Source of the DNA: a virus
Lineage: Duplodnaviria; Caudoviricetes
Length of the DNA stretch: 33,781 nucleotides
IMG/VR virus record: IMGVR_UViG_3300016464_000080
Coordinates: 1-33,781 of that record
Direction: 5' to 3' (one strand)
The first letter of the stretch is position 1; each line of letters starts with the position of its first letter. The translations under genes and the position numbers were made by a program. The notes under the pieces are model-generated. The model was not told the origin of the DNA. It worked only from the letters and a program-made list of their open reading frames with translations, and did no database searches. Below, piece after piece: positions 1 to 33,781 of the stretch.

Positions 1-2
1 CA

Positions 3-476
3 CAATTAGGATCGTTTGCAGTTCTCAAGTACATCAATGCTCGGTCATTTGCATTGGAAGAAAAAAAGAAATTGTTAGATAAAGAAGGCGCAGTCGCTAT
101 TCTGAGACAAGAAAACAAAGGATTGGGTCTGATCTACACCGAAAAGAAAGAAAGATCTGGATTCACGTTGCCAACAAGATACGAACAGTATTGGCTTATC
201 AAGCCAAAGAAAAACACCATTATCGGAAAGCGTATTCAGACCGAAATGGACAATGTTTGTGAGTTGATTGATAAATGGCAATGGGCACTTGAGGATGCAC
301 TGAACCTGAAAGAATCAGTCTATGCACATCATCAGTGGGATTTAACTGTCTGTTTTCCAATGCCAGATGGGAGCGTTTTGGTAAGCCAGCCTCAAGGCGC
401 AAAGAAGATGATCTCTCAGGACTACCATATCAGTCCGGCAGAGTTTGAGCGTTTGAAAGGATTGGCGCATGATTAA
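3..476 (+). CDS. Hypothetical protein, probably 5'-truncated by the window
   Basis: Frame is open from position 3 (QLGSFAVLKYINARSFALEEKKK...), so TTG at 54 is probably internal; stop overlaps the next start. Confidence 0.7.
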   Translation, partial: QLGSFAVLKYINARSFALEEKKKLLDKEGAVAILRQENKGLGLIYTEKKERSGFTLPTRYEQYWLIKPKKNTIIGKRIQTEMDNVCELIDKWQWALEDALNLKESVYAHHQWDLTVCFPMPDGSVLVSQPQGAKKMISQDYHISPAEFERLKGLAHD

Positions 477-1092
477 ATTCAGAGCATCAGCACTTGGCGA
501 AATCATGACCGATGGGAAGTCAGAGGAGCTTTCAGTAGGAGCCAAGACAGTCATAACAAAAATGGCTAAAGAGGCGATATATGGCTATGATGAAATCGTC
601 ACATCCAAATACATGGACAAAGGTCTCCAGGTTGAGGATGAGTCAATCGAGCTTCTTAATAGAGTCTTGTTCACAAACTACTCTAAAAACACAGAGCGCA
701 GAGAAAATGACTGGATCACTGGTGAGCCTGACATCGTGACGCATGACAGAATCTATGACATCAAGTCATCATGGAGCCTTACGACATTTCCAGTAACGTC
801 TAATCAAGGCGAAGATAAAGGTTATGAATGGCAGTGTCGTGCTTATATGTGGCTTTTTGATGTTGACCAATCATCACTCGCTTATTGCCTTGTGCCGACA
901 CCAGAGCATTTGATTGGTTATGAATCTAGGTCATATCATGATGTAGATCACATCACACCAGAGCTAAGAATCACTCTAGTAAATTATGAGCGTGACAAAA
1001 AGTTGGAGGAAAAGATCAAAACAAAAGTAGAAGCAGCCAGAGATTTTTACAAGAAAATCTTTGATGAAATTGTCAATCAACATAGGTATTAA
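469..1092 (+). CDS. YqaJ/lambda-exonuclease-like PD-(D/E)xK nuclease
   Basis: FRASxLG, MDKGxxxE, GEPD...DIKS and YEWQCRAYM motifs; adjacent to SSB. Confidence 0.85.
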   Translation: MIKFRASALGEIMTDGKSEELSVGAKTVITKMAKEAIYGYDEIVTSKYMDKGLQVEDESIELLNRVLFTNYSKNTERRENDWITGEPDIVTHDRIYDIKSSWSLTTFPVTSNQGEDKGYEWQCRAYMWLFDVDQSSLAYCLVPTPEHLIGYESRSYHDVDHITPELRITLVNYERDKKLEEKIKTKVEAARDFYKKIFDEIVNQHRY

Positions 1093-1094
1093 AA

Positions 1095-1481
1095 ATGGCA
1101 TCAGTTTGCACAGTACACTTGATCGGTAACATTGGAAAAGACCCAGAGGTTCGCTACTCAGCAGCAGGAAAACCAATCGCAAATGCGAGTCTAGCTACCA
1201 CTTCACGCAGAAAAAAAGATGGTGAAATGGTCGAAACAACCGAATGGCACAAGTTGATTTTCTTTGACAAACTCGCAGAGATCGTAGGAGAGCACGTTAC
1301 CAAAGGCTCAATGATATATGTCCAGGGAACCATTAAATATGAAAAGTACATCAACAAAACAGGAGTGGAGGTGCATACAACACAGATTGTTTGTGACGAA
1401 ATGACGATTCTCAAACGTCCTGATAAAGAAAAGCCAAAGTATGAAGGCTTACCAAAAGATGAAGATGATGTCCCGTTTTAA
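1095..1481 (+). CDS. ssb: Single-stranded DNA-binding protein
   Basis: LIGNIGKDPEVRY, TEWH, KGSMIYVQG and acidic DDVPF C-terminus. Confidence 0.97.
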   Translation: MASVCTVHLIGNIGKDPEVRYSAAGKPIANASLATTSRRKKDGEMVETTEWHKLIFFDKLAEIVGEHVTKGSMIYVQGTIKYEKYINKTGVEVHTTQIVCDEMTILKRPDKEKPKYEGLPKDEDDVPF

Positions 1482-1490
1482 GGAGAAACC

Positions 1491-1643
1491 ATGAAACTTG
1501 AACTTGAAGAAAATGAAGTCGTGTTTATCATGAACGTGCTTGGCGAATTGCCTACCAAGTCTGGAGCATTCCTATTGCTTCAGAAAATTGGACAGCAGAA
1601 AGCTGAACAAGAAACTATTGTTCAACCAAAAGAAATGCAATAA
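1491..1643 (+). CDS. Small hypothetical protein (50 aa, MKLELEENEVVFIMNVLGELPTKSGAF...)
   Basis: Not in the ORF track; AAGGAG RBS upstream of the ATG; clean ORF to TAA. Confidence 0.8.
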   Translation: MKLELEENEVVFIMNVLGELPTKSGAFLLLQKIGQQKAEQETIVQPKEMQ

Positions 1644-1648
1644 TTAAC

Positions 1649-1718
1649 GGGGGAAAGCGGATGCTGGAGGTAGGTGCTGTCTAAAGGGCATATCAAGAAC
1701 AGACGCAGCGAGTACCCC
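1649..1718 (+). ncRNA. Candidate structured RNA element
   Basis: GGGG/CCCC closing stem, GAA/AGUA loop-E-like internal loop, GCG/CGC and CUG/CAG helices; intergenic, just upstream of an RBS. Confidence 0.5.
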
Positions 1719-1736
1719 ACCTTTTAAGGAGTAGCA

Positions 1737-2018
1737 ATGAAACTTTTTGATCTTTTCAAACGCGCTAGGAGTAACGATCCAGTCACCTCTTTTGAGGCAG
1801 CGGATCAAGTCAAACCAGAAAAACATTTCAAGATGATCTTAGACTGTCTTAAACAGCATGGTCCAATGGGAAAAGACGGAATAGCCCAACACACAAAACT
1901 AGATGCAGTGGCGATCGCGCGAAGGCTTCCAGAGCTTCAGACAATGGGTTTAGTAAAACTTACAGGTAAAACCACCAAATCTTCAAAAGGCAGAAACGAA
2001 CGGGAGTGGTCAGCATGA
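1737..2018 (+). CDS. Winged-helix DNA-binding protein
   Basis: N-terminal RARxxDPxTSxEAA motif, then ILDCLKQHGPM...IARRLPEL...GLV; AAGGAG RBS. Confidence 0.75.
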   Translation: MKLFDLFKRARSNDPVTSFEAADQVKPEKHFKMILDCLKQHGPMGKDGIAQHTKLDAVAIARRLPELQTMGLVKLTGKTTKSSKGRNEREWSA

Positions 2019-2278
2019 AACTCACAGATGCAATCGCTTATTCCACAGCCGACTTTGAGTATGAAACTGAGGATGGTCCTGTTCATGTTTACTATGAATA
2101 CTACCCACCAGACCCAGACGTGGGCGTAAAAGAAGATTACGACATTTACATTTTTGATGGAGATGACGATATAACCTTTGATTCAGACCATAATCTGTAT
2201 CTCAAGATCAAGAAGCTAGTCCCTGAACATCATCGCAAAATTCAATCAGACAGAGACACTTATCTAAGTGAGCCTTGA
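2015..2278 (+). CDS. Acidic hypothetical protein
   Basis: ATGA overlap with the previous stop; GGGAG upstream. Confidence 0.7.
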   Translation: MKLTDAIAYSTADFEYETEDGPVHVYYEYYPPDPDVGVKEDYDIYIFDGDDDITFDSDHNLYLKIKKLVPEHHRKIQSDRDTYLSEP

Positions 2279-2408
2279 TCTGTTCCTGATTCTTTTTATT
2301 ATTTCAATAGGGTTAGCAATAGCCCTATTCATCATCTTTTATTTATTCGCTTGGCATGAAACCACAAAAGACGCACACAATTACAACGCTAAAAGAAAGA
2401 ACCATTGA
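2268..2408 (+). CDS. Small single-pass membrane protein (46 aa, MSLDLFLILFIISIGLAIALFIIFYLFAWHETTK...)
   Basis: Not in the ORF track; GTG start overlapping the previous gene; ~24-aa hydrophobic run fills the apparent gap. Confidence 0.6.
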   Translation: MSLDLFLILFIISIGLAIALFIIFYLFAWHETTKDAHNYNAKRKNH

Positions 2409-2847
2409 AGACGGAGATTGTTGGGAATGGCAGGGATACTGTGCTAACGGGACACCGTCTGTCTGTCATCAAGGCAAGATGATCTCCGTTCGCAGATTAT
2501 TCACTCAGCTTCTTGGGAATACAGTTCGTGAAGGATACTATGTCCCCAAGTGTGGAAATGGGCTTTGCGTGAATCCAGAGCACATAACTTATAACGACCC
2601 CAAACTGCACATGAAAAAAGCCGCTAGAAAGGCTTTAAAAAGCCCTACAAGGCGTTTAAAAATTCAGATACATAAGAGAGCCACAGCAGCAAAATTAACG
2701 CAGGAAATGGCAGACGAAATCCGTTGCTCAGAGGGTCCGTCAAGAATAATCGCTGAAAAGTATGGAGTTAACAAGTCTGTTATATGTAGAATCAGGGCAG
2801 GGAAAGCCTGGGTCAATCTCTCAAATCCATTCGCAGGTCTAATGTGA
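2356..2847 (+). CDS. HNH-endonuclease-like Zn-binding protein with C-terminal HTH
   Basis: CWEWQG, CGNGLCVNPEH, and AKLT...IAEKYGVNKSVICRIRAGKAW. Confidence 0.75.
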   Translation: MKPQKTHTITTLKERTIEDGDCWEWQGYCANGTPSVCHQGKMISVRRLFTQLLGNTVREGYYVPKCGNGLCVNPEHITYNDPKLHMKKAARKALKSPTRRLKIQIHKRATAAKLTQEMADEIRCSEGPSRIIAEKYGVNKSVICRIRAGKAWVNLSNPFAGLM

Positions 2848-3020
2848 AAATCGCTTATCCAAACTTACAGACACCGACACAAGTGGAAGTCCGAGAGAAA
2901 CAAATCCACTATGAGCAGGTCTTAAAGAACAAGGTCGCTGAAGTGTTGGATAAGCAAACTCAGACTGAAGAATACAAATACTGGAAGTCGCTAGGGTCTA
3001 ACGTGGACCTTTACGCTTGA
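2844..3020 (+). CDS. Hypothetical protein (58 aa, ends KSLGSNVDLYA)
   Basis: Not in the ORF track; GTGA overlap with the previous stop; overlaps the endolysin 3' end by 10 nt. Confidence 0.7.
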   Translation: MKIAYPNLQTPTQVEVREKQIHYEQVLKNKVAEVLDKQTQTEEYKYWKSLGSNVDLYA

Positions 3021-3610
3021 AGCACATCATGGGCTTCGTTGATGTGTTTAATCCTGTCAGCAAGCCCAATCGTGCCACCGTTAATTTTCTTGGTTAGCCC
3101 AATCCAGTCTTGGACCTCTGCCAATTCATTACATTTGTGAGTTTGCCAAAACCAACCGCCGGTCAGTGCAGCATACTTAGGCGTTCCGACAAGATCGGGG
3201 TCCATAACAAAATCGACTCCCAGAGCTTGTGAAGCGTGGAAGTAGTTAGAGTGACCTGTAAGCTGAATGCAACCGCGACCGCGAAAGCGATAACCATCAC
3301 CAGAGGCTTCGTCACGATTTCCCATGCGGTTCGCATAAACCATGTTGGCAATCTTTTTAGGGTTTTTCTCGTAGGCATTGGCAATCTCTAATGTCGGGAA
3401 TCTTTTGGACCATAGCTTCATTAAAGTGGCAGCACGATAGTTCAAATTCTCCTCAAGGATTCTGAAGTTACCGCATTCATGGGAGCATTGACCGATAAAC
3501 CCTGCCTGTTGTCTGGCAGATAGAATCCCAAAACGCTCGAATGTCTCATTCAAAGGATCGACCCATTCAGGACCGATTTTGAGTCTTTGTAGTTGATTAG
3601 CGTTTACCAT
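3011..3610 (-). CDS. Endolysin, glycoside hydrolase family 19
   Basis: FIGQCSHEC...LEENLNY, YANRMGN, GDGYRFRGRGCIQLTG, LTKKINGG. Confidence 0.95.
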   Translation of the reverse strand: MVNANQLQRLKIGPEWVDPLNETFERFGILSARQQAGFIGQCSHECGNFRILEENLNYRAATLMKLWSKRFPTLEIANAYEKNPKKIANMVYANRMGNRDEASGDGYRFRGRGCIQLTGHSNYFHASQALGVDFVMDPDLVGTPKYAALTGGWFWQTHKCNELAEVQDWIGLTKKINGGTIGLADRIKHINEAHDVLQA

Positions 3611-4091
3611 TCAGAACCTCAAGAACTTGATTGTAAGAATCTATGCATGCATTCAGTTGAGCAGTGTTCCTATCGCCTTGAGCGACTATTTCTGCGATGG
3701 CTGCGAGGGTTGCTCTTTCGGCATCAGTAGGTCCGTTAGGCGTTGGGTCAGGTTCACTTCTCTTTTCGTCCCGATCTCCGGCGGGAGGGGTGGAACTTTG
3801 GGGGGTTGATACACAACCTGGGGTGGGGAGGCGCACCCTGCCAGCACGGATAGCACGATCAAGAGCAGACTGTTTTTGATTGACAACATTGTTAGCCTCT
3901 TGGAGTTGGGTTGAGGTTTGGTTGATCTTTTCTGTGAGTTTTTGTTCTTTCTCACGCGACTCGGCATTTTTCTTGGCTATCTCAATTTGCATTTCTTGGT
4001 CGCGCTGTGTCCATCCCTTATGGTGTCCGTAGCCATAAAACGCCCCCAGAGCGATTAAAACCGCCAAGATGAGCCAAGGGTTCGGTTTCAT
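3597..4091 (-). CDS. Rz: Inner-membrane spanin (Rz-like)
   Basis: N-terminal TM, coiled coil, RAGRVRL and QLNAC; adjacent to the endolysin; contains an embedded lipoprotein gene. Confidence 0.88.
   Translation of the reverse strand: MKPNPWLILAVLIALGAFYGYGHHKGWTQRDQEMQIEIAKKNAESREKEQKLTEKINQTSTQLQEANNVVNQKQSALDRAIRAGRVRLPTPGCVSTPQSSTPPAGDRDEKRSEPDPTPNGPTDAERATLAAIAEIVAQGDRNTAQLNACIDSYNQVLEVLNGKR
3686..3889 (-). CDS. Rz1: Outer-membrane lipoprotein spanin (Rz1-like), embedded in Rz
   Basis: ATG at 3889 with AGAGG RBS; signal peptide with LAGC lipobox; Pro-rich mature region; alternate frame inside Rz. Confidence 0.88.
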   Translation of the reverse strand: MLSIKNSLLLIVLSVLAGCASPPQVVYQPPKVPPLPPEIGTKREVNLTQRLTDLLMPKEQPSQPSQK

Positions 4092-4588
4092 GTTTCGTGC
4101 CTTGCAGCGGCTCTTTCAACCGCGATTTCTTCTTTTGCAGGATCAATGTAATCAGGTGGAGTCGTTGGGGGTGGAGGCGGTCGCCAATCTTCGTCTAGGG
4201 CTGGATTCTGAAAGCCCATCCAGTTGAAACCTGTTGTGTTAACTGTTGCGGGAGCTGGTGTGTTTACAGTCGGTTGCGATAAGTTTACAGTTGGTTGCGA
4301 TGAGTTTACAGTTGTTGAGAGCTTGTCACTGACCGCTTGGACGCCTTTACGGGTCATCACGCCACCAATGCCACCAACGATTAGCAGAACAATGTCGTTC
4401 AGCATCTTCGTATATGCTTGGTCGATGGGAGCCATGCTCTTGATCGGCTGCGTTACGAACGTCACCGAGTAAAGCATGAATCCAACGATACCGGCGAGAA
4501 TCACTGTGACAATGATGACAACGATAGCCCAAACACGGACTTCGATTTCCTCACTTGTCAGTAGTCGGTTGAGTTTGTTGCTGAACAA
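4088..4588 (-). CDS. Two-TM membrane protein, holin candidate, with Pro/Thr-rich tail
   Basis: TMs VWAIVVIIVTVILAGIVGFMLY and IVLLIVGGIGGVM; in the lysis cassette; QPTVN repeats. Confidence 0.6.
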   Translation of the reverse strand: MFSNKLNRLLTSEEIEVRVWAIVVIIVTVILAGIVGFMLYSVTFVTQPIKSMAPIDQAYTKMLNDIVLLIVGGIGGVMTRKGVQAVSDKLSTTVNSSQPTVNLSQPTVNTPAPATVNTTGFNWMGFQNPALDEDWRPPPPPTTPPDYIDPAKEEIAVERAAARHET

Positions 4589-4754
4589 CTTGTTTCTCCA
4601 AAATAGGTGCTACCAAATAGTCGGAGCACTGTTGAGTAAACAGACACTTAGGGCGTTGACATTCTGCGTCTTGGAAGTGATTAGGGTCTTGGCAACGATA
4701 TCTGTAAGAATCTTTACATCCAGACAACAAAAGAAGAATAAGTAGCCACCTCAT
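4551..4754 (-). CDS. Cys-rich lipoprotein
   Basis: MRWLLILLLLSGC lipobox; YRYRCQDP...C...C...C. Confidence 0.8.
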   Translation of the reverse strand: MRWLLILLLLSGCKDSYRYRCQDPNHFQDAECQRPKCLFTQQCSDYLVAPILEKQVVQQQTQPTTDK

Positions 4755-4996
4755 TTTTCGCAGCCTTGCTCAAACTGTTTTCTTAACTCAATAACTCTCT
4801 TGTCCATCTTTTTTGCCCTGGCTTCCTCTGTTTTGTAGTCCATGTATAGAAACCCTCCAAAGGTCAAAAACATCACAAGAACAAACATCAGAATCACGTT
4901 GCCCACCATAGAGAGAATGAGCCTTCTTTGTGTCGAGCGATTGCCCATAGTAGAAGCATCAGATACAGCCATACGATTGTTCCGCAAATCAGCCAT
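4751..4996 (-). CDS. Single-TM membrane protein (start uncertain: 4996, 4948 or 4909)
   Basis: TM VILMFVLVMFLTFGGFLY then a short coiled coil ending QGCEK; ATGA overlap with the lipoprotein gene. Confidence 0.65.
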   Translation of the reverse strand: MADLRNNRMAVSDASTMGNRSTQRRLILSMVGNVILMFVLVMFLTFGGFLYMDYKTEEARAKKMDKRVIELRKQFEQGCEK

Positions 4997-5583
4997 GCTC
5001 CTATTCCCCAATAAAAATCACGCTCTTTTTTCTTTTCTGCGGCTTCTTGTTGGCGCTCTATTCTTAATCTCTCCCAGGCTCTCTTTTGTTCGTTCCCGAT
5101 CTGCGCTCTCATAGCCTCAAAACGGGTCCACAGGTCTTTTAATTCCGGAGGCGAATGGTAGATCATCAGTTCTCGCATTTCTGCCTCCATCATCGTTAAA
5201 CGCGATCTAATCAAGACCCTTTGAAGTGCCCTTTTACTGACAGAATCTTCACCTTCATAGACCTTGTTAGCATTCCTTTCTTCTTCGTAGAAAAGTTGCT
5301 CAATCTTGTCAAAAGCCTCAAAGAAGTCGCCTAACTGGTTTCCAATGCGTGAGATGACGTCATTCGGGTCAGTGGTAGCGGCTTCTCGAAACTCTGCCTT
5401 TTTCTCAGCGATCTTTTCTGCTTGCTCTTTGGAAACCTTCCTTCCAGCGAATTGTTTGTCAATGTCCTTTAAGACCGAGGAAACATCACCTGCTGCGCTT
5501 TTTATGTCCTTGTAGAGTTGGCAACCTTTTTTAACCGCTTGAACGGCTCCGTTTGCCAACGCTAGCAAAGTCAATGGATCAAT
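4894..5583 (-). CDS. Helical protein with C-terminal TM (probable ATT start; alternative TTG at 5574)
   Basis: Coiled-coil-rich body and TM WGIGAWLICGTIVWLYLMLLLW; in-frame stop four codons upstream of the ATT. Confidence 0.75.
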   Translation of the reverse strand: MDPLTLLALANGAVQAVKKGCQLYKDIKSAAGDVSSVLKDIDKQFAGRKVSKEQAEKIAEKKAEFREAATTDPNDVISRIGNQLGDFFEAFDKIEQLFYEEERNANKVYEGEDSVSKRALQRVLIRSRLTMMEAEMRELMIYHSPPELKDLWTRFEAMRAQIGNEQKRAWERLRIERQQEAAEKKKERDFYWGIGAWLICGTIVWLYLMLLLWAIARHKEGSFSLWWAT

Positions 5584-5585
5584 TT

Positions 5586-5756
5586 TTACACCCTAGAGAT
5601 TGAAGACCAGATAACGCCAGCCATGCCGCATAGCATCACGCCAGCGACTTTAATCATGATTCCCTCAAGCCTTTTTAGACGAGCGTTGATCTGTTCGTAT
5701 CTATGTGCACAAACAGCCTCATGAGTGTCTAGTCGAGCTTCTACGTTACTTACCAC
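5586..5756 (-). CDS. Small coiled-coil plus TM protein (56 aa), XhlA-like architecture
   Basis: Not in the ORF track; MVSNVEARLDTHEAVCAHRYEQINARLKRLEGIMIKVAGVMLCGMAGVIW; GTG overlaps the upstream gene end. Confidence 0.75.
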   Translation of the reverse strand: MVSNVEARLDTHEAVCAHRYEQINARLKRLEGIMIKVAGVMLCGMAGVIWSSISRV

Positions 5757-6040
5757 GGCACACCTTGAGCAGAGACAGGATTCTTCTTTTCAAAAATCTT
5801 CGCAGCGACAGCAGCTTCGGTAGCTTCTTTGTCAACAGATTCCCAAATCCAACCCAATACAGTGGCTTCAGTGAGGCTATCGTAAGCCACAGTCGGCTCA
5901 CCAGTCCATGAGGCAGTGGAGTACACAGAATCAGAGTATTCCCCGTCAGTTCCCACGCATTGCCAGTGAGCTACGGTTACGAAACCATTGGATAGGTTAC
6001 GCTCCATCGGGTTTACTGTCCATTTATAAGAGATTGACAT
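5750..6040 (-). CDS. Tail-fibre-associated small protein (possible assembly chaperone)
   Basis: Directly downstream of the fibre; YDSLTEATVLGW and GVPW end; AAGGA RBS. Confidence 0.65.
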   Translation of the reverse strand: MSISYKWTVNPMERNLSNGFVTVAHWQCVGTDGEYSDSVYSTASWTGEPTVAYDSLTEATVLGWIWESVDKEATEAAVAAKIFEKKNPVSAQGVPW

Positions 6041-6051
6041 GATGTTTCCTT

Positions 6052-8013
6052 TCAGTTGGATTCGAGTTGAGCTACGCGAGCGCGCAGGGATTGAAGTTCT
6101 GCAATGATGTTGGCAATGAACTCAGCAGAACCGTATTCCATTGCTTGATACTTTGGCTTACCGTCTTCATCCACGGCGTCCTTTTCGCCAACCACGCTAC
6201 CGGGGCTGACTGCTTGAACTTCGTGAGCAATGAAACCAACACCTTTGCTTCCGTCTGCTTTCCATTCCCAGGTCTTGGGTTGCAGGGCATCAATGAATGC
6301 GCCAGAGCCAGTCAGGGGTTGATGGTTGTCTTTTAAACGGTAGTCGGATGAGGTGTTGTAAGATGTTGATGTCCCATCGGTAGAAATCGAGCCAACACCA
6401 CTTGCTTGCACCCTAAAACCAACGAAAGTTCCCGAGCCAGACGATGTTCTATTAATTACATTGACAGTGCTGGAATTTGCAAACTCAAACGAGTCACCAA
6501 GTTTGTAACCTGTACCACTTGTGAAATTTCTTGGATCGGTACTCGTAGTCCCCACTAACAAGTTTCCACTGCTATCAATACGAGCCTTTTCTACATCATT
6601 TACGCTAAATAAAAACTGACTTCCGCGCAAATTAAGCTGTTTGTATGCGCCTGCGCCTCTGTCGTAGGTGAGTATTGATCCACCAGAACTATCTGTGTTT
6701 ACTTCAAAATTAGTGGTTGTTTCTTTTATCGTAAGTTTGCCAAACGCATCCGTTGTCCCGATTGACAAATACCCACTCGCATTTAAAGTCATTGCTTGGG
6801 TGAACGTAATAGCGTTACCTGCTGTGCCGGAGGGGGCGATTTGCCAAATATGATTGCCAGACGAATCCTGCGCGTACTCTTGTGCTGGACCGTTTGCGAT
6901 ATACACACGGCTGTTTGCAGAGTCGCGGTATTGGTTATTCGACAGCCGAATGTCAGCTCCACCGGGACTCCAGATCGCACCAGTTGTTGCCACTTGCAAG
7001 GCACGGTTAGAGCTACCCCAAGCACTAGGAGTTACTCCTAATCCAAGGTTGCCGGAGGAGTCGAGGCGCATGCGCTCTGACAAAGTACCGTTATAGGTAC
7101 TAAACGTCAAAGCAACATCAGTTGGATAATTTCCACCAGATTGTGTGACAGAAACGATTTTTGATTTAATTGCTGGATTAGAAGAATCAGCAGAATAAAA
7201 ATCAATTTCCCCTACAACATCCCCTGCAGCCCAAGAAGAAGATTCAGCAGAGTTTGTCAGACGCAATACAGCGCCAGTTGCCTGTGTTGATCCAGAAACT
7301 TCTAATTTTGCCCCAGGAGAACTTGTACCAATCCCAAGCCCTGTGGAGGTCAGGCGCATGTATTCGGTTGACGCGCCCATGTTTGTAAACACCAGCGGCG
7401 CATAACTTCCAGCGGAAGTATTTTGACCAGTTTGTAAATAAACAGCGCCACCAACACCAGTGATAGAAAACGTTCCAGCCGTTCCAGTAGACGCTTGATT
7501 TCCTGTTGTTGAGGTTCCACCAACACCGATTGCACCAGAAACCCCCAAATTTGTCCCATCAAACGTAAGAGCAGAACCACTGGTAGCTACTTTAGAACCG
7601 TTGAGGTAGAGAACACCGTTAGCAGTGCCGCCGGAGAGGGTAGGATTAACCTCAAGCGTAGGAGTGCCCTTTACAGTGACCGTATCGCCCGATCCGTCAC
7701 CCAAGGTAGCGTTTCCATTTGCAACCAAAGCACCCGTGAGAGTAGTGGTTCCAGTAACAGCAAGAGTACCAGCAACAGCAGTATTACCAGATGCAGACGC
7801 TACGGTAAACTTATTAGTAGCAACAGAAAAATCACCACCAGAATTAACGGAGTCACCTGCACCACCTGTCTGGAATTCTTTAAGCTGACGCATTAACTCT
7901 CGAATGGCATCATTGATACCACTCGGAGCACAGCCTTCAGCAATGTTGATCGAGTTAATGTCTGTGTTGTTTCCAGCGGTTGTGCTGAACTCAGAAATTT
8001 TTGTCTTTGCCAT
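6052..8013 (-). CDS. Tail fibre with C-terminal peptidase S74 intramolecular chaperone
   Basis: Gly/Ser/Thr-rich repeats (RLDSSGNL type); SSDYRLKDN...GFIAHEVQ...LQSLRARVAQLE chaperone domain. Confidence 0.92.
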   Translation of the reverse strand: MAKTKISEFSTTAGNNTDINSINIAEGCAPSGINDAIRELMRQLKEFQTGGAGDSVNSGGDFSVATNKFTVASASGNTAVAGTLAVTGTTTLTGALVANGNATLGDGSGDTVTVKGTPTLEVNPTLSGGTANGVLYLNGSKVATSGSALTFDGTNLGVSGAIGVGGTSTTGNQASTGTAGTFSITGVGGAVYLQTGQNTSAGSYAPLVFTNMGASTEYMRLTSTGLGIGTSSPGAKLEVSGSTQATGAVLRLTNSAESSSWAAGDVVGEIDFYSADSSNPAIKSKIVSVTQSGGNYPTDVALTFSTYNGTLSERMRLDSSGNLGLGVTPSAWGSSNRALQVATTGAIWSPGGADIRLSNNQYRDSANSRVYIANGPAQEYAQDSSGNHIWQIAPSGTAGNAITFTQAMTLNASGYLSIGTTDAFGKLTIKETTTNFEVNTDSSGGSILTYDRGAGAYKQLNLRGSQFLFSVNDVEKARIDSSGNLLVGTTSTDPRNFTSGTGYKLGDSFEFANSSTVNVINRTSSGSGTFVGFRVQASGVGSISTDGTSTSYNTSSDYRLKDNHQPLTGSGAFIDALQPKTWEWKADGSKGVGFIAHEVQAVSPGSVVGEKDAVDEDGKPKYQAMEYGSAEFIANIIAELQSLRARVAQLESN

Positions 8014-8015
8014 GT

Positions 8016-9587
8016 TTATTCCTTAGCCTGTTGAGCCTGATATAGCAGATTGAACATTGTTGGATAGTCAAGTTCTGGGATTTTGTTTGCAACGTCTAAT
8101 AAGCCTCTTGTCGCTTGTCCAGTTGCATAAGCAGCCTCTCCAGCCAATCTAGGTGAAGACATTGCACCACCAACAGCAGCAGCAGGCAATCCACCAACAG
8201 AAAACAAACCAATGCCGCCTAATGGAGCTGTTGCCCTTTGAATGCCTCTAGGAGTCCATTCAGCCATTGATTGACCAGCCAAAGCAGGCATCATTTGTTG
8301 ACCGCCTTGCTGTTCAAGTTGTTGAGCCAATTTCAATCGTTGACCATAATTTGTATTCGCGTTGTTACGCATCAATGACTGAAGTTTACGCATAGCAGTA
8401 TCAGCAGAGGCTTTATCTCCAAGTGACAATGCTTTTTGAATTTCTTGAATTTGCTCAGTTGCATCCGTGTATGACTTCATTGTCTTGGCATACGTTGGAG
8501 CTTGTTTTGTAATCTCATTCTTAATAGAACTATAAATTCCTTTCATAACAGTGTCAGCCGTTGTTCTAGGCTGTACTGTTTCAAGAATCTGACCAACACT
8601 TTGTTTCAAAGCATCAATGCCTTCAGGCGTATGATATTCAGCAGGATCAAGTTTTTTCCAAGCATCAATAACGTCTTTTGCTTCTTGAACTTTTGCAGCA
8701 GCGTCTTGATTTTTAATCTGACCCTTGAAAGAAACAGCATTAAATGCATCGTCAACTGCTTTATCAATGCCATTAAATGACAAAACTGTTTTATCACCTT
8801 TGATGTTTGCCATGTTTGCTTGATAAACTTGGCTTCTATCTTTACGCAACTGTTCTAGGTTTTGTTTTGCAACATCTAAAACATCCATCATGTCGGCTTG
8901 ACCACGCAGATTAGACGTAAACTGTTTGGCAGTTTGACCGCCCTCTGCGCCAGCTTTAAAAGCCTGAGAAACGGCTTCTTTACCCACCCCAGTGGTTGCC
9001 CCCAAGACATTCTCTGCAACCGTTCCTGCGCTTTTTAAACCTGCCACAGTACCCCTTGCAGCCAAAGCCAAAGGATCAACAGTGGATGCGGCTTTGGATA
9101 GCACAGAAGACACCATTGGAGCCTTCGTTGTAGCCATTGCCCCACCAGTCAACACTGTTGAAACATCAGCTAAAAATCCAGCAGGATCAGTTGCAATTAC
9201 TTTTTTGACAGCATCAGGTGAGCCATAACGCTCCATATAAAACTGACCAACCTTATTTGCCGCTTCCCTGGATGCTTTATCTTCGCCAATAAACTGAACC
9301 AATTTTTCAGGCAAGATATTTTGTAAAGCACCAGCACTAACGTCTAAAACTGCTTTTCCAGTTTCCAATGGACTAGAGATTGCAGAAACAATGTCTCCAA
9401 TCATCTTCCCCATAGATGGGACAAAATTTGTAATAGCACCTTTGGCAACGTCTCCAGCAGTCAATGGCTTTTCAGGCTTCTTTTCAAGCACTTGAGCAGC
9501 CATTCCTTTGCCAAACTTTTCATCAAAGAAGTCAGCAGTGTCTGGGTTTGCAAGCAAGAACTCAATGGCTTTTTGCGATGGTTCCAT
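8016..9587 (-). CDS. Internal virion/DNA ejection protein
   Basis: Large Ala/Gly/Gln-rich helical protein, third of three between tail and fibre genes as in podoviruses. Confidence 0.7.
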   Translation of the reverse strand: MEPSQKAIEFLLANPDTADFFDEKFGKGMAAQVLEKKPEKPLTAGDVAKGAITNFVPSMGKMIGDIVSAISSPLETGKAVLDVSAGALQNILPEKLVQFIGEDKASREAANKVGQFYMERYGSPDAVKKVIATDPAGFLADVSTVLTGGAMATTKAPMVSSVLSKAASTVDPLALAARGTVAGLKSAGTVAENVLGATTGVGKEAVSQAFKAGAEGGQTAKQFTSNLRGQADMMDVLDVAKQNLEQLRKDRSQVYQANMANIKGDKTVLSFNGIDKAVDDAFNAVSFKGQIKNQDAAAKVQEAKDVIDAWKKLDPAEYHTPEGIDALKQSVGQILETVQPRTTADTVMKGIYSSIKNEITKQAPTYAKTMKSYTDATEQIQEIQKALSLGDKASADTAMRKLQSLMRNNANTNYGQRLKLAQQLEQQGGQQMMPALAGQSMAEWTPRGIQRATAPLGGIGLFSVGGLPAAAVGGAMSSPRLAGEAAYATGQATRGLLDVANKIPELDYPTMFNLLYQAQQAKE

Positions 9588-9589
9588 GA

Positions 9590-10960
9590 TTACATACCCT
9601 CATAAGGATTTTCGTTAAACTTGAATCCGCGCAAACTCTTATTGTTGTTGAAGAAATAATTTTCTTGCTGTTGTGCATAAGACTGAGTTTTACGCGACAA
9701 ATCTTGAATGTCTTTAAGAGCTTGTCGTTTAGATTCAACAGATTTTTTGGGATTAGCCAAATCACCAACCGCAGCATCATATCTAGCCGCATCACGATCT
9801 GATGTAGGACCAGAAAATTTAGGAGCGTTAACCGCTAACTGATTGGATAGTTGTGCAAGTTTATCGTTGGCTTCTTTAGCTTGAGTGCTTATGCCAATAG
9901 CACCAGCAACACCTTTGACTCCAGCCTCAAGAATGCCACCATAAGCCTGTTCAAGCAAAGGCGCAGCACGTTTAGCAATGGCTGCGTTTGTTTCTGCTTT
10001 TTTAGCATCCTCTTTAGATGCAGTAATTTCGTCAAACTCTTTCTTTTGAGAGTATGAGAATTGTTCAGGTTTATTTGCTTCAGCTTGTTGACGTAGAGCC
10101 AAATTCCCTTGTGCAATCTGTGCCATCAAACTCTTATATTGATCTGTGCTTTCCAGACCTTGTTTTTGCATGGCAAGTTGTTGAGCCTTCATGTCATTCA
10201 TAAACTGACGCTGTTGCTCTAAAGACTGTTGAGTCTGTGCAAATGTGGTCGCTCGATTGGTCATCTCACCAAGTTGACGAATGCGCTCATCAACTTTTTC
10301 AGGATCAATCATTCCACGGGAATAGCTAGTTTCATACTGTTTTGCGATAGTACGAATAGACTCAGGAATGGTTTGATCTTGAGAGTAAACAGAGAACGGG
10401 TTTTCTTGCTGTTGTCCACCAATAAATCCTGCTTTACGCAAGTCAGGAACCATCTTTGCAATGTTTGCATAAGCGGCTAATGGGTCTTTTGACATCATTG
10501 CCAATGCTTGCAATTTGTTGGGATCAACTTGTAGAGTTGTTGCCTGTGCAGGAGCCTGCATTGTTCCGCGCTCATACTCAGGCAGTTGCATTTGTTGCTG
10601 TTTGAAAGCAGCCATTTCAGGAGATTCCACTTGCTTAAATACTTGCGGAAAAATCTCTTTCATTTGTTGCTGACTCTTTAGGTCTTGCAACATTTGACCG
10701 ACCTTCATTGCATTGAGTTTTTCTTCTAAACCCTGTTGCATGGCTTGTCGATAGGCGTTCTGTCCCATTTGCAGACCTTGGGCAATCGCCAATGCGCCAC
10801 CGCCAGGAGTGCGACTTGGAGCGCCAGCTTGTAGGAGCGCCATTGCTGCGTTCTGAAGTCCCTGCTGTTGGGCATAGGATTGAGCTTTACGGAGTTCTTC
10901 TTCACCGAGAAGACCGCCGTAATAAGATGGCGTATCGCCAAAAATGTCTAGTAGTGCCAT
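9590..10960 (-). CDS. Internal virion/DNA ejection protein
   Basis: Gln-rich helical protein with GPTSDRD motif; position. Confidence 0.7.
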   Translation of the reverse strand: MALLDIFGDTPSYYGGLLGEEELRKAQSYAQQQGLQNAAMALLQAGAPSRTPGGGALAIAQGLQMGQNAYRQAMQQGLEEKLNAMKVGQMLQDLKSQQQMKEIFPQVFKQVESPEMAAFKQQQMQLPEYERGTMQAPAQATTLQVDPNKLQALAMMSKDPLAAYANIAKMVPDLRKAGFIGGQQQENPFSVYSQDQTIPESIRTIAKQYETSYSRGMIDPEKVDERIRQLGEMTNRATTFAQTQQSLEQQRQFMNDMKAQQLAMQKQGLESTDQYKSLMAQIAQGNLALRQQAEANKPEQFSYSQKKEFDEITASKEDAKKAETNAAIAKRAAPLLEQAYGGILEAGVKGVAGAIGISTQAKEANDKLAQLSNQLAVNAPKFSGPTSDRDAARYDAAVGDLANPKKSVESKRQALKDIQDLSRKTQSYAQQQENYFFNNNKSLRGFKFNENPYEGM

Positions 10961-10968
10961 ATTAGTCC

Positions 10969-11880
10969 TTAACCGTAATTGTCACCAGTCAGGAAATTAA
11001 CACCAGCAGCATTTTCTAAACCGCTAGTTCCCCATCCTGAAGGGGTTGAGAAACCACCCAACCAGTTTGATACACCACCGCGAGACAAGTTATTCAAACC
11101 AGTCAACAGATTCACACCGAGAAGACCAGTCCCCAAGCCTGTTGCCAGAGGATTCGTGTAATACGGCGTTTGCGTTGTCGTAGTGCGTCCAGCAGGGAAA
11201 CCATAGACCTGATTCAGATATTGGTTTAGCTGTTGTTGTGGTAGCTGTTGCTGATAGTTGAATCGGTTAATGTCAGCTTGCAATGCTTGACCTTGATAGC
11301 CTTCACCCAACTGACCAGCAGCCAACAAACGCTGAATGTCTCCATAATCAGCTTGAGCCATTTCAGGAGCCATTGCAGTGGCTTGCTGTTGACGAGCACG
11401 TTCTTGAGCGTAGTTCTGATAGGCAAGTTGTCCAGCAGTATCAGTCAGTTTCTGAGCGAATTGACCGGATGCCTGCTGTTGGAGATTACCCATTGCACCA
11501 GAGCCATATCGACCAGCAAGAGACGCCTTAGAACCAATGTCACCTAGAGCAGTTTCAAACGCTTGACGTGCAGCCTGTGCAGCAGGTTGGAAAGCACCCT
11601 GGAAGAATGGATTGCCACCAAGATATTCACCTTTAATAGTTCCCAAGGTCTGCTGTTGCGCTTGAGACAACAAAGGACTTCCCGTGGTAGCACGTTGCTG
11701 GAGAGCTTGAATTGCCTGTTGAGTAGTAGCAGATGGACTTACATAAGTCTGACCTGCGTAATACTGTGGACCACCACCCTGATAAAGACGTTGCGCCTCA
11801 GTCAGCCCATAAGTCAAATAGGGCTGGATTGTGGGATCAATCTGCGTTGTTTGCGTGGATGTTGCTGTTTCAGTTCCCAT
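10969..11880 (-). CDS. Internal virion/DNA ejection protein (P22 gp7-like position)
   Basis: T/Q/G-rich; GNPFF, AGRYGSGA; AAGGA RBS. Confidence 0.7.
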   Translation of the reverse strand: MGTETATSTQTTQIDPTIQPYLTYGLTEAQRLYQGGGPQYYAGQTYVSPSATTQQAIQALQQRATTGSPLLSQAQQQTLGTIKGEYLGGNPFFQGAFQPAAQAARQAFETALGDIGSKASLAGRYGSGAMGNLQQQASGQFAQKLTDTAGQLAYQNYAQERARQQQATAMAPEMAQADYGDIQRLLAAGQLGEGYQGQALQADINRFNYQQQLPQQQLNQYLNQVYGFPAGRTTTTQTPYYTNPLATGLGTGLLGVNLLTGLNNLSRGGVSNWLGGFSTPSGWGTSGLENAAGVNFLTGDNYG

Positions 11881-11902
11881 GATGGTTTCCTTCTATAAGG
11901 GA

Positions 11903-11936
11903 CTCCATAGACGGGTCATCCACGGAGCTAATTATA
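11903..11936 (-). promoter_or_regulatory. TATAAT box followed by an 11-bp hairpin upstream of the first ejection gene
   Basis: Minus strand TATAAT (11936-11931) then CUCCGUGGAUG-ACC-CGUCUAUGGAG. Confidence 0.45.
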
Positions 11937-12719
11937 CTAGCCAACAATAATGTAGGCATAGGTTTTGTCTGCTGTGTTGTTTGCATAATGTGTTAAGGTG
12001 GCAGTGCCTTTACCCTTAGACGTCACATAAACATTCGTAGACGCAGCAGGAGCCACATATTGCATGGTTGCAATCACAGATGGCACAGCCGGACGGGTCG
12101 GTGAAGTACCAGCAGGATATTGCTCAATGCTCACGCCTACGTCAGAAACTCGCCACATCAATTCCACGTAATCATTGGCGTTAAGTTCAACGTAGAAATT
12201 CATCGCAGCAATCAAGTGACTTGGATCACCAGAGCTTTTTCTCGCTGGTAAGGAAAAGCGGCTATTTGAATTAGATATATCAGTGCCGTTCTTTCTGAAC
12301 CATAAATCAACGTCTTGCGTGTCGTTTGTGGTGTTTTTAAACTGAGCTGAAAACTGATAGTTATAGATTCCATAGTTCTTAACATTCAGTCTGGAGCTAT
12401 TTGATAGCGTCACACCATTAGAGAAATCAGTGGTGTTAAAAGTGATCGCGTATGCCGTTGTCGTACTGCCCGCAGTCTGGTCGGTAGAGTCCTGAAAAGC
12501 ACCATAAGGAGCGCTGTCCTCATAAGCCGCCTCAGAGTCAGGTACTAGGATAATCACACTATTAGCGCCGATACGATAGTCATTGATCGTTGTCGTGGTG
12601 GCGTTTCCAGTGGATAGGGTAATTGTCCCTGTGTTATTCGTTTTCCCGTCCATGATGCCACGGACAACCTCAGAGATACCTCTAAGGTCAGCACCAAATG
12701 TAGGAAGGCTGCGAAACAT
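11937..12719 (-). CDS. Tail-associated structural protein with internal beta-sandwich domain
   Basis: Follows the tail gene; internal GIYNYQFSAQF...LNANDYVELMW pattern of C1q/BclA-like domains. Confidence 0.65.
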   Translation of the reverse strand: MFRSLPTFGADLRGISEVVRGIMDGKTNNTGTITLSTGNATTTTINDYRIGANSVIILVPDSEAAYEDSAPYGAFQDSTDQTAGSTTTAYAITFNTTDFSNGVTLSNSSRLNVKNYGIYNYQFSAQFKNTTNDTQDVDLWFRKNGTDISNSNSRFSLPARKSSGDPSHLIAAMNFYVELNANDYVELMWRVSDVGVSIEQYPAGTSPTRPAVPSVIATMQYVAPAASTNVYVTSKGKGTATLTHYANNTADKTYAYIIVG

Positions 12720-14368
12720 TAGCGACCACCTTGCGGGACAATTTCAACATCCACAGCAGTGGCGTTCTTCCAGTTATTACCACTTGGGTTAATTTGTATC
12801 CTGTGATAATTTCCTGAACTTCTCAAAGAAACTCGATTCTCTGAGCTTGCATCCACAGCAGTTCCATAGGTAACTTGTTGATTAAGAAGTTGCCTAGACG
12901 AAATAGCAATAGATGCCGATCCATTGTCTACTTGAGGCTTGACCAAAGTCACCACAGTCCTAGCACCCTCACCCAAATCACCAGTAGCCAATCGAGCAGT
13001 CAAGTTCGATCCTGTATAGGTCATCACCGTTGTTCCCTTAGTACCGCCCAGGAAGTATTTACCACCCATGAACATTAGAGAGTCAAGAGAGATTGCCAAA
13101 GCATCAATAGACGCACTCAAAGTGTCTAGTTCTTCAAGCGTAGACGATGAGGTAGAACTTTCAGAGATGTAGTCAGTTCCTGCGTCTGCATAAGTCCATT
13201 TTTTGGTGGCAAAGTTGTAAATAATCAGGTGTCGGTTTCCGTCTACACCCTTATAGTTCCAAATCACCAACTTACGAACGGGGTCAACAGCAGCAGACAT
13301 TGACGGGAAATCAAACTCTGAGGCGTCATTAAAGAAGAACCGATCAACCTTCTCCGCGCCAATGGGCTGGACAGTCTGACCATCGCACATATAAAAACCA
13401 TCATCAGACAAGAAGAAAGAGATGCCTTGATACTGAGCGATAGACCCAGAGGCAATACATCCTTTATTTCGAGAGATGTTGTCGAATTGGAAAATGAATG
13501 GCGTTCCTACATAGGTCATTCGGTGGATTGCTCTATCCAAAAAGACAATGCCAAACTCACCACCTCGGATGCCAACAATCTGACCACCATCAGGAATGTC
13601 TTGATAGTCTGACTGCGTATTGACGTTTTCAACCCAATCGGTTTCGTTGTTCAAAGCACTCCAGCGCACTCGATACGGTTTCTGTGAGCCTTCATTTGTA
13701 TTTGCAACAACAACAAAATCTCTGACTACTGTTATGAATTTTGCAATCGGAGCAGAGTCAGAAAGATTTTTAAATGAAGTGCTAGAGGTCAAATCCCATG
13801 ACTGAAGTCTCTGAGAGTTATTTGTGAAAATAATCTGACTGCCAAACTGGGTAAACCGCACTCGATCACCTGATTGTGTCGTGTAGTCAGTTGCGCTAAC
13901 CTTAATTGTGACATTCCCTGAAGTAGTCGCAGAGGTTGTCGTCACTGTGAAAGTGTTTGCATCAACCACCGTGATCGTGAAACTTCCATCCGTTGCTGTT
14001 CCACTTGTGAAGTCAAGATAAATAATATCTCCTGTCTTCAGCTTATGACCGCTAGACGTGACAGTGAGAGTCGTTGTTCCAGTCTGAGAATAAGTCCCAG
14101 TGAATCGTGAAACATCAGTCAAAACGCCAACACCTGAAACACTGTAAATTTTAGAAGCGCCAGCAGCGAATAGTTTGGTTGCACCACTGTTATCTTTACC
14201 TGCATACAGAGAGGTCAAATCTTCAGCAGCACTTTGCGAGAAAGTAGTCGCAGAAGGAAAAGGTCCATACCCCACAGCCTGAGAAACTACATTCTTGGCG
14301 TCTGTCAGAGCACCAGTAATCCCAGGTTGATCGGGTAGCCATTCGGTTAGTTGGATTCGTTGCATCAT
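12719..14368 (-). CDS. Tail tubular/nozzle protein (P22 gp10-like beta-propeller)
   Basis: EWLPDQP start, RVRWS, GCIASGSI, FFLSDDGFY, PIGAEKVDRFF. Confidence 0.85.
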   Translation of the reverse strand: MMQRIQLTEWLPDQPGITGALTDAKNVVSQAVGYGPFPSATTFSQSAAEDLTSLYAGKDNSGATKLFAAGASKIYSVSGVGVLTDVSRFTGTYSQTGTTTLTVTSSGHKLKTGDIIYLDFTSGTATDGSFTITVVDANTFTVTTTSATTSGNVTIKVSATDYTTQSGDRVRFTQFGSQIIFTNNSQRLQSWDLTSSTSFKNLSDSAPIAKFITVVRDFVVVANTNEGSQKPYRVRWSALNNETDWVENVNTQSDYQDIPDGGQIVGIRGGEFGIVFLDRAIHRMTYVGTPFIFQFDNISRNKGCIASGSIAQYQGISFFLSDDGFYMCDGQTVQPIGAEKVDRFFFNDASEFDFPSMSAAVDPVRKLVIWNYKGVDGNRHLIIYNFATKKWTYADAGTDYISESSTSSSTLEELDTLSASIDALAISLDSLMFMGGKYFLGGTKGTTVMTYTGSNLTARLATGDLGEGARTVVTLVKPQVDNGSASIAISSRQLLNQQVTYGTAVDASSENRVSLRSSGNYHRIQINPSGNNWKNATAVDVEIVPQGGR

Positions 14369-15199
14369 TTACCCCTGCAAAAGCCATACGTTACTGTTCT
14401 GCGCTTGGCTTGTCCATGTGTTTGACCCCGTACCATTCGGTGTCCAAGTGTTTACAGATACCGCTAGATCAGTCCAATCATTGTCCGATACCGTAGCAGT
14501 CACCCAAGTATTGTCGCTCTCAGGTATGTCTGACCAGTTGTCACCCATGCGAACACCGTTACAAACGACAGTCGCCAGACAAGACACAGACGCATCACCA
14601 GCATAAGTAACCGCAGAACCTGAAGAAACAGTCGCTAGAGCGCTTATTTCAGCTTGGGCAAGCCTTACCCTTATCCCATCGCAAGAAACGCTTGCAGAGC
14701 CTGCAACAGAACCTGTCGCTTCTCTTACACGGATTGCTTCAGCAGTGACAGTCGCCGAGGCTGTGATACTCGCATCCCCTGCTACTACCAATCCACCATT
14801 TGCTGTGACCGCTGCTTCACAAGTAATTGAAGCTGACGCATCTTTGACGATCTGAGCCGATGCGGTTACGGTTGCAGTAGCGGAAATATCAGCAGAGCCA
14901 AACTGAACCCTAGTTCCAGCACAAGATACTTGGGCAGAGGCAGTGATACTCGCAGAGGCGTCTTTGACGATCTGGGCATCACAAGAGACTGAAGCAGCGC
15001 AAGAGACACTTCCCGCGCCAGCAAAGATTACGCTAGACCCTGAAGTGACGGTAGCAGTCGCATTGACCGATCCGTAAGCATCCCACAGTGTGACCGATGT
15101 TTCGTATAGTTCGCTGTCTAACGAAAGAGTGAGGTCATCTAAACTCGCCTTGAGGTTGTCAAGTGAGTCTAGTGTCCACGGTGGGAGTAGGTCAGCCAT
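14369..15199 (-). CDS. Repeat-rich virion protein (fibre/whisker-like)
   Basis: ~20-aa A/S/T/V repeats (DASASITASAQVSC) and C-terminal 10-aa Trp-periodic repeats. Confidence 0.7.
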   Translation of the reverse strand: MADLLPPWTLDSLDNLKASLDDLTLSLDSELYETSVTLWDAYGSVNATATVTSGSSVIFAGAGSVSCAASVSCDAQIVKDASASITASAQVSCAGTRVQFGSADISATATVTASAQIVKDASASITCEAAVTANGGLVVAGDASITASATVTAEAIRVREATGSVAGSASVSCDGIRVRLAQAEISALATVSSGSAVTYAGDASVSCLATVVCNGVRMGDNWSDIPESDNTWVTATVSDNDWTDLAVSVNTWTPNGTGSNTWTSQAQNSNVWLLQG

Positions 15200-15200
15200 C

Positions 15201-15587
15201 TCACGCGAGTGTCACGCTCAGAGAACCAGAAGCGATGCGGAAAACGTCTCCAGTAGCAATAGCCTTAGACGCATCCAGAGCAGTGTGATACAAGAGATTG
15301 CCAGAGGTCGAGGCATCACGAATCCCGATATGCGTCACAGTACCCCAAGACCCACCAGCTTGCGGAAACTCCACCGCAGCAGAGTTAGTCGTAACCCCGT
15401 TACTTGGTGAGCCAAAAGTCACAGACTGTCGAGCGTAGGAAGTACCAGAAACCTCCGTTCCCGTGTCAGCATCGGTCGGGTCTGAGGTGTACAGTGCCAC
15501 ATAAACCGTGGTGGGCGTGGTGTAGCTGGTATTACGCAGAGTCGCGTTAATCAGCGCATTCTCAAGATAGTTTGACATTTCAGACAT
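15201..15587 (-). CDS. Virion structural protein (collar/fibre-associated family)
   Basis: MSNYLEN...VYVALYTSDP...EVSGTSYARQ...WGTVTHIGI pattern. Confidence 0.75.
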   Translation of the reverse strand: MSEMSNYLENALINATLRNTSYTTPTTVYVALYTSDPTDADTGTEVSGTSYARQSVTFGSPSNGVTTNSAAVEFPQAGGSWGTVTHIGIRDASTSGNLLYHTALDASKAIATGDVFRIASGSLSVTLA

Positions 15588-15590
15588 GAT

Positions 15591-16208
15591 TTACCTCAGT
15601 GAAAGTTTCATTGCGAGAGGAACACCTGAATACTGACCTTGTTGGTCGGAGATATTCAGAGTCTCGATTGCTCTGTTATACATAGAACCCCATGTCTGAA
15701 TTCGAGCATCATTCATAATGTACGGTTCTGCCTCTAAGAGCGAAGCATACAAAAGCGCATCAGGCGTGTTAGCCATAAAAACGTTGCTTGTGTTTGAGTC
15801 ACTCAAGAAAGTGGGCGCAGCATAGTACAAGAGTTCCAGCGTGTAATTTGAATCTGGAATAGGAGCCAGTTCAAACTCCAAAGCCATGATTGTGTAATCA
15901 AGAGGCTTTCCACTCTCTGCCCTGCGAGTATTCCGAGAGAAAGACGAAGGGCTAGAGTACGTCAGAGGTTGGACAGGATTCAAGTCAATGAAAAAATCCC
16001 GCACTTCAAGGAAATCTGAGGGAAGTTCAACAGTCGAATCACCCCCAGTCGTAAAGGTTGTCACTGTCTTGAGCATTTGTCGGATTCGCAACTCACGGCG
16101 CAGTCGAATCTCTGCGAAACGAATGAAGTCGGGAATTTGATCCGTGAGGTCGGTTCTTGCCAAGTAATTAGCAATCGCTGTTTTTAAATCCGAATATGTT
16201 GAAATCAT
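15591..16208 (-). CDS. Head-tail adaptor protein
   Basis: TYSDLKTAIANYLARTDL...IPDFIRFAE...LPSDFLE...PIPD...PDALLY. Confidence 0.85.
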   Translation of the reverse strand: MISTYSDLKTAIANYLARTDLTDQIPDFIRFAEIRLRRELRIRQMLKTVTTFTTGGDSTVELPSDFLEVRDFFIDLNPVQPLTYSSPSSFSRNTRRAESGKPLDYTIMALEFELAPIPDSNYTLELLYYAAPTFLSDSNTSNVFMANTPDALLYASLLEAEPYIMNDARIQTWGSMYNRAIETLNISDQQGQYSGVPLAMKLSLR

Positions 16209-16822
16209 AGATCATCCCATCCATATTCATACGTTCCGATGTGCCGAATGTGCATTGACAATTCATGGTCAACGTATGTAGGTATCCCATTATCCCATGC
16301 CTTCGCACAAAAATAAATGTCTTCTCCTACCAATCCACCCTTTGCTGTTGTTTCAAACCAGAACCAAGGCTTTTCCATTTGGAATGCTTCTTTTCTGGTT
16401 AACACCATGCCAAATCCCACACCTACAATTTGCTCTAGTCCCTCTTTGCCTTTTGAGAAAACCTTTACAAGTTGATTCGTATTTGGATCAGCATCCAGTG
16501 CAGTAGGCTCTACTGGTTTTCTTCGGGTTGTTGCGTTAACCCCAACAATAGGAACTTCTCTGCTTAACATGATCTGAAGTGAGTCTTTTGGAAATCTCAT
16601 GTCAGAATCAATCCAGAGAATCGCGTCAGCGCCATCGGCTAAAGCAGTCTCTGCGAGTTTTTGTCTTTGGTTGAATATCAGTGTCCCAGGCATTTGGTAA
16701 ATCCGCAGGGAACCGCCTTTAGAGCATCTTGTGACCCCATCATAGGCGCAGAGTTTGGCAAGATCAAAAGCAAAGCCAGCCATGACCGTATCACGGCAAG
16801 GAACACAGATTGCGATATTCAT
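16205..16822 (-). CDS. GT-A fold glycosyltransferase (GT2-like)
   Basis: IAICVP, WIDSDM (DxD), GFGMVL, GEDIYFC, HIG motifs. Confidence 0.85.
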   Translation of the reverse strand: MNIAICVPCRDTVMAGFAFDLAKLCAYDGVTRCSKGGSLRIYQMPGTLIFNQRQKLAETALADGADAILWIDSDMRFPKDSLQIMLSREVPIVGVNATTRRKPVEPTALDADPNTNQLVKVFSKGKEGLEQIVGVGFGMVLTRKEAFQMEKPWFWFETTAKGGLVGEDIYFCAKAWDNGIPTYVDHELSMHIRHIGTYEYGWDDL

Positions 16823-17127
16823 ACTTCTCCTGGGCGAGTTCTGAAGAAACGGTTATCAGGATCATTCAAGAAAGCCTTAAAGCCTCGTTGGTCCATAACC
16901 GCAAAACCACGCATTATCCCCTTTTTGTTAAGGTCGTCAATGACAACCATAGGGAGAGAAGCAATTTTTGTTAGTTCGCCCCACTTCGCTCGTTCGTCAA
17001 TAGCGTTGTATTGGGCTTTGTTTTGTTCGATGATTTTTGAAACGTCCTGTCGAACTTCAAGAACGTCATTCCCGTCAATCGAGTGAAAGAGGGTTTGTTT
17101 GCCAGCGTTATCGTGAACAAGTTTCAT
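16819..17127 (-). CDS. Hypothetical protein downstream of the capsid gene
   Basis: QDVSKIIEQNK...IASLP...FLNDPDNRFFRT; ATGA overlap with the GT gene. Confidence 0.75.
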   Translation of the reverse strand: MKLVHDNAGKQTLFHSIDGNDVLEVRQDVSKIIEQNKAQYNAIDERAKWGELTKIASLPMVVIDDLNKKGIMRGFAVMDQRGFKAFLNDPDNRFFRTRPGEV

Positions 17128-17153
17128 AAAAAAAGGGGGGTGATTAGCCCCCC
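17128..17153 (-). terminator. Rho-independent terminator after the major capsid gene
   Basis: GGGGGG-CTAATCA-CCCCCC-TTTTTTT on the minus strand. Confidence 0.9.
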
Positions 17154-17159
17154 AGTTGA

Positions 17160-18101
17160 TTAGGCAACAGCCAAATCAGCAGCGATACCGTGGGCAGCCT
17201 CGTTACGAACTTCCAAGGTCAACTCAGCCAGAATCTGAGTCTTCTCGCTATCGCCAGTCTTAGCCAGTTCGTTCGTGGCGAACGGGCGCAGATAGGCAAG
17301 AGCTGCGTACTCAGGATCGAGCACCAGAGCGTCACGGGTACGCATGAAACGGTTAGGCACGACAGAAACCGTACCGAAATCGCTCATGTACACATCAGCA
17401 GCGCCGATGATCGTGGTAGGCTCATTCGAGGGAGCCATGTAACGCTGTGCAGCGATACCAGCGAAAGCAGAAACGGCTTGTTTCTGATATGCGCCAACCA
17501 TCAAAACCTTGGGGTTGCCACCAGAGGAATAAACCTGCTGGATAACATCCTTCAGGATGGTTTCGGTAAAGCTACGTGCGGTTCCGTCAGTACGGGTAGA
17601 CACACCGATGGTCGTCGGGTCAGCGCCGGAAGTACCAACGGACGAGTTCGTGGTAATCCAAGACAGCAGAGCACCCATCTTACGAGCGGTAGACGAGTTA
17701 CCAGCAGAACGACCTTGGTTAGCCGAAATGATGGTTTCAATGTCGCGCTTGATTTCAGCCGAGGCTTTAGCCAGTTGGTAAGCCTTTTCAGACTTGCGAC
17801 CAGCTTTGTCCACTGCATCCAAAGTGCCAGAGATTTTGATGGTCTTCTGAACGATCTGGGTGTAGTTGCCCAGACGGGTCGTGGGACTCATCGTGGCATC
17901 GGTTGCGTCATCACCTTCCACAGCGGCGTTGTTGGTCGTGGCAGCAGCCAGCGAGTCAGTTTGCCACTCATGGTAGACAGCAGTGGCTTTCGCCTTGCCG
18001 ACAGACGACATAATGGGGGTGTCGGTGGGGGAGATGTTATAAATAACATCACTCAGGTCTTCACGCTGACCAATAGCGGTGTAGGTTTGGTAGGTTGCCA
18101 T
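17160..18101 (-). CDS. Major capsid protein (DUF5309/SU10-like)
   Basis: GQREDLSDVIYNISPTDTP, HEWQTDSL, NYTQI, KRDIE, LAKTGDSEK; strong codon bias; follows the scaffold gene. Confidence 0.93.
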   Translation of the reverse strand: MATYQTYTAIGQREDLSDVIYNISPTDTPIMSSVGKAKATAVYHEWQTDSLAAATTNNAAVEGDDATDATMSPTTRLGNYTQIVQKTIKISGTLDAVDKAGRKSEKAYQLAKASAEIKRDIETIISANQGRSAGNSSTARKMGALLSWITTNSSVGTSGADPTTIGVSTRTDGTARSFTETILKDVIQQVYSSGGNPKVLMVGAYQKQAVSAFAGIAAQRYMAPSNEPTTIIGAADVYMSDFGTVSVVPNRFMRTRDALVLDPEYAALAYLRPFATNELAKTGDSEKTQILAELTLEVRNEAAHGIAADLAVA

Positions 18102-18109
18102 TTTGTTTC

Positions 18110-19054
18110 CTAAATGAAGCGTTCAAATGCGTTTGCAGCATCACGCACATTACCTGTACGTTTCAACTGCGCCATAGCTTTTTTACGCTGCTCAGAATCC
18201 ACATCTCGAGACTGAGAAACACCTGACTTCATGGTTTTCGGAGCTTCAGTCACTTTCTTAGTGACATTGGGCTTCGTCTTCTGAAGTGAAGCGTACTTCA
18301 TTCCCTGATACAAACTGAGCACAGCGCGAGAGTCATATATATTGGCTAGCTCTTGATCTGTCCATCCAATCGACTTAGCGTATTCGCGGATGTCTCTGCG
18401 AATTTGATCGCCTTGTTTCGGGTCTGCGTAGCCAGGAATTGCGTTAGAAAGTTTTGCGCTTTCCTCTGCAATATGCGATTTCAAGCGTTCTGCGTGTTCC
18501 GATTGTTGCTGTTGGGCAATTCGGTCCTGCTCTGCTTTTAAAACCGCCATTTGTTCCTTGCGTTGTTGCAACTCAGCAACCTTGACAGCATAACCAATGG
18601 GGTCAGACTCTTTAAGAGCTTCCAAGTTTTCACCTTTAGTCTGTTGTTGGAGGAATTGCTCCATCATTTGCAGACGTTGGGCGTATTGATCTCGGAGTCG
18701 GTTTGCTTCCTGAATCTTCGCACGTTCGGCTTCCACCTCTTTGCGTTGTTCGGAAAGCGTTTGGGTTTTTTTGGTGTAGTCTGCACCAAGTTGATAGCCC
18801 TCAATAAGCTGTTCCAGAGTTACTTCGCGTTCTTCACCAGCCGCTTTGACTTTGTAAGTGCTAGGTTTCTCTGTCTCAACTTCTTCATGCTCTACCAACT
18901 CAGTTTCAACAGCCTCGCCCGTTTCTTCGTTAATTTCTTCAGCTTCAGATTCACCCTGTTGGGCTTCTTCACCTGCGTCCATCAAACCAAGAAAAGCGTT
19001 TGCGGCTCCGTCCACCGTCAGCACACTTCCTTGCGGAGTCGTGTTATCGCTCAT
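18110..19054 (-). CDS. Scaffolding protein
   Basis: Acidic N-terminus, YKVKAAGEEREVTLEQL...ADYTKKTQ, coiled coil, LKRTGNVRDAA end. Confidence 0.88.
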   Translation of the reverse strand: MSDNTTPQGSVLTVDGAANAFLGLMDAGEEAQQGESEAEEINEETGEAVETELVEHEEVETEKPSTYKVKAAGEEREVTLEQLIEGYQLGADYTKKTQTLSEQRKEVEAERAKIQEANRLRDQYAQRLQMMEQFLQQQTKGENLEALKESDPIGYAVKVAELQQRKEQMAVLKAEQDRIAQQQQSEHAERLKSHIAEESAKLSNAIPGYADPKQGDQIRRDIREYAKSIGWTDQELANIYDSRAVLSLYQGMKYASLQKTKPNVTKKVTEAPKTMKSGVSQSRDVDSEQRKKAMAQLKRTGNVRDAANAFERFI

Positions 19055-19097
19055 TTCATTCCCAAATTGTCAGCATAAACGGTATGCCACCGCCTCG

Positions 19098-19328
19098 TTA
19101 GAGGATTTTCCATTTCTTTTGTTCGATTAACTTTGTGTTAGCAATCGACTCAAAATGTGTTAAGACTGATTGTATTGCATTTATTCTCGAATATGCAATC
19201 TCTCGTTTATCCACTTCTTCAGGTGCAGAATTGAGAATGACGTTTATCTCAATCTGCTTTATATTAGCGAGTTCTTCTTTAAAAAAATCATCGTTAATCA
19301 GGTTTTTAGCTAATTGTGGACGGTCCAA
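19098..19328 (-). CDS. Small hypothetical protein upstream of scaffold
   Basis: GGAGG RBS upstream of the GTG; helical 76 aa. Confidence 0.75.
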   Translation of the reverse strand: MDRPQLAKNLINDDFFKEELANIKQIEINVILNSAPEEVDKREIAYSRINAIQSVLTHFESIANTKLIEQKKWKIL

Positions 19329-21816
19329 GGATTCCTCCTACTGCATTTGTGATCTGGTTTGGCATTGTGCTTGGTGTTAACTGTGAAGACATTATCTGAT
19401 TAACAATGTCACTAATGTTAACAGGAGTTCCCTGGTATGCGCCACCATAAACCCTTGGAGTAGCCCATTGGGTATTTTGCAGTCTGTTTAGATTGTCAAA
19501 TATCGTGGTCAAGTCAACAGGCGTGAATTGCTGGTTATAGACAGGAGACTTCCAATCTGTTGGAACGGGAACAATGTCAAATCCTGTCCTTACAGGAGTC
19601 TGAGTGACATTGTTAACAAGTGCATCACCAGCACCAACAACAGCAGCAACTTTAGCAATATCTGATAGCGTGTTTAGAACGTCATCAACAGTTGTGTCTG
19701 TTTTGGTATCGGTTTTAGTATCTGTTTTAGTATCGGTCAAGACATTTGTAATGTCTGCAAGAGTATTGCCTGCGGTAGCGTCAGCAGCTAAGTCTTGTCC
19801 CGTGATAGCACTACCCTCGCCAGCCAAAGCGATAGCAATATCATCAAGAGTGTTAGCAGTTCCTGTCTTTAGATCGGATGCTAAGTCTTGACCGCTAATC
19901 AGTGAACCCTCACCAGCTAATGCAGTGCTTATGTCTGTAAGTGTGTTTGCGCCAGTTCCAGTGTCTGCGGATAAGTCTTGACCAGAGGTTATCGTGTCTT
20001 GATTTAGAACATTGATAACGTCTTGCAGGGTGTTACCTGTCACGGTGTCAGCCGCTAAATCTTGACCAGAGAGAAGCGTATCCTGACCACCAGTTGTTGT
20101 ATCTTGTGCAACAACGCTTTGAATGGTGTCTTGCGTTAGATTATTGATAACGTCTTGCAGGGTATTACCAACGATGGAGTCTGCTGCTAAGTCCTGTCCA
20201 GACACTAACGCATCTTGAGCAACAACACTAGGGACAGTATCTTGCACTAACTGCTGAATAACATCATCAATAGTGTTACCTGTTACGGTGTCAGCCGCTA
20301 AATCTTGACCTGACAAAAGTGTGTCATTAAGAGTATTGTTCACCAACGTAGTCGCTACATCGGTGATTGTGTTTCCAGACGTCAAGTCAGCAGCCAAGTC
20401 TTGACCAGTAACACCATTGGCAATCAAGTCGTTTACCAAAGTGGTGACTACATCAGTCACAGCGTTGCCAACAACAGAATCGGCAGCTAAATCCTGACCT
20501 GTGAGGTTGTTAGTAACGTCATTGGCAATCACCGTAATAACGTCTTGAATCGTGTTACCAGCAGTGTTATCAGCGGCTAAGTCTTGTCCTGATAACTGAG
20601 TGGCAGGCGTATCCAATGCCTGATTAACTTCAGCCTCAAACTGGTTAGTTGGTCTTAGATTAGTCAATGCACCAGTGAGTGCAGTTTCTAAGTTCTGACC
20701 AGACAATAGACCACCAACAGTTCCAGCCGCTAACTGTCCGGCAGCTTGAGAACCAACAGACTCAGCAACATTCTGAGATAGTCCTGATTGACTTAGACCC
20801 TCAGAGATTGCGATTGTTTTTGCTATGTCGGCAGGGTTTGCACCCTCGTCAATCGCAGCAGCAACGCTCAAAGCAGTGCCAAGCCCAGGCATGATGCCAT
20901 TGCCAATAATGGTAGCGATTGGTCCAAGTTCTTTGATAATGTCACCAAATGAACCAATGACACTACCCAACAAACCACCGCTCTGTCCTGGCGTGTATTG
21001 AATTTGTCTAGTGTAGTCTGCAACAGGCTTATATTGACCAGTCTTAGGGTCTGCTTGTATAACCCCGCTAATCATTCCACCAGCAACTTGGTTAGGCGTA
21101 GAGAATTGGTAAACACCTTCTTGGCTTGTAGGATTCAAATATAAAGTGTCAAAGCCAGGGCGCTCTCCGGTTGTTATAGCCAACTGCTTTATGGGAGTAC
21201 CCCACTCGTCTGCCCCTATTTCAACCGATTTTAATTGAGCTGTCCCGTTTTCCATTCCAGTCATCACACGACTGAATGCTTCGGATTCATTGCTCCAGTA
21301 ATTTCGTTGCGCCAAACTTGCTAGTTGTTGAGCATTGAGATTCGGATTGTTTGCTACCAAATCAGCACTTACCAAGCCATTTAACTTTTGTGCATCAGAC
21401 AGCAACGCTTGACGGCGCTCAGTTTCTTTTTGTTCGGCAGCAATACGTTCTTCGTTTGCTTTTGCTTCTGCTGCGTAATCTTCTGCTGTTTTCTTTGATG
21501 GAGAAGCAAAAAAATCACTTTTGAAAAAGAAACCTGGGTCTACTCCCGTATACGCTTTATTTAATCCAGTTGCATCAGCATCAGTAACTTTTCCATCACC
21601 ATTTACATCATATTTTGCATTGAATGGCAATTTGTTATTACTGATTTTTATTGCAGTCAGTACATCATCAAGTGTAGGTTTTACAGGATTTATGACAGTT
21701 GAAACAACATTACCACCAGCGTCTATTGCTTGATCTGAAAACTGAGCTTGAGACACGACAGGAGTGATAGTTGGACTTGCTCCAAATGTGTATGGTTTGC
21801 TTTTTCCAAATGCCAT
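19306..21816 (-). CDS. 836-aa repeat protein with N-terminal dockerin/EF-hand-like motif
   Basis: YDVNGDGKVTDADA; nine GQDL(A/S)(A/S)D..GN repeats; AAGGA RBS. Confidence 0.85.
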   Translation of the reverse strand: MAFGKSKPYTFGASPTITPVVSQAQFSDQAIDAGGNVVSTVINPVKPTLDDVLTAIKISNNKLPFNAKYDVNGDGKVTDADATGLNKAYTGVDPGFFFKSDFFASPSKKTAEDYAAEAKANEERIAAEQKETERRQALLSDAQKLNGLVSADLVANNPNLNAQQLASLAQRNYWSNESEAFSRVMTGMENGTAQLKSVEIGADEWGTPIKQLAITTGERPGFDTLYLNPTSQEGVYQFSTPNQVAGGMISGVIQADPKTGQYKPVADYTRQIQYTPGQSGGLLGSVIGSFGDIIKELGPIATIIGNGIMPGLGTALSVAAAIDEGANPADIAKTIAISEGLSQSGLSQNVAESVGSQAAGQLAAGTVGGLLSGQNLETALTGALTNLRPTNQFEAEVNQALDTPATQLSGQDLAADNTAGNTIQDVITVIANDVTNNLTGQDLAADSVVGNAVTDVVTTLVNDLIANGVTGQDLAADLTSGNTITDVATTLVNNTLNDTLLSGQDLAADTVTGNTIDDVIQQLVQDTVPSVVAQDALVSGQDLAADSIVGNTLQDVINNLTQDTIQSVVAQDTTTGGQDTLLSGQDLAADTVTGNTLQDVINVLNQDTITSGQDLSADTGTGANTLTDISTALAGEGSLISGQDLASDLKTGTANTLDDIAIALAGEGSAITGQDLAADATAGNTLADITNVLTDTKTDTKTDTKTDTTVDDVLNTLSDIAKVAAVVGAGDALVNNVTQTPVRTGFDIVPVPTDWKSPVYNQQFTPVDLTTIFDNLNRLQNTQWATPRVYGGAYQGTPVNISDIVNQIMSSQLTPSTMPNQITNAVGGILGPSTIS
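19690..20600 (-). repeat. Intragenic repeats: 9 x GQDL(A/S)(A/S)D..GN unit plus TDTK x3
   Basis: Read from the translation; DNA motif GC(T/C)AA(G/A)TC(T/C)TG recurs at roughly 80-130 nt spacing. Confidence 0.9.
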
Positions 21817-21843
21817 ATTCAGTCCTTAGAGTGCAGACAATAA

Positions 21844-23877
21844 TTAGCCTGGAATTTCAATGTTAGATGTGATGCCTGCGCCGACTTTCATTGCTTTAAG
21901 TTGCGCCTCTGCCTCAAATTCCTGACGTTTCATCTCCATCTCAGCCATGAATTTCTGCTGTTGCAACTGAAGGTCAGCCGCAGCTTTTTCCCGTGCCAGT
22001 TGAATATCAGCCTGCGCTTTAGCCTGCTGAACCTGAATATCGGCTTGTGATTTAGCCATCAAAGCCTGCACAGCCGGATCAGGTTGAGGTTGTTGAGGTT
22101 GCGCCAACTGTTGCTCAACTTCAGGTGTAATCGGCTTATAGAACTCCGCAGAATCCTTAAATCCAGCAGCCTCCACCATCCGACCTAAAGTGTTGCGGTA
22201 TTGACCCAAACTCACCAGAGGATTGTTTAGACCATACTGGGCAAGCATTTGCTCTTGTTTGCCAAGAACCATCGCCAACATAGCCATTTGCTCTTGACGA
22301 TTACCAGCACCCAATCCTACGTTAATGTCTACATCGTACTGGTTCGACCATTCTCTCGGGTCAAAGGATACGTAGTTCCCACGCAAACGAATCATGCGCG
22401 GTTTATCTTGGTACTTACATAGTAGATGCAGGATTCCCTTGAAAAGCGATTTAACGCCCGTTTCAGCAAAGATTCGGGCAATCATCTCGATCTTGCCTGC
22501 GCTGGCTTGTTGCATTGAGGCAACCGCAGCAGCAGTGACGTTCTGGAGAATACTGGGATCAAGACCCTGGGAGGCGTCAGTCACTCCGGTGCGCTTTTGT
22601 TGAACTTGATCTAGGTAGGTAAGCATCGGGAAAGCCTGACCTGCCATTGACTGAACATTCAACTGTTGGACAGCACCTTGAGACTTAACCCGAATCACAC
22701 CACCCGCAGTAGACGTCAATAGATCATCTAAATTGACCTGACCATCAACCGCAGTGACGCGAGTTGAGTTAGTCAGATACAGGTTATCCAGAATCTGACG
22801 GGTGATCGTGGTCTTGATTAGCTGAATGTCCACGGTCCTGTCGGCAAGCGAATTGCCAAAGAACTTGTGCGGAATGGGAATGGGACACAGAGAATGGAAA
22901 GGAATGTAATCGACTTCTTCCTCGCTCAGAATCTCACTGCCTGCATAGAAGACTTGGAGAAGTTGAGCTATACCTCGTTTTGTTCCCTTTCGGATATAGC
23001 ACTCAAAAACCTCAACAGTCTGCATCCATGTATCCAAAGATGCCATGTCGTCAGGGATTTCACCGTTGTCGAATCGAGCCAATCGTTCAGGCGTGTAGGT
23101 CAATGAATCCGATGCAGGCAGGCTCTCTACGATCTTCTTAGAGAACCCCATTGCCACCAAATCGGAGCGAGTCATCAATCTCCTGTGAGCCACAAAAGGT
23201 GAGTCTGAGATATTCTTGGCTCGTTTAGAGATTAGGAATTCTTCAGGAGGGATATTCTCAATAACAACCTTACCGACCTTTTGTTTCTTTTGGACGGTCA
23301 CAGAATAAATCGAATAGGTTGCAGGCATCCCATCAGGTCCGACAGGTTGCATACCCATTTGATCTACGATAGGGAAGGTCTGCGTGTCTTGTTCGACAAT
23401 CTCCATTGATTCATCAGCCATCAGCATGGCTAACTCATCTTCGGTCAGATTTTGATATTTCTCTTTAGTGATGTCGGTGGATTCGTCCCAATAGGCTTTA
23501 ACCACTCCTACCTTTTGAAGTAGAGCGTCTTTAAACCAATCGTGCAGAATCAGAGTACCGTCATTGTCTCGCTGAAGAACCCAGTTACAGTAATCAGTGG
23601 CTTGTTTGGCAGCGGCTTCGTCTTGAGGACCACGGGGATCAAACCTGACCACTTCGTCCGATGCGGTAAAGATACGAACCAGAGAAGGCAAAGCCCCATC
23701 AATAGCTTCTGCGACCTCTCCGGTGACGATCTGACTCTTACCCTCAACCTCGTTGCCGTAAGGTTGACGGAGGTAAGCCCTTAGTGCTTCCTCACGCTGA
23801 ATCGTTGTTTCGGTTTCTAAAAATCCGAGTGCGTTGTCAATCTCGGATTCAATGATCGCTTTCAGTTCTTGGCTCAT
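21844..23877 (-). CDS. Portal protein
   Basis: PYGNEVEGKSQIV, WFKDALLQKVGVVK, IPPEEFLIS, Q-rich C-terminal barrel; follows TerL. Confidence 0.95.
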   Translation of the reverse strand: MSQELKAIIESEIDNALGFLETETTIQREEALRAYLRQPYGNEVEGKSQIVTGEVAEAIDGALPSLVRIFTASDEVVRFDPRGPQDEAAAKQATDYCNWVLQRDNDGTLILHDWFKDALLQKVGVVKAYWDESTDITKEKYQNLTEDELAMLMADESMEIVEQDTQTFPIVDQMGMQPVGPDGMPATYSIYSVTVQKKQKVGKVVIENIPPEEFLISKRAKNISDSPFVAHRRLMTRSDLVAMGFSKKIVESLPASDSLTYTPERLARFDNGEIPDDMASLDTWMQTVEVFECYIRKGTKRGIAQLLQVFYAGSEILSEEEVDYIPFHSLCPIPIPHKFFGNSLADRTVDIQLIKTTITRQILDNLYLTNSTRVTAVDGQVNLDDLLTSTAGGVIRVKSQGAVQQLNVQSMAGQAFPMLTYLDQVQQKRTGVTDASQGLDPSILQNVTAAAVASMQQASAGKIEMIARIFAETGVKSLFKGILHLLCKYQDKPRMIRLRGNYVSFDPREWSNQYDVDINVGLGAGNRQEQMAMLAMVLGKQEQMLAQYGLNNPLVSLGQYRNTLGRMVEAAGFKDSAEFYKPITPEVEQQLAQPQQPQPDPAVQALMAKSQADIQVQQAKAQADIQLAREKAAADLQLQQQKFMAEMEMKRQEFEAEAQLKAMKVGAGITSNIEIPG

Positions 23878-24016
23878 TTGTGCCTTTCGGGGGTCTACCC
23901 AGCTTGGGTTTCTCCGATTGTAATGCTTTAACTAGATTTTCTAGTATTTCAATGCGTTGCTCAAGAGCGTCAACTCGCTTTGAGGGAACCATGTCACCTT
24001 GTTTTAGTAAATACAT
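23849..24016 (-). CDS. Small coiled-coil protein with AT-hook-like KLGRPPK (55 aa)
   Basis: Not in the ORF track; TGATG coupling to the TerL stop; MYLLKQGD...RVDALEQRIEILENLV...KPKLGRPPKG. Confidence 0.75.
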   Translation of the reverse strand: MYLLKQGDMVPSKRVDALEQRIEILENLVKALQSEKPKLGRPPKGTNEPRTESDH

Positions 24017-25263
24017 CAGACGATCCATTTCGGTAGTTTGTTAATAGAAGAACCCCACTTTGGACTCTCATCCAGTCCAACAGCAAGATAGCGGAAAGCA
24101 TCGGCAGCGTGTGAGTGCTGGTCGTGTAAAGGTTTGTTAGAGAACATCTTGGTATTCGGGTCAACGTCATACCGATAATGTCTTAAATTCTGAAGACCAT
24201 CAGCACAGCGGTTAACATCGAATAATACCCTGTTAAGCAACATCCTGGCAGCGTTAATCCCATCTGCCACAGACAATTTAGGCGTGATGCGGATAGGTTT
24301 ACCCATCGACTCTAGTATGTCCTTAACACTCTTGCCTGTCATGTTTTTGTGTTCGGCATCGTGAGGTAGCCACCAGTCTTTATAGATATATCCCTTGTCC
24401 TGAAGCACTTGAGCATAGTGGTCAATCGGTTTTTGGCAGTTTTGATAGAAATCTATAACCCTGACCTCACCACCTGCGATAACCTGCACAAACCAGATAG
24501 ACGTCATGTCTGCCCATCCCAAGTCCCAGAATGTTTGAACGGGGATGGTTTTGTCTATCGGCAATTCAATGATTCTGTTTTCCTCTTGGGCTTGTCTTAA
24601 CTCATTGGCATAAACAGCACCGTCCAGCATTTGACGGGTATGACCCTCCCAGACGTTAAGGTAGGCGTCAGGGTCTTTTTCTTTTAAGTGGGTTAATTCT
24701 TCTTTGAGAACTTGCGGAAACCACGGATTGTCCGACCAGTTAACTTTCCTGACAACTGCGTTCGGAGGAGGATTAACCACAAATCTTTGATAAGTCTCAT
24801 CAGTATCTAAATCAGGGTTGAAGGTAGCCCATATCTCACTATTAGGCTTACGGATAGTCGGTATCAATGTCTCCCAGGATACCTTAGAGATTGCTTGTGC
24901 TTCCTCACACCAACAAATATCTACCCCTTCATAGGACTTTATCGAGGTGACGTTATGCTTCAATCCAACGAAAGAGAACTCACTTCCATTCATCCCGTAG
25001 ATAGCGGTTCTCTGTACGTCAAAGAGAGACTCAAGACCCATTGCCTTGATCTGGTCTGCCAAGAGAGCTAAGACCGAATCAGAGATTGAGTTCTGAAGTT
25101 CACGCGCACACAGAATCCTAGTGGGCTTCTGAAGTGATATGGCAATCAAAGCCCTAGCAGCAGACCATGACTTACCAGACCCTCGTCCCCCATAGAGGAT
25201 TTTGAATCGGTGAGGCTCAAACAGGAAATCTAGCTTCTCAGGGAAGTCTAGTTCAAGATTCAT
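24016..25263 (-). CDS. terL: Terminase large subunit (PBSX-type)
   Basis: YGGRGSGKS Walker A, WCEEA Walker B, WATFNP, WDLG and HAADAFRY nuclease motifs. Confidence 0.97.
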   Translation of the reverse strand: MNLELDFPEKLDFLFEPHRFKILYGGRGSGKSWSAARALIAISLQKPTRILCARELQNSISDSVLALLADQIKAMGLESLFDVQRTAIYGMNGSEFSFVGLKHNVTSIKSYEGVDICWCEEAQAISKVSWETLIPTIRKPNSEIWATFNPDLDTDETYQRFVVNPPPNAVVRKVNWSDNPWFPQVLKEELTHLKEKDPDAYLNVWEGHTRQMLDGAVYANELRQAQEENRIIELPIDKTIPVQTFWDLGWADMTSIWFVQVIAGGEVRVIDFYQNCQKPIDHYAQVLQDKGYIYKDWWLPHDAEHKNMTGKSVKDILESMGKPIRITPKLSVADGINAARMLLNRVLFDVNRCADGLQNLRHYRYDVDPNTKMFSNKPLHDQHSHAADAFRYLAVGLDESPKWGSSINKLPKWIV

Positions 25264-25591
25264 TAGGGCGTTTCAGATTGATCTGAATACCAGAGATTTC
25301 AACTGGTCCACCATCCTGTCCCGTGACTTCAGTTCTATTCAACTTTGGAGTAGCGTATTCAGCCATTTGAGCGAGAAGTGTCAAAGCAGCTTTTGGGTCT
25401 GCTTTCAATTCTTTTTCTTCACATCCCTCTGCAACCTCTGTAAGCCATTTAGAGACGTTTTCGGAGTTATCCTCTAGTAGCCTAGTCACAGTCTCTCTAA
25501 ACGTCTTGGTAGCCTTATTGATGCTTCCTGGCGGTCTTCCTCGACCACGATTAGTTAAATTTGCAGAATTTCCTGCTTGTAATTTATTCAT
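25253..25591 (-). CDS. terS: Terminase small subunit
   Basis: GRPPGSINKAT, PKLNRTEVTGQDGGPV; directly upstream of TerL; ATG at 25591 with AAGGA RBS. Confidence 0.8.
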   Translation of the reverse strand: MNKLQAGNSANLTNRGRGRPPGSINKATKTFRETVTRLLEDNSENVSKWLTEVAEGCEEKELKADPKAALTLLAQMAEYATPKLNRTEVTGQDGGPVEISGIQINLKRPNES

Positions 25592-25634
25592 GTTAAGCAA
25601 TTCCTTTCGGCTTGTTGCTTTTGTTAAGATGGTA

Positions 25635-26774
25635 TTAGTCTAACAGACTTAAAGGTTGATTGTTTCTTTCTAGGATTCTTAACAGGTCTTCGTTACCTGG
25701 GAATACGACAAAGTTAGATGTTCCTTGTCCAGTTCCACGACTTCCTTGGTCTAAATAGCGAATTCCTGGAATTCCTGCATTTCTAAACATTTCTGCTTGT
25801 TTATCTGGAGGCATATCTCTGCGCCGAAGATAGTTGTAATACTCTCCGCCAGTCATTGATCCAAGACCCGATGCTTGCGGATTAGAAATTTCTTCACGCA
25901 ATATTTCAATCTGCCTTTTTAGTGTTGCAGCATTTGGCGAATTCTCATCCAGATTTTTTAATGTTTGTAATCTTTGATCTAAAACAGATTTGGTTCTTGC
26001 AGCCTCTTGCCTATTGATGAAGTCCATAATTAATGGCTGTTCACTCAAAGGCTTATCCCAATCCAGCATCTTTGCTATTTGCTCGTCTGGTAGGTCTATT
26101 TTGTAGAAAGTTCCTGTACCAGTGTAATCAACATCAGATTTTTTAGCTGCATCCAGTAGGCTGTTATAAGCACCAACTTTTTGCTTTGCATAGTCTTGAA
26201 ATGGATAAGACTGATCTTGTGACAGACTTTCCCATCTTGCTTTTTTGCTTTCAGCAAGATTAACAAACTCTTTTTTCCCTGCTTTTGCTGCGTCAAGCAA
26301 GGATGCGTCCATATCAACATTAAATGATGTTAATGGCTTCCCACCAACATCAACCATCTGCATTTTTGTATTTAGATCAGTTGCTTGAGCCTCTTTTGCT
26401 AATCTACGCTGATAATCTTTTGCCACTTCAGGCGATTCTGCAACGTAGTGACCATAACCATATGATTGAGCACCTTCACCACTTCCAATCTTGGTCGGGT
26501 CAAACTTCTGAAACTTAGCAGGACTTCCATGAAACACTGTCATTCCAACAGGAGCAAAACTAAGCAAACCCATTGCCATCTTTGACAATTCATTGAATGC
26601 TTGTGGATCAGTAACCTTTGCGGGGTTTGTTGGGTCAGCTAGTGCTCTTGATGCTAAACCTTGGAAGCGCTCATTTCCTTGCTGGATGTTCAATAGACCG
26701 CTTTGAATAGCCGAACCAATACCCTGCATTGCCTGAGTACGGCGCGGGTCTTGTAACCAGTCTAATAGTCCCAT
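25635..26774 (-). CDS. ADP-ribosyltransferase-like protein (ART-PolyVal-like)
   Basis: VFHGSPAKFQKFDPTKIGSGEGAQSYGYGHYVAE...GIPGIRYLD...NFVVF. Confidence 0.7.
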   Translation of the reverse strand: MGLLDWLQDPRRTQAMQGIGSAIQSGLLNIQQGNERFQGLASRALADPTNPAKVTDPQAFNELSKMAMGLLSFAPVGMTVFHGSPAKFQKFDPTKIGSGEGAQSYGYGHYVAESPEVAKDYQRRLAKEAQATDLNTKMQMVDVGGKPLTSFNVDMDASLLDAAKAGKKEFVNLAESKKARWESLSQDQSYPFQDYAKQKVGAYNSLLDAAKKSDVDYTGTGTFYKIDLPDEQIAKMLDWDKPLSEQPLIMDFINRQEAARTKSVLDQRLQTLKNLDENSPNAATLKRQIEILREEISNPQASGLGSMTGGEYYNYLRRRDMPPDKQAEMFRNAGIPGIRYLDQGSRGTGQGTSNFVVFPGNEDLLRILERNNQPLSLLD

Positions 26775-26795
26775 GACGTCACCACTTTGTTTTGT

Positions 26796-27047
26796 TCACC
26801 ACTTAACGCGGTTGCTCCAGTACGCAGCACTCATCTTGCCCTTAGCAATATTCTCTGCGTGTCTAGCCTTGAATGCTTCGTTTCTTTTTGTTCCGTCCGG
26901 TGAACCCTTAACACCTTGCTGACCAAAGCGAATCAACTTAACCTCGTCACCTGACTTAGCCAATACTGCATGGCTTTTCGTAGGATGATTCGGTGTTCTC
27001 TTGGGTTTGTTGTACCCTGAGAATTGTTCACTTCCGCGCTTAATCAT
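26796..27047 (-). CDS. Basic conserved phage protein (start 27047 or 27053)
   Basis: KPKRTPNHPTKSHAVLAK...IRFGQQG...FKARH...SAAYW; GAGG RBS. Confidence 0.8.
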   Translation of the reverse strand: MIKRGSEQFSGYNKPKRTPNHPTKSHAVLAKSGDEVKLIRFGQQGVKGSPDGTKRNEAFKARHAENIAKGKMSAAYWSNRVKW

Positions 27048-27049
27048 GT

Positions 27050-27667
27050 TCACCTCGGAATGAAAATGTTGTCTGAGATTACCCTCTCGGCGAAATAGTA
27101 ACCCCAGTCTTGGATCATTATACTAATTTCAGCATCTGTCATGCCGTTTTTTCCAAGCCTCTTTTGCTCAATGATGATGACGGGTTTACATCTTTGAATG
27201 GTTTGATATGCGCCCTTTAGAGCGTTTTCTTCAAATCCCTCTACATCTAGCTGGATCAAGTCACAATCTATTCCTAGAGAGTCAATAGTGACCATTGGGA
27301 TGCCTTCTTGGGCTTCCTCAATCTGCATTGCTCCCCAGTTCTCAGCTTCTCCGTTTACTGACTTACAGTAACCCATTCGGTCACTCAGTCCTGCCTTGGT
27401 CATGTTGACGTTTGGCTCGTTTACGTTTCTTATCAAACATTCCCAATTTAAATCGTTGGGTTCAAATGTGTAAACCTTATTGAATAAGGCAGCGTAAGCA
27501 CGAATCCATACCCCACAGTTCGCACCTGCCTGGATGATTGTTCCGCGCTTGGGAACCCACTTTAAAAGTTCAGGAAGGGCTTGAATCTCACGGGGTATCC
27601 ATTTCCACGCCTCTACATCGTCTTTGACCCACCACCACCCGTCTCTCAGTTCAATCAATTCCGTCAT
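27050..27667 (-). CDS. FkbM-family SAM-dependent methyltransferase
   Basis: IIQAGANCG, VYTFEP, TIDSL, LIQLDVEGFE, KPVIIIE. Confidence 0.9.
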   Translation of the reverse strand: MTELIELRDGWWWVKDDVEAWKWIPREIQALPELLKWVPKRGTIIQAGANCGVWIRAYAALFNKVYTFEPNDLNWECLIRNVNEPNVNMTKAGLSDRMGYCKSVNGEAENWGAMQIEEAQEGIPMVTIDSLGIDCDLIQLDVEGFEENALKGAYQTIQRCKPVIIIEQKRLGKNGMTDAEISIMIQDWGYYFAERVISDNIFIPR

Positions 27668-28268
27668 ATCCACGAGTTGACCCCCAGAACTGAGTTGCGA
27701 AACAGTGTCCATTGCCTTTGTAAATCTTTCCTGAGAAGTGATGTTTCGTGAAATAGTGAGTAGGATAAACAGTTAAGTCATAGCCCGTTTCCCTGAAAAC
27801 TTCCGTGATGTGTGCGGGTCCGGTTGTCTCCCAAGCCCGTTTATCAATGACTGAGGCTTTCTTTTGGAGTCGGTTAATACACTCTCCAAAGAACGGATTC
27901 CCCTTTTCCGATCCCATCACCGATACGTTAATCAACCCAGGACGCATGATTTCCTGTTCCCAATGGGCAAATGCGGAGGGTTTGAGTAACCAATCCTCTA
28001 AGGGACTGAGACAGACAGAATCAGCGTCTAACGTAATTCCACCCTCGTTGTAGAGGATTTCATATCTCATCATGTCTGCTACCCCACAAAGTTCGTGTGA
28101 CAGCATTGACTGCATGTGAGTGGCGTTAAACCAAGGCTGTTTCAGTTCCTCGTTGCCCCAAATCTTGATCTCGTAATCAGGATTTAAGTCTCGCCATGTC
28201 TGGATACATTTATCAGGTCGTTTGGACTCGTCTCCTATCCAAACAAAGTGTAGTTTTTTTGGTATCAC
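27651..28268 (-). CDS. Glycosyltransferase family 32 (OCH1-like, DxD)
   Basis: MIPKKLHFVW, NPDYE, ADMMRYEILYNEGGITLDAD, TGP. Confidence 0.92.
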   Translation of the reverse strand: MIPKKLHFVWIGDESKRPDKCIQTWRDLNPDYEIKIWGNEELKQPWFNATHMQSMLSHELCGVADMMRYEILYNEGGITLDADSVCLSPLEDWLLKPSAFAHWEQEIMRPGLINVSVMGSEKGNPFFGECINRLQKKASVIDKRAWETTGPAHITEVFRETGYDLTVYPTHYFTKHHFSGKIYKGNGHCFATQFWGSTRGYDGID

Positions 28269-28414
28269 TTGGCTGTTTTTGCGGCTTGTTTAAATGCTTT
28301 AGCAGTCGGAGCGCCTTTAGTTCCTGGCTTACGCATCTTTTCTGGCGTCTTGCCAGCGGCTTTTTGCTTTTCAATTCGCTCGCGTTTAGCATGGATATTA
28401 CTGTAAAGACCCAT
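28265..28414 (-). CDS. Small Lys/Ala-rich protein (49 aa)
   Basis: Not in the ORF track; MGLYSNIHAKRERI...MRKPGTKGAPTAKAFKQAAKTAK; TAATG and GTGA coupling at both ends. Confidence 0.85.
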   Translation of the reverse strand: MGLYSNIHAKRERIEKQKAAGKTPEKMRKPGTKGAPTAKAFKQAAKTAK

Positions 28415-28596
28415 TATTTCCTCGCTTTATTCTTTGCAGTTCTTTGACCACGCATCGGCATTTTTGCTTCACTCATTGCAATCGCAACTGCTTGGTCACG
28501 GCTTTTTACTTTTTGACCAGAGGAAGACATGAGTTTTTTGTCTTTAAATTCACCCATTACCTTAGCAATTTTCTTTGTTGCTTCAGTCATCTTCAT
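28414..28596 (-). CDS. Small basic protein (DUF6496-like)
   Basis: KIAKVMGEFK...SSSGQKVKSRDQAVAIAMSEA. Confidence 0.8.
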   Translation of the reverse strand: MKMTEATKKIAKVMGEFKDKKLMSSSGQKVKSRDQAVAIAMSEAKMPMRGQRTAKNKARK

Positions 28597-29002
28597 TTTC
28601 TTCCCCTTTCATGTCTTTTTCCCACTCTTTACACACTCGGAGATTGTGACAAACGAACTCGAATTTATGGCAGAAACCACGCCCACCACCGTCTTTGTCG
28701 TATTCGTCTTGCTTGACGACTTCCATAGCTTCTAAAGTTTCTGGCTTGTCATCAAAGTATTCACAATTTGCACAGAGTCTGCGCCGTGCTTGATCTGGAG
28801 AGATTCGCCATTCATTTGCCAATGCTCTCCAAAACTCTGAGTTTGAACCTTCAGTTTTTTCAGGTCCAAGCATTTGAGTTTCCATAAGAGTTTCACGCAT
28901 CTTTGCGTTGGATTCTGTTGTCAAACCTTCAATGACAGGCTTTTCTTCAGCCTCTTGAATTTCAACAACAATTTCAGCAGCGGGAGCTAGTAAACCAGAC
29001 AT
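28583..29002 (-). CDS. Cys-cluster (metal/Fe-S binding) protein
   Basis: CANCEYF...GFCHKF...VCKEW; GGAG RBS before the ATG at 29002. Confidence 0.75.
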   Translation of the reverse strand: MSGLLAPAAEIVVEIQEAEEKPVIEGLTTESNAKMRETLMETQMLGPEKTEGSNSEFWRALANEWRISPDQARRRLCANCEYFDDKPETLEAMEVVKQDEYDKDGGGRGFCHKFEFVCHNLRVCKEWEKDMKGEENEDD

Positions 29003-29011
29003 ATAAACTCC

Positions 29012-29036
29012 AAAAAGATGGGGGACACAGCCCCCA
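29012..29036 (-). terminator. Intrinsic terminator ahead of the late genes
   Basis: TGGGGG-CTGTGT-CCCCCA-TCTTTTT. Confidence 0.7.
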
Positions 29037-29083
29037 ACTGGGGAAGGCAACTGCGGGAGAACTCGGGCGCCCCAGTCTGCATG

Positions 29084-29112
29084 ATTTTACACCTTTGGCA
29101 CAGGAATGCCAG
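29084..29112 (-). promoter_or_regulatory. Putative late promoter (pR'-like)
   Basis: CTGGCA-17 bp-TAAAAT, ~50 nt upstream of the terminator. Confidence 0.45.
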
Positions 29113-29410
29113 AAATCCATTCACGATTTAGAACTAGAGTCTCGACCGTCTTTCTGTGAGCGTTAAGCCACATTTCCTTACGTTGTTCTTTTGTTAAGTC
29201 TTTTCCAGAGTCTATGGCGGTATGGCAAGTCTGGCAAAGTGCTGCCGTGTAAATGTCAGACGCTTTTATTCCTCTGCCTTTTCCAAATTCCGACCAGTTA
29301 GCATGAGCCGCTTGCACCCCTTCACTGTTGCCACAATGTTGACACCTCAAAGATGCGACAAGTCTTAACAGTTTTTTGCTTCGGATGTATTCAGTTTTAG
29401 GAAACATCAT
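29087..29410 (-). CDS. nin-region Zn-binding nuclease-like protein (DUF1364/DUF968/Ref-like)
   Basis: IRSKKLL, CQHCG, AAH, GKGRGIKASD, LCQTCH. Confidence 0.75.
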   Translation of the reverse strand: MMFPKTEYIRSKKLLRLVASLRCQHCGNSEGVQAAHANWSEFGKGRGIKASDIYTAALCQTCHTAIDSGKDLTKEQRKEMWLNAHRKTVETLVLNREWISGIPVPKV

Positions 29411-29816
29411 TTTTAAAAGTGATTCCATTGTCTGCGCCCCAGGCATGGAGCCAGTCGATAAATTCAGTTGCTTGCTCTGTTGTAAAACTCCGTGTTTGCA
29501 TCCCTAACTGAACAATTCCGGTCTTGTCTAGGCTCGGAACAATCTTTCCTTGATTGATTCCCGCATCCCTTACAAATTGGTCTACCAAAAACCGTTTCCA
29601 GCTTTCCGCATCCCATCTTGAACCCATGTGTTCAGCTTGCTTTGCAATCTCACCGATCATGGCGTGATACTTTTCCTCTTGTTCACGACTTTTTTTAGGC
29701 TCGGTGATTGTTAAGGTTAACACATTTCCTGCCTGTAACCTAGCTTTTATTCTTGGCATCAGGTCTAGGATCGTCTGGTGAGCCTGCTGGTAGTTATAGA
29801 GTTTGAAATCAGCCAT
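29397..29816 (-). CDS. ninB: NinB/Orf recombination protein
   Basis: KSREQEEKYHAMIGEIAKQ, AESWK, VPSLD, FIDWLHAWGA. Confidence 0.88.
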   Translation of the reverse strand: MADFKLYNYQQAHQTILDLMPRIKARLQAGNVLTLTITEPKKSREQEEKYHAMIGEIAKQAEHMGSRWDAESWKRFLVDQFVRDAGINQGKIVPSLDKTGIVQLGMQTRSFTTEQATEFIDWLHAWGADNGITFKNDVS

Positions 29817-30659
29817 TTAATCACCACAAAAACATGGGATTGAGTCATCAGCTTTGTCAAACATTGGCATTTGATCTTTAGCAAAATCCATCATTGATTG
29901 ATAGGAATCTCGATCTTTTCTAAAACGCGCACCATCTGGCTTGCTTGCCAATGCCAATGCCAATGCCTCCATTTTCGCCCACCAAATTGCTCTTTCTGGT
30001 TTTTCAGCAATCAAACTTCTGGTTTGTGATTCACCTTTTAAAAAACAAAGGTCACAATTTCCATGATAAGTAACACCGTTGAAATTTGGCAATTCAAGAT
30101 CAAAAGGTTGTGATTTCCAAAAATCTCCAACATCTTTTTTGCCAATCCCTGCTGATACTAATGGCGTTCTATCTCTGGGTATTTTTGCTGCGCGTCTAGG
30201 TTCATCAGCACGAATGCCAACCCAAGACATATATTCACCTTCAGATCGTGTTTCACAAAATTTAATGGATAACAAATAGTTAGCAATAGTTCTAATTTTC
30301 ATCTCTATTGTGCAAAATCTTGTCACTGGATTTGGCAAATAGTTCTTTTTGCGAATTACTGCTTCAAACGGTTCGCCGTTTCGACTAGCTGTTTCGTAGT
30401 TAACAATTTGCCAACGATCTTTTGATTCTTCAGCGTCTTTGTATTCCAACCAAACAATCGGCACATTCCAGTTAACTTCACAATCATGCACAAACTTTAA
30501 TGTTGCCTCATCTTCTTTTCCAGTATTTGCAAAACAAACAACCGCATCACTTGGCAGGCTCATCTGGTGAGCCTCTAAAACTTTGTAAAGCATGTACGCC
30601 GATGTTCTGCCACCTGAAAAACTGATACAGGTCGGTTCTGTGATTAAAAACGGATTCAT
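29817..30659 (-). CDS. PAPS-reductase-family (adenine nucleotide alpha hydrolase) protein
   Basis: SFSGGRTS PP-loop, FANTGKE, RFCT, GIRADE, GNCDLCF, CFCGD. Confidence 0.88.
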   Translation of the reverse strand: MNPFLITEPTCISFSGGRTSAYMLYKVLEAHQMSLPSDAVVCFANTGKEDEATLKFVHDCEVNWNVPIVWLEYKDAEESKDRWQIVNYETASRNGEPFEAVIRKKNYLPNPVTRFCTIEMKIRTIANYLLSIKFCETRSEGEYMSWVGIRADEPRRAAKIPRDRTPLVSAGIGKKDVGDFWKSQPFDLELPNFNGVTYHGNCDLCFLKGESQTRSLIAEKPERAIWWAKMEALALALASKPDGARFRKDRDSYQSMMDFAKDQMPMFDKADDSIPCFCGD

Positions 30660-31078
30660 GCATGCTCCTTTACTAAAACCTCTGTTGCTGCTATCTCGGC
30701 GTAAACCTTCGTCACATGAAGGCTAATGATCTGACAGTCATCTTTGTAAACAACCCCGTTCATGCCATCGAGAAATGCCTTTGCTACGTTGTCCAAGTCT
30801 GGTTTCTTTGTTGGTTTTTCTTGACCTGACAAACAAGCCTCAGTGCGTTTTTTTGAGTATGACGCTGGTACGGTATTCCTGATGTATAAAAAAACCTCTA
30901 CAGGCGTTTCTAGTGGCTCTGTTGCGCCCATTGCTGCCTTTGCGAACATCTTTATTTCGTCTTCGTAAGATTTTGTTTTGGCAGGCGTGTAAGTTTGGAC
31001 AAAGTTTCCAATCTTTCTGAATCTTGGACGGGCTTTTCCCTGGGGTGGTCCGTAGACAGTGAAGTTAACCATTAGCAT
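30656..31078 (-). CDS. rusA: RusA Holliday junction resolvase
   Basis: GKARPRF, KPDLDNVAKAFLDGMNGVVYKDDCQI. Confidence 0.93.
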   Translation of the reverse strand: MLMVNFTVYGPPQGKARPRFRKIGNFVQTYTPAKTKSYEDEIKMFAKAAMGATEPLETPVEVFLYIRNTVPASYSKKRTEACLSGQEKPTKKPDLDNVAKAFLDGMNGVVYKDDCQIISLHVTKVYAEIAATEVLVKEHA

Positions 31079-31292
31079 TTAATTCTCCTAATCGTTTAGC
31101 TACTTTTTTTCCCAAGTCAGGAAAGTCTTTCTGAAAAATCTTGACCATATAGCGCGAATGCTCGATATGGTTCACCGCCATTTGTGCATAGTGTTCGATC
31201 AGTCTGTTTTCTAGGTCTTCCAGGTAGACCGCAAACGTCACCTGTGAGGACAAGGGCTTTTCTAATTTTTCGATATTTGAAGTATGTTCCAT
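31065..31292 (-). CDS. Hypothetical protein (start uncertain)
   Basis: Helical C-terminal half; stop overlaps the rusA start; overlaps the neighbouring ORF in another frame. Confidence 0.5.
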   Translation of the reverse strand: MEHTSNIEKLEKPLSSQVTFAVYLEDLENRLIEHYAQMAVNHIEHSRYMVKIFQKDFPDLGKKVAKRLGELNANG

Positions 31293-31335
31293 CTTTGACC
31301 ATGTTTAATAAACTATGGGCTTCAGTCTTGGTCAT
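31117..31335 (-). CDS. Hypothetical protein
   Basis: ATGA coupling to the methyltransferase stop; MTKTEAHSLL...ALVLTGD. Confidence 0.6.
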   Translation of the reverse strand: MTKTEAHSLLNMVKDGTYFKYRKIRKALVLTGDVCGLPGRPRKQTDRTLCTNGGEPYRAFALYGQDFSERLS

Positions 31336-31988
31336 ATTAAATTCTCTTGTTTCATTACTGGTTTTTCAATAAACATATCGACTTGCTTGCTGGCTTGCTC
31401 GATGCGTTTACAAGCAATATCAAAATATTTTGGTTCGCGTTCAATGCCAATGAACTTGCGTCCCATCTGGATAGCCGCCACGCCTGTTGTGCCACTTCCC
31501 ATAAATGGGTCTAGGATTGTTTTAGGCAGGTTTTTGCATTGTTCAATACACCATCGCATCAATTCAAGTGGCTTTTGAGTTGGATGCTCATCACCTTTAT
31601 TTTTTTTGTAATGGCTAAATTGACGCAAGGCTTTTTGTTGACTTGTCCAGGCAAGTTCTCCATCAGCAAAATCACCTCCCATTCGTTTTTCCCAATAAAG
31701 CCATCCCATTGAAGCAGGTAAGTAATCAGCAAAATAGTTACCACCCCAAATTATTTGTAGATCGCCTGCAATCTGGATTGCATCAAAAACTTCTTTGCTA
31801 GGTCTTTGATTGTCCCATCCCATTTTTTTTCCATTGGTTCGTTTGCTACCTCTTGTACGTTGCGCGCCACCGTCTTGTCCAATGCCATAGGGAGGATCAG
31901 TAATCACCGCATCCACCTTATCTAACGTTGGCAGAATGTCCATGCAATCGCCTAAATAAAGTGTTGCGTCACCAATTTCAATCTTCAT
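31332..31988 (-). CDS. DNA amino-methyltransferase (N6A/N4C, beta class)
   Basis: TDPPYG preceding HPTQKP and DPFMGSGTT. Confidence 0.95.
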   Translation of the reverse strand: MKIEIGDATLYLGDCMDILPTLDKVDAVITDPPYGIGQDGGAQRTRGSKRTNGKKMGWDNQRPSKEVFDAIQIAGDLQIIWGGNYFADYLPASMGWLYWEKRMGGDFADGELAWTSQQKALRQFSHYKKNKGDEHPTQKPLELMRWCIEQCKNLPKTILDPFMGSGTTGVAAIQMGRKFIGIEREPKYFDIACKRIEQASKQVDMFIEKPVMKQENLI

Positions 31989-32353
31989 GATCTGCCCCTC
32001 AATACAGCCAGTCTCTGACGCACAGAATCAGGCATTGGAGCGGCTTTTTTCCAGTCCTGTTCTATCTTCATCAAGGCAGGGTCTTTTTCTGTCTTAGGCG
32101 CTATTTCGGGTATCTCTGCGCCATCCCATCGTTGTTGATTTAAGTAGACAAGTGGGGCTGGAATAAAGGCTCCGTTTGACTTTAACCATTGCTCGGTTGT
32201 CTTTAGCCATTCAACGTGCTTGATGATCTGGTCAGCTTGCGTTTCGCAAAAGTTCTTGACCCATTTTTTCTTGCATTCTGCTTTTGCTCCTTTTCTTGGG
32301 CTAGCCGGATATGCTTTCCAGAATCTGTCAAACCCTGTTTCAAATTGTTCCAT
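31985..32353 (-). CDS. Phage replication protein, C-terminal-domain-only form
   Basis: FDRFWKAYP...K..AK...W...FIPAPLVYLNQQRWD; GGAG RBS; no N-terminal HTH. Confidence 0.75.
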   Translation of the reverse strand: MEQFETGFDRFWKAYPASPRKGAKAECKKKWVKNFCETQADQIIKHVEWLKTTEQWLKSNGAFIPAPLVYLNQQRWDGAEIPEIAPKTEKDPALMKIEQDWKKAAPMPDSVRQRLAVLRGRS

Positions 32354-32356
32354 TTA

Positions 32357-32704
32357 CTACTCCGTTCTGTAATCAGTGTCGTGCTTGTTGCCTTTGGCTT
32401 TGTTGCAGGTTCCGCACAAGACCTGCAAATTGTTTTCATCGTTTGCCAAGTGTGGAAAATACTTCCTCGGCTTGATGTGGTCAACATTAATTTCAGTCCA
32501 TTTTTTAATACTCCTTTTGCATCTTAAACAGGTTGCACCATACTTTGCAATCGTCTTTGCTTTCAATACAAACCACTCGTTACTTCTCAAAAACTCATCA
32601 CCACTCTTTTTTATCGCTTCTGCTAGTTCGCTGTCTGTTAGCTTACTAAGTTCTTCTCTTGATCTTTGCTTTATCGTCCTAGCTTTAACTTCCTCTGTTT
32701 TCAT
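32357..32704 (-). CDS. HNH endonuclease
   Basis: CLRC...VDHIKP...NLQVLCGTCNKAKG; AAGG before the ATG at 32704. Confidence 0.9.
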   Translation of the reverse strand: MKTEEVKARTIKQRSREELSKLTDSELAEAIKKSGDEFLRSNEWFVLKAKTIAKYGATCLRCKRSIKKWTEINVDHIKPRKYFPHLANDENNLQVLCGTCNKAKGNKHDTDYRTE

Positions 32705-32716
32705 GTTGACCTTTGG

Positions 32717-33089
32717 TGATTGTTTGAGCAAAGCACAGCCTTACCGTAACAAAACGGGTTTCGCTCTGTGCTCGATGTTGACCTTCGGAGCCATGTCATC
32801 GCATCGCACTACCTCAGACTGTTTCAACCACCGCGCTCTAAGGATTCGCCCACGCTCCCAGCTTTGGCTTGCTCGTGTAACTGGGTATCTCAGACCTGAC
32901 CATCGACGTACCGCATCAGGCTGTCCAAAAGCAAAAACCCTACAAGATACTCTGCGGTCTTGGCTCTTGGCGAGAGCAACAACAAGACGATTGACGCGAA
33001 TCAAAAATCTCGCTTGCTGTCGTGCAAGACCGCACAGTTCCCTGTAGGGTTTCGGATTCGCGTTAACGTCTAATTGCCACACTAGACGG
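32717..33089 (-). ncRNA. Large structured non-coding RNA/leader (two domains)
   Basis: Several perfect 9-10 bp inverted repeats, G-U pairs valid only on the minus strand, upstream consensus promoter. Confidence 0.6.
32927..32944 (-). terminator. U-tract ending the long stem (UGUAGGGUUUUUGCUUUU)
   Basis: 3' arm of the 10-bp stem followed by a U-rich run. Confidence 0.5.
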
Positions 33090-33094
33090 TTTGG

Positions 33095-33121
33095 ATTATA
33101 CACAGTTTTTTACTTTGTCAA
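33095..33121 (-). promoter_or_regulatory. Sigma70 promoter with perfect hexamers and short spacer
   Basis: TTGACA (33121-33116), 15 bp, TATAAT (33100-33095). Confidence 0.75.
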
Positions 33122-33313
33122 CTAAATTTTTGCCTTGCTTGGCAAGCGATGAATTGTAGGAATGATCGTGATTGACTTTCTGAACTTTGTCACGGTTTCT
33201 TCTTTGTTTGGATCGTCCTTCCGAACCGTGGTCATTGTTGACTTGTCGCGCTGGCGCTGGAGTTCAAGTCCGATGCTGTCTTGTCCTGTTCTCCACTGAA
33301 ATGCGTTTGCCAT
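33122..33313 (-). CDS. Hypothetical protein after cro
   Basis: 63-aa basic ORF whose start overlaps the cro 3' end. Confidence 0.6.
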   Translation of the reverse strand: MANAFQWRTGQDSIGLELQRQRDKSTMTTVRKDDPNKEETVTKFRKSITIIPTIHRLPSKAKI

Positions 33314-33450
33314 TCCTTAATTTCCTTGAGTTGGTTAAGTCTTTTCTGAGGGATTTCATCCCACATCGTCACTGCTGCGCGAGAGATTCCCAAGAGCTTG
33401 GCAAGTTTACTCTTGGAGCCAGCGATTTCAACTGCTTTTTGTATGTTCAT
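33232..33450 (-). CDS. cro: Cro-like HTH regulator
   Basis: MNIQKAVEIAGSKSKLAKLLGISRAAVTMWDEIP..R; AAGGA RBS before the ATG at 33450. Confidence 0.88.
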   Translation of the reverse strand: MNIQKAVEIAGSKSKLAKLLGISRAAVTMWDEIPQKRLNQLKEIKEWQTHFSGEQDKTASDLNSSASATSQQ

Positions 33451-33462
33451 ATTTTTCCTTGT

Positions 33463-33629
33463 CAACACGGCTGGAGACTGGCGCAACATCCAAGTCAGCG
33501 AACCGACCATTGTGCCACTTGTAACCAATCCCCATGCGTGTTGTTGCTGGTCAGCCTCATTAAGCAGAGTTTCCGGTTGTTGCACTCTGATACATTGATC
33601 GGCAGGCGCTAACCCTGTTTCTGACCAGC
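33463..33629 (-). ncRNA. Two tandem structured elements in the cro leader
   Basis: Stems GCUGGUCAG/CUGACCAGC and CAACACG..UGGGGAUUGG/CCAGUCUCCA..CGUGUUG. Confidence 0.55.
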
Positions 33630-33723
33630 GTTAAGATTGTAACCTTAACAAATCACTCAACATTAGGGAAAGTCCTTAGACAAGCACCTTAACAGTTTGT
33701 TAAGATCACATCACCTTAACAAA
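33630..33723. promoter_or_regulatory. Divergent promoter/operator region
   Basis: Five GTTAAG/CTTAAC half-sites; plus-strand TAGACA-18-TAAGAT; minus-strand TACAAT. Confidence 0.75.
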
Positions 33724-33735
33724 ACCGGAGTAGTC

Positions 33736-33781
33736 ATGAAAGAAACAATCTCAGCAATTATCACCATCGCGTCCATGATCG
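33736..33781 (+). CDS. Start of a small hydrophobic protein (partial)
   Basis: GGAG RBS, then MKETISAIITIASMI running off the window. Confidence 0.6.
   Translation, partial: MKETISAIITIASMI

Follow-up and report, generated by a model that had tools for sequence, protein, structure and literature searches.

A two-module structured non-coding element alternates with full-length replication initiators in one phage genome slot

We found that a cassette made of a structured non-coding element and, usually, a gene for a short protein carrying the C-terminal domain of replication initiators lies between the cro and RusA genes of a group of phages, and that this cassette and full-length initiators replace each other in that one slot. 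The window, by which we mean the whole stretch of 33,781 nucleotides that was analysed, is the near-complete record of a podovirus, put by CheckV at 98%. Its layout is lambdoid, with cro, the cassette region, a methyltransferase gene, RusA, NinB, terminase and virion genes in succession, and exonuclease and SSB genes at the opposite end.

Two alternative occupants of the cro-RusA slot

The genes that bound and fill the slot in the window are:

33232-33450, minus strand: cro-like repressor gene of 72 aa (ATG at 33450; PF14549 P22_Cro, E 5e-09), the left landmark of the slot
32357-32731, minus strand: intact-looking HNH endonuclease gene (PF01844, E 1.9e-11), an optional insert
31985-32353, minus strand: gene for the 122-aa protein, composed of the initiator C-terminal helical domain (residues 4-80) and a two-helix tail, as judged from PHROGs, homologs and a structural model
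31332-31988, minus strand: DNA methyltransferase gene (PF01555, E 1.6e-27), in the cassette that is swapped relative to sister locus L590
30656-31078, minus strand: RusA resolvase gene (PF05866, E 9.9e-35), the right landmark and an unbiased anchor

A scan of 44 ORFs in the window (33+11) brought up neither a helicase, primase or polymerase nor an integrase or partition gene, and a profile search found DnaB_C absent. This agrees with the original prediction for this DNA, which had placed no helicase or loader beside the short gene and had called the next gene a methyltransferase (the profile is that of an N6/N4 methyltransferase). That prediction had also considered a separate initiator or primase-helicase in a missing part of the genome; in a record of this completeness, that scan found no helicase, primase or polymerase. 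ParA and ParB genes were found neither among the scanned ORFs of the window nor in those of six complete relatives. One ParB_N domain was seen in that scan, fused to a methylase.

The 122-aa protein has its own ribosome-binding site (GGAG, 6 nt before the ATG), as predicted. Its matches to PHROG replication-initiation and primosomal families are confined to their C-terminal part, as with positions 176-254 of the 288 in phrog_9474 (E 1.5e-14), in keeping with the claim that the N-terminal origin-binding domain is missing. Long proteins share its domain at 45-60% identity, and profile comparison matches its last two helices to the tails of full-length initiators in sister phages. Because it has 892 near-length homologs, and because stop-to-stop frames at the short-protein locus measure 118-183 aa in 80 of 80 viral loci, the short protein is a family of its own and no broken gene. 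An alignment-based model built from 150 sequences reached a pLDDT of 90.6, against 48 for a single-sequence prediction. Set against helicase-loading domains of the DnaD/DnaT/G39P kind, this model had its best fold match, a weak one, with SPP1 G39P (1no1; Z 4.5, rmsd 2.8, 62 aligned), that to DnaD (2i5u; Z 2.7) was also weak, and Foldseek returned no match. The absence of an iteron array was likewise borne out: positions 31985-32740 hold no iteron-like repeats, and such repeats occur in 4 of 5 full-length initiator genes tested, whereas the gene in the window has 0 repeat families.

When an alignment of the long proteins was used to look for full-length control loci, all of the 78 new loci had short forms, and 77 of them a B module, the 3' part of the element; the control was therefore rebuilt on RusA and DUF1376. 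RusA is an anchor without bias towards RNA or initiator, and 80 loci were collected around it. Thirteen of the 14 short-protein loci carried the B RNA, the remaining one being ended by the contig end, and none of the 53 full-length initiator loci carried module A or B; the other 13 loci, mostly cut short, had neither a short nor a full initiator. The comparison with full-length initiators put forward in the original prediction thus comes out on its side. Full-length initiator genes have a short leader of their own without any B module, and a covariance model of module B1 matched 0 of 40 full-initiator records. The exchange is illustrated by L590, whose RusA is 96% identical to that of the window and which has related cro, 63-, 72- and 75-aa genes, the 72-aa gene being related to the cro-like gene of the window. 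Where the window has the cassette, L590 has a 249-aa DUF1376 initiator with iteron-like repeats, and no methyltransferase gene lies between its cro and RusA. A sub-threshold int-alpA Rfam match was seen on the leader of this full-length locus.

Most carriers of the element also resemble the window in lacking a helicase and any other initiator. DnaB_C was found in 1 of 40 near-complete RNA-bearing records, leaving 39 without a DnaB-type helicase. For 8 records with terminal repeats, a Pfam scan covered 185 of the 198 cluster representatives of at least 110 aa; the six genomes of 33-35 kb among them yielded neither a helicase, primase or polymerase nor an initiator or integrase. The complete genome MW202484.1, in which the RNA lies downstream of the short gene, has no annotated helicase or primase; here and in L384, L617 and L622 the short protein and the RNA stay linked with their order swapped.

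Structure of the element and its co-varying repeat

The element spans positions 32705-33088 on the minus strand and consists of two modules, A (5') and B (3'). Together with the putative promoter its parts are:

33095-33121, minus strand: putative promoter, with TTGACA at 33116-33121, TATAAT at 33095-33100 and a 15-nt spacer; recognized by sequence, its activity presumed
33067-33088, minus strand: 5' hairpin of module A, whose GUGGCA loop (33075-33080) is predicted from the fold to pair with a GCCA loop (32964-32974)
33055-33066, minus strand: hypervariable specificity segment X of module A, recognized by complementarity to X'
32927-33052, minus strand: long hairpin of module A (inverted repeat, fold) with arms 33025-33052/32935-32962, target X' at 32991-33002 and a U-rich tract at 32927-32937
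32705-32922, minus strand: module B1, with P1 (32894-32922), P2 (32857-32885), a P3/P4 pseudoknot (32812-32855) and a 3' stem (32726-32771), from covariation and MI ranking
32777-32785, minus strand: 5' copy of the direct repeat, the proposed RNA guide, from co-change of the copies
32705-32713, minus strand: 3' copy of the direct repeat, preceded by an invariant CACC; the proposed R-loop site, from co-change of the copies

None of 100 shuffled versions folds as well as the non-coding stretch itself (z -2.9), which is conserved with covariation, so that the dense base-pairing claimed for it holds. Two further claims had to be given up. The stretch is two independent modules rather than one large structured RNA, and it does not directly adjoin the short gene, because the HNH ORF at 32357-32731 intervenes. 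In the upstream regions of homologs the modules shuffle independently, A1-A5 combining with B1-B5 (labels coined in this analysis); the window is A1+B1, and about 350 stored stretches are estimated to carry the A1 pattern. The proposed TTGACA/TATAAT promoter stood in part: both hexamers are present and the -10 is conserved in 128 of 138 distinct homolog upstream stretches, but the spacer is only 15 nt and the -35 is not conserved, none being found at 12-22 nt in 67 of the 128 stretches with a -10. Hexamers at this distance are missed by a consensus promoter scan. That scan called no opposite-strand promoter inside the element, and no conserved antisense promoter was evident by eye.

Module A combines two potential pairings. 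Its hairpin loop and the target of that loop change together between families A1-A4, as seen by eye, and segment X, of 9-12 nt, is complementary to X' over at least 7 nt in 58 of 64 distinct A1 variants. The longest Watson-Crick run between X and X' averages 8.5 nt, against 3.6 with shuffled partners (maximum 4.2 in 10,000; n=64). We infer from this design a C4-like control leader. The long U-tailed hairpin is terminator-like, and termination at it is predicted; a terminator scan did not call it. Rfam at gathering thresholds gave nothing in the window, and one chance match appeared at E up to 10; at the element, nothing was matched in 20 homolog loci or in 9 loci with other modules. With blastn, B1 had no match in INPHARED phages and the element none among 72,556 PLSDB plasmids. 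A scan of bacterial genomes with a 16-mer yielded chance matches, 1 of 120 loci being a true element (L521, a 2-kb contig). Ten sequencing runs contain small shares of the element; the four that were examined are contigs, probably or possibly of DNA, and gave no usable sign of transcription.

For module B1, 46 of 48 non-redundant sequences were aligned, two with long insertions being left out, and the top covarying column pairs in an MI ranking proved to be complementary helices. The resulting structure of 37 pairs has two crossing helices and includes a loop-linker tertiary helix. Over the 46 sequences 93.5% of its cells are paired, 20 of the 37 pairs show two-sided change, and the covariation score is 0.408, against 0.155 for shuffled alignments (0/500) and at most 0.107 for slid ones. 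A covarying structure upstream of homologs, for which the original prediction had proposed to look, is therefore present. The predicted GGUGG/CACC pairing and the inner hairpin of P1 are invariant across B1 sequences.

This covariation bears on whether the stretch could be the decayed or recoded N-terminal half of an initiator gene, a reading now largely refuted and to our minds hardly credible. An open sense frame does occur in 36 of 89 distinct A1+B1 elements, including one of 120 aa in the window. That frame begins inside the -10 region and has no Pfam or PHROG match, 40 of the 89 elements have no open frame on either strand, and the lengths fall over the three phases as 41/29/19. On these last two counts the element is not a conserved reading frame, and the missing frames and strong covariation led us to reject a pseudogene. 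A self-splicing intron was rejected too, there being no upstream exon for the N-terminal domain.

We placed the B1 fold on the sense strand because of its G-U pairs, three of them invariant and several others frequent. The displaced sense strand has the same sequence as the RNA, comparative data cannot separate the two, and the structure might act as single-stranded DNA, as a priming or helicase-loading signal with transcription serving only to open the duplex. Perfect DnaA boxes in or beside stems would suit such a signal. The G-U pairs, the GNRA loops on optional hairpins, the conserved -10 directly before the first hairpin and the antisense-type module A are more typical of RNA, and we regard this explanation as quite unlikely.

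The most specific feature of B1 is a purine-rich direct repeat of 7-9 nt, with copies 72 nt apart. In 45 distinct pairs (six sequences were missed by that first pattern) the copies are identical at 304 of 360 positions, compared with 194 +/- 8 after shuffling and a maximum of 226 in 20,000. On a tree of 46 tips built without the repeat columns, 21 distinct 7-mers occur and the two copies require 52 and 53 steps, at least 48 of them shared. The copies are identical in 34 of 48 pairs. Eight of the 15 mismatches are 5'G/3'A and none is 5'A/3'G, five are edge positions of a shifted register and two fit no wobble; the 5'G/3'A cases come from only about 2-3 clades. A 5' copy that pairs with the complement of the 3' copy should show just this polarity; the 5'G/3'A mismatch would be tolerated as rG-dT, which fits an RNA copy pairing with template DNA as in ColE1. 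We therefore propose the template strand of the 3' copy as the target of the 5' guide copy. Module B2 shows no co-varying direct repeat, and none was seen in B3-B5, which have only 2-4 distinct members each.

A third strand could instead be the partner of both copies, namely an antisense RNA, the U-tract of module A (as a folding switch) or a protein that binds both. An antisense RNA would yield the identical G-U polarity, and in 18 of 48 variants, the commonest guides among them, the guide can pair with the invariant U-tract. The U-tract, however, does not change when the guide changes, 22 of 48 variants, that of the window included, have no complement of the guide inside the RNA region, and the repeat co-varies in phages without the short protein too. 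These observations make a third partner improbable and leave the template strand as seemingly the simplest one.

The direct repeat could also be a target-site duplication, left by a mobile or selfish element that travels with the HNH gene. This gene adjoins B1 in the window and at a few loci, its more likely start, from the sequence, being the ATG at 32704 directly after the 3' copy, and the cassette is found at several genome positions. The HNH insert is present at only 3 of 80 homolog loci, however, and dependent phages have no other initiator. The repeat lies inside the conserved element, and since both copies keep changing together a one-time duplication is rejected; target-site duplication was rejected on the same grounds. 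No empty site with a single repeat copy was seen by eye in L590. A mobile element is thus highly improbable.

Carriers outside the slot and a candidate mechanism

The original prediction held that the RNA stands in place of the lost DNA-binding domain of the initiator. Mutual exclusion in the slot speaks for this, but the RNA is not strictly a stand-in, because it is also present without the short protein and beside a full DUF1376 initiator and a DnaB-type helicase. The short protein is absent at 7 of 50 B1 loci and 13 of 77 A1 loci, some with cro and RusA in place; RNA carriers of this kind are mostly fragments or have other replication genes. An intact A1+B1 lies after the terminase gene in the complete 55.8-kb genome G028, which encodes the DUF1376 initiator and helicase elsewhere. 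Of 40 full-initiator records, 4 contain module B2; all 4 belong to the 9 that are DnaB-positive, and the 31 without DnaB gave no strong match (one weak partial match). A+B2 occurs within 4 kb at 3 of 80 DUF1376 loci. G036 combines A1+B3 with its own SF2 helicase and Toprim primase, and the fragment G054 has B1 with a DnaB-type gene. In complete phages with a full initiator and helicase, the RNA sits outside the cro-RusA slot.

In L260, L276, L286, L304 and L314, A1+B1 precedes virion or terminase-region genes. Such positions before late genes, together with the coexistence with full initiators and helicase, would suit a cassette that controls transcription of downstream genes (as an attenuator with an antiterminator or roadblock), with replication starting otherwise, for example by recombination-dependent initiation. 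The two-site design and U-tailed hairpin of module A point the same way, and the exonuclease, SSB and RusA genes could serve recombination-dependent replication. Transcription control leaves unexplained the exclusion against full-length initiators, the linkage to the short protein on either side, the gains of DnaA boxes described below, and the short leader without a B module at full-length initiator genes. We consider it unlikely.

DnaA boxes were counted as perfect matches to the consensus. They are present at 13 of 49 non-redundant B1 elements, through at least 4 gains and at several positions, and at 6 of 69 B2 elements; the B1 of the window has none. Their rate at B1 is 26-fold that of the flanks (13 in 18.2 kb vs 6 in 215.5 kb). 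A DnaA box has a role at pBR322, a role for which our literature search returned no support.

The inference of an RNA-dependent origin, made in the original prediction, draws support from covariation, from exclusion in the slot and from the rarity of DnaB-type helicases among near-complete carriers, and the co-varying repeat and the DnaA-box enrichment add to it, but the stand-in role of the RNA needs to be amended. We judge it reasonably probable that the cassette is an origin primed by RNA through an R-loop, with a C4-like leader for control and an accessory protein that recruits the helicase. A transcript would start from the conserved -10 upstream of the element. The loop and segment X of module A would pair with their targets in the U-tailed hairpin, either in cis or between two transcripts, and this pairing would decide between termination and read-through into B1, which might control copy number or exclude phages that share X. 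B1 would then fold, its 5' repeat copy would hybridize to the template strand at the 3' copy, and the persistent R-loop seeded in this way would open the DNA, prime synthesis or expose the other strand. The host helicase would be loaded with the help of the 122-aa protein, an accessory adaptor that presumably recruits it, a role also ascribed to this domain and tail within full-length initiators. Where the short protein is missing, DnaA or restart proteins might load the helicase, and the cassette could be a second origin in larger phages that encode an initiator and a helicase themselves. Transcription, RNA-DNA pairing, priming and helicase loading by host proteins are all predicted steps.

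A wider reading, which as a whole we put forward only tentatively and hold to be somewhat doubtful, joins these elements as follows: 1) a large group of freshwater-type podoviruses would have replaced the iteron-binding half of the initiator with a programmable RNA; 2) its pseudoknotted scaffold would present a variable guide of 7-9 nt that reads the template strand; 3) the GGUGG linker would hold the CACC of the other strand, so that the RNA clamps the origin open; 4) the leftover half of the protein would dock at the clamped origin and load the host helicase; and 5) one slot would accept at least five scaffolds unrelated to each other (B1-B5) and several leaders of the C4 type. If this were true, RNA-defined origins would be a common and swappable mode of phage replication.

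Comparison with known systems

To our knowledge, ColE1 plasmids, T4 and a few mycobacteriophage prophages have RNA-primed origins, but no such origin is known as a general alternative in the lambda-O slot. No description of the element was found in the literature that we covered; subscription papers and the supplements of the Weinberg motif papers, which could hold these motifs, lay outside that scope. Hundreds of phage contigs appear to carry an undescribed structured non-coding element (a putative RNA) that swaps one-for-one with protein initiators. Its co-varying repeat offers a handle on how a transcript re-threads into its template, with natural variants as ready specificity groups. If the proposed origin is real, it would explain the replication of many phage genomes without an initiator and offer small new replicons.

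The lambda-O-like full-length initiators (DUF1376, HTH_36 and others; phrog_9474, phrog_270, phrog_9327) use the same genome slot as the cassette. Many long forms have the C-terminal domain family in common with the short protein, and those of sister phages the tail; the short protein differs by having neither the N-terminal domain nor iteron-like repeats.

Module A resembles the C4 RNA of P1/P7 (RF01695), in which, according to the parts of the accounts available to us, two short segments face two targets and one hypervariable segment sets specificity (PMC5320573, PMC2864571). Bipartite pairing with a variable specificity segment is found here in the X/X' statistics and in the joint change of loop and target seen by eye. 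In contrast to C4, module A has no RF01695 match at gathering or at E up to 10, the three-stem cloverleaf and the RNase P site have no demonstrated counterpart in it, and what it targets is part of a U-tailed hairpin that precedes a non-coding RNA, not a ribosome-binding site. The covariance model RF02932 (Betaproteobacteria-1) found nothing in the window genome at E up to 10.

The T4 origins oriF and oriG also pair a promoter with a downstream persistent RNA-DNA hybrid (PMC4412123), a hybrid that is predicted here. They differ in having a DNA-unwinding element and T4's own replisome, and the portions of that source at hand describe no conserved folded RNA or guide repeat there (PMC4412123).

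RNA-based prophage origins are described, in the sections consulted, for the cluster A mycobacteriophages Alma, LadyBird, RedRock, Gladiator and Et2Brutus (PMC7157519). There a transcribed phage non-coding region replaces the RepA-type initiator of related phages, and our cassette, whose transcription is predicted, alternates with a protein initiator among relatives in the same manner (13 of 14 against 0 of 53 loci). The mycobacteriophage origins adjoin parABS and serve the plasmid prophage, their deletion leaving lytic growth normal, which shows that lytic replication and an RNA origin for the prophage state can go together (PMC7157519); this precedent could explain the coexistence of our RNA with a protein origin. 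Unlike those origins, ours has no partition genes detected beside it, and no structure or guide repeat is described for them in the same sections (PMC7157519). In most of our carriers neither another initiator nor a helicase is present, so that lytic growth as well would have to depend on the cassette.

The closest functional parallel is with ColE1, in which, by the passages seen, RNA II pairs through an rG stretch with a dC stretch in the template and so forms a persistent hybrid (PMC4412123, PMC5043065). Both systems have a promoter-driven folded RNA of several hundred nucleotides, promoter and transcript being predicted here (PMC5043065, PMC4412123), and an upstream RNA segment that is identical to a downstream site and could pair with the template strand, here by sequence; as far as those passages go, both also have no origin-binding initiator and a control element at the 5' end. 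The differences are that no RNA II/RNA I homology was found here (Rfam; blastn against the same PLSDB plasmids), that the pairing segment is a variable 7-9-mer and not a G run, that control looks C4-like and lies on the same strand instead of coming from a counter-transcript, which for ColE1-type origins measures about 110 nt, and that the cassette belongs to phage genomes, where it swaps with protein initiators and is usually accompanied by an initiator C-terminal domain. The cassette thus likely works like a ColE1-type origin, while not being a member of that class by sequence.

Structured RNA with and without an initiator gene

The initiator-like gene is absent altogether from five viral loci (L089, L092, L119, L282 and L295) in which cro, the RNA modules A and B, and RusA are all in place; in L119, module B1 is followed by the HNH gene on its own. 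One complete phage, G028, possesses both the RNA cassette, located after an intein-bearing terminase (L456:13402-13795), and a protein initiator accompanied by a helicase (L457:7452-9398). We regard G028 as a candidate for a natural two-origin phage. A deletion variant of B1 was also observed downstream of module A1 in L256, where about 90 internal model positions are missing and helix P1 and the 3' part are retained.

Further RNA classes in the same slot

At least four additional structured RNA classes (B2 to B5) occupy the same slot alongside the same short protein, and none of them has a match in Rfam. Covariation is strong in B2, and its loop changes together with a distal 3' site.

Example loci for RNA classes B2 to B5
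L001:2728-3000, further RNA class
L275:2553-2830, further RNA class
L318:2555-2880, further RNA class
L277:2552-2850, further RNA class

Other genes and motifs of the window

An operator-like motif of 9-10 nucleotides occurs four times upstream of cro (33641-33721); neither a cI-like repressor nor an integrase was seen in the window record. The end of cro is overlapped by a 63-aa ORF (33122-33313) that has conserved counterparts in both L590 and L593 but no match in Pfam or PHROG. The nin region contains a PAPS-reductase-like gene (29817-30659; phrog_424, E 6.6e-50).

Leaders and promoter

In sister phages, the full-length initiator genes come with a short leader of their own (L590:4907-4981; L457, upstream of 9398), whose int-alpA match is sub-threshold (E 0.01; 31.7 bits versus 35.8). 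Therefore, both kinds of initiator are preceded by a regulatory leader. In the window, a relaxed DnaA-box match on the opposite strand (33096-33104) overlaps the promoter −10 region, a context that is the most frequent among A1 promoters (30 of 128).
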